Source: Escherichia coli (GTDB lineage: Bacteria; Pseudomonadota; Gammaproteobacteria; Enterobacterales; Enterobacteriaceae). Taken from it: a stretch of 63,217 nucleotides of DNA. The stretch is from the NCBI RefSeq assembly GCF_003334255.1, contig NZ_QOWU01000026.1; one strand, 5' to 3'. The first letter of the stretch is position 1. Each line of letters starts with the position of its first letter. Below, piece by piece: positions 1-63,217 of the stretch. The position numbers were made by a program, and so were the translations under genes. The notes beneath the pieces were generated by a model. It had not been told where the DNA came from, did not search any database, and saw only the letters and a list, made by a program, of their open reading frames with translations.

Positions 1-76
1 ACGCGAGGCATCGTCTTAACGAGGCACCGAGGCGTCGCATTCTTCAGATGGTTCAACCCTTAAGTTAGCGCTTATG
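1..76 (+). mobile_element. IS186 right end (partial, cut by window edge)
   Basis: Sequence ends ...GGTTCAACCCTTAAGTTAGCGCTTATG at pos 76, which I recognise as the IS186 terminal inverted repeat. It is followed by GGGAATTATCCCC, a G-run/spacer/C-run target of the kind IS186 prefers. Confidence 0.8.
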
Positions 77-107
77 GGAATTATCCCCGGCTTTTTTATG
101 TATGGTC

Positions 108-1310
108 TTACAGCACCAGTGCTGCGATTGACGCAGACAGCACACTCACCAGGGTAGAGCCGTAAACCAGCTTCAGACCGAAGCGAGAAACCACGTTACC
201 TTGCTCTTCATTCAGGCCTTTAACTGCACCTGCGATAATCCCGATTGAAGAGAAGTTAGCGAAGGAAACCAGGAACACAGAGATGATGCCTTCAGCACGC
301 GGAGAGAGCGTGGAAGCAATTTTCTGCAGATCCATCATCGCAACGAACTCGTTGGAAACCAGTTTGGTCGCCATGATACTGCCCACTTGCAGTGCTTCAC
401 TGGAAGGAACACCCATCACCCATGCAATCGGATAGAAGATGTAGCCCAGGATGCCCTGGAAGGAGATGCTGTAGCCAAACCAGCCAGTAACGGTGGCAAA
501 CAGTGCGTTCAGCGCGGCGATCAGGGCGATAAAGCCAATCAGCATCGCGGCAACGATAATGGCAACTTTGAAACCTGCCAGAATGTATTCACCCAGCATT
601 TCGAAGAAGCTCTGACCTTCGTGCAGGTTGGACATCTGGATGTTTTCTTCACTGGCATCAACACGGTAAGGATTGATCAGCGACAGCACGATAAAGGTGC
701 TGAACATGTTCAGTACCAGCGCAGCAACGACGTATTTCGGTTCCAGCATGGTCATGTATGCACCAACGATGGACATCGACACGGTGGACATTGCCGTGGC
801 AGCCATGGTGTACATACGATTACGGGAGATTTTGCCGAGGATATCTTTATAGGCAATAAAGTTTTCAGACTGACCCAGAATCAGGGAGCTGACGGCGTTA
901 AAGGATTCCAGTTTGCCCATGCCGTTGACTTTGGAGAGCAGGAAACCAATTGCGCGGATGATCACCGGCAACACGCGAATGTGCTGGAGAATACCGATCA
1001 GTGCAGAGATAAAGACGATTGGGCACAGCACTTTCAGGAAGAAGAATGCCAGGCCTTGATCATTCATGCTACCAAAGACGAAGTTAGTCCCTTCGTTGGC
1101 AAATCCGAGCAGTTTTTCGAACATTTCGGAGAAGCCTTTCACGAAGCCTAAACCAACGTCGGAGTTCAGGAAGAACCACGCCAGTAACACTTCGATAACA
1201 AGCAGTTGAATAACATAACGGATACGAATTTTTTTGCGGTCGCTACTTACCAGCAGTGCGAGAATCGCAACAACGGCAAGTGCCAGTACAAAATGAAGGA
1301 CGCGGTCCAT
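108..1310 (-). CDS. nupC: nucleoside:H+ symporter NupC (400 aa)
   Basis: ORF track 108..1349. Start moved to the internal ATG giving [14 protein letters not shown].... Polytopic membrane protein recognised as E. coli NupC. The 387..1151 plus-strand ORF is antisense noise. Confidence 0.95.
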
Positions 1311-1577
1311 ATTTGCTCCAAATATGAGGCAGGTTAAATTTCCGTGCACATTCTATGTAACATGGTTAAGGAAAACGAGATCTGACACACACTATAATGA
1401 CGTCCTGTGACAGGCTTCAAAAATAGTGATCTGTCATACATTTCTGCTATGTTGTGTATGGAAGCTGAAAGTTATGTAAATGTGCTAACATTAAACATAA
1501 CCATAACATTCAAGTCATCAATCTTTTCGTAGTCATAATCCTGGTCTATCAGAGAAATCACCACAATCCATTTAAAT

Positions 1578-1596
1578 GAATTTGATAATCATTCTC
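1578..1596 (+). promoter_or_regulatory. Fur box in mntH promoter
   Basis: GAATTTGATAATCATTCTC resembles the GATAATGATAATCATTATC Fur consensus and lies about 50 nt upstream of mntH. Confidence 0.6.
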
Positions 1597-1611
1597 GTTT
1601 GGCATAGCATG

Positions 1612-1633
1612 AAACATAGCAAAGGCTATGTTT
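1612..1633 (+). promoter_or_regulatory. MntR operator in mntH promoter
   Basis: Perfect inverted repeat AAACATAGC-aaag-GCTATGTTT immediately upstream of the mntH start. It matches the described MntR box. Confidence 0.7.
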
Positions 1634-1636
1634 TAG

Positions 1637-2884
<1,248 letters not shown>

Positions 2885-2889
2885 TTGAA

Positions 2890-3003
<114 letters not shown>

Positions 3004-3024
3004 GTGCTCCATTGGCGGACGCGT

Positions 3025-3351
3025 TTAATGGCGGTGCCCATGACCCCGGCCTTTTCCGCGATGATCGTCACGATCGCGCCAGCCTTCACGATAGCCACGC
3101 TCATACGCTTTACGCTTATCCCAGCCACGGTGGTAGCCATTATCATGACGCCACCAACGGTTTTTGCGCCACTCATAATTGCGATGCCAGTAGTCACGGT
3201 CGCGCCAGTGACCACCGTCCCAGTAATTACCGTAATGATCGCGATCGCCAATTTGTAATTTGATTGATGGCAGTAGGGTGATTTCACCTGCGTTTGCTGC
3301 AAGCGGGGTAAATGCCATCAGGGCGGCCGCCAGAAACAGTGACCTGAACAT
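3025..3351 (-). CDS. ypeC: DUF2502 periplasmic protein YpeC
   Basis: 108-aa ORF with signal peptide [21 protein letters not shown] and an R/D/W/H-rich mature part. K-12 synteny. Confidence 0.85.
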
Positions 3352-3465
3352 TGTTATTCTCCTTCACGCTCGAAGCCGTCAGCGGCCTGTTAACGCAATA
3401 TTACGGGGAGGTAAAGCCCCGTATCATCGCCATAACTCTTAAATCATAAAGGAGAGCATTTTTTG

Positions 3466-4722
3466 CTAAACGTTATCGTGGGGTGGCTGTTGCTTCGGAC
3501 GATTGACCATCATCATCGGCTTACCTGCTAATAACAGCCATGCCGGAAGCATGACGATACAGAGCAGCGGTAGCAATGTGGTATTGGGTACAACGACTGC
3601 CGCCATAAAAAGACTTAACCAGCCATCGCGTGTTACCACCAGCACGATGCCGAGAATAGCGCAAGAAACGGTTATTGCCGCTGGTACGGCGGGAACGTGC
3701 TCATGCAGCATCAACCCTAATGCCACGCCGACAAACACTGCCGGGAAGATTCGCCCACCGCGAAAGCCACTGGCGGCAGCAACGACCAGGGCGGCAAGTT
3801 TAATTACCGCCAGCAAAAAGTAATCGCTGGTGCTGAAAGCCTGATTTGCCACCATCTGCTGCATCTCATCCAGCCCTTTAAACAGCGAAACTGGTCCACC
3901 AATAACCCCCAGAATACCGAGAATAAATCCGCCAATACCCAGCACGAGCACCGGATTTTTCATTTGATGCATCATCGCGTGCAACCGTGGTAAGCACCAT
4001 ACGGCGACCATCCCTGCTGCGATGGCAATCGCCGCGACAATTGCACCGCTGAGAATATCGGTCATTTCCATCTGTCCGTAATGAGCAATGGGCAGTGAAA
4101 AATGAGGATGGAAAAATAATCCGGTAGTAAGTGCACCAGCTGCTGCCGCCATTAACGGCGCAAAGAGACGATCCCATAGCGGAACTTCACTACTGCCATT
4201 TAAGGTTTGCGAAAATATCAACGCCGCCGCAACAGGAGTGCCAAACAGTGCGCCGATGGTTCCGGCAGAGGCTAAAATAGTCCACTCCATTCGGTTGACG
4301 CGCGGTAACAGACGAGCGCCAATGGCAACCGCAAGGGCGATATTGACGGTCATGATCGGATGTTCCGGCCCCAGGCTGACGCCGCCAGCAAGACCGAGAA
4401 TTAATGCTACGATAAGTCCAGGTAGCGCAGAGGGCGGAACCGGTGCGCCGATCAGCGGTTCACAGGCGGGGTCTGGTCCGGCATGACCCTGGCTGAAACG
4501 GATAACCAACCCCACCGCAATACCCGTTAGCGTTAATACACCGATGATCCAGAGGGGTGAATCCTGGGCTATCCCCAGAGTTCCCGGCAGTCGTTGCCAG
4601 AGCAAATTCTGTAATACCGAGGCGATTTTCATCACCACAATCAGAATAAGACTGGACGCAATCCCAATTGCCACGGCGGGGAGCGATAATAACAACATGG
4701 TTCTGGCTCGCGGATGGAGCAT
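3466..4722 (-). CDS. yfeO: ClC-like ion-transport protein YfeO
   Basis: 418-aa polytopic membrane ORF in K-12 synteny between ypeC and glk. Confidence 0.9.
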
Positions 4723-4925
4723 GTTCTATTCCTTATGCGGGGTCAGATACTTAGTTTGCCCAGCTTGCAAAAAGGCATCGCTGCAATTGGTGCTGAAACG
4801 ATAAAGTAATTGTGTGACCCAGATCGATATTTACAGGGAGCCTGCCTTTCCGGCGTTGTTGTTATGCCCCCAGGTATTTACAGTGTGAGAAAGAATTATT
4901 TTGACTTTAGCGGAGCAGTTGAAGA

Positions 4926-5891
4926 ATGACAAAGTATGCATTAGTCGGTGATGTGGGCGGCACCAACGCACGTCTTGCTCTGTGTGATATTGCCAGTGGT
5001 GAAATCTCGCAGGCTAAGACCTATTCAGGGCTTGATTACCCCAGCCTCGAAGCGGTCATTCGCGTTTATCTTGAAGAACATAAGGTCGAGGTGAAAGACG
5101 GCTGTATTGCCATCGCTTGCCCAATTACCGGTGACTGGGTGGCGATGACCAACCATACCTGGGCGTTCTCAATTGCCGAAATGAAAAAGAATCTCGGTTT
5201 TAGCCATCTGGAAATTATTAACGATTTTACCGCTGTATCGATGGCGATCCCGATGCTGAAAAAAGAGCATCTGATTCAGTTTGGTGGCGCAGAACCGGTC
5301 GAAGGTAAGCCTATTGCGGTTTACGGTGCCGGAACGGGGCTTGGGGTTGCGCATCTGGTCCATGTCGATAAGCGTTGGGTAAGCTTGCCAGGCGAAGGCG
5401 GTCACGTTGATTTTGCGCCGAATAGTGAAGAAGAGGCCATTATCCTCGAAATATTGCGTGCGGAAATTGGTCATGTTTCGGCGGAGCGCGTGCTTTCTGG
5501 CCCTGGGCTGGTGAATTTGTATCGCGCAATTGTGAAAGCTGACAACCGCCTGCCAGAAAATCTCAAGCCAAAAGATATTACCGAACGCGCGCTGGCTGAC
5601 AGCTGCACCGATTGCCGCCGCGCATTGTCGCTGTTTTGCGTCATTATGGGCCGTTTTGGCGGCAATCTGGCGCTCAATCTCGGGACATTTGGCGGCGTGT
5701 TTATTGCGGGCGGTATCGTGCCGCGCTTCCTTGAGTTCTTCAAAGCCTCCGGTTTCCGTGCCGCATTTGAAGATAAAGGGCGCTTTAAAGAATATGTCCA
5801 TGATATTCCGGTGTATCTCATCGTCCATGACAATCCGGGCCTTCTCGGTTCCGGTGCACATTTACGCCAGACCTTAGGTCACATTCTGTAA
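4926..5891 (+). CDS. glk: glucokinase
   Basis: 321 aa, [19 protein letters not shown] (ROK-like ATP-binding motif). Recognised as E. coli Glk. Confidence 0.97.
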
Positions 5892-5904
5892 ATCCTTCCT
5901 TTTA

Positions 5905-5936
5905 TATCGGGAGGTAACTCTCCCGATAATCTTTTA
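5905..5936 (+). terminator. glk intrinsic terminator
   Basis: TATCGGGAG-gtaact-CTCCCGATA hairpin followed by a T-rich tract. Confidence 0.7.
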
Positions 5937-6109
5937 AATCATACAGTTTATTCAATTTTTCTTTGTGTCCCCTCACAAGGTCGACCTGCGTCACACTTCC
6001 GTACAGCGGGATTAATTCTCCAGTAAATGCATTATTTGTCTGGTAACGGCGATTTGTTTTGCACGTTCATAATTTCACTCGTCAACTATCACTGAACGAG
6101 GAATTAACG

Positions 6110-6436
6110 ATGAGTAAGAAACTGATTGCCTTATGTGCCTGCCCGATGGGCCTGGCTCACACCTTTATGGCCGCTCAGGCGCTGGAAGAAGCGGCGGTAG
6201 AAGCCGGTTATGAAGTGAAAATTGAAACCCAGGGCGCGGACGGTATCCAGAATCGCCTGACGGCGCAGGATATCGCCGAAGCGACCATCATCATCCACTC
6301 CGTGGCAGTTACCCCGGAAGATAACGAACGTTTCGAATCACGCGACGTTTATGAAATCACTTTGCAGGACGCAATTAAAAACGCTGCGGGCATCATCAAA
6401 GAAATCGAAGAGATGATTGCCTCTGAACAACAGTAA
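6110..6436 (+). CDS. fryB: PTS fructose-like IIB component FryB (108 aa)
   Basis: ORF track 6059..6436. Internal ATG gives MSKKLIALCACPMGLAHTFMAA (IIB cysteine motif). Confidence 0.9.
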   Translation: MSKKLIALCACPMGLAHTFMAAQALEEAAVEAGYEVKIETQGADGIQNRLTAQDIAEATIIIHSVAVTPEDNERFESRDVYEITLQDAIKNAAGIIKEIEEMIASEQQ

Positions 6437-6457
6437 TATTCGACAGGGATAATTGTT

Positions 6458-7705
6458 ATGGCCATTAAAAAACGCAGTGCAACCGTTGTGCCTGGCGCAT
6501 CCGGTGCGGCAGCGGCAGTTAAGAATCCGCAGGCCTCTAAAACCAGCTTCTGGGGTGAACTCCCGCAGCATGTGATGTCAGGGATTTCACGCATGGTGCC
6601 GACCTTAATTATGGGCGGTGTGATCCTCGCTTTCAGCCAGCTGATTGCTTATAGCTGGCTTAAAATTCCTGCTGAGATCGGCATCATGGATGCTCTTAAT
6701 AGCGGGAAATTCTCCGGTTTCGACCTCTCCTTACTTAAATTTGCCTGGCTGTCGCAGTCCTTCGGCGGCGTGTTGTTTGGTTTTGCCATTCCGATGTTTG
6801 CTGCTTTTGTGGCGAACTCTATCGGTGGCAAACTGGCGTTCCCGGCTGGTTTTATCGGCGGGTTGATGTCTACCCAGCCGACGCAACTGCTGAACTTCGA
6901 TCCCAGCACTATGCAATGGGCGACCTCTTCGCCGGTGCCGTCCACCTTCATTGGTGCGCTGATTATTTCTATCGTTGCCGGTTACCTTGTGAAGTGGATG
7001 AACCAGAAAATCCAGTTACCGGATTTCCTGTTAGCGTTCAAAACCACATTTTTGCTCCCGATTCTTTCCGCCATTTTTGTCATGCTGGCGATGTACTACG
7101 TCATCACCCCCTTTGGTGGCTGGATCAACGGCGGTATCCGTACTGTGCTGACTGCCGCAGGTGAGAAGGGCGCGCTGATGTACGCAATGGGGATCGCCGC
7201 GGCGACAGCAATCGACCTTGGTGGCCCGATCAACAAAGCCGCAGGTTTTGTTGCCTTCAGCTTTACCACTGACCACGTATTACCGGTCACCGCTCGTTCT
7301 ATCGCTATCGTTATTCCGCCGATTGGTCTGGGGCTGGCGACCATTATCGACCGTCGTTTAACCGGCAAACGCCTGTTCAACGCTCAACTTTATCCGCAGG
7401 GTAAGACCGCCATGTTCCTGGCGTTTATGGGGATCAGTGAGGGTGCGATTCCGTTTGCGCTGGAAAGCCCCATCACCGCCATTCCGTCGTATATGGTCGG
7501 CGCTATTGTCGGCTCAACCGCCGCTGTCTGGCTGGGCGCAGTGCAATGGTTCCCGGAGTCCGCTATCTGGGCATGGCCGCTGGTCACTAACCTGGGCGTC
7601 TATATGGCGGGGATCGCGCTGGGGGCAGTCATAACTGCGCTGATGGTGGTGTTCCTGCGTCTGATGATGTTCCGTAAAGGCAAATTGTTAATCGATAGCC
7701 TGTAA
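6458..7705 (+). CDS. fryC: PTS fructose-like IIC component FryC
   Basis: 415-aa polytopic ORF in K-12 synteny. Confidence 0.9.
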
Positions 7706-7719
7706 GAAGGAAAATCCAG

Positions 7720-8805
7720 ATGACATTACTCGCTTCGCTGCGCGACTGGCTTAAGGCGCAACAACTGGATGCAGTGCTTCTCTCCTCACGGCAGAACAAA
7801 CAGCCGCATCTGGGGATCTCCACCGGATCAGGTTATGTGGTGATTAGCCGTGAAAGTGCGCACATTCTGGTGGATTCGCGCTATTACGTTGAGGTGGAAG
7901 CCCGTGCGCAAGGCTACCAGCTGCATTTGCTTGACGCGACGAACACGCTTACCACTATCGTCAATCAAATCATTGCCGATGAACAGTTGCAAACGCTCGG
8001 TTTTGAGGGCCAGCAGGTGAGTTGGGAAACCGCGCACCGCTGGCAGTCTGAACTCAATGCGAAACTGGTTAGCGCCACGCCGGATGTGCTGCGGCAAATC
8101 AAAACGCCAGAGGAGGTGGAGAAAATCCGCCTCGCCTGTGGGATTGCTGATCGCGGTGCAGAGCATATTCGCCGCTTTATTCAGGCGGGGATGAGCGAGC
8201 GCGAGATAGCCGCTGAACTGGAGTGGTTTATGCGCCAGCAGGGCGCAGAAAAAGCCTCTTTTGACACCATTGTCGCCAGTGGCTGGCGTGGGGCGCTGCC
8301 GCACGGCAAAGCCAGCGACAAGATTGTTGCAGCGGGCGAGTTTGTCACTCTCGATTTCGGTGCGCTGTATCAGGGCTACTGCTCTGATATGACGCGCACC
8401 TTGCTGGTGAATGGCGAAGGGGTGAGCGCCGAATCTCACCCGCTGTTTAACGTCTATCAAATTGTCCTGCAGGCACAGCTCGCAGCAATCTCCGCGATTC
8501 GCCCCGGCGTGCGCTGCCAGCAGGTTGACGATGCCGCGCGCCGGGTCATTACAGAAGCAGGTTATGGCGACTATTTCGGTCATAACACCGGTCACGCTAT
8601 CGGCATTGAAGTTCATGAAGATCCGCGTTTTTCACCGCGGGACACCACGACGCTACAGCCAGGCATGTTACTGACCGTGGAGCCGGGGATTTATTTGCCA
8701 GGGCAAGGGGGCGTGCGCATCGAAGATGTTGTGCTGGTTACCCCGCAAGGCGCAGAAGTGCTCTACGCCATGCCGAAAACAGTGTTGCTCACGGGAGAGG
8801 CATAA
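7720..8805 (+). CDS. ypdF: Xaa-Pro aminopeptidase (M24) YpdF
   Basis: 361 aa with M24 metal-ligand blocks ([38 protein letters not shown]). Confidence 0.92.
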
Positions 8806-9842
8806 TGGATTTATCGCTATTAAAAGCGTTGAGCGAGGCAGATGCGATCGCCTCCTCGGAACAGGAAGTGCGGCAGATCCTGCTGGAAGAAGCGGATCGC
8901 CTGCAAAAAGAAGTGCGATTTGATGGTCTGGGATCGGTGCTGATCCGCCTGAATGAATCGACAGGTCCGAAGGTGATGATCTGTGCGCATATGGACGAAG
9001 TGGGATTTATGGTGCGCAGCATCTCCCGCGAAGGGGCGATTGATGTGCTGCCGGTTGGCAACGTACGCATGGCTGCCCGCCAGCTGCAGCCGGTGCGCAT
9101 CACCACCCGTGAAGAGTGCAAAATTCCAGGCCTGCTTGACGGCGACCGGCAGGGGAATGACGTCAGCGCCATGCGCGTGGACATTGGTGCGCGCTCCTAT
9201 GACGAAGTGATGCAGGCGGGAATTCGTCCCGGCGATCGCGTCACGTTTGATACCACTTTTCAGGTTCTCCCTCACCAGCGAGTGATGGGGAAAGCCTTTG
9301 ATGACCGCCTCGGTTGCTATCTGCTGGTGACGTTACTGCGCGAACTGCACGACGCCGAACTACCTGCGGAAGTGTGGCTGGTGGCAAGTTCCAGCGAAGA
9401 GGTGGGATTACGCGGCGGGCAAACTGCCACCCGCGCGGTGTCGCCGGACGTCGCCATTGTGCTTGATACCGCCTGCTGGGCGAAAAACTTTGATTATGGC
9501 GCGGCTAACCATCGCCAGATTGGTAACGGGCCGATGCTGGTGTTAAGCGACAAGTCGCTGATTGCGCCGCCAAAACTTACCGCCTGGGTCGAAACCGTGG
9601 CGGCAGAAATTGGCGTGCCGTTGCAGGCAGATATGTTCAGCAACGGCGGCACGGACGGCGGGGCGGTGCACTTAACCGGCACCGGCGTGCCCACAGTGGT
9701 GATGGGGCCAGCAACCCGCCATGGACATTGCGCCGCATCGATTGCCGATTGCCGCGACATTTTGCAGATGCAGCAACTTTTATCTGCCCTTATTCAACGT
9801 CTTACGCGTGAGACGGTTGTTCAACTGACGGATTTCAGATGA
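8805..9842 (+). CDS. ypdE: M42 aminopeptidase YpdE
   Basis: 345 aa, [11 protein letters not shown] motif of M42 peptidases. Start overlaps the ypdF stop. Confidence 0.92.
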
Positions 9843-9866
9843 TCTCCTGATTAACCCGGAGCGGTT

Positions 9867-12362
9867 ATGTTAACGATTCAATTTCTCTGTCCTTTGCCTA
9901 ACGGTCTACATGCTCGTCCGGCGTGGGAACTTAAAGAACAGTGCAGCCAGTGGCAAAGCGAAATCACTTTTATTAACCATCGCCAGAACGCAAAGGCAGA
10001 TGCGAAAAGCTCGCTGGCGCTGATTGGCACCGGCACCCTATTTAATGACAGTTGCAGCCTGAACATTAGCGGCAGCGATGAAGAGCAGGCGCGGCGCGTG
10101 CTGGAAGAGTACATCCAGGTGCGCTTTATCGACAGCGACAGCGTTCAGCCTACGCAGGCAGAACTGACGGCGCATCCGCTGCCGCGTTCATTAAGCCGCC
10201 TTAACCCGGATTTACTGTACGGCAATGTGCTGGCAAGCGGCGTCGGCGTGGGTACGCTGACCCTGTTACAAAGCGACAGCCTCGACAGTTATCGGGCAAT
10301 CCCCGCCAGTGCGCAAGATTCCACCCGGCTGGAGCACAGCCTGGCAACGCTTGCCGAGCAACTGAACCAGCAATTGCGTGAGCGTGACGGCGAAAGCAAA
10401 ACTATCCTCAGCGCCCATTTGTCGCTGATTCAGGATGATGAATTTGCAGGCAATATCCGTCGCCTGATGACAGAACAGCATCAGGGGCTGGGGGCGGCGA
10501 TCATCAGCAATATGGAGCAGGTTTGCGCCAAACTTTCTGCCTCTGCCAGCGATTATCTGCGCGAACGTGTTAGCGACATTCGCGATATCAGCGAACAGTT
10601 GCTGCATATCACCTGGCCGGAACTGAAGCCGCGCAACAAGCTGGTGCTTGAAAAACCGACCATTCTGGTGGCTGAAGATTTAACCCCAAGCCAGTTTTTG
10701 AGCCTTGATTTGAAAAATCTTGCGGGCATGATTCTGGAGAAAACCGGGCGCACCTCGCATACACTGATTCTGGCCCGTGCCTCGGCGATCCCGGTACTGA
10801 GTGGCTTGCCGCTGGATGCGATTGCCCGTTATGCCGGGCAACCTGCAGTGCTTGACGCCCAGTGCGGCGTGCTGGCGATTAACCCGAATGACGCGGTGAG
10901 CGGTTATTATCAGGTCGCGCAGACGCTGGCGGATAAACGCCAAAAACAACAGGCGCAGGCTGCCGCGCAGCTGGCCTATTCCCGTGATAACAAGCGTATT
11001 GATATTGCGGCGAATATCGGCACCGCTCTGGAAGCGCCAGGCGCGTTTGCCAACGGCGCGGAAGGTGTCGGGCTGTTCCGTACCGAAATGCTCTATATGG
11101 ATCGCGACAGCGCGCCGGACGAGCAGGAGCAATTTGAAGCCTACCAGCAGGTGCTACTGGCGGCGGGCGACAAGCCGATTATCTTCCGCACGATGGACAT
11201 CGGCGGCGATAAAAGCATTCCTTATCTGAATATTCCCCAGGAAGAGAACCCGTTCCTCGGCTATCGCGCGGTACGTATTTACCCGGAATTTGCTGGCCTG
11301 TTCCGCACTCAACTGCGGGCCATTTTGCGCGCCGCCAGTTTCGGCAACGCCCAGTTGATGATCCCGATGGTTCACAGCCTCGATCAGATCTTATGGGTGA
11401 AAGGCGAGATCCAAAAAGCGATCGTTGAGCTTAAGCGCGATGGCCTGCGTCATGCAGAGACGATTACGCTTGGGATCATGGTGGAAGTTCCGTCGGTGTG
11501 CTACATCATCGACCACTTCTGCGATGAGGTCGATTTCTTCAGTATCGGCTCCAACGATATGACCCAGTATCTGTATGCGGTCGATCGTAATAACCCGCGC
11601 GTATCGCCGCTATATAACCCGATTACGCCATCGTTCCTGCGCATGTTGCAGCAAATAGTTACCACTGCGCATCAGCGGGGCAAATGGGTAGGCATTTGCG
11701 GTGAACTGGGCGGTGAAAGCCGTTATCTGCCGCTACTGCTTGGGCTGGGCCTGGATGAGCTGAGTATGAGTAGCCCGCGTATTCCGGCGGTGAAAAGCCA
11801 GCTTCGTCAACTGGATAGCGAGGCGTGTCGGGAACTGGCGCGTCAGGCATGTGAATGCCGCAGTGCGCAGGAAATTGAAGCGTTACTCACCGCCTTTACG
11901 CCGGAAGAAGACGTTCGCCCACTGCTGGCGCTGGAGAATATCTTTGTTGATCAGGATTTTAGCAATAAAGAGCAGGCGATCCAGTTCCTGTGCGGCAACC
12001 TCGGCGTTAACGGGCGCACTGAACATCCGTTTGAGCTGGAAGAAGATGTCTGGCAGCGGGAAGAGATTGTTACCACCGGCGTTGGTTTTGGCGTAGCGAT
12101 CCCGCACACCAAATCTCAGTGGATCCGTCATTCCAGTATCAGCATTGCCCGGCTGGCGAAACCGATTGGCTGGCAGTCAGAAATGGGCGAAGTCGAACTG
12201 GTGATCATGCTGACGCTGGGTGCTAACGAAGGGATGAATCATGTGAAAGTCTTCTCGCAGCTGGCGCGTAAACTGGTGAATAAAAACTTCCGCCAGTCGT
12301 TGTTTGCCGCGCAAGATGCACAAAGTATCCTGACGCTGCTGGAAACAGAATTAACCTTCTGA
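9867..12362 (+). CDS. fryA: PTS multiphosphoryl transfer protein FryA (HPr-EI-IIA fusion)
   Basis: 831 aa. N-terminal HPr-like GLHARPA, central enzyme I (GRTSHTLILARA, SIGSNDMTQY), C-terminal IIA(Fru)-like domain. Confidence 0.93.
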   Translation: MLTIQFLCPLPNGLHARPAWELKEQCSQWQSEITFINHRQNAKADAKSSLALIGTGTLFNDSCSLNISGSDEEQARRVLEEYIQVRFIDSDSVQPTQAELTAHPLPRSLSRLNPDLLYGNVLASGVGVGTLTLLQSDSLDSYRAIPASAQDSTRLEHSLATLAEQLNQQLRERDGESKTILSAHLSLIQDDEFAGNIRRLMTEQHQGLGAAIISNMEQVCAKLSASASDYLRERVSDIRDISEQLLHITWPELKPRNKLVLEKPTILVAEDLTPSQFLSLDLKNLAGMILEKTGRTSHTLILARASAIPVLSGLPLDAIARYAGQPAVLDAQCGVLAINPNDAVSGYYQVAQTLADKRQKQQAQAAAQLAYSRDNKRIDIAANIGTALEAPGAFANGAEGVGLFRTEMLYMDRDSAPDEQEQFEAYQQVLLAAGDKPIIFRTMDIGGDKSIPYLNIPQEENPFLGYRAVRIYPEFAGLFRTQLRAILRAASFGNAQLMIPMVHSLDQILWVKGEIQKAIVELKRDGLRHAETITLGIMVEVPSVCYIIDHFCDEVDFFSIGSNDMTQYLYAVDRNNPRVSPLYNPITPSFLRMLQQIVTTAHQRGKWVGICGELGGESRYLPLLLGLGLDELSMSSPRIPAVKSQLRQLDSEACRELARQACECRSAQEIEALLTAFTPEEDVRPLLALENIFVDQDFSNKEQAIQFLCGNLGVNGRTEHPFELEEDVWQREEIVTTGVGFGVAIPHTKSQWIRHSSISIARLAKPIGWQSEMGEVELVIMLTLGANEGMNHVKVFSQLARKLVNKNFRQSLFAAQDAQSILTLLETELTF

Positions 12363-12364
12363 CG

Positions 12365-13222
12365 TTAGCCCTGAAAACGGGCGCTGTACTCTCCCGGCGT
12401 CAGACCAAACTGACGCCGGAAAACGCGACAAAAATAGTCGCTATCCGGAAAACCGCAACGCTGTGCCACTTCATGAATTGACAGATGATATTTCTGCAAA
12501 ATCATCCTCGCCTTCGCCATTCGCACCCAACGCACATACTCGATAAAACGCATCGTTCCATGCTGAGCAAACAGTTTTGACAGATGATTGGGCGTGATAT
12601 TAAAAAACTGCGCCACGCTCTCGCGGGTGAGCGGCTGGGCATAATTATCCTGAACCCAGTTACAAATGCTGTGATAGAGAAAATCGCCGCGCGGCTGCGA
12701 ATTGCCCGGCGGCATATTCACCACGCTACGGCAAAGATGCAGCAAACTTAACACCAGCGGCTGAATGATATTTTGCTCCAGCGGCGAACGGCTAAGATGG
12801 GTGAGGGCGGTAAGCATCGCTTCACCTTCACCGCGTTGCAGGCTGGGAAGCTGGATCTGGCGAGCAGGATGCAACAACGACGTGGTGCGGCTATCGTAAA
12901 ACGATAACCCAAGCCAGGTCGGAGCGAACACCAGGCTTAACAGCATCACCGGTTTGTTGTTGACCGGTAAATTAGCCGCGCGCGCCGGAATAAACAGCAT
13001 TTCTCCTTCCACCAAACGTTGCTGCTTTGCTTCCAGCAGATTGCCGTATTCGCCGCGCAGCACGATATCCAGACGGGGAAAATCAATACATAAACTGCCC
13101 ACCGGCAACGAGGCAGGCTGGCTGGCAAACCAGACGCGCCCCAGTAGTTGCGGGTTAAGCACCAGGCCGCTGAACAGATCGGCGAAAAATTGTTGATCGG
13201 CGGGCAAGCCTGGTGCTTTCAT
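12365..13222 (-). CDS. ypdC: AraC-family regulator YpdC
   Basis: 285 aa with a C-terminal AraC HTH (GFPDSDYFCRVFRRQFGLTPGEY). Confidence 0.92.
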   Translation of the reverse strand: MKAPGLPADQQFFADLFSGLVLNPQLLGRVWFASQPASLPVGSLCIDFPRLDIVLRGEYGNLLEAKQQRLVEGEMLFIPARAANLPVNNKPVMLLSLVFAPTWLGLSFYDSRTTSLLHPARQIQLPSLQRGEGEAMLTALTHLSRSPLEQNIIQPLVLSLLHLCRSVVNMPPGNSQPRGDFLYHSICNWVQDNYAQPLTRESVAQFFNITPNHLSKLFAQHGTMRFIEYVRWVRMAKARMILQKYHLSIHEVAQRCGFPDSDYFCRVFRRQFGLTPGEYSARFQG

Positions 13223-13234
13223 GAAAGTTCCCGA

Positions 13235-13969
13235 TTAAAGATGCATTAACTGGCGAAATTCTTTCACTTTGCTGCGGCTGACCGGCACTTCAAAATCCAG
13301 ATCTTTCAGTCGCAGAATGTAGGTGTTATTAAACCACGGTTCGATTTCGCGTATTTTGTTCAGATTGACACAAAATGAGCGATGGCAGCGGAAAAAATGC
13401 GACGGCGGCAGTTTGCTGCAAAATTCGGTAATGTTCATCGGCATTACGTAGGATTCACGCCGCGTATAGACAAAGGTCATTTTCTCGTGCGCTTCGGCGT
13501 AATAGATATCGTTAATTGGCGTGACGATTATTCGCTCATCTTTCACCAGATTAATGGTGTCATTCTCACGCGTTACCGTCGCGGCAGGCGTACTGCTGGT
13601 CTGCTGTTGTTGCCAGGCCGCTTCCAGTTTTTGCAGCATCCCGGTAATACGTGACTCCTGATACGGTTTGAGAATGTAGTCAAACGCCTCCAGTTCAAAC
13701 GCTTCTACCGCATGTTCTTTCCACGCGGTGATGAACACAATAAACGGTTTATGGGCGAACTGGCTGATGTTTTGCGCCAGCAACACGCCATCCAGCGACG
13801 GAATATTGATATCCAGAAAAATGGCGTCGACGCGGTTATGCTGCAAAAACTTCAACACGTCCAGACCGTCGTCAAAGGTGCCGACAATCTCCATCTGGCT
13901 GTGCTCTTTAATTAGCCAGCTCAGTTCCTGTTGTGCCAGGAATTCGTCTTCAACAATGATGACTTTCAC
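13235..13969 (-). CDS. ypdB: LytTR response regulator YpdB
   Basis: Receiver domain (VIIVEDE...D...) plus a LytTR C-terminus. The ORF track starts at ATG 13987; the K-12 annotation uses the GTG six codons downstream (244 aa). Either start is possible. Confidence 0.9.
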   Translation of the reverse strand: MKVIIVEDEFLAQQELSWLIKEHSQMEIVGTFDDGLDVLKFLQHNRVDAIFLDINIPSLDGVLLAQNISQFAHKPFIVFITAWKEHAVEAFELEAFDYILKPYQESRITGMLQKLEAAWQQQQTSSTPAATVTRENDTINLVKDERIIVTPINDIYYAEAHEKMTFVYTRRESYVMPMNITEFCSKLPPSHFFRCHRSFCVNLNKIREIEPWFNNTYILRLKDLDFEVPVSRSKVKEFRQLMHL

Positions 13970-13983
13970 AATATCACTCCGGC

Positions 13984-15681
13984 TCAAAGCAATAACGTAG
14001 CCTGTGAGGCGACTGGGGTGCGTTGGTTAGGAATGTAAAACGCAATTTCCGTCCCCGGCTCCAGGCGGCGGATATGCAGCCCCTCGCCATACAATAACTT
14101 CACGCGATGATGGACATTCAGCAGGCCAATTTTATTGCCCGGCATTTCATTCGCTTCGACCCGCTCAATCACCTTTGGATCGATGCCGTGCCCGGTATCT
14201 CGCACCGCAATGCGTACCCGATTTCCGCACTCTGCAACGCTGATGGTGACAACGCCTTTACCTTTGCAAGGCTGAATACCGTGGACAATGGCGTTCTCCA
14301 CCAACGGCTGGATCAGCAGGCTGGGAATGCAGCAATTCACCTCTTCATCAATATCATAGATAACCGTCAGCTTGTCACCAAAGCGGGCCTGCTCAATGGC
14401 AATATAGTCTTTAATTTGATACAGCTCTTTTTTGATATCGATTTGCTCATCGTCTTTTAATTCAATGTTATAGCGCAGATAACGCGACAGATTAAAGATC
14501 AACTGGCGAGCGGTATCCGGATTCAGACGGATTGACGATGAAATAGCGTTCAGAGCGTTAAACAGAAAATGGGGATTAATTTTGCTTTGCAGGGCGCGAA
14601 GCTCTGCCTTATTTGCCATTTCACGTAGCTGCTCGGCGCGTGAAACCTCCAGTTGCGTGGAGATGATTTGCGACAGACCGACCGCCATTTCCTGTAATGA
14701 CGAGGTGATCTGATGCGCGTGGCAGTAGTAAATTTTCAGCGTTCCGGTCACGACCCCTTTCTCCCACAATGGGATCACCAGCATGGAATGAATCTCTGGT
14801 GTGCGGTGGGCTTCATCATTGTTTTTAATGATGATTTTTCCGTAATTCATCGCCTGACGGGTAGTCGGGCTAATGAAGTCATCGCCATTCTGATAGTTAT
14901 GTTCACCCACGCCAACATAGGCCAGCACATGATCGGTATTAGTAATCGCCACCGCATCGGCGTGAATGTCATCGCGGATAATTTCGCAGACCTTGCGTAA
15001 TGACTCGCTATTGACATGGCGAAACAGCGGTAGCGTTTTGTTGGCGATATCCAGCGCCAGCTTGGCCTGCCGCGCGGCGCTGGCCTCTTTTTCGCCCTCA
15101 ACGCTTTGCACCAGAAGCACAATAAAGCCGATACAGACGCTACCGAGGATCATTGGAATGCCGATTTTAGAGACGATATCGATCCCCAACGCGGTAGTTG
15201 GTGCCCAGACAATTACCAGAATCATGGTCAACGTCTCACACAACATGCCGCCGAGAATACCGACGCGCCAGCGCTGTGCTTTGGGGATTTTCAGGTTGAT
15301 CCAGCCCGATATACAACCCGCCAGAATGCTGGTGATAAAGCAGGGGATCGCCGTCACGCCGCCGATATCAATTAAATACCGGTGAATACCCGCAATCACG
15401 CCGGTAATGATGCCTACCCACGGGCCAAACAGAATCCCGCCGGACATCACCGCGATAATACGTACGTTCACCAGCGAGCCTTCTACGGGAACGCCGGACC
15501 AGGTGCTGAACAGGGCGAACAGCGAGAAAATGGCGGTAACGGCGAGCAATTCTTTTGGGGAGTGCGCCGACTTGTGCAACAGTTCGCGAAACAGGCGGAT
15601 ACGGATGAGAAAGAACAGGCAGATAAGCATTAACGCTGCCCGATCGAAGACCGCCAGCAGCATGTTGAATATTTCGTGCAC
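13984..15681 (-). CDS. ypdA: LytS-type sensor histidine kinase YpdA
   Basis: 565 aa. 5TM-LytS N-terminus, GAF, His-kinase ([10 protein letters not shown]) and ATPase domains. Confidence 0.93.
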
Positions 15682-16056
15682 GGGTGACTCTGAATAAGGA
15701 TTAAACCTCTATGATAGGTAACCTGAAGGCTGATGACCAGCAGGCCGTTTTTGAGGAAAAACCACAATTTTAAAAGGGGATTGATAGATAAATGGTGTAT
15801 TAGCAATGCATCTCTTGATAATGCACTTCTGGTTAGTAAATTTATTGAAATTATTATGTTAATAAAATGAGTGGTAATTTTCTTGTTAGCGCAGATAAAT
15901 TTCCTGTTTTTAAAGCAGAGTTCCTCATTTAACGTCATTAATAAAATGTTCTAAAACGCTGGACAGACAGAAATTAATCAGGCTATTTTCAAAACAGCCA
16001 CCATCGTGGCAGCGTCGCTCGGACGGTCCGGGCGCTAACGTTAATCTGAGGAAATT

Positions 16057-17295
16057 ATGGCTGACACTCGCCCTGAACGTCGCTTTACGCGCATTGATCG
16101 TCTCCCGCCCTACGTTTTTAACATCACCGCTGAACTGAAAATGGCTGCGCGTCGGCGCGGCGAAGATATTATCGATTTCAGCATGGGTAACCCGGACGGT
16201 GCGACTCCGCCGCATATCGTCGAAAAATTATGTACTGTGGCCCAGCGCCCGGACACGCATGGTTACTCCACTTCACGCGGCATTCCGCGGTTACGTCGCG
16301 CCATTTCCCGCTGGTATCAGGATCGCTACGACGTTGAAATCGACCCGGAATCAGAAGCCATCGTCACTATTGGTTCGAAAGAGGGCCTGGCGCATCTGAT
16401 GCTGGCGACGCTGGATCATGGTGACACGGTGCTGGTGCCGAATCCAAGTTACCCGATCCATATTTATGGCGCGGTGATTGCCGGGGCGCAGGTACGCTCA
16501 GTGCCGCTGGTGGAAGGTGTCGATTTCTTCAACGAACTGGAGCGAGCCATTCGTGAAAGTTATCCGAAACCGAAGATGATGATCCTCGGCTTCCCGTCAA
16601 ACCCAACCGCGCAATGCGTGGAACTGGAGTTCTTCGAAAAAGTAGTGGCGCTGGCGAAACGCTACGATGTGCTGGTGGTCCATGACCTGGCCTATGCCGA
16701 TATCGTCTACGATGGCTGGAAAGCGCCGTCAATTATGCAGGTACCGGGTGCACGCGATGTGGCAGTCGAGTTCTTTACGCTGTCGAAAAGCTACAACATG
16801 GCGGGCTGGCGTATCGGCTTTATGGTTGGCAACAAAACGCTGGTCAGCGCCCTGGCTCGTATTAAAAGCTATCACGATTACGGCACCTTTACGCCGTTGC
16901 AGGTGGCGGCGATTGCGGCGCTGGAGGGCGATCAACAGTGCGTGCGCGACATTGCCGAACAGTACAAACGCCGCCGTGATGTATTGGTTAAAGGGCTGCA
17001 TGAAGCGGGCTGGATGGTTGAAATGCCGAAGGCTTCGATGTATGTCTGGGCGAAAATCCCGGAACCATATGCGGCCATGGGATCGCTGGAATTTGCCAAG
17101 AAGCTCCTTAACGAAGCGAAGGTTTGTGTCTCGCCGGGGATTGGCTTTGGCGACTATGGTGATACGCATGTTCGCTTTGCACTGATTGAAAACCGCGACC
17201 GTATTCGTCAGGCCATCAGAGGGATTAAAGCGATGTTCCGTGCCGACGGTTTACTACCCGCCAGCAGCAAACATATTCACGAAAACGCGGAATAA
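16057..17295 (+). CDS. alaC: glutamate-pyruvate aminotransferase AlaC
   Basis: 412 aa class I aminotransferase ([15 protein letters not shown]-lysine block). K-12 synteny. Confidence 0.95.
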
Positions 17296-17314
17296 ACACC
17301 GTCGTCAGAAATGC

Positions 17315-17343
17315 AAACAGGAGCCTGATGGCTCCTGTTTTTC
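17315..17343 (+). terminator. alaC intrinsic terminator
   Basis: AAACAGGAGCC-tgat-GGCTCCTGTTTTT. Confidence 0.85.
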
Positions 17344-17359
17344 ATTGCACAGTTTGCTT

Positions 17360-17431
17360 TTAGATCATCAGGGCAAAAGTACCGGCCCAAACGATGACCA
17401 TAAAAGAAATGCCCATAAAGAAATATTTCAC
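17360..17431 (-). CDS. ypdK: small membrane protein YpdK (23 aa)
   Basis: Not in the ORF track because it is under 60 aa. The minus strand reads GTG AAA TAT TTC TTT ATG GGC ... = (M)KYFFMGISFMVIVWAGTFALMI*, recognised as K-12 YpdK. Confidence 0.8.
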   Translation of the reverse strand: MKYFFMGISFMVIVWAGTFALMI

Positions 17432-17786
17432 TTTACATCTCTCCGCGTAATTACTGTTACGCCTGAATGACTTCATTACACCTGATACAGTGAGTTGACA
17501 CCGGGCAAAGCGACCTTAAAAGCCCTGTATTTTACCGTGGGCATCACCCCAGAATTCTGAGCTAAACTGCTCGAGACGGCGCTAATGTACGCCTAAAACT
17601 GAAACGAGACAAGAGGCATTTTCTTATTTACTTTTAGTAACTTACAAGTGTCTCATATCGGCGACAGTTTAATTTCTGACGGTAATAATTAGATATTCAG
17701 CGAAGGAAAAAACCTTAAGAAAAAAGCCATAAAAACCATGAGGTTATTATGGCCGATTTGAGGAGGGAAAGAGTAAGAGCAGTTTG

Positions 17787-18707
17787 TTAAATGTACAACG
17801 ACGATTCTCCCACCGGGCGCGTTTTAAAGCGACGGTGGATCCAGAGGTACTGCTCCGGTGCGCGCATGATCTCTTTCTCGATAATCTTGTTCATATAGGC
17901 AGCGGCTTGATTTTCATCTGTCGGGTAGCCTTCCATCTCTGGGGTGATGAACAAACGATATCCGCTGTAATCCGCTTTTCTTACCATCGTTACGGTCAAC
18001 ATGGCTGCGCCAGAGAGACGGGAGAGAACATAGGTGCCATTGGTTGTGGCGACATTTTCCACCGCAAAGAACGGCGCGAAGGAGCTGCCTTTACGACCAT
18101 AATCCTGATCGGGAGCAAACCATACCGCTTCACCTTTCTTCAGTGCACCGACAATGCCGCGCAGATTATTTCTGCCGATCATCGCTTTGTTAGAGCGCAT
18201 GCGCCCACGGGTCTGCACCCATTCCATCAGCTGATTATTATGTGGACGATAGGTAGCCATCATTGGTTGGCACAGTCCCATCACGCGGCCGCCCAGTTCC
18301 AGCGACATAAAATGGACGCCGACAACCATTACGCCGCGATTTTGCATTTGTGCGCGTTTAAGGTTATCCAACCCTTCAACATCAAACCATTTACGTACGC
18401 GACTGTCGGGCCAGAACCATGCCATGCCGGTTTCTACCAGCGCCATGCCGAGTGAACGAAAGTTTTCGGCAATCATCTTCTCGCGTTCTTCCGCAGAATG
18501 CTGCGGGAAACAAAGTTCCAGGTTTTTACGGGCGATAGATTCACGACGTTTCAGGAATGGTCGCGCCATTGCGCCAATACGCGTGCCGAGAAAGCAGAGA
18601 ACAGGATAAGGAAGCTGTACCCAAAGCCAGAGTACACCAAGCCCAAACCATGTGAGCCAGTAGCGAGGATGTAGAAACTCGCGGGAAAATTTGCATTGTG
18701 GAAACAT
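17787..18707 (-). CDS. lpxP: cold-induced palmitoleoyl acyltransferase LpxP (306 aa)
   Basis: ORF track 17787..18773. Internal ATG gives MFPQCKFSREFLHPRYWLTWFG (LpxL/LpxP family). Confidence 0.93.
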   Translation of the reverse strand: MFPQCKFSREFLHPRYWLTWFGLGVLWLWVQLPYPVLCFLGTRIGAMARPFLKRRESIARKNLELCFPQHSAEEREKMIAENFRSLGMALVETGMAWFWPDSRVRKWFDVEGLDNLKRAQMQNRGVMVVGVHFMSLELGGRVMGLCQPMMATYRPHNNQLMEWVQTRGRMRSNKAMIGRNNLRGIVGALKKGEAVWFAPDQDYGRKGSSFAPFFAVENVATTNGTYVLSRLSGAAMLTVTMVRKADYSGYRLFITPEMEGYPTDENQAAAYMNKIIEKEIMRAPEQYLWIHRRFKTRPVGESSLYI

Positions 18708-19059
18708 AGTTACCTTCTGTAGATACGAATTGTTGTATCGCAGAAGATTCCATGTCGACAGCGGTACACTCAATTGGTTGGGCCATCATGTACGACAATG
18801 GTTCCTGTAAAGAGTGTAAAGACTAGTCAGGACATAACCACGAGGAGCATGAATGCGGTATCTGTACTTTATCACTCGCTGACTGCTTTCAGCTACTGAT
18901 TATTAATCGTGCAAAGTAAATATTTTTCCGTACACAACAGTCTTGCATTTAACATGCTGTTTTCATTGATGCTTAGCAAAAATTGCCAGAGGTTAAGGAT
19001 TGTCTTACTATTAAAGTGACTGAAGTTACAGGTTTTTTAGCGCGGCAGGAGGTTGAGCT

Positions 19060-19302
19060 ATGATTAATTTATGGATGTTTCTCGCCCTGTGTATTGTCTG
19101 CGTAAGCGGCTACATCGGTCAGGTACTGAACGTGGTATCGGCGGTCTCTTCTTTCTTCGGCATGGTGATCCTCGCTGCACTCATTTATTACTTCACCATG
19201 TGGTTAACTGGCGGTAATGAACTAGTGACGGGGATATTTATGTTTCTTGCCCCGGCTTGTGGCTTGATGATTCGCTTTATGGTGGGGTATGGCAGGCGGT
19301 AG
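19060..19302 (+). CDS. yfdY: DUF2545 membrane protein YfdY
   Basis: 80-aa hydrophobic ORF in K-12 synteny. Confidence 0.8.
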   Translation: MINLWMFLALCIVCVSGYIGQVLNVVSAVSSFFGMVILAALIYYFTMWLTGGNELVTGIFMFLAPACGLMIRFMVGYGRR

Positions 19303-19378
19303 TGGGTCAGGATGGCTCATTTGGGCAGGTGTTCACATCAGCATCAGACATGATTGTTCACCTGCCATGTGAAAGACG

Positions 19379-19654
19379 CTATCGCACAGGATGAATAAGA
19401 TAATTCGCCTTTGTCGGAAAAGGGGGCGGCATTTCTTCTGTGAGGTTTAATGGTGGCGCATCTTCTCTCATCTTAAACAAAATCGCCTGTGATGGCTGAA
19501 GTTTTGTAGAGTGTGTGGTCGTCATCGCTGATGTTTTTTCAGTCTCTTTATAGCTCCTCTCACTTCCACCACCCGAAATGGAAAATGCAAAAACATTGCA
19601 TGCCATAATAGAGACCAATAAAAATAAGCTGAAAAGTATTAAGTTTACTTTCAT
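19379..19654 (-). CDS. ypdI: putative lipoprotein YpdI
   Basis: 91 aa with a lipobox-like N-terminus MKVNLILFSLFLLVSIMAC. K-12 synteny. Confidence 0.8.
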   Translation of the reverse strand: MKVNLILFSLFLLVSIMACNVFAFSISGGGSERSYKETEKTSAMTTTHSTKLQPSQAILFKMREDAPPLNLTEEMPPPFPTKANYLIHPVR

Positions 19655-19949
19655 AGAAAGTTATCCTGAAAATGGTTCACTGAGAACCTACGATGTTATG
19701 GCTGTATTTACATTTAATTAATCAGTATTTACATCGATATAATAAATGACATCTCTTTGTGGTATATAAGAATAGTTCTCTGCGACAGGAAGCATATTCC
19801 TACAATTGTAAGACTAAAATACTTCTTGCGATAATAACTACAACTGTAAGATAACCCTTTCAAAATGACCGTTGCTCTCTGATTTCTCATTTCATGCTCA
19901 CCCAATATGATGGCGGCGTTTTCTAAAACTGTTAAAGAATGAGGTAAGT

Positions 19950-20585
19950 ATGAAACGTTTAATTATGGCCACGATGGTCACAGCAATTCTGGCATCTTCA
20001 ACTGTATGGGCTGCTGATAATGCTCCGGTAGCGGCACAACAGCAAACTCAGCAAGTTCAGCAAACCCAGAAAACGGCAGCGGCAGCAGAGCGTATCTCTG
20101 AACAAGGTTTATATGCGATGCGTGACGTGCAGGTAGCGCGCCTGGCTCTGTTTCATGGCGATCCAGAAAAGGCAAAAGAACTGACCAATGAAGCTTCCGC
20201 TTTGCTGTCAGATGACAGTACCGAATGGGCAAAGTTCGCTAAGCCAGGTAAAAAGACCAATCTCAATGATGACCAATATATTGTCATTAATGCATCTGTC
20301 GGAATTTCTGAGAGTTATGTAGCAACTCCCGAAAAAGAAGCCGCGATAAAAATTGCCAATGAAAAAATGGCGAAAGGGGATAAAAAGGGCGCAATGGAAG
20401 AGCTTCGCCTGGCCGGTGTTGGCGTAATGGAAAACCAATATCTGATGCCACTTAAACAGACTCGTAATGCACTTGCTGATGCGCAGAAACTGCTTGATAA
20501 AAAGCAATACTACGAGGCAAACCTGGCGCTTAAAGGTGCGGAAGATGGAATCATCGTCGATAGCGAAGCACTGTTTGTGAACTAA
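19950..20585 (+). CDS. yfdX: periplasmic protein YfdX
   Basis: 211 aa, signal peptide [21 protein letters not shown]. First gene of the EvgA-regulated yfdX-frc-oxc-yfdVE cluster. Confidence 0.92.
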
Positions 20586-21097
20586 TGCTGACAGGCAGTA
20601 TATTGAGGTAAAGGATTTAACTCCCTCCAGCCGACAATTTTTTATGACCACAATACGACAGGTTGTGGTCATAAAATTATTTGGCGCTCGCGGTGCTATA
20701 AACTCGCATTTTATATTCCTCAAAGTAAACCGCAATAATCCCGTGTCATCACAAATCATTTATTATGTTATGTTTTATGGTACGCTTTAAAAAGCGTAAT
20801 CATACCCTTGCTTGTAAATCACCGGCGCTTCTTACAGTTGTAAGAATAACATCACAAATGTCGCGACTCTCTCTGATTACCACGAATCAATATTTATCAT
20901 ATTCTTCTTTTCGTCCTCACTACTTACCATGCAGAAAGGAATTGGAAGTGGCGATGAAATGATTTTCAGCACTTGATACAGGATTTTAAAAATATCGAGT
21001 GCAGCTACGACGATATTTTGCGGGTTATTTATAGAAGATATTACGCCTTAAATAAACGCTAAATTAACACATATTTAATTAACTAATAGGTATTGCT

Positions 21098-22348
21098 ATG
21101 TCAACTCCACTTCAAGGAATTAAAGTTCTCGATTTCACCGGTGTGCAATCTGGCCCATCTTGTACTCAAATGCTGGCCTGGTTTGGCGCTGACGTTATTA
21201 AAATTGAACGTCCCGGCGTTGGTGACGTAACGCGTCACCAGCTGCGAGATATTCCTGATATCGATGCGCTTTACTTCACCATGCTTAACAGTAACAAACG
21301 TTCTATTGAGTTAAATACCAAAACAGCGGAAGGCAAAGAGGTAATGGAAAAGCTGATCCGCGAAGCTGATATCTTAGTCGAGAACTTTCATCCAGGGGCC
21401 ATTGATCACATGGGCTTCACCTGGGAGCATATTCAAGAAATCAATCCACGTCTGATTTTTGGTTCGATCAAAGGGTTTGATGAGTGTTCGCCTTATGTGA
21501 ATGTAAAAGCCTATGAAAACGTTGCTCAGGCAGCGGGTGGCGCGGCATCCACTACGGGTTTTTGGGATGGTCCGCCGCTGGTAAGCGCTGCAGCGTTGGG
21601 TGACAGCAACACCGGAATGCATTTGCTGATCGGTTTACTTGCTGCTTTGCTGCATCGCGAAAAAACGGGGCGTGGGCAACGAGTCACCATGTCAATGCAG
21701 GATGCCGTATTGAACCTTTGCCGCGTGAAATTACGTGACCAGCAGCGTCTCGATAAATTGGGTTATCTGGAAGAATACCCGCAGTATCCGAATGGTACAT
21801 TTGGTGATGCAGTTCCCCGCGGTGGTAATGCAGGTGGTGGCGGTCAGCCTGGCTGGATCCTGAAATGTAAAGGCTGGGAAACCGATCCTAACGCCTATAT
21901 TTATTTCACTATTCAGGAGCAAAACTGGGAAAACACCTGTAAAGCCATCGGCAAACCAGAATGGATTACCGATCCGGCATACAGTACAGCCCATGCACGA
22001 CAGCCACATATTTTCGATATTTTTGCTGAAATCGAAAAATACACTGTCACTATTGATAAACATGAAGCGGTGGCCTATTTGACTCAGTTTGATATTCCTT
22101 GTGCACCGGTTTTAAGTATGAAAGAAATTTCACTTGATCCCTCTTTGCGCCAAAGTGGCAGTGTTGTTGAAGTGGAACAACCGTTGCGTGGAAAATATCT
22201 GACCGTTGGTTGTCCAATGAAATTCTCTGCCTTTACGCCGGATATTAAAGCTGCGCCGCTATTAGGTGAACATACCGCTGCTGTATTGCAGGAGCTGGGT
22301 TATAGCGACGATGAAATTGCTGCAATGAAGCAAAACCACGCCATCTGA
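21098..22348 (+). CDS. frc: formyl-CoA:oxalate CoA-transferase
   Basis: 416 aa class III CoA-transferase ([37 protein letters not shown]). Confidence 0.96.
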
Positions 22349-22401
22349 TATTAACGGGGGCTTCTGGCTCCCAATTTATAAAAATTTCGAGGTTATTAAT
22401 C

Positions 22402-24096
22402 ATGTCAGATCAACTTCAAATGACAGATGGTATGCATATCATCGTTGAAGCATTAAAACAGAATAATATTGACACTATTTATGGTGTTGTAGGTATTCCT
22501 GTGACGGATATGGCACGCCATGCCCAGGCGGAAGGCATTCGTTATATTGGTTTTCGTCATGAGCAGTCGGCAGGCTATGCCGCTGCGGCAAGCGGTTTTC
22601 TTACCCAAAAACCGGGGATCTGCCTGACAGTTTCTGCGCCAGGATTCCTCAATGGTTTGACCGCATTGGCCAACGCAACGGTAAATGGTTTTCCGATGAT
22701 CATGATTAGCGGCTCCAGCGACCGCGCGATCGTCGACCTACAGCAAGGTGATTATGAAGAGCTGGACCAAATGAATGCGGCAAAACCGTATGCCAAAGCA
22801 GCATTTCGCGTTAATCAGCCGCAGGATCTTGGCATTGCATTGGCACGCGCTATCCGGGTCTCTGTATCGGGTCGCCCTGGCGGAGTTTATCTTGATTTGC
22901 CAGCAAATGTCCTGGCCGCGACGATGGAAAAAGACGAAGCGTTAACCACGATTGTTAAAGTTGAAAATCCGTCGCCAGCATTATTGCCATGCCCGAAGTC
23001 AGTCACTAGCGCAATTTCGCTTTTAGCAAAAGCTGAACGGCCATTAATTATCCTTGGCAAAGGCGCGGCGTATTCACAAGCTGATGAACAGCTTCGTGAA
23101 TTTATTGAAAGTGCTCAGATTCCATTCCTGCCAATGTCTATGGCGAAAGGGATCCTTGAAGATACGCATCCACTTTCTGCGGCAGCTGCGCGTTCGTTTG
23201 CCCTGGCAAATGCTGACGTTGTCATGCTTGTTGGTGCACGACTGAATTGGTTATTGGCACACGGTAAAAAAGGATGGGCGGCAGATACACAGTTTATTCA
23301 ACTGGATATTGAACCGCAGGAAATTGACAGCAACCGCCCCATTGCTGTGCCAGTCGTTGGTGATATTGCATCCAGTATGCAAGGTATGCTGGCAGAACTG
23401 AAACAAAACACATTTACGACTCCACTGGTATGGCGCGATATTTTAAATATCCACAAGCAGCAAAATGCACAAAAAATGCATGAAAAATTAAGTACAGATA
23501 CTCAACCATTAAATTACTTTAATGCATTAAGTGCTGTGCGCGACGTATTGCGCGAGAACCAGGATATTTATTTAGTTAATGAAGGTGCAAATACCCTGGA
23601 TAATGCACGAAATATTATTGATATGTATAAACCACGTCGTCGTCTGGATTGTGGTACCTGGGGTGTCATGGGCATCGGTATGGGCTATGCCATCGGTGCT
23701 AGCGTGACTTCTGGTTCTCCGGTTGTCGCCATTGAAGGTGATAGTGCTTTTGGTTTCAGTGGGATGGAAATTGAAACGATTTGTCGATATAACCTGCCGG
23801 TGACGATCGTTATTTTTAATAATGGCGGCATCTACAGAGGAGACGGTGTTGATCTCAGTGGCGCTGGTGCACCATCACCAACGGATCTGTTGCACCATGC
23901 AAGGTATGACAAATTAATGGATGCGTTTCGTGGCGTTGGCTATAACGTCACCACGACAGATGAACTTCGTCATGCTTTAACCACCGGTATTCAGTCGCGC
24001 AAACCGACCATTATTAATGTGGTCATCGACCCTGCAGCAGGAACTGAAAGTGGCCATATTACCAAACTTAACCCAAAACAAGTCGCTGGTAATTAA
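22402..24096 (+). CDS. oxc: oxalyl-CoA decarboxylase (ThDP-dependent)
   Basis: 564 aa with a ThDP motif (GDSAFGFSGMEIETICRYNLPVTIVIFNNGG). Confidence 0.96.
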   Translation: MSDQLQMTDGMHIIVEALKQNNIDTIYGVVGIPVTDMARHAQAEGIRYIGFRHEQSAGYAAAASGFLTQKPGICLTVSAPGFLNGLTALANATVNGFPMIMISGSSDRAIVDLQQGDYEELDQMNAAKPYAKAAFRVNQPQDLGIALARAIRVSVSGRPGGVYLDLPANVLAATMEKDEALTTIVKVENPSPALLPCPKSVTSAISLLAKAERPLIILGKGAAYSQADEQLREFIESAQIPFLPMSMAKGILEDTHPLSAAAARSFALANADVVMLVGARLNWLLAHGKKGWAADTQFIQLDIEPQEIDSNRPIAVPVVGDIASSMQGMLAELKQNTFTTPLVWRDILNIHKQQNAQKMHEKLSTDTQPLNYFNALSAVRDVLRENQDIYLVNEGANTLDNARNIIDMYKPRRRLDCGTWGVMGIGMGYAIGASVTSGSPVVAIEGDSAFGFSGMEIETICRYNLPVTIVIFNNGGIYRGDGVDLSGAGAPSPTDLLHHARYDKLMDAFRGVGYNVTTTDELRHALTTGIQSRKPTIINVVIDPAAGTESGHITKLNPKQVAGN

Positions 24097-24165
24097 ATAC
24101 TGACATCGTCTCCTCTTGCCAACTCATTATGCGATGGTGAGGGGACCCTTATCGGAAATACTATT

Positions 24166-25110
24166 ATGCTAACATTTTTTATTGGCGATTTATTGCCTAT
24201 TATCGTAATCATGCTGTTGGGTTATTTTAGCGGCAGACGAGAAACATTTTCAGAAGATCAAGCTCGGGCATTTAATAAACTGGTATTAAACTACGCGCTT
24301 CCTGCGGCTCTATTTGTATCTATTACTCGGGCAAACAGGGAAATGATTTTTGCGGACACTCGTCTGACCCTTGTATCACTTGTGGTTATTGTCGGATGTT
24401 TCTTTTTCTCCTGGTTCGGTTGCTACAAATTTTTTAAACGTACCCATGCAGAAGCAGCTGTATGTGCATTAATTGCAGGTTCACCTACCATTGGATTCCT
24501 GGGGTTTGCAGTTCTCGATCCTATTTATGGTGATTCCGTATCAACAGGTTTAGTGGTAGCAATTATTTCTATTATTGTTAACGCAATTACTATTCCTATT
24601 GGTCTGTATTTGCTGAATCCTTCTTCAGGAGCGGATGGTAAGAAGAATAGTAATCTGAGCGCATTAAATTCTGCGGCAAAGGAGCCAGTAGTATGGGCAC
24701 CTGTTCTGGCAACGATCCTGGTGTTGGTTGGGGTAAAAATTCCGGCAGCATGGGACCCAACCTTTAATCTGATTGCGAAGGCTAACTCAGGGGTAGCGGT
24801 ATTCGCTGCGGGGTTGACTCTGGCTGCACATAAATTCGAGTTCAGTGCCGAAATTGCTTATAACACCTTCCTGAAGCTGATTCTGATGCCACTGGCACTG
24901 CTTCTCGTTGGTATGGCATGTCATTTGAACAGCGAACATCTGCAGATGATGGTACTGGCAGGCGCATTACCGCCGGCATTCTCCGGAATCATTATTGCCA
25001 GCCGGTTTAATGTCTACACCCGTACTGGTACAGCGTCATTGGCTGTGAGCGTACTGGGCTTTGTCGTCACGGCTCCCTTGTGGATTTATGTCAGTCGACT
25101 GGTTTCATAA
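24166..25110 (+). CDS. yfdV: AEC-family transporter YfdV
   Basis: 314-aa polytopic ORF in K-12 synteny. Confidence 0.9.
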
Positions 25111-25183
25111 TTAATCATGTTATTGATTTTACATAAATGCCGAAGTGTCTTTTCACCTTCGGCTTTTTTCAAGGCATAAGCAA

Positions 25184-26329
25184 ATGACAAATAATGAAAG
25201 CAAAGGGCCGTTTGAAGGCTTATTAGTTATCGATATGACACATGTCCTTAATGGACCTTTCGGAACTCAACTTCTTTGTAATATGGGCGCAAGGGTAATT
25301 AAAGTTGAGCCGCCGGGTCATGGTGATGATACCCGCACATTTGGTCCCTATGTGGATGGACAGTCACTCTATTACAGTTTTATTAATCATGGCAAAGAGA
25401 GTGTGGTTCTTGATTTAAAGAATGATCACGATAAAAGTATATTTATAAATATGCTCAAACAAGCTGATGTATTAGCTGAGAATTTTCGCCCAGGTACAAT
25501 GGAAAAACTGGGGTTTTCATGGGAAACGCTTCAAGAAATCAACCCGCGCCTCATATATGCTTCATCGTCAGGTTTCGGACATACCGGTCCGCTAAAAGAT
25601 GCTCCTGCCTACGATACCATCATTCAGGCAATGAGCGGGATAATGATGGAAACAGGATATCCTGATGCTCCGCCAGTGCGCGTTGGTACATCTCTTGCGG
25701 ATCTATGCGGCGGTGTCTATTTATTCAGCGGAATAGTGAGTGCACTTTATGGCCGCGAAAAGAGCCAGAGAGGGGCGCATGTCGATATAGCGATGTTTGA
25801 TGCCACGCTGAGTTTTCTGGAGCATGGTCTGATGGCATATATCGCAACTGGGAAGTCACCACAACGTCTGGGAAATCGCCATCCCTACATGGCACCTTTT
25901 GATGTTTTCAATACTCAGGATAAGCCGATTACGATTTGTTGTGGTAATGACAAGCTTTTTTCTGCGTTATGCCAGGCACTGGAGCTTACGGAACTGGTTA
26001 ATGATCCCCGATTTAGCAGCAATATTTTACGCGTACAAAACCAGGCTATTCTTAAACAATATATTGAGCGGACGTTAAAAACGCAGGCAGCTGAAGTTTG
26101 GTTAGCCAGAATACATGAAGTTGGTGTACCCGTCGCGCCGTTATTAAGTGTGGCTGAGGCCATTAAATTGCCACAAACTCAGGCGAGAAATATGTTGATT
26201 GAAGCCGGGGGAATAATGATGCCGGGTAATCCGATAAAAATCAGCGGCTGCGCGGACCCGCATGTTATGCCGGGAGCGGCAACGCTCGACCAGCATGGGG
26301 AACAAATTCGCCAGGAGTTCTCATCATAA
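25184..26329 (+). CDS. yfdE: acetyl-CoA:oxalate CoA-transferase YfdE (381 aa)
   Basis: ORF track 25145..26329. Internal ATG gives MTNNESKGPFEGLLVIDMTHVLNGPFG (class III CoA-transferase). Confidence 0.92.
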   Translation: MTNNESKGPFEGLLVIDMTHVLNGPFGTQLLCNMGARVIKVEPPGHGDDTRTFGPYVDGQSLYYSFINHGKESVVLDLKNDHDKSIFINMLKQADVLAENFRPGTMEKLGFSWETLQEINPRLIYASSSGFGHTGPLKDAPAYDTIIQAMSGIMMETGYPDAPPVRVGTSLADLCGGVYLFSGIVSALYGREKSQRGAHVDIAMFDATLSFLEHGLMAYIATGKSPQRLGNRHPYMAPFDVFNTQDKPITICCGNDKLFSALCQALELTELVNDPRFSSNILRVQNQAILKQYIERTLKTQAAEVWLARIHEVGVPVAPLLSVAEAIKLPQTQARNMLIEAGGIMMPGNPIKISGCADPHVMPGAATLDQHGEQIRQEFSS

Positions 26330-26345
26330 ATGTAAGATGTGCTGG

Positions 26346-26386
26346 TAAATAGCTCCCACATTTGAACATTGTGGGAGCCGCTATTT
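26346..26386. terminator. bidirectional terminator between yfdE and evgS
   Basis: TAAATAGCTCCCACA-tttgaacat-TGTGGGAGCcgCTATTTA, a long hairpin flanked by A/T on both sides, between convergent genes. Confidence 0.7.
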
Positions 26387-29300
26387 AGTCATTTTTCTGA
26401 CAGAAAACAGCAATCTCCTGGTCCAGCTCTGCAATGTGTTCTTTTACAGAGTTCAGCAACTGAAGAATTTCAGGCTTACTGTCATCTGAAACAGGTGTTA
26501 TTTCTAACTGATGGCTAATATTAATCAACTTTTGCAAATTCAGGATGTTAGCCGCACCGTGGATGCGATGAATACACTGATGGAAAGTTCTGTTATCGCC
26601 AGCTTCTAGTGCTTGAAACGCAGCGGGTAGATCTTTATGCGTTTCATGCTGGAAAGTCATGAGAATCTCCTGCATCAGTTGTAGATCGTTCGCCGTATTA
26701 TTTTTCAGGGCTTCGATATCAAGGTGGCGATACTGAGGTGCAATATGCGCAACTTGGTGTAACTGACTTAAATGTGTTTTCAGTACATCCAGGGTCAACG
26801 GTTTGAACAAACATAAGTTCATGCCGCAACTTAACCCTTTTTCACGTTCGTTAGCCTGTGCGTTGGCTGTAAGCCCCCAGATGGGTAAGGAAGAATTTTG
26901 CTCACGGAGTTTGCGAGTCAACTCAAAACCATCCATATTCGGCATATTAACGTCAGTAATAAGCAGATCATAATGTTGCATACTGACTTTGTGTAGCGCT
27001 TGCACACCATCAGTGGCTTCATCAACATCATATCCTAATAGATTTAGCTGGCGTTTGAGTAATAGCCTGTTGGTCGGATGATCATCCGCGATTAATATGC
27101 TCAACTTTTCAGGTAGTGTGATGGGTTGTTCTGCTTTTGCCTCGACAGTCGCCACTTGCTGGCTAATTTCTACCGGGATTGTGATCGTAAATGTTGTTCC
27201 TATGCCTGGATGACTTTCTAATGACAAATCGCCCTGCATATTTTTAATTAATTCTTTGCAGATCATTAAGCCTAAACCAGAACCTGTTTGCTGACGACCT
27301 GCACTTGTTTGGCTGTAGCGTTTAAACAGTTGTTGTTGTTCTTCCTGCGATAATCCACTTCCAGAATCCATAATCGTCATTTTGATAACAGCGTGGTTGT
27401 CATCAATGTGACCCAGGGAGGTCGTAATTTTTACTGCCCCCTCGGTGGTAAATTTGAGAGCATTACTCAGTAAATTTGATAAGACCTGCTTAAACGCCTG
27501 AGGGTCGATCTTAACCAGGTAATGTTCAGGAAACGTACTGCTGCAACTTAATGCGATCGATTTGCTTGCAGCAATCGCACCGAAAGAGTGACAAGTGTTC
27601 TGGACTAAAGTAGGGATATCGACCCATTGTGGTTGAAGTTGATAGTTACCCGATTCAATTTTGTCGACATCAAGGATTTCACCAATTAAGCCGAGGAGTG
27701 ATTGTCCGGTGGCGTAGGCAAGTGAAATCGCCTCCACCCGTTGCTCCTTGCTAAGACCAGAACCCGACAGAAGTTCCAGGAAGCCCATAATAGAGCTTAT
27801 TGGTGTTCTTATTTCGTGACTCATCGTTGCCAGAAACTGACTTTTTGCTACGGTAGCCTTTATCGCTTTATTTTTTTCTACCTCGAGTGCATTAATTAGA
27901 TCACGCGTTTCAGTAATATCTTGCCAACCACAAATATATACTGCATTGTCACTTGCAGGAAGATTGCATAATGTATGCCAGTGATTAATGCATCTTTTCT
28001 CGATGCCATTATCAATTTCAAATACCTGTGTGTATATTGTTCGATTTTCTTTCGTTTCTGCTGTGACTTCATGCGCATTAGAAAAAACATCTTTAAAGGG
28101 TGAGTCACTGTTTTCTAATGGTAACATTGCATTTTTGTAGTAATCCGCAGTGAAATAATGTTCAAAAGCACTATTATGACTAATGACATTACCTTGCCAG
28201 TTTACAACATAAGTTGGATTCGGTAAGGAATCCGAGAGTGCTTTTCGGAATGATATTTGGTTTTCTAAATCACCCTGAATGACTTTACGACGACGAACTG
28301 AGCGTAACAGGTAGAATCCCCATAAAAGGCTACTGCCAACTAATAAAACGGATAATGTCGTAACAATATAAAATTGCTCGCTATATAGGTCCCATGTGTC
28401 AATGGTCACATTGGGCATTTTAATCCATTTTTCCGTCAGGCGCAGAACTTCGCTTGGGGGAATTGCATTCAGTGCTTTATTAATAATATCCTTAAGTTCC
28501 GGTTCTCCGCGAGGAAAAGCGAACGAAAGCGATGCATTCGGAACGCCAGGAATAAGAAAATGATAAAGTTCATTAGGATAGTAATGATCGATCATGTAAC
28601 GCGAATTTAGCTGTGTCGCGACCAGAGCATCAAGTTCACCTTCCTTAACCTTGTGAAATGCAGCGCTGGCATTATCGACCTGTATCCATTCAACCTCCGG
28701 ATACATCTCTTTTAATTGCGAATGCAGCTCATAATAATATGGAATGGCAACTTTCATTCCTTTTTTTAATGTTTGTTCACTGTCAGGCGCTTTTTGCATG
28801 ACAAAAACGTAAGGCGTTGTTATGAAGGCTTCAGCAAATAAAACATTATTTTCTCGATCTTCACTATAAATAGCGCCAGGTATTATATCCCATCCTCCGG
28901 GGCTAAGCTGTGTTCCAGCATGGATATTGTGTGAAACGGTGATCGGAGAAAAATTTAAACCTGTTTGCAAGGTAATAATATTAAGAATGTCCCCCATAAC
29001 GCCCCGAACCGAGCCATTTTCATCCGTCATAGAATAGGGGGGCGAGTAAGGATTTTCCAGCACCTTTAAATTGGGATGCTGCTTAATCCACTGTTTTTCA
29101 TGTTCAGTGAGTTCTAATGGTTTGTTCAGAAAGGCCAGGTTTCCTGTATCAAGCCAATTTTGTGATACTTCATAGCGAACTTCATTTGTTAAAGCATCAA
29201 CAAATCTATTGAGTACTTCATTAAGAATGACAGATTCTTTTCTGGTCAAGAAAAAATTATATTGACGCGGCGAGTTATAATATTTCACTACATTTAAGGA

Positions 29301-29978
29301 GTGAGTGAAATAGCGGGAAATCATACTGCTGGTAATGATGTTACTACCAATAAAGTAATCATTGTGCCCAGCTGAGACGGATGCTAATGCCTGATATAAA
29401 TTTGTAAAAGAGATAATTGTTGCTTTTGGAAATGATTGATGAATTACCTCGTCTGGGGGGTAATTTGCTACCCGAGCAATATTTACTGGTTTTGGTGAGG
29501 TAAGCGGTCGCATTGAGTCGTGAAGGGTGGTTACCAGCGCCGGAAAGGTAATTATCAATGGTTTGGTTGCAGCAATGTCATTATTAAGAGGCGGCGAAGT
29601 AACTAAATGTGATAACACTATATCGACTTCACCTTCTGCAAGCGCGTCCATTGCTTTTTGATGATCTGCGTATTCCCGGAGTGTTAATTTGATATTTAAC
29701 GCTCTTTTTAAAAGATTTAAATAATCAGCATTAATACCACGAACCCGTTGCTGCGAATCGGTATGCAACAACGTAGCCGTTTGGGACTTATGTACTGCAA
29801 TCACAAGATTTTTTTTGCTCGCTAACCAACGTAATTCCTTGTTGCTCAGACGTAGTGGATCAAGTGTGACACGGTTGTTACTACTGATGCCACGATATTC
29901 GATGTAATCTTCGTCTGCGAAACTTATGGTCGACCAAAGACCACAACAGAGAAGAAAAATATAGGGTAAAAACTTCAT
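26385..29978 (-). CDS. evgS: hybrid sensor kinase EvgS
   Basis: 1197 aa. Two periplasmic PBP-like domains, TM, PAS, HisKA (SHEIRTP), HATPase, receiver and HPt. Confidence 0.96.
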   Translation of the reverse strand: MKFLPYIFLLCCGLWSTISFADEDYIEYRGISSNNRVTLDPLRLSNKELRWLASKKNLVIAVHKSQTATLLHTDSQQRVRGINADYLNLLKRALNIKLTLREYADHQKAMDALAEGEVDIVLSHLVTSPPLNNDIAATKPLIITFPALVTTLHDSMRPLTSPKPVNIARVANYPPDEVIHQSFPKATIISFTNLYQALASVSAGHNDYFIGSNIITSSMISRYFTHSLNVVKYYNSPRQYNFFLTRKESVILNEVLNRFVDALTNEVRYEVSQNWLDTGNLAFLNKPLELTEHEKQWIKQHPNLKVLENPYSPPYSMTDENGSVRGVMGDILNIITLQTGLNFSPITVSHNIHAGTQLSPGGWDIIPGAIYSEDRENNVLFAEAFITTPYVFVMQKAPDSEQTLKKGMKVAIPYYYELHSQLKEMYPEVEWIQVDNASAAFHKVKEGELDALVATQLNSRYMIDHYYPNELYHFLIPGVPNASLSFAFPRGEPELKDIINKALNAIPPSEVLRLTEKWIKMPNVTIDTWDLYSEQFYIVTTLSVLLVGSSLLWGFYLLRSVRRRKVIQGDLENQISFRKALSDSLPNPTYVVNWQGNVISHNSAFEHYFTADYYKNAMLPLENSDSPFKDVFSNAHEVTAETKENRTIYTQVFEIDNGIEKRCINHWHTLCNLPASDNAVYICGWQDITETRDLINALEVEKNKAIKATVAKSQFLATMSHEIRTPISSIMGFLELLSGSGLSKEQRVEAISLAYATGQSLLGLIGEILDVDKIESGNYQLQPQWVDIPTLVQNTCHSFGAIAASKSIALSCSSTFPEHYLVKIDPQAFKQVLSNLLSNALKFTTEGAVKITTSLGHIDDNHAVIKMTIMDSGSGLSQEEQQQLFKRYSQTSAGRQQTGSGLGLMICKELIKNMQGDLSLESHPGIGTTFTITIPVEISQQVATVEAKAEQPITLPEKLSILIADDHPTNRLLLKRQLNLLGYDVDEATDGVQALHKVSMQHYDLLITDVNMPNMDGFELTRKLREQNSSLPIWGLTANAQANEREKGLSCGMNLCLFKPLTLDVLKTHLSQLHQVAHIAPQYRHLDIEALKNNTANDLQLMQEILMTFQHETHKDLPAAFQALEAGDNRTFHQCIHRIHGAANILNLQKLINISHQLEITPVSDDSKPEILQLLNSVKEHIAELDQEIAVFCQKND

Positions 29979-29982
29979 GTGG

Positions 29983-30597
29983 TTAGCCGATTTTGTTACG
30001 TTGTGCGAATGTGTAAAGATCCATCAGTGATTTACATTCTAATTTTTCCATCAGGCGACTTTTATAAGTGCTGACAGTTTTGTTGCTGATGAACATTTTT
30101 TCAGCAATGTCATTATTATCCTTGCCATCAAGAATATACCGCATGACACTAATTTCTTGTTTCGATAAGGAGTCGAGTTTTTGCTGGTCGGACGTTAAAC
30201 TTCCAACAAACCGGTTGAGAGAGAAGGGGAAATAGCAGTAGCCATTTTTTGCAGCTTCAATAGCCGCAATGATATTGTTCATGCCTTCTTTTTTACTCAC
30301 GAAACCATTAGCGCCAGCATCAGCACAATGTTTCCCGTAAAAATGGTCATTTTTAGCGGAGACGATAATAATAATTCCGCTATATTGGCGCTTCCTCAGC
30401 GTTTCTAACACCTGGATACCGTTAACTCCGGGGATATCGACATCAATGATGACGATATCAGGCTTAAGTGTTTCCACCCGCTGAACGGCACTTCCGCCTT
30501 CAGTCAACTCTGCTAAGATTTCAATATCGTTTTTGATCAATAAATTACGAATTGCTGCGATAGCAAGAGGATGGTCATCAATAATTATTGCGTTCAT
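29983..30597 (-). CDS. evgA: NarL/FixJ-family response regulator EvgA
   Basis: 204 aa, receiver plus LuxR HTH (MNAIIIDDHPLAIAAIRNLL). Confidence 0.96.
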   Translation of the reverse strand: MNAIIIDDHPLAIAAIRNLLIKNDIEILAELTEGGSAVQRVETLKPDIVIIDVDIPGVNGIQVLETLRKRQYSGIIIIVSAKNDHFYGKHCADAGANGFVSKKEGMNNIIAAIEAAKNGYCYFPFSLNRFVGSLTSDQQKLDSLSKQEISVMRYILDGKDNNDIAEKMFISNKTVSTYKSRLMEKLECKSLMDLYTFAQRNKIG

Positions 30598-31012
30598 AGA
30601 TTATTCCCTTTGCAATGAAGCATCTCCCTTCTCCCTGTAGTAATACAGACATAAGGCGTCATCTCATTTTCTCAATAAAAATAAGAAAATCTGAGCTTCC
30701 TTTAAGATAATTCGACAAGTATACCATATAAATAGTCGGCATAAATGAAATGTCAACAATAAAATCAGGGATTGTACCGATGATTTATAGTTTCAAGTTG
30801 GCACTATAAGTCTTCTTACTAATCCTACAGGCGTAAGAATTGTATTGCAAAAGCCACGGTTTAGTCCTCTGTTGTTTTTTTTGCACCTTATTTAAATTAG
30901 GCCTCCAACGTTCCTGGGATAATGTGCAACACATGCACTGTGTTTGATATGAAGAATGAATGCTCTTTTCATTCAATTCATAAATTTCATCTATGAGAAA
31001 TGAGAGATAATA

Positions 31013-32176
31013 GTGGAACAGATTAATTCAAATAAAAAACATTCTAACAGAAGAAAATACTTTTCTTTATTGGCGGTAGTTTTATTTATTGCGTTTTCAG
31101 GTGCCTATGCCTATTGGTCAATGGAATTAGAAGACATGATTAGTACAGATGACGCCTATGTCACGGGGAATGCAGATCCAATTTCTGCACAAGTCTCAGG
31201 TAGTGTCACTGTCGTTAATCATAAAGATACGAACTACGTTCGACAAGGTGACATTTTAGTTTCACTGGATAAAACTGATGCCACTATCGCACTCAATAAA
31301 GCTAAAAATAATCTGGCAAATATTGTTCGGCAAACGAATAAACTATACTTACAGGATAAACAATACAGTGCCGAAGTCGCTTCAGCACGTATTCAGTATC
31401 AACAATCTTTAGAAGATTATAACCGTCGAGTGCCGTTAGCGAAGCAGGGGGTTATTTCAAAAGAAACGCTGGAGCATACCAAAGATACGTTAATAAGTAG
31501 CAAAGCGGCATTGAATGCCGCTATCCAGGCTTATAAAGCGAATAAAGCTTTAGTAATGAACACACCATTAAACCGTCAGCCACAAGTCGTTGAAGCGGCG
31601 GATGCAACTAAAGAAGCCTGGTTGGCGCTTAAACGTACGGATATTAAGAGTCCGGTTACCGGCTATATTGCCCAGAGAAGTGTTCAGGTCGGCGAAACAG
31701 TGAGCCCCGGACAATCGTTAATGGCTGTCGTACCGGCACGTCAAATGTGGGTTAATGCCAACTTTAAAGAAACACAACTCACGGATGTACGGATTGGTCA
31801 ATCGGTCAATATTATCAGCGATCTTTATGGTGAAAATGTTGTGTTTCATGGTCGGGTGACAGGGATCAATATGGGAACCGGCAATGCGTTCTCCTTATTA
31901 CCTGCACAAAATGCGACAGGGAACTGGATCAAAATCGTTCAGCGTGTACCGGTTGAAGTTTCTCTTGATCCAAAAGAACTCATGGAACACCCCTTGCGTA
32001 TTGGTTTATCGATGACAGCAACTATTGATACGAAGAACGAAGACATTGCCGAGATGCCTGAGCTGGCTTCAACCGTGACCTCCATGCCGGCTTATACCAG
32101 TAAGGCTTTAGTTATCGATACCAGTCCGATAGAAAAAGAAATTAGCAACATTATTTCGCATAATGGACAACTTTAA
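31013..32176 (+). CDS. emrK: multidrug efflux membrane-fusion protein EmrK
   Basis: 387 aa from a GTG start. HlyD/EmrA-family MFP, followed by the overlapping emrY. Confidence 0.9.
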   Translation: MEQINSNKKHSNRRKYFSLLAVVLFIAFSGAYAYWSMELEDMISTDDAYVTGNADPISAQVSGSVTVVNHKDTNYVRQGDILVSLDKTDATIALNKAKNNLANIVRQTNKLYLQDKQYSAEVASARIQYQQSLEDYNRRVPLAKQGVISKETLEHTKDTLISSKAALNAAIQAYKANKALVMNTPLNRQPQVVEAADATKEAWLALKRTDIKSPVTGYIAQRSVQVGETVSPGQSLMAVVPARQMWVNANFKETQLTDVRIGQSVNIISDLYGENVVFHGRVTGINMGTGNAFSLLPAQNATGNWIKIVQRVPVEVSLDPKELMEHPLRIGLSMTATIDTKNEDIAEMPELASTVTSMPAYTSKALVIDTSPIEKEISNIISHNGQL

Positions 32177-33714
32177 TGGCAATCACTAAATCAACTCCGG
32201 CACCATTAACCGGTGGGACGTTATGGTGCGTCACTATTGCATTGTCATTAGCGACATTTATGCAAATGTTGGATTCCACTATTTCTAACGTCGCAATACC
32301 GACAATATCTGGCTTTCTGGGAGCATCAACAGACGAAGGCACCTGGGTTATCACCTCGTTTGGTGTAGCAAATGCCATTGCGATCCCTGTTACTGGCAGG
32401 TTGGCACAAAGAATAGGCGAATTAAGATTATTTTTACTTTCAGTCACTTTTTTTTCGCTGTCTTCATTAATGTGTAGCCTATCGACCAATCTTGATGTGC
32501 TGATATTTTTTAGAGTCGTTCAGGGGTTAATGGCGGGGCCGTTAATTCCACTGTCACAGAGTTTATTATTAAGGAATTATCCGCCAGAAAAAAGAACATT
32601 TGCTCTGGCATTATGGTCAATGACCGTGATTATCGCTCCGATATGTGGGCCGATATTGGGCGGTTATATTTGTGATAACTTTAGCTGGGGTTGGATATTT
32701 TTAATCAATGTCCCTATGGGGATTATCGTCCTGACATTATGCTTAACCTTACTTAAAGGAAGAGAAACTGAGACTTCACCGGTCAAAATGAATCTACCAG
32801 GACTGACCCTGTTAGTGCTCGGTGTTGGTGGCTTGCAAATTATGCTTGATAAAGGGCGCGATCTGGATTGGTTCAACTCGAGTACAATAATAATATTAAC
32901 AGTAGTATCAGTTATTTCTCTGATCTCTTTAGTCATTTGGGAGTCGACCTCAGAGAACCCGATTCTTGATCTCAGTTTGTTTAAGTCCCGTAACTTCACC
33001 ATTGGTATTGTGAGTATCACATGCGCGTATTTATTTTACTCTGGAGCGATCGTCCTTATGCCGCAGTTACTCCAGGAAACGATGGGGTATAATGCGATAT
33101 GGGCCGGACTTGCTTATGCGCCCATCGGCATCATGCCACTATTAATTTCACCTTTGATAGGACGTTATGGCAACAAAATAGACATGCGGTTGTTAGTGAC
33201 ATTTAGTTTTTTGATGTATGCGGTTTGCTATTACTGGCGTTCTGTGACATTTATGCCAACGATTGATTTTACAGGCATCATTTTGCCGCAGTTTTTTCAG
33301 GGATTCGCCGTTGCCTGTTTCTTTTTACCCTTAACAACGATTTCGTTTTCAGGCTTGCCAGATAATAAATTTGCCAATGCCTCGAGTATGAGTAATTTTT
33401 TTCGTACCTTGTCAGGATCAGTTGGTACGTCGTTGACAATGACGCTGTGGGGACGACGCGAATCGTTACACCATAGTCAGTTGACAGCAACCATCGATCA
33501 ATTTAACCCCGTGTTTAATTCATCGTCACAAATTATGGATAAATATTATGGTTCGCTTTCAGGAGTTCTTAATGAAATTAATAATGAAATAACCCAGCAG
33601 TCACTTTCTATTTCTGCAAATGAGATTTTCCGTATGGCGGCTATTGCTTTTATCTTACTTACGGTTTTGGTTTGGTTTGCGAAACCGCCGTTTACAGCGA
33701 AAGGCGTTGGGTGA
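32176..33714 (+). CDS. emrY: MFS multidrug efflux pump EmrY
   Basis: 512 aa, 14-TMS DHA2 MFS (EmrB paralogue). Confidence 0.94.
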   Translation: MAITKSTPAPLTGGTLWCVTIALSLATFMQMLDSTISNVAIPTISGFLGASTDEGTWVITSFGVANAIAIPVTGRLAQRIGELRLFLLSVTFFSLSSLMCSLSTNLDVLIFFRVVQGLMAGPLIPLSQSLLLRNYPPEKRTFALALWSMTVIIAPICGPILGGYICDNFSWGWIFLINVPMGIIVLTLCLTLLKGRETETSPVKMNLPGLTLLVLGVGGLQIMLDKGRDLDWFNSSTIIILTVVSVISLISLVIWESTSENPILDLSLFKSRNFTIGIVSITCAYLFYSGAIVLMPQLLQETMGYNAIWAGLAYAPIGIMPLLISPLIGRYGNKIDMRLLVTFSFLMYAVCYYWRSVTFMPTIDFTGIILPQFFQGFAVACFFLPLTTISFSGLPDNKFANASSMSNFFRTLSGSVGTSLTMTLWGRRESLHHSQLTATIDQFNPVFNSSSQIMDKYYGSLSGVLNEINNEITQQSLSISANEIFRMAAIAFILLTVLVWFAKPPFTAKGVG

Positions 33715-33821
33715 TGATAAAAGGAGGGGGTTATAGCGGGTAAGACCGGGGATCTTAAGTCTGCGCCATCGGCAGCATCGCTCACCCAGGGAAAGGATTG
33801 CGATGCTGCGTTGAAACGTTA

Positions 33822-35150
33822 TTAACGGCCTTTTGCCAGATATTGATTCATCTCTTCTTCCGGCACCATTCCACCTCCCGTCGCCCACACCAGATGAGTG
33901 GTATTACGCAGTTGTTCTGCGCTGAAACCGTGCATCTGTTGGTAACTTACTGATGCACACACGCGCTGAGGTCCGGCCATACCCGCCAGTGCCGAAGGTT
34001 CAAGACGAATACCTTCTTCCTGCGCCAGCCAGCCAAGCATGTCATACATGGTTTGATCGCTAAGGGTATAGAAGCCATCCAGCAGACGCTCCATTGCCCG
34101 CCCGACAAAGCCTGATGCGCGACCAACTGCAAGGCCATCCGCTGCGGTAAGGTTGTCGATACCAATATCCTGAACAGAAATCTGATCGTGTAATCCTGTA
34201 TGGACGCCTAACAACATACAAGGGGAGTGCGTTGGTTCGGCAAAAAAGCAGTGAACATGATCGCCAAACGCCAGTTTAAGCCCGAATGCGACGCCACCAG
34301 GACCACCGCCAACACCACACGGCAGATAGACAAACAGAGGGTTATCAGCATCGACGATACGGCCTTGCTGGGCAAATTGCGCTTTAAGACGCTGGCCAGC
34401 GACGGAATACCCAAGGAACAACGTGCGGGAATTTTCGTCATCAATAAAGAAACAGTTCGGGTCAGACTGCGCTGCTTTACGTCCTTCCTCGACGGCAACA
34501 CCATAATCTTGCTCATATTCCACGACCGTAACGCCATGGCTGCGCAGTTTCGCTTTTTTCCATGCCCGGGCATCAGCAGACATATGAACTGTCACCTTAA
34601 AGCCAATGCGGGCGCTCATAATGCCGATTGATAACCCCAGATTTCCGGTTGAGCCCACAGCAATGCTGTATTGGCTAAAGAACTGTTTAAACTCCGGAGA
34701 AAGCAGTTTGCTGTAGTCATCATCAAGCGTCAGCAACCCCGCTTCCAGAGCCAGTTTTTCTGCGTGTGCCAGGACTTCATAAATCCCGCCGCGTGCTTTT
34801 ATGGAGCCGGAAATGGGCAAATGGCTATCTTTTTTCAGTAACAGTTGCCCGCTGATCGGTTGCTGATATTCTTTTTCCAGCCGTTTTTGCATAGCTGGAA
34901 TGGCAACCAGTTCTGATTCAATAATCCCCCCAGTGGCAGCAGTTTCAGGAAATGCTTTTGCCAGATAGGGTGCAAAACGGGATAAGCGCGCATGGGCGTC
35001 CTGAACATCCTGTTCGGTCAGGCCAACATAAGGTAAACCTTCAGCCAATGAGGTCGTGCCAGGATTAAACCAGGTGGTTTCTTTAAGAGCAACCAGATCC
35101 TTTACCAACGGATACTGGGCGATGAGCGAGTTCATTTTAGCGTTTTCCAT
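33822..35150 (-). CDS. dsdA: D-serine ammonia-lyase
   Basis: 442 aa, PLP lysine block SGSIKARGG. Recognised as DsdA. Confidence 0.96.
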
Positions 35151-35167
35151 AGTACGTCTCTTTGCGC

Positions 35168-36505
35168 TTAGATGATAAATGACAGCAGGAATGTGCCCGC
35201 CAGAGCGACGACTGAAGCGATAAATGTCGCTGTCGTATAGTATTTAAATGTTTCATTGAGCGTAGCGCCGCAATATTGCTTCACTAGCCAGAAAAGCGAG
35301 TCCGTAACGATAGTGCAGCCAATTGCACCTGAACCGATAGCAATCGCAATAATTTCCGGGCTGATGTCGGGATACAGCGGCAGCATGGGTGCAACAATTG
35401 CCGTTGCCCCCATCATTGCCACGGTAGCGGAGCCCACTGCCGCATGCAGAATAAGAGCCACTAACCAGGCCAGAAGAATCGGGTGCATATGCATATTGGA
35501 GAGAATAACTGCCAGCGTATCAGCGAGACTGCTGCTTTTTAAAATGGCGTTGAATGCGCCTCCGGCCCCGATAATCAGCAAAATATTAGCAATAGAACCG
35601 AAGCCATTTTCCGTATGTGTGAGCATCGTCCCCATGCTCATATGCTGGCGTATACCCAACACATAATAGGCGACAAACACGGCGATAAACATGGCAGTGA
35701 TAGGGTTGCCAATAAACTCAACCAAGATATACAAACCACTCTCACGCGCCATATTCAATTCGGCAATCGTTTTAACCAACATCAGCGCAATGGGTAGCAG
35801 TATGGTGAATAACGTTGCGCCTAATGACGGTAGTGTTTTTTCATCGCGAACTTTGAGATCTGCAAACTCTGTGGGTACAGGTTTAAAGGGCAGTCGTTGA
35901 CCCAGAAATTTAAGGAAAAGTGGGCCACCGATCAGTGATGCCATCAGCCCAACCAGCAAACCGTAGACGATCACCGAACCGATATCTGCGCCCAGCTTAT
36001 TGGCAACATATAAAGCAGCCGGATGTGGAGGAACCACGCAGTGCACTGCCATCAATGCGGTACATAGCGGAATGGCAAGCTTTAATAATGAGGTATTGGT
36101 TTTTTTGGCAATTGAAAAAGCCAGAGGAATCAATAGCACGACGCCCACTTCAACAAACAGCGTGATGCCACAAATCAGGCCAACCAGCACCATAATGACA
36201 TCAACTGAAAGCCAGCGGCAGCGTTGAAGTGTCAGACCAATTCTTTCTGCGGCCCCGGATACTTCCATCATTTTTCCCAGTATAGTGCCAAGGCCGATAA
36301 CCGCTGCGAGGAACCCCAGCGTTCCGCCAATTCCACTTTCAATAGCATTTACCATATCCAGTGGCCCCATGCCCATCATCGTTCCCACGAAGAAGCTGGC
36401 CAGCAACAGCGCCAGAAACGGGTGGAATTTGAACTTCACGATGGTCAGTACAATTAACACGATGCTGATAAGCAGCGTGCTCACAACCCAGATTTGAGAG
36501 TGCAT
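35168..36505 (-). CDS. dsdX: D-serine transporter DsdX (GntP family)
   Basis: 445-aa polytopic ORF upstream of dsdA. Confidence 0.94.
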
Positions 36506-36722
36506 ATCTCACCTTCCCCTGTGATTAACCTGATGATATTGGACAAAAAAACAACGCAGGCTGACAAACGATAAAATTTGCCTTTCACATGAGGTAAATT
36601 GCATCAATGGAGTGATTTACATCTAAAAATGAAGGTGAATTGAGATATGGTTCACTTTAGCTCATCTCATAGCTGAAATTTTGCCGCTATTTTTTTACAC
36701 TTAAGCGAAAAATGAGGTGATT

Positions 36723-52426: not shown

Positions 52427-52655
52427 ATCAACACCTAGCCTAGGCCCTGGCTAAGGCTTTGGTAGTTCAAACATGATGCACAGCCTGAATGACAACACCT
52501 GAAGCCAGTGGTTGAATGGCAAATTGCACACAAAAACAGTTAACAGGCTAATTATTGAGATTCTAAGTATCTAGCTACCCCTCTCACCCCCCTTGATGGC
52601 TTTGACATCCTCCACGCCCCAAAGGACGTGAAGGATGTCAAATCACTCTGTGAGC

Positions 52656-53369
52656 TCAATCAAAAGTCTCATCATTCCACTGCGACTTGATGACCTTTCC
52701 GACAAACTGGCAGTTTTCGTTACACTCAATCATCTCGAATCGTGGGTTGAGCGGCTCCAGGTACGCTTTACCGCTCTCACGAATGAATCGTTTGAAGGTA
52801 AATTCATCGCCGTTCATTCGGGCCACGCAAAAATCGCCATCCTCGATTTCCCGTTCAGGGTCAACGAGTATCAGCATACCTTCAGGGAAGCTGGGTTTAC
52901 CACCCTGCGGTGCGGTCATTGAATGCCCCTTGACCTCCAGCCAGAACGACCTGTCACTGGCTTTTGTGGTGGTGGAGATCCATTTAATCGCATCTTTTGC
53001 GGTGTACGAAATATCATCCATTGAGAATGCGCCAGCTTGTACGCAGGAGAGTAACGGATATTCGTAAGCGGGGACACGAGTTAATGGCTCTTCAATTGCG
53101 AGCGCCATTTCTGCAATAGATTTTGCCAGGCTGGGACTGAAATCACCAACCTTTACATTCAGTATCTTAGCAAGCTGTGCTGCGTGGCTGGCATTTATGG
53201 CGTTGATGCCAGCCATTAGCTGATTAACAGCGCTTTGAGTAACACCTAATTCATAGGCTAATGACTCCTGAGATAAGCCTAACTCTTTCTTTTTCGCGTT
53301 AAAAATACTTTTCAGACGCTTAGCATCTTCCAGTTGTTCAGGGGTTAACGGTTTCTTTTTCATGTTCAT
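52656..53369 (-). CDS. cI: lambda-type CI repressor (HTH + S24 autopeptidase)
   Basis: 237 aa, colinear with lambda CI ([28 protein letters not shown]...[12 protein letters not shown]...[14 protein letters not shown]...GDEFTFK...LNP). Confidence 0.92.
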
Positions 53370-53373
53370 ACCA

Positions 53374-53442
53374 TATCACCTTTGGTTATATTTATTGAAA
53401 TATCAGCGGTGTTGACATTTTAATAACTGTGCGTAATGATAT
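53374..53442. promoter_or_regulatory. OR operators with PR (and PRM)
   Basis: Three sites: TATCACCTTTGGTTATA (53374-53390), TATCAGCGGTGTTGACA (53401-53417) and ATAACTGTGCGTAATGATA (about 53423-53441). PR is TTGACA (53412-53417)-16/17 nt-TAATGA. Confidence 0.6.
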
Positions 53443-53464
53443 GGGCATTTTGAAGGAGTCAGTT

Positions 53465-53668
53465 ATGGCGATGAAAAAAGAGACCCTGGCTGATTACGTA
53501 TACAGGTTCGGTCAGAAGAAAGCCGCTAAGGACTTTGGTGTGGCGCAGAGCGCGATCAGTAAAGCGCTTCTCGTCGGACGTGAAATTTACGTCAAAACCT
53601 TTGATGACGGCAGAGTTGAGGCGGAAGAGGTTCGACCGTTCCCTGCGTTCGTAAGAGGCGATGATTAA
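53465..53668 (+). CDS. cro: Cro (67 aa)
   Basis: ORF track 53429..53668. ATG 53465 has GGAG upstream. [38 protein letters not shown]...AEEVRPFP is colinear with lambda Cro. Confidence 0.85.
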
Positions 53669-53698
53669 TCCTGGACACACAGCCCATCGGAGGTGTGA

Positions 53699-53992
53699 GT
53701 GAACAGGCAAATCAAAACGGTTATGCCCGAGCAGTACTGTGATGCTGATCGGGACTGGATACAGGAGCAATTGTTACAGCTAGACCCGACCACCAGGGTA
53801 AAAATTGCAGCAGAGTACGCGAGAGTGTACCAGGAAGAGTGGGACAAGGAGCCTGTATCGTTCAGGAAGGGCAACAGGGCAAGACGGAGCGCCAACACCC
53901 GGTTACGGGTGTATGTCCAGAAGTACGCGAGAGCCAGCCGTGGCTGGATGCTTTCGCCAGTAGCGGTACGGAAGTTTCCCCCGACACCATGA
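53699..53992 (+). CDS. hypothetical protein at the cII position (97 aa, GTG start)
   Basis: ORF in PR-operon orientation. It is not similar to lambda CII. Confidence 0.45.
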   Translation: MNRQIKTVMPEQYCDADRDWIQEQLLQLDPTTRVKIAAEYARVYQEEWDKEPVSFRKGNRARRSANTRLRVYVQKYARASRGWMLSPVAVRKFPPTP

Positions 53993-54200
53993 TGGCGGTT
54001 AGTTGCGTCAGAAATAGTTACGTATGCAACTAATTTCCTGAAAGGAAGAGAGGAGGGGGGTTGGGGGGTGGAGTCGTTGGAAAGGCCTGTATCCCTTGGC
54101 CTAGGCCAGAAGGCAGGTACATAGGTTAGGTAGATCACTGTATAAGAGCGCGATAGTTTCTGGTGAAATGATTATCAAGCTAATTATTGAGTGATAAACT

Positions 54201-54578
54201 ATGTCAGCAGCAACAAAATCGACACTGATCCGTACACTGAGCACTGTACCACTGAGAACAGAGGACCGTTACAGCTTTCTGGCTGATGTTGTAACGATCC
54301 TTAAGTCACAGGGGATGCATGTGGCAAGAGATGTCACCGTAAGAATCGATGGCAGAAATTTCCGTGTTGATATTCTCGCAACAGCAAAAACTGGTGGGAG
54401 TGTGGCTATCGAGATCGATCGTAGCTCTCCGCGACCCCGCTCAGTCATGAAATTGCGTGAATTGGCACGTCGTGGCACTGAAGGCTTTGTGTTGCTTCGA
54501 ATGCCAAAGAAACTGACCAGTTATAGCGATGCTGGGATCGATATCATCCCGGCGAATGGCAAGGGGGCGTCATGCTGA
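54201..54578 (+). CDS. hypothetical protein (125 aa), possible PD-(D/E)xK-like fold
   Basis: The ORF overlaps the helicase start. The FRVDILA...VAIEID pattern is only suggestive. Confidence 0.45.
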   Translation: MSAATKSTLIRTLSTVPLRTEDRYSFLADVVTILKSQGMHVARDVTVRIDGRNFRVDILATAKTGGSVAIEIDRSSPRPRSVMKLRELARRGTEGFVLLRMPKKLTSYSDAGIDIIPANGKGASC

Positions 54579-56092
54579 AAATCACCCCAAACTTTGCTCA
54601 GGAGCGCGGTTTAAACCAGCTGCGGCACCAGTGGAAACAGCATCGCACGTACCTGATGTATGCACCCACTGGCTCTGGCAAAACTGGTCTTGCAGCATTC
54701 GTCACTGCCGGAATGGTTGAACGTGGTATGCGGGTGATGTTTGTCTGTCCGTACACCATCCTGCTGAACCAGACAGCGGAACGTTTCACCGAATACGGTT
54801 TGCCGTGGGAAGAAATCAGTTTTGTATGGCGTGATCACCCTAACTATGACCCGTCACGACTGATTCAGATTGCCAGTGCCGACACGCTGATCCGTCGTGA
54901 GTTTCCTGACAACATCGATCTGCTGATCATCGATGAAGCACACATGAAGCGTCGTGCGTTACTTGAGGTTATCCGGGACAGAGACATCAGGGTTCTTGGA
55001 CTTTCCGGCACCCCGTTCGCAGCCTGGATGGGGAAGTACTACGAATGCCTGATCAAGCCTACAACGATTCGTGAACTTATTCAGCGTGGTGATCTGAGCG
55101 ATTACGAGTTTTTTGCCCCCTCAATGCCTGATCTGGCTGGCGTAAAAACCAGTAACACCGTATTTGGACGGGATTACAACGAGGAGCAGCTCGCATCCAT
55201 CATGGGGAGTTCGGATCTGGTTGGCGATATCGTTCGCAACTGGCTTGAGAATGGCGAGGATTTGCCGACGATCTGCTTCTGCGTGAATGTTGCGCATGCG
55301 AATTTTGTTACCCGTGAGTTTTTACAGGCCGGTATTGGTGCAGAGGTGATGACGGCAGATACCCTCCATGATGAACGACAGGACATCATTCGCCGTTTTG
55401 AAGAGGGCGCGACCAAAATAATTGTCAACGTTGGTGTACTGGTTGCGGGATTTGACAGCGATGTTCGCTGCCTGATCTACGCCCGTCCGACAAAATCAGA
55501 AATCCGTTGGTTGCAGTGCATAGGTAGAGCGTTACGTACAGCCCCAGGTAAAAAACGTGCGTTGATTTTTGACCATTCTGGTACGGTTCATCGGCTGGGC
55601 TTCCCCGAGGATATCGAGTATGACGAACTGCCGGGTAAAAATGACGGAATGAAAGCGTCTGCTGGCGGTGGCGAGGTTAAGGCTGAGAAACTTCCCAGAG
55701 AATGCCCCAAATGCCACTTCATGAAGCCTGCTGGTGTACACATGTGTCCCAAATGTGGGTTTCGTCCTCTTGGTGGCGATGATGTGGCAACAGACCGCGA
55801 TCGAAAACTCTCTCGCGTAAACAAAGGGAAACGCGAATACAGTCGCGAGGAAAAGCAGCGTTGGTGGAGTGAGATCAAGGGGTATCAGAATTACCGCAAC
55901 GCGACGGGTAAACCCCTGAGTGACGGATGGTGCGCTCATACCTACAAGGAGAAGTTCGGTGTGTGGCCTAAAGGCTTCAGTAATGCGCCGCTGCAAACCT
56001 CAGTTGAAGTGTACAACTTCATCAGGTCAAAGACCATTGCCTATGCCAAAGGGCGCAAGAAAGCCATGACAGGAGGCCAGCATGCAGACTAA
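54572..56092 (+). CDS. SF2 DEAD/DEAH-box helicase (phage replication)
   Basis: 506 aa. Walker A APTGSGKT, DEAH box IIDEAH, motif III SGTP, and a C-terminal zinc ribbon CPKCHF..CPKCGF. Confidence 0.8.
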   Translation: MLKITPNFAQERGLNQLRHQWKQHRTYLMYAPTGSGKTGLAAFVTAGMVERGMRVMFVCPYTILLNQTAERFTEYGLPWEEISFVWRDHPNYDPSRLIQIASADTLIRREFPDNIDLLIIDEAHMKRRALLEVIRDRDIRVLGLSGTPFAAWMGKYYECLIKPTTIRELIQRGDLSDYEFFAPSMPDLAGVKTSNTVFGRDYNEEQLASIMGSSDLVGDIVRNWLENGEDLPTICFCVNVAHANFVTREFLQAGIGAEVMTADTLHDERQDIIRRFEEGATKIIVNVGVLVAGFDSDVRCLIYARPTKSEIRWLQCIGRALRTAPGKKRALIFDHSGTVHRLGFPEDIEYDELPGKNDGMKASAGGGEVKAEKLPRECPKCHFMKPAGVHMCPKCGFRPLGGDDVATDRDRKLSRVNKGKREYSREEKQRWWSEIKGYQNYRNATGKPLSDGWCAHTYKEKFGVWPKGFSNAPLQTSVEVYNFIRSKTIAYAKGRKKAMTGGQHAD

Positions 56093-57053
56093 GAAGGCAG
56101 CGGCCGGGCATTGGGGGAGAATTTTTGAATATTACGGCATGCCTCCTGTTACTGGCTTGAAACATTATAGCGGCCCCTGCCCGATATGTGGTGCCAGAGG
56201 TAAATTTCGCTGTGATGATAAGGATGGTTCCGGTTCATGGATTTGTGTCTGTGGTCACGGGGACGGGATGAATCTGTTGCAACTTGCCACGGGTAAGCCC
56301 TGGGTGACGTTGTGTGATGAAATCGATCGGCTGATCGGAAATACCTGGAAGAGGGAGAAAGTCAGCCAGCCTGTAACAGAGATAAGCAGAAAGCGGGAGC
56401 TGGTCATAGATAAGTTTGCCGGACTCCCGTGTCTGCGGGGTACAACAGGTGAGGCGTACCTGCAGGGGAGGGGAATACTCCAGTTACCGACCGAATCCGT
56501 GCGTTTTTGTGACCGTCAGATCGCCAGCGGGCGCGAATATCAGGCAATTTACGCCATTGCAACAGATGACAAAGGTTCTCTTTGCTATCTGCATCGTACG
56601 TTGCTGGATGGTGATCGCAAGGCGAATGTAGAGGCGGCTAAAAAAATGACCGCGCTACAGGAGTTGCCTGGTTTGCAGCATGCCAAATCGGTGGCAATAC
56701 GCCTGTATCCGGTGTCGTCCACTCTGGGGATAGCCGAGGGTATCGAAACTGCGCTTTCATGCCGTCAAATCTTCCGCTGCAATGTGTGGTCAACAATGAA
56801 CTCCGGTTTTATGGAGAAGTTTATTGCGCCACCAGGCGTTAATCACCTGATTATCTTTGCAGACAATGATGAGCACGGCGCAGGTCTGGCGGCTGCCTTT
56901 AAATGTGGGCATAAGAATCTCATGAGTCGTAATGACGTTGAGAAGGTCAGCATTCGCTGGCCTGACTTGCCGGATTTTAACGACATGCTCATTCAGGGGT
57001 GTGAAGCCCGTGAACATGTGTTGACGCGCAAATTCAAAGCGGAGGCTGCCTGA
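56082..57053 (+). CDS. DNA primase (P4-alpha-type zinc finger + Toprim)
   Basis: 323 aa. CPICGARGKFRCDDKDGSGSWICVCG is the primase-helicase zinc-binding motif. The C-terminal Toprim-like segment has AEGIETAL...FADNDEHG. Confidence 0.75.
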   Translation: MQTKKAAAGHWGRIFEYYGMPPVTGLKHYSGPCPICGARGKFRCDDKDGSGSWICVCGHGDGMNLLQLATGKPWVTLCDEIDRLIGNTWKREKVSQPVTEISRKRELVIDKFAGLPCLRGTTGEAYLQGRGILQLPTESVRFCDRQIASGREYQAIYAIATDDKGSLCYLHRTLLDGDRKANVEAAKKMTALQELPGLQHAKSVAIRLYPVSSTLGIAEGIETALSCRQIFRCNVWSTMNSGFMEKFIAPPGVNHLIIFADNDEHGAGLAAAFKCGHKNLMSRNDVEKVSIRWPDLPDFNDMLIQGCEAREHVLTRKFKAEAA

Positions 57054-57502
57054 TGGAAATAGAGATGATCAAGGCGGCTAATGGCGTATTTGTACCGGCG
57101 TATGAGCGCGATTTACCCCGACTGGCAAAATTTAAAAACGGTGAGCTGTATACACTGGAAGCAAAACTTACCCGTAACCCATCTTTTCACCGGAAGATGT
57201 TCGCTTTTCTTAATTTCTGCTTTCAGTACTGGTGCGCTGAACATGCTGGATACGAATTCTCTGATGAAGCGACGCAGTTTGATGAGTTTCGTAAAAATCT
57301 GACAATTCTTGCCGGGTTCTATGATGTGGTCACAACCATAAGAGGCGAGGTGAGATATCGGGCAAAAAGCCTGAGTTACGCGAATATGGATCAGGATGAG
57401 TTTGAACGTTGCTACAACGCAATGATTAATGCCGCGTTAAAGCATGTGTTTGGGCGCTCAAACAGCCCTGAACTGAATAACCGCCTGCTGTCGTTTTTCT
57501 GA
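57053..57502 (+). CDS. DUF1367 protein
   Basis: 149 aa; [20 protein letters not shown] is the characteristic DUF1367 block of lambdoid nin regions. Confidence 0.6.
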
Positions 57503-57503
57503 G

Positions 57504-58073
57504 GTGATGATGAAGCAACGTAAACCCAAAAAATGCAAAGTGTGCGGCTCCTCGTTTGTGCCGTTCCGCTCATATCAGATAGTTTGCTGTGGTCAGTGCG
57601 CACTGGAACTGGTCAGAAAAGAAAAGGCGATAACTTCAGCAAAAGAGCAGGCAGACAAGCTGAAAGCGCGCAGGAGGGACTTACAGCCCCGCAGTTACTG
57701 GATTAAGCAGGCACAACAGGCTGTGAATGCTTATATCAGGGAGCGGGACCGTCATTTGCCGTGTGTTTCATGCGGGACGTTAGATTCAGCCCAGTGGGAT
57801 GCTGGTCATTACCGTACAACAGCTGCGGCACCTCAGCTCAGATTTGATGAACGCAATATCCATAAGCAATGCGTGGTGTGTAACCAATACAAAAGCGGAA
57901 ATCTCGTTCCGTATCGCGTCGAACTGATTAACCGCATCGGGCAGGAAGCAGTAGACGAAATCGAATCAAACCATAGTCGCCACCGCTGGACTGTCGAAGA
58001 GTGCAAGGCGATCAAGGCAGAGTATCAACAGAAACTTAAAGGCCTGCGAAACAGCAGAAGTGAGGCCGCATGA
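57504..58073 (+). CDS. ninG: NinG/Rap recombination endonuclease
   Basis: 189 aa; CKVCGSSF...CVSCG...WDAGHYR...[16 protein letters not shown] matches lambda NinG. Confidence 0.8.
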
Positions 58074-58270
58074 CGTTCACCGTAAAAATCATTCCTGACA
58101 TGCTTGTTGAGGCATATGGAAATCAGACCGAAGTGGCCCGAATACTGAACTGTAATCGTGCCACGGTCAGAAAATATATTGGCGATAAAGAAGGCAAACG
58201 GCACGCCGTCGTCAACGGTGTCCTTATGGTCCATCGTGGATGGGATAGGGGTAAAGACTCTGATGCGTGA
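58070..58270 (+). CDS. ninH: NinH
   Basis: 66 aa; [40 protein letters not shown] is near-identical in pattern to lambda NinH. Confidence 0.8.
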
Positions 58271-58688
58271 TATTCAGCAGGTGCTTGAACGCTGGGGCGC
58301 ATGGGTGGCCAATAATCATGAGGATGTGAGCTGGTCGCCCATTGCCGCCGGATTTAAGGGGCTGATCCCGTCAAAGGTTAAATCACGGCCTCAGTGTACC
58401 GATGACGATGCGCTGATTATCAGCAATTGCATGGCGCAACTGAACGTCAACAACAGCGATTTGCATGATTTTCTGTATGATTATTATGTGTTCGGGATGA
58501 CGCTTATGTCACTGGGCCGTAAGCATGGGCGCTCTGATTGCTGGGCCGGGCGGGTACTGCAAAAAGCAGAAGGTGTTATTGAGGGGATGTTGATCATGCA
58601 GGGAGTAAAGCTGGAAATGGACAGGTACGTTGAGCGTGAACCATCAGGATCACAGGCCAGTCAGTTTGCCGGACGTGCGGGAAATTGA
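58263..58688 (+). CDS. Q: late antiterminator Q (phage 21/933W type), 141 aa
   Basis: ORF track 58158..58688. ATG 58263 gives [45 protein letters not shown]..., recognised as the Q21/Q933W family. Confidence 0.8.
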
Positions 58689-58887
58689 AAGCGCGAGTTT
58701 TTACTGTAGAATAGCTGCGGGTGCTTGAGGCTGTCTGCCTCGGGCATGCAGCCGTAAGGCAGACAGAGAAAAGCCCCAGTTAACATTACGCGTCTTGCAG
58801 GACGCTTAACATTAATCTGAGGCCAAATCTATGACTTACAAACTTAGGTTAGCCTCTTACGTGCCGAAAGGCAAGGAGAAGTAGGCT

Positions 58888-59043
58888 ATGAAGCAGCAAA
58901 AGGCGATGTTAATCGCCATGATCGTCATCTGTATTACCGTCGTAGTGATAGCACTGGTAACGAGGAAAGACTTCTGCGAGGTACGAATCCGAACCGGCCA
59001 GACGGAGGTCGCTGTCTTCGTAGACTACGAATCTGAGAAGTAA
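58888..59043 (+). CDS. hok: Hok/Gef-family type I toxin (51 aa)
   Basis: Not in the ORF track. MKQQKAMLIAMIVICITVVVIALVTRKDFCEVRIRTGQTEVAVFVDYESEK is colinear with HokC/Gef. A 17-codon mok-like uORF (58831-58884) ends 3 nt before the hok ATG. The 5' GGTGCTTGAGG (58720-58730) is complementary to the 3' CCTCAACGCACC (59093-59104), like the tac/fbi fold-back. Confidence 0.85.
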   Translation: MKQQKAMLIAMIVICITVVVIALVTRKDFCEVRIRTGQTEVAVFVDYESEK

Positions 59044-59217
59044 GAGACCAGGCAGGGGAGTAATCTCCCGCCACCTCTGATGTGTCTGGCATCCTCAACG
59101 CACCCGTACTTTATTTGTCATATGCTCCGCAAAATGCAGGTTGTCGTTGCAACCAATGCGGTAATTTTTTGTGTGCGAGTGCTCAAAAAACGTTGATTTT
59201 CATAAAAGGATGATTTT

Positions 59218-59325
59218 ATGCTGCCAGACCAGCGACCAGCGACCAGCGACCAGCGACCAGCGACCAGCGACCAGCGACCAGCGACCAGCGACCAGCGACC
59301 AGCAGTAAATCAAGAAAGTCTGTAA
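59218..59325 (+). other. RBS + ATG + repeat-encoded leader: displaced N-terminus of the RM gene
   Basis: AAGGA (59206-59210) lies 7 nt before ATG 59218. The frame runs through the heptamer array and stops at TAA 59323-59325. It is offset from the RM frame by one repeat unit. Confidence 0.7.
59227..59303. repeat. heptanucleotide SSR (GACCAGC) x 11, perfect
   Basis: Counted unit by unit from the sequence. There is no stop codon in any frame of the array. Confidence 0.97.
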
Positions 59326-59393
59326 AATCTGTTGAGCCGGAAATTACCGAACTGGCGAACTCATGGCTTAAATCTTACAGGCTTGATTACAAG

Positions 59394-61355
59394 TTGCAGA
59401 ATGCATCACTTAACGGAGAGATCGATAACGCACTGGACGCTTATTTTTCGAAAAATGGCGGCGCAGGCGGTAATCGTCCCGACGTAAAACTCCTTGTTAA
59501 GGACAAATACGGCAAGCAGTATCCCGTTCTCATCGAGTATAAAGGCTACAAGGACAGGCTTATCAGACTTGGCAGCAACGGTATTATTGAGAACAAAGAT
59601 GCCAGAAAAGAATGGAATTTTAAAAATATTAATGGATACGCGGTGAATGGCGCAGTCCATTATGCCAACGCACTTCTTCAGTTCACCAATTACCCTGATA
59701 TTATTGCTATTGGTATGACCGGCTGGCGCGATGATGGTACAGGCGAACTGCATCATGAAATCGGCGTGTGGTACGTATCAAAGAATAATTTAGGAGCCGG
59801 ACAGAAGGTTGGTGAATTCACCGACTTATCGTTCCTTGCTGACAAAAATGTTGATGGATTTCTCAACAAGATAAAGCTGCTTAATCTTCCTCCCGAAGAA
59901 CTGGAAAAAATCAAGGCCAGCAAAGAGGAAGAGATAGACACGCGACTTTCCCGTCTGAATAACGATATTTACCAGAATGAAAAGGGGCTTGGTGAAAGCG
60001 ATCGTGTTTACCTTGTTGTGGCTACCGTTATTGCAACGTTGGGGATTCCGGGAAAGTTAGCACCGCTGGATAAAAAAGAACTGACCTCTTCAACGGAGGA
60101 GGACTTGCGTGATGGTGATATTATTTTCAGGAAAATAAGGAATTTTTTAAGGCTGAAAGCTGTTCCTGAAACAAAAAGAGAAATGATTTTGCGCTCGTTG
60201 CAAAATACGCTGTGGACTGAAAACATTAACAAACCAGTCAACGGTGAAAGCCAGTTAAAGCGCGTGTTTGTTAAAGTTGTTGATGATCTTGGGGAGTATT
60301 ACAAAATTGGACTGACCACCGATTTTACGGGCAAACTGTTTAATGAGATGTATCGCTGGCTTGGATTTACGCAGGACAAGCTCAATGACGTCGTTCTGAC
60401 ACCACCTTATGTTGCCACATTGCTGGCACGACTCGCCAGAGTAAACAAAGATTCCTATGTGTGGGATTTTGCTACAGGTTCTGCGGGATTGCTTGTGGCT
60501 GCAATGAATGAAATGCTCATTGACGCCAGAGAAAATATTCACTCACCGAACGAACTACAACTTAAGGAAGCGCAAATCAAGGCTGAACAGCTTCTTGGCC
60601 TTGAGGTGTTATCCAGTATTTATATGCTGGCCATCCTGAATATGATTTTGATGGGGGATGGTAGCTCGAATATCCTCAATAAAGACTCGCTGGCCGATTT
60701 TGACGGCAAGTATGGATTTGGGAAAACAGGAGAAAAATTCCCTGCGGACGCATTTATTCTCAATCCTCCGTATTCAGCTAAAGGTAACGGCATGATTTTC
60801 GTGCAGAAGGCGCTGTCGATGATGGATAAAGGCTATGCTGCAGTGATTATCCAGAGTTCAGCTGGCACAGGAAAGGCTACGGAGTACAACAAAAAAATAC
60901 TCAAGGAAAATACCTTGCTGGCAAGCATCAAAATGCCTGCGGATCTGTTTATTGGTAAATCAAGCGTTCAGACGTACATTTACGTTTTTCAGGTAAAAAT
61001 TCCGCATAACGCGAAACAGGCTGTTAAGTTTATCGACTTTTCCAATGACGGCTACGCTCGCTCTAATCGCAAAAAGGCAAGAAACAATCTTGTTGATGCC
61101 GATCGTGCAAAAGAGCGTTATCAGGAGGTTGTGGATCTGGTTCACTTCGGGAAAGGTTGCCTTAATATCTTTACGGAGGATGAATATTTTGAGGGAACAA
61201 TCGATCCTGATAGTGGTGAGGACTGGAATCAGACCAGGCCAGTAGATGCTAGGCCAACGCTGGAGGATTTCAAAAAGACGGTAGGTGATTACCTTGCATG
61301 GGAGGTCTCGCAATTACTGAAAAAACAAGGTGAAAACAATTTTGCGGGAAAGTAA
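59394..61355 (+). CDS. type IIB (BcgI-A-like) restriction-modification subunit: PD-ExK nuclease + gamma-class N6-adenine methyltransferase
   Basis: Nuclease motif GGNRPDVKLLV...YPVLIEYKG (PD..ExK). AdoMet motif VWDFATGSAGLL. Catalytic motif LNPPYSAKG. Coordinates follow the ORF track (TTG start). The frame is actually open from 59214, and the natural start is probably ATG 59218 in a different repeat state. Confidence 0.7.
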   Translation: MQNASLNGEIDNALDAYFSKNGGAGGNRPDVKLLVKDKYGKQYPVLIEYKGYKDRLIRLGSNGIIENKDARKEWNFKNINGYAVNGAVHYANALLQFTNYPDIIAIGMTGWRDDGTGELHHEIGVWYVSKNNLGAGQKVGEFTDLSFLADKNVDGFLNKIKLLNLPPEELEKIKASKEEEIDTRLSRLNNDIYQNEKGLGESDRVYLVVATVIATLGIPGKLAPLDKKELTSSTEEDLRDGDIIFRKIRNFLRLKAVPETKREMILRSLQNTLWTENINKPVNGESQLKRVFVKVVDDLGEYYKIGLTTDFTGKLFNEMYRWLGFTQDKLNDVVLTPPYVATLLARLARVNKDSYVWDFATGSAGLLVAAMNEMLIDARENIHSPNELQLKEAQIKAEQLLGLEVLSSIYMLAILNMILMGDGSSNILNKDSLADFDGKYGFGKTGEKFPADAFILNPPYSAKGNGMIFVQKALSMMDKGYAAVIIQSSAGTGKATEYNKKILKENTLLASIKMPADLFIGKSSVQTYIYVFQVKIPHNAKQAVKFIDFSNDGYARSNRKKARNNLVDADRAKERYQEVVDLVHFGKGCLNIFTEDEYFEGTIDPDSGEDWNQTRPVDARPTLEDFKKTVGDYLAWEVSQLLKKQGENNFAGK

Positions 61356-61414
61356 ATTCCCCGCTCAGCGATAAATTAAGAAGCGTTGAGTGGGGAGAGT
61401 TCAGGATTGGCGAT

Positions 61415-63217: not shown

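Follow-up and report, generated by a model that had tools for sequence, protein, structure and literature searches.

A repeat-mediated translational phase switch probably controls the A subunit of a prophage-borne BcgI-like restriction-modification (RM) system in Escherichia coli. It was recognised in a stretch of 63,217 nucleotides (contig NZ_QOWU01000026.1 of assembly GCF_003334255.1), hereafter the window, as a perfect array of the heptanucleotide GACCAGC placed ahead of the RM gene. Reading the locus as a switch is supported by the annotated TTG start, which appears not to be native, by array copy numbers that range from 5 to 120 and differ between genomes with identical flanks, by the intact gene body and by the occurrence of all phases. 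As in other contingency loci, the repeat is perfect, has a unit length that is not a multiple of three and, within the 5' coding region, separates the start codon from the conserved part of the protein. Translation out of frame is predicted to terminate early, and the body of the gene stays intact in all states.

By its sequence, the enzyme is BcgI-like and consists of a fused nuclease-methyltransferase and a separate specificity (S) subunit. The A subunit, extended upstream of the annotated start, is aligned by PADLOC to REase_MTase_IIG over residues 10-675 (E=3e-232) and by Pfam to N6_Mtase (E=6e-21), the match to VRR_NUC staying below threshold. The NPPY motif is present in the translation, and PD...EYK is invariant in an alignment of homologues that is shallow, since all those found are at least 72% identical. 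One homologue stands in a phage record annotated 'BcgI alpha chain-like', and no solved structure is a relative by sequence. No HsdR-type motor subunit was found, the neighbours of the related loci being only Q, hok and prophage genes.

The context is a lambdoid prophage with the order NinG-NinH-Q-hok (Table 1). The hok gene directly precedes the leader and moves with the leader-array-RM-S module; in a third allele, found at another prophage position, hok is still adjacent. A scan of positions 58600-59450 for promoters and terminators recognised nothing just upstream of the ATG; a single site, pR'-like and located past Q (58685-58712), matched a promoter consensus. Expression may take place in lysogens or only late in lytic growth. 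The chromosomal part of the window matches Symbioflor G strains, but its prophage differs from theirs in mosaic structure and comes closest to SCU-104; in the S gene, SCU-104 departs from the window by one additional 24-bp unit only. In one S allele group, an 8-nt array is present. S-gene variants of different strains also carry 6/18 versus 4/16 copies of GCGGACTC.

Table 1. Features of the switch region and adjacent genes, in positions of the window.
Feature	Position	Strand	Remarks
hok/gef-family toxin gene	58888..59043	+	NCBIfam Hok family; named 'Hok/Gef family protein' by PGAP at every related locus
17-bp imperfect direct repeat (TCAAAAAACGTTGATTT / TCATAAAAGGATGATTT)	59183..59217	+	Spans the Shine-Dalgarno sequence and ATG-1; TRF period 17, 2.1 copies, 83% matches
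Shine-Dalgarno AAGGA	59206..59210	+	7 nt before ATG 59218, abuts ATG 59210; kept in all alleles
ATG-1, putative alternative start, second frame (MILCCQTS-DQRPATS...)	59210..59212	+	In the RM frame at copies = 1 mod 3
TGA	59211-59213	+	RM frame open from 59214 up to TAA 61353
ATG-2, putative main start (MLP-DQRPATS...)	59218..59220	+	In frame with the RM body at copies = 0 mod 3
Perfect (GACCAGC)x11 array	59227..59303	+	Begins 9 nt past ATG 59218
BcgI-like A subunit body	59304..61355	+	N-terminal PD...EYK nuclease motif and N6-adenine methyltransferase with NPPY
TAA closing one non-RM frame	59306..59308	+	ATG-1 frame at 11 copies
TAA closing the other non-RM frame	59323..59325	+	ATG-2 frame at 11 copies
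TTG	59394..59396	+	Start according to ORF callers and PGAP
Specificity gene (S, BcgI-B-like), two target-recognition domains	61415..62509	+	Pfam Methylase_S, two stretches; PADLOC Specificity_II
24-bp in-frame repeat (YIEELEAA) x2, central region of S	61832..61883	+	TRF; x3 or x4 in other genomes

Leader, array and reading frames

The array is described by TRF with a period of 7, 11.0 copies, 100% matches and a score of 154 (59227-59303). It is the only array of more than five copies in the 63-kb window, which places it far beyond chance. In silico translation leaves the GACCAGC unit open in all six frames, three units encoding one DQRPATS heptad, and stops close both wrong frames within 20 nt 3' of the array. 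The initial annotation had described the array, the Shine-Dalgarno (SD) sequence, the ATG, the stops and the open RM frame, and each of these sequence statements checks out by sequence, TRF and ORFs, including the 7-nt spacing between AAGGA and ATG 59218 and the end of this frame at TAA 59323-59325 with 11 copies.

Two ATG codons lie in different frames ahead of the array. ATG-2 is found in every locus examined and begins the database protein P0006, and ATG-1 is the start of the database protein P0010. ATG-1, which shares its frame with a GTG at 59171 and is devoid of a spaced SD, is probably a weak start, and it appears dispensable because it is mutated to ATA in loci L024 and L150. Its status as a conserved coding start was considered and rejected: in its frame, two substitutions of the leader leave the amino acids unchanged, but chance would give this about one time in six, and two loci carry the ATA.

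When the copy number is changed in silico, 9 and 12 copies open ORFs of 707 and 714 aa from ATG 59218, in agreement with the ON states initially predicted. From ATG 59210, 10 and 13 copies give 712 and 719 aa, whereas 8, 11 or 14 copies leave no start in the RM frame. The earlier scheme of one ON and two equal OFF states thus has to be replaced by three states, as two starts lie in two frames. Of the two copy numbers then called OFF, 11 is indeed devoid of a start, but 10 is not cleanly OFF since ATG 59210 is in frame.

In the proposed mechanism, the RM gene would have lost its own start codon, and translation would proceed from ATG 59218, with its good SD at 7-nt spacing, through (GACCAGC)n into the conserved N-terminus, the frame shifting by one with each 7-nt unit. 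Copy numbers divisible by three would yield a full-length enzyme that bears a (DQRPATS)n/3 tail at its N-terminus. Those equal to 1 mod 3 would leave only the SD-less ATG 59210 in frame, probably a weak or leaky state, and those equal to 2 mod 3, as the 11 of the window, would provide no start, both upstream ORFs ending at TAA 59306 or 59323. Slippage during replication is expected to alter the copy number of the array quickly, and 7-nt loops should escape E. coli mismatch repair. A lysogen population would then be a mix of restricting and non-restricting cells, a state whose adaptive benefit could be bet-hedging, for example between phage defence and the cost of restriction or DNA uptake. The consequences for expression and the activity of the enzyme are likewise predicted.

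RM activity is not to be assumed, because intact-looking BcgI-like systems are silent in the methylomes of N. gonorrhoeae and B. trehalosi. Moreover, BcgI-type methyltransferases prefer hemimethylated DNA, so that self-toxicity is expected when the gene passes from OFF to ON in a chromosome that is unmethylated. A working switch would raise the question of how the cell survives when a type IIB-like enzyme turns ON in such a chromosome.

Copy number in related genomes

The same leader, array and gene are present in more than 40 other assemblies, with 5 to 120 copies of the unit; 29 full-length sequences have 11-120 copies. Among loci with identical flanks of 900+2050 bp (2,950 bp), one set has arrays of 11, 65, 83, 92.7 and 99 copies, a second set 31, 56, 58, 64, 72.9, 76, 79 and 83 copies, and further sets 50 and 82 or 23 and 30 copies. 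Additional assemblies display 5, 9, 13, 14, 16, 19, 34, 38, 47, 64 and 72 copies. Among named strains, G8 has 99 copies, which puts the gene in frame, and G6/7 have 83; these and G1/2 have the same RM gene, and G8 and G6/7 have the S allele in common as well. CP027328 carries 72 copies, JNEC-KY173 66, 2013C-3250 64, O111 7-15 45A 56 and DETEC-S792 54. Compared in this way, array copy number appears to change far faster than point substitutions accumulate among close relatives, and a number fixed at 11, which the initial annotation had named as evidence against a switch, is not what related genomes contain. A typical array has 50-100 units, far beyond the requirement of a switch. An array of 83 copies occurs in three sequenced loci of different sources, a fourth being deduced from matched length only. 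The array is kept in at least three alleles down to 87% protein identity, at two prophage positions, and also in Salmonella.

In the 23 uninterrupted arrays of complete genomes, a set outside which the window's own sequence stands, ATG-2 is in frame in five, ATG-1 in eight and neither in ten (chi-square against a uniform split, p=0.44), although phase calls from assemblies may be one unit off because the arrays of six long-read assemblies are interrupted in a way that resembles homopolymer errors (GACAGC, poly-C). Differences between genomes indicate instability of the array, and not reversible switching or a phenotype.

The 11 copies of the window itself may result from assembly collapse. Indeed, 11 x 7 = 77 bp is the exact outcome of a de Bruijn assembly with k=77 collapsing a longer array, and the end of the window cuts off a prophage gene of the DUF6645 family after about 100 bp, a plausible break of a draft contig. 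They may also be real, because genuine short arrays exist in other assemblies, one of 5 copies on a k=119 contig and one of 13 on a contig of 4.2 Mb. The initial annotation had proposed a simple-sequence-repeat contingency switch that is currently OFF; the switch is supported by the comparison of genomes, whereas 'OFF' hinges on a count of 11 that is possibly an assembly artefact. At this position, assembly from short reads breaks off or may collapse, which leaves the locus largely invisible in draft genomes.

Array length could have a role of its own, in which the disordered (DQRPATS)n tail would tune the activity or assembly of the enzyme, as RLKTQDS heptads do in NeuO, possibly alongside ON/OFF control. 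Arrays of typically 50-100 units, the longest of 120 corresponding to a 280-residue tail, and the linear rise of NeuO activity with heptad number speak for such tuning, which by analogy is conceivable but rather unlikely. With the ATG-2 frame in only 5 of 23 arrays, length tuning cannot be the sole effect, and a long tail, located at the nuclease end of a multi-subunit enzyme, could equally be neutral.

Native start and annotated starts

In the RM frame, TTG 59394 is the sole ATG, GTG or TTG ahead of the gene body, and it has no recognisable SD. The conserved N-terminal block KSVEPEITELANSWLKSYRLDYK is encoded 5' of it, at 59325-59393. Repeat-less homologues from Neisseria, Providencia and Methylophilaceae (677-689 aa, 72-73% identical) align over 100% of the extended query and have their ATG just before SVEPxIAxLANxWLKSY, the block equivalent to 59325-59393. 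Because homologues start before a conserved block that lies 5' of the TTG, this codon is, on the alignment, an annotation artefact and not the native start. The comparison of homologues with the extended N-terminus, which the initial annotation had suggested, thus came out in favour of a start upstream of the TTG equivalent. The TTG is missing from alleles 2 and 3, where the annotated start is 300 nt later or at an ATT. RefSeq annotation appears systematically wrong at this locus, with a truncated 'HsdM family' gene opened at the TTG, at the ATT or 300 nt downstream.

If the array belonged instead to a 5' untranslated leader, the enzyme would be made whatever the phase, from TTG 59394 or another internal start, and the repeat would be a neutral VNTR or at most a means of mRNA tuning. 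PGAP and the ORF caller do start at the TTG, the catalytic PD...EYK lies 3' of it, and reinitiation 70 nt beyond TAA 59323 is possible in principle for a ribosome that terminates there. This is improbable, given the approximately 24 residues conserved across genera 5' of the TTG and covered by the family profile, the loss of the TTG in two alleles and its want of an SD. In addition, the RM frame is open through the array plus 90 nt while the other frames stop within 20 nt, and a neutral leader would not give an open RM frame with stops in the others.

The locus could also be a decaying remnant, in which an expanding selfish or slippage-prone array has inactivated the RM gene and no reversible function is left. 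Most genomes are out of the main (ATG-2) frame, some S genes are annotated as split or bear IS1, and comparable BcgI-like systems are inactive elsewhere. However, the 2-kb body (675-676 codons) is free of frameshifts and stops in 29 of 29 sequences, the identical RM protein recurs in the index of the assembly collection, in 1611 blocks, and start codon, SD and array purity are kept across alleles 13% apart in protein sequence. As the share of genomes in the ATG-2 frame is taken as fitting a live switch, decay is given very little probability. Most RefSeq genomes also have an annotated ORF that crosses the repeat on the minus strand, under the name 'YXWGXW repeat-containing protein' or 'hypothetical protein'. 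That this ORF is the real gene is scarcely credible, since it owes its existence entirely to a unit free of stops in every frame, its annotated ends move with the array phase (e.g. 3219, 3301 or 3317), and it amounts to 37 aa in the window with no conserved flanking coding sequence; the 'YXWGXW' entry is rather a spurious annotation found across the locus in RefSeq.

Spread of the array and comparison with known systems

In a Pectobacterium locus (L036), the same heptamer array follows an SD-ATG on an EcoRI-family methyltransferase gene devoid of its own canonical start. An exact-array scan of one genome per species gave, among the matches listed, only this locus with the same architecture; the matches listed are mostly from GC-rich Planctomycetota, Actinomycetota and similar, with the heptamer intergenic or in unrelated settings. 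A protein-database search with the DQRPATS peptide returned only four weak matches, owing to composition filtering. A portable SD-ATG-(GACCAGC)n cassette, carried by enterobacterial prophages, might tentatively be proposed to have taken the place of the native start in two or more unrelated DNA methyltransferase families, namely that of the BcgI-like RM in E. coli and Salmonella and the EcoRI family in Pectobacterium. On the same tentative footing, the two start codons in E. coli would form a three-level switch of strong, weak and off, combined with repeat switches in the S gene, where the 24-bp unit would change the spacer and the 8-nt array of one allele group would toggle between full-length and half S. 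If so, one prophage would yield lysogen subpopulations that differ both in restricting or not and in the sequence recognised, and E. coli, including STEC O111, would possess a prophage-borne multi-switch RM or phasevarion system.

The usual view, to our knowledge, is that E. coli has no RM systems whose phase variation is driven by repeats. The reviews and surveys consulted place such systems only in other genera and in types I and III, and a literature survey of type I phase-variable systems leaves E. coli unmentioned. A literature search on the unit, on phase-variable RM of E. coli prophages, on MLVA and on BcgI with phase variation, with most subscription journals and REBASE outside its scope, brought up no description of the locus. 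A heptamer switch on an E. coli RM system or on a BcgI-like enzyme was thus not found described. The initial annotation had considered the heptamer and the E. coli prophage setting unusual; this stands for the RM use, undescribed in E. coli as far as found, but not for the setting, which has a precedent in neuO of CUS-3. If the switch works, restriction and methylation would flicker within clones of some commensal, probiotic (Symbioflor G) and Shiga-toxigenic (O111:H8) E. coli. This would matter to phage therapy and horizontal gene transfer, and also to strain typing and the interpretation of methylomes.

In EcoR124I and EcoR124II, the recognised site acquires a spacer of another length when the central repeat of the S subunit changes. 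Here also, a short in-frame repeat of variable copy number (24 bp, x2, x3 or x4) lies between the recognition domains of S, with a unit of 8 residues instead of 4 and with the spacer effect as a candidate one. The lic1 locus of Haemophilus influenzae has CAAT repeats with starts in two frames, leading to strong, weak or no expression. The present locus similarly has two ATGs in different frames before a frameshifting repeat, and hence a predicted three-state switch, but lic1 has a tetranucleotide unit in a chromosomal gene for LPS phosphorylcholine, and use of the second ATG is putative here.

BcgI (type IIB) and NgoAVIII share with this system the two-gene organisation, an A subunit combining an N-terminal PD-(D/E)xK nuclease with a gamma-type N6-adenine methyltransferase (NPPY), a B/S subunit with two recognition domains and the lack of HsdR. 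A repeat switch is undescribed for either of them, and cutting on both sides of the site, the defining trait of type IIB, is a candidate property here. The phase-variable RM methyltransferases compared comprise type III mod phasevarions, type I hsdM/hsdS and B. trehalosi prophage methyltransferases (CAAG or ACAGC). In these too, a repeat that is not a multiple of three sets the frame from the 5' coding region, and some are prophage-borne; however, they are type I, type III or solitary, belong to Pasteurellaceae, Neisseria, Helicobacter and similar, and have units of 1-5 nt, usually in fewer than 40 copies. In the BcgI-like system, the switched polypeptide is both nuclease and methyltransferase, so that restriction and modification would go off together. 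A phasevarion role is not to be assumed, because non-phase-variable type I systems of E. coli had no regulatory effect.

The closest parallel is neuO, carried by the E. coli K1 prophage CUS-3 and described as a 'mobile contingency locus' encoding a poly-psi domain. Both are prophage cargo genes of E. coli with a perfect 7-nt array a few nucleotides from the start codon, in tens of copies (2-93 in neuO, 5-120 here). In both, the full-length product is expected only at copies divisible by three, three units give a 7-residue repeat in an N-terminal tail, and most genomes are out of frame (neuO being OFF in 65.6% of genomes). In contrast, the units AAGACTC and GACCAGC have no sequence relationship, the proteins belong to unrelated families, a capsule O-acetyltransferase and a DNA enzyme, and neuO has a single start codon where this locus has two in different frames. 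Switching and phenotype of neuO were shown by experiment, whereas switching here is deduced. As judged from these sequences, the GACCAGC locus is an analogue of neuO and not a relative, and a working switch would extend the idea of the mobile contingency locus from surface modification to DNA defence.

Reading frames around the heptamer array

The gene for the fused nuclease-methyltransferase of this prophage-borne restriction-modification (RM) system is preceded by a perfect array of 11 GACCAGC units (TRF score 154), the sole array of more than five copies detected by TRF within the 63-kb window. The initial annotation had described this array together with a ribosome-binding site and ATG at 59218, a TAA at 59323, an open RM frame and a TTG at 59394, and every one of these sequence details matches on re-checking. 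TTG 59394 is the single ATG, GTG or TTG ahead of the gene body in the RM frame. An additional ATG at 59210 shares its frame with GTG 59171, this frame being closed by TAA 59306. The unit is free of stops in all six frames and encodes the heptad DQRPATS in all three sense frames.

Features of the heptamer locus and other repeats (window coordinates unless a fetched related locus, L, is named)
Feature	Position	Strand	Remark
(VQP)x5-encoding 9-bp repeat	39581-39625		in 125-aa minus-strand ORF 39438-39815
NinG, NinH, antiterminator Q, hok/gef toxin	hok/gef 58888-59043		lambdoid prophage genes, upstream of array
pR'-like site TTGAAA-16-TAGAAT	58685-58712		10/12 match, overlaps Q gene end
17-bp imperfect direct repeat	59183-59217		covers Shine-Dalgarno and first ATG
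ORF through array	59200-59313; L001 3719-4486 and equivalents	-	RefSeq 'YXWGXW repeat-containing protein' or 'hypothetical protein'
Shine-Dalgarno AAGGA	59206-59210	+	5' of ATG 59218
Long RM open frame	59214 to TAA 61353	+
(GACCAGC)x11	59227-59303
TAA	59323	+	closes ATG 59218 frame at 11 copies
Conserved N-terminal block	59325-59393		upstream of TTG 59394
24-bp in-frame repeat ATATAGAAGAGCTGGAAGCGGCCC (YIEELEAA) x2	61832-61883		central region of S gene 61415-62509
(GCGGACTC)n octanucleotide arrays	L004 6554, L022 6575, L023 6502, L026 6125, L027 6126
SD-ATG-(GACCAGC)x17 fusion	L036 6520-7662		Pectobacterium carotovorum DSM 30168

When arrays of other lengths were substituted in silico, 9 and 12 copies gave ORFs of 707 and 714 aa from ATG 59218, as had been proposed, and 10 and 13 copies gave ORFs of 712 and 719 aa from ATG 59210, while 8, 11 and 14 copies gave no long ORF from either codon. 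Thus, the claim that 10 and 11 copies are both OFF holds for 11, which lacks a start, but not cleanly for 10, at which the overlooked ATG 59210 comes into frame.

A repeat-slippage frame switch most likely controls the RM gene, judging from structure and comparison. Slippage would gain or lose 7-nt units, the frame moving by one per unit. At copy numbers divisible by 3, ATG 59218, with AAGGA at a 7-nt spacing, would yield the complete enzyme, extended N-terminally by (DQRPATS)n/3. At 1 mod 3, ATG 59210 alone would be in frame, and weak expression at most is expected since the Shine-Dalgarno sequence abuts this codon, which is replaced by ATA in two loci. At 2 mod 3, the window state, the gene would be startless, with both upstream ORFs stopping no more than 20 nt past the array. 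Nuclease and methyltransferase would switch together as they share one polypeptide. Because BcgI-type methyltransferases favour hemimethylated DNA, activation of the enzyme in a cell whose chromosome is unmethylated should do harm.

The 17-bp direct repeat (TCAAAAAACGTTGATTT / TCATAAAAGGATGATTT) carries TTG in its first copy at the position of ATG in the second. The ends and length of the minus-strand ORF shift as the array changes, and this ORF appears to be artefactual, since no frame of the repeat contains a stop.

Copy-number variation and the state of the window

Of 5,426 complete E. coli genomes, 29 contain the locus, as does one phage record; 27 of these genomes and the phage were fetched and, with the window, formed a set of 29 sequences. 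Far from being fixed at 11, copy number ranges from 11 to 120 in this set, whereas the RM body (675-676 codons) is unbroken in all 29; additional assemblies hold 5, 9, 13, 14, 16, 19, 34, 38, 47, 64, 72 and ~102 copies. Arrays of 11, 65, 83, 92.7 and 99 copies (window, SCU-104 and the Symbioflor strains G6/7, G1/2 and G8, respectively) lie between 100% identical flanks (900 bp upstream, 2,050 bp downstream). Further identical-flank sets carry 31/56/58/64/72.9/76/79/83, 50/82 and 23/30 copies. The identical 653-aa product occurs in 1,611 indexed blocks of the assembly collection, mostly contigs of 2-10 kb, and many short-read contigs terminate within the array.

Of the uninterrupted arrays in complete genomes (n=23), 5 are in phase with ATG 59218, 8 with ATG 59210 and 10 with neither, a spread that does not differ from uniform (p=0.44). 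Apparent long-read errors (GACAGC units or poly-C tracts) interrupt six arrays, so phases read from assemblies call for caution.

The window as written is in the no-start phase. Its 11 copies may be a genuine short array, 5- and 13-copy arrays existing in contigs where collapse is unlikely, or an assembly collapse of a longer one: 11 units make 77 bp, the length of a collapsed array in a k=77 assembly, and the four genomes with window-identical flanks carry 65-99 copies. The window ends ~100 bp inside a DUF6645-family prophage gene.

The enzyme, its N-terminus and its prophage module

Homologues were searched with the RM frame extended upstream as far as the array end. Those from Neisseria, Providencia and Methylophilaceae, 677-689 aa long and 72-73% identical, span 100% of this query and start at an ATG immediately ahead of the block SVEPxIAxLANxWLKSYxLDYKL, hence upstream of the residue equivalent to 59394, as the check proposed initially was to establish. 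Two further E. coli alleles (~95% DNA identity, and 87% protein identity) lack the TTG, and PGAP places their start at ATT or 300 nt downstream, the latter choice losing the nuclease motif. On these sequence comparisons, TTG 59394 is not the native start; with the block upstream of it and TTG-less alleles, canonical starts able to reach the conserved N-terminus lie only upstream of the array in every allele. An in-frame SNK repeat differs at the same N-terminal spot between the Neisseria homologues P0097 and P0046 (MTQASKKSNKSNKSNKSIEP vs MTQASKKSNKSIEP), which suggests that the extreme N-terminus of this family tolerates length variation.

A type IIG restriction-methyltransferase profile covers almost the whole RM ORF (PADLOC E=3e-232), which also displays Pfam N6_Mtase, NPPY and an invariant PD...EYK motif close to the N-terminus. 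It is followed by an S subunit gene with two recognition domains, and no HsdR lies beside the two genes. This layout is BcgI-like, 'type IIB' being a label by analogy; one phage record names its copy 'BcgI alpha chain-like'.

E. coli chromosome makes up the window's first 25 kb. The hok/gef gene directly precedes the leader-array-RM-S unit in every case, including L174-L176. It still adjoins the unit in the third allele, where the latter stands upstream of Q rather than downstream, which suggests that the four parts travel together as a single module. No promoter was found adjacent to the ATG; the pR'-like site just after Q is alone in matching the consensus. The pR' promoter of lambdoid phages sits at the end of Q, and the module would then be located in the late-operon leader. 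Its expression may thus depend on read-through in lysogens or be confined to late lytic growth.

Other repeats and comparison with known switches

The 24-bp repeat of the S gene has three units in SCU-104, which shows no further difference from the window across 1,300 bp, and three or four in other genomes. It resembles the central repeat of EcoR124I/II, which alters recognition-site spacer length. A second allele group, absent from the window, carries the octanucleotide array (GCGGACTC)n in mid-S gene. There, PGAP calls S as full-length at 6, 6 and 18 copies; at 4 and 16 copies, it calls a shortened S of ~176-200 aa and, downstream, a separate ORF. This array resembles a second frameshifting switch, by which full and half specificity subunits would alternate. 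Elsewhere in the window, the perfect repeat (GCTGAACTG)x5 cannot shift frame, its unit being a multiple of 3, and may be length-polymorphic.

Repeat-switched methyltransferases are well known in systems of types I and III, and in Pasteurellaceae prophages. E. coli goes unmentioned in a survey of type I repeats, and in a review of RM biology from 2025, phase variation is given for types I and III only. A heptamer unit had been called unusual; neuO of prophage CUS-3 is a precedent for one in an E. coli prophage. For RM systems of E. coli or BcgI-like enzymes, no such switch was found described in the literature searched, REBASE and most subscription journals lying outside the search.

In Pectobacterium, the array and an EcoRI-family adenine methyltransferase (Pfam E=1e-130) form an in-frame fusion. 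Homologues without the repeat are ~337 aa long with their own ATG, whereas this gene has no canonical start of its own and is annotated by NCBI from a non-canonical ATC just past the array. Thus, within Enterobacterales, the same heptamer device is found at the head of two methyltransferase families that are unrelated.

In E. coli K1, neuO carries a heptanucleotide AAGACTC array 2 nt past its start codon, in 2-93 copies. It is ON solely at copy numbers divisible by 3 and OFF in 65.6% of complete genomes. Three units encode one RLKTQDS heptad of a disordered N-terminal tail, the length of which tunes NeuO activity. The present arrays are far longer than a switch needs, and by analogy tail length might also tune this enzyme. 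The design is the same, whereas unit and gene are unrelated: the present locus is an analogue of neuO, the nearest one known, and not a relative.
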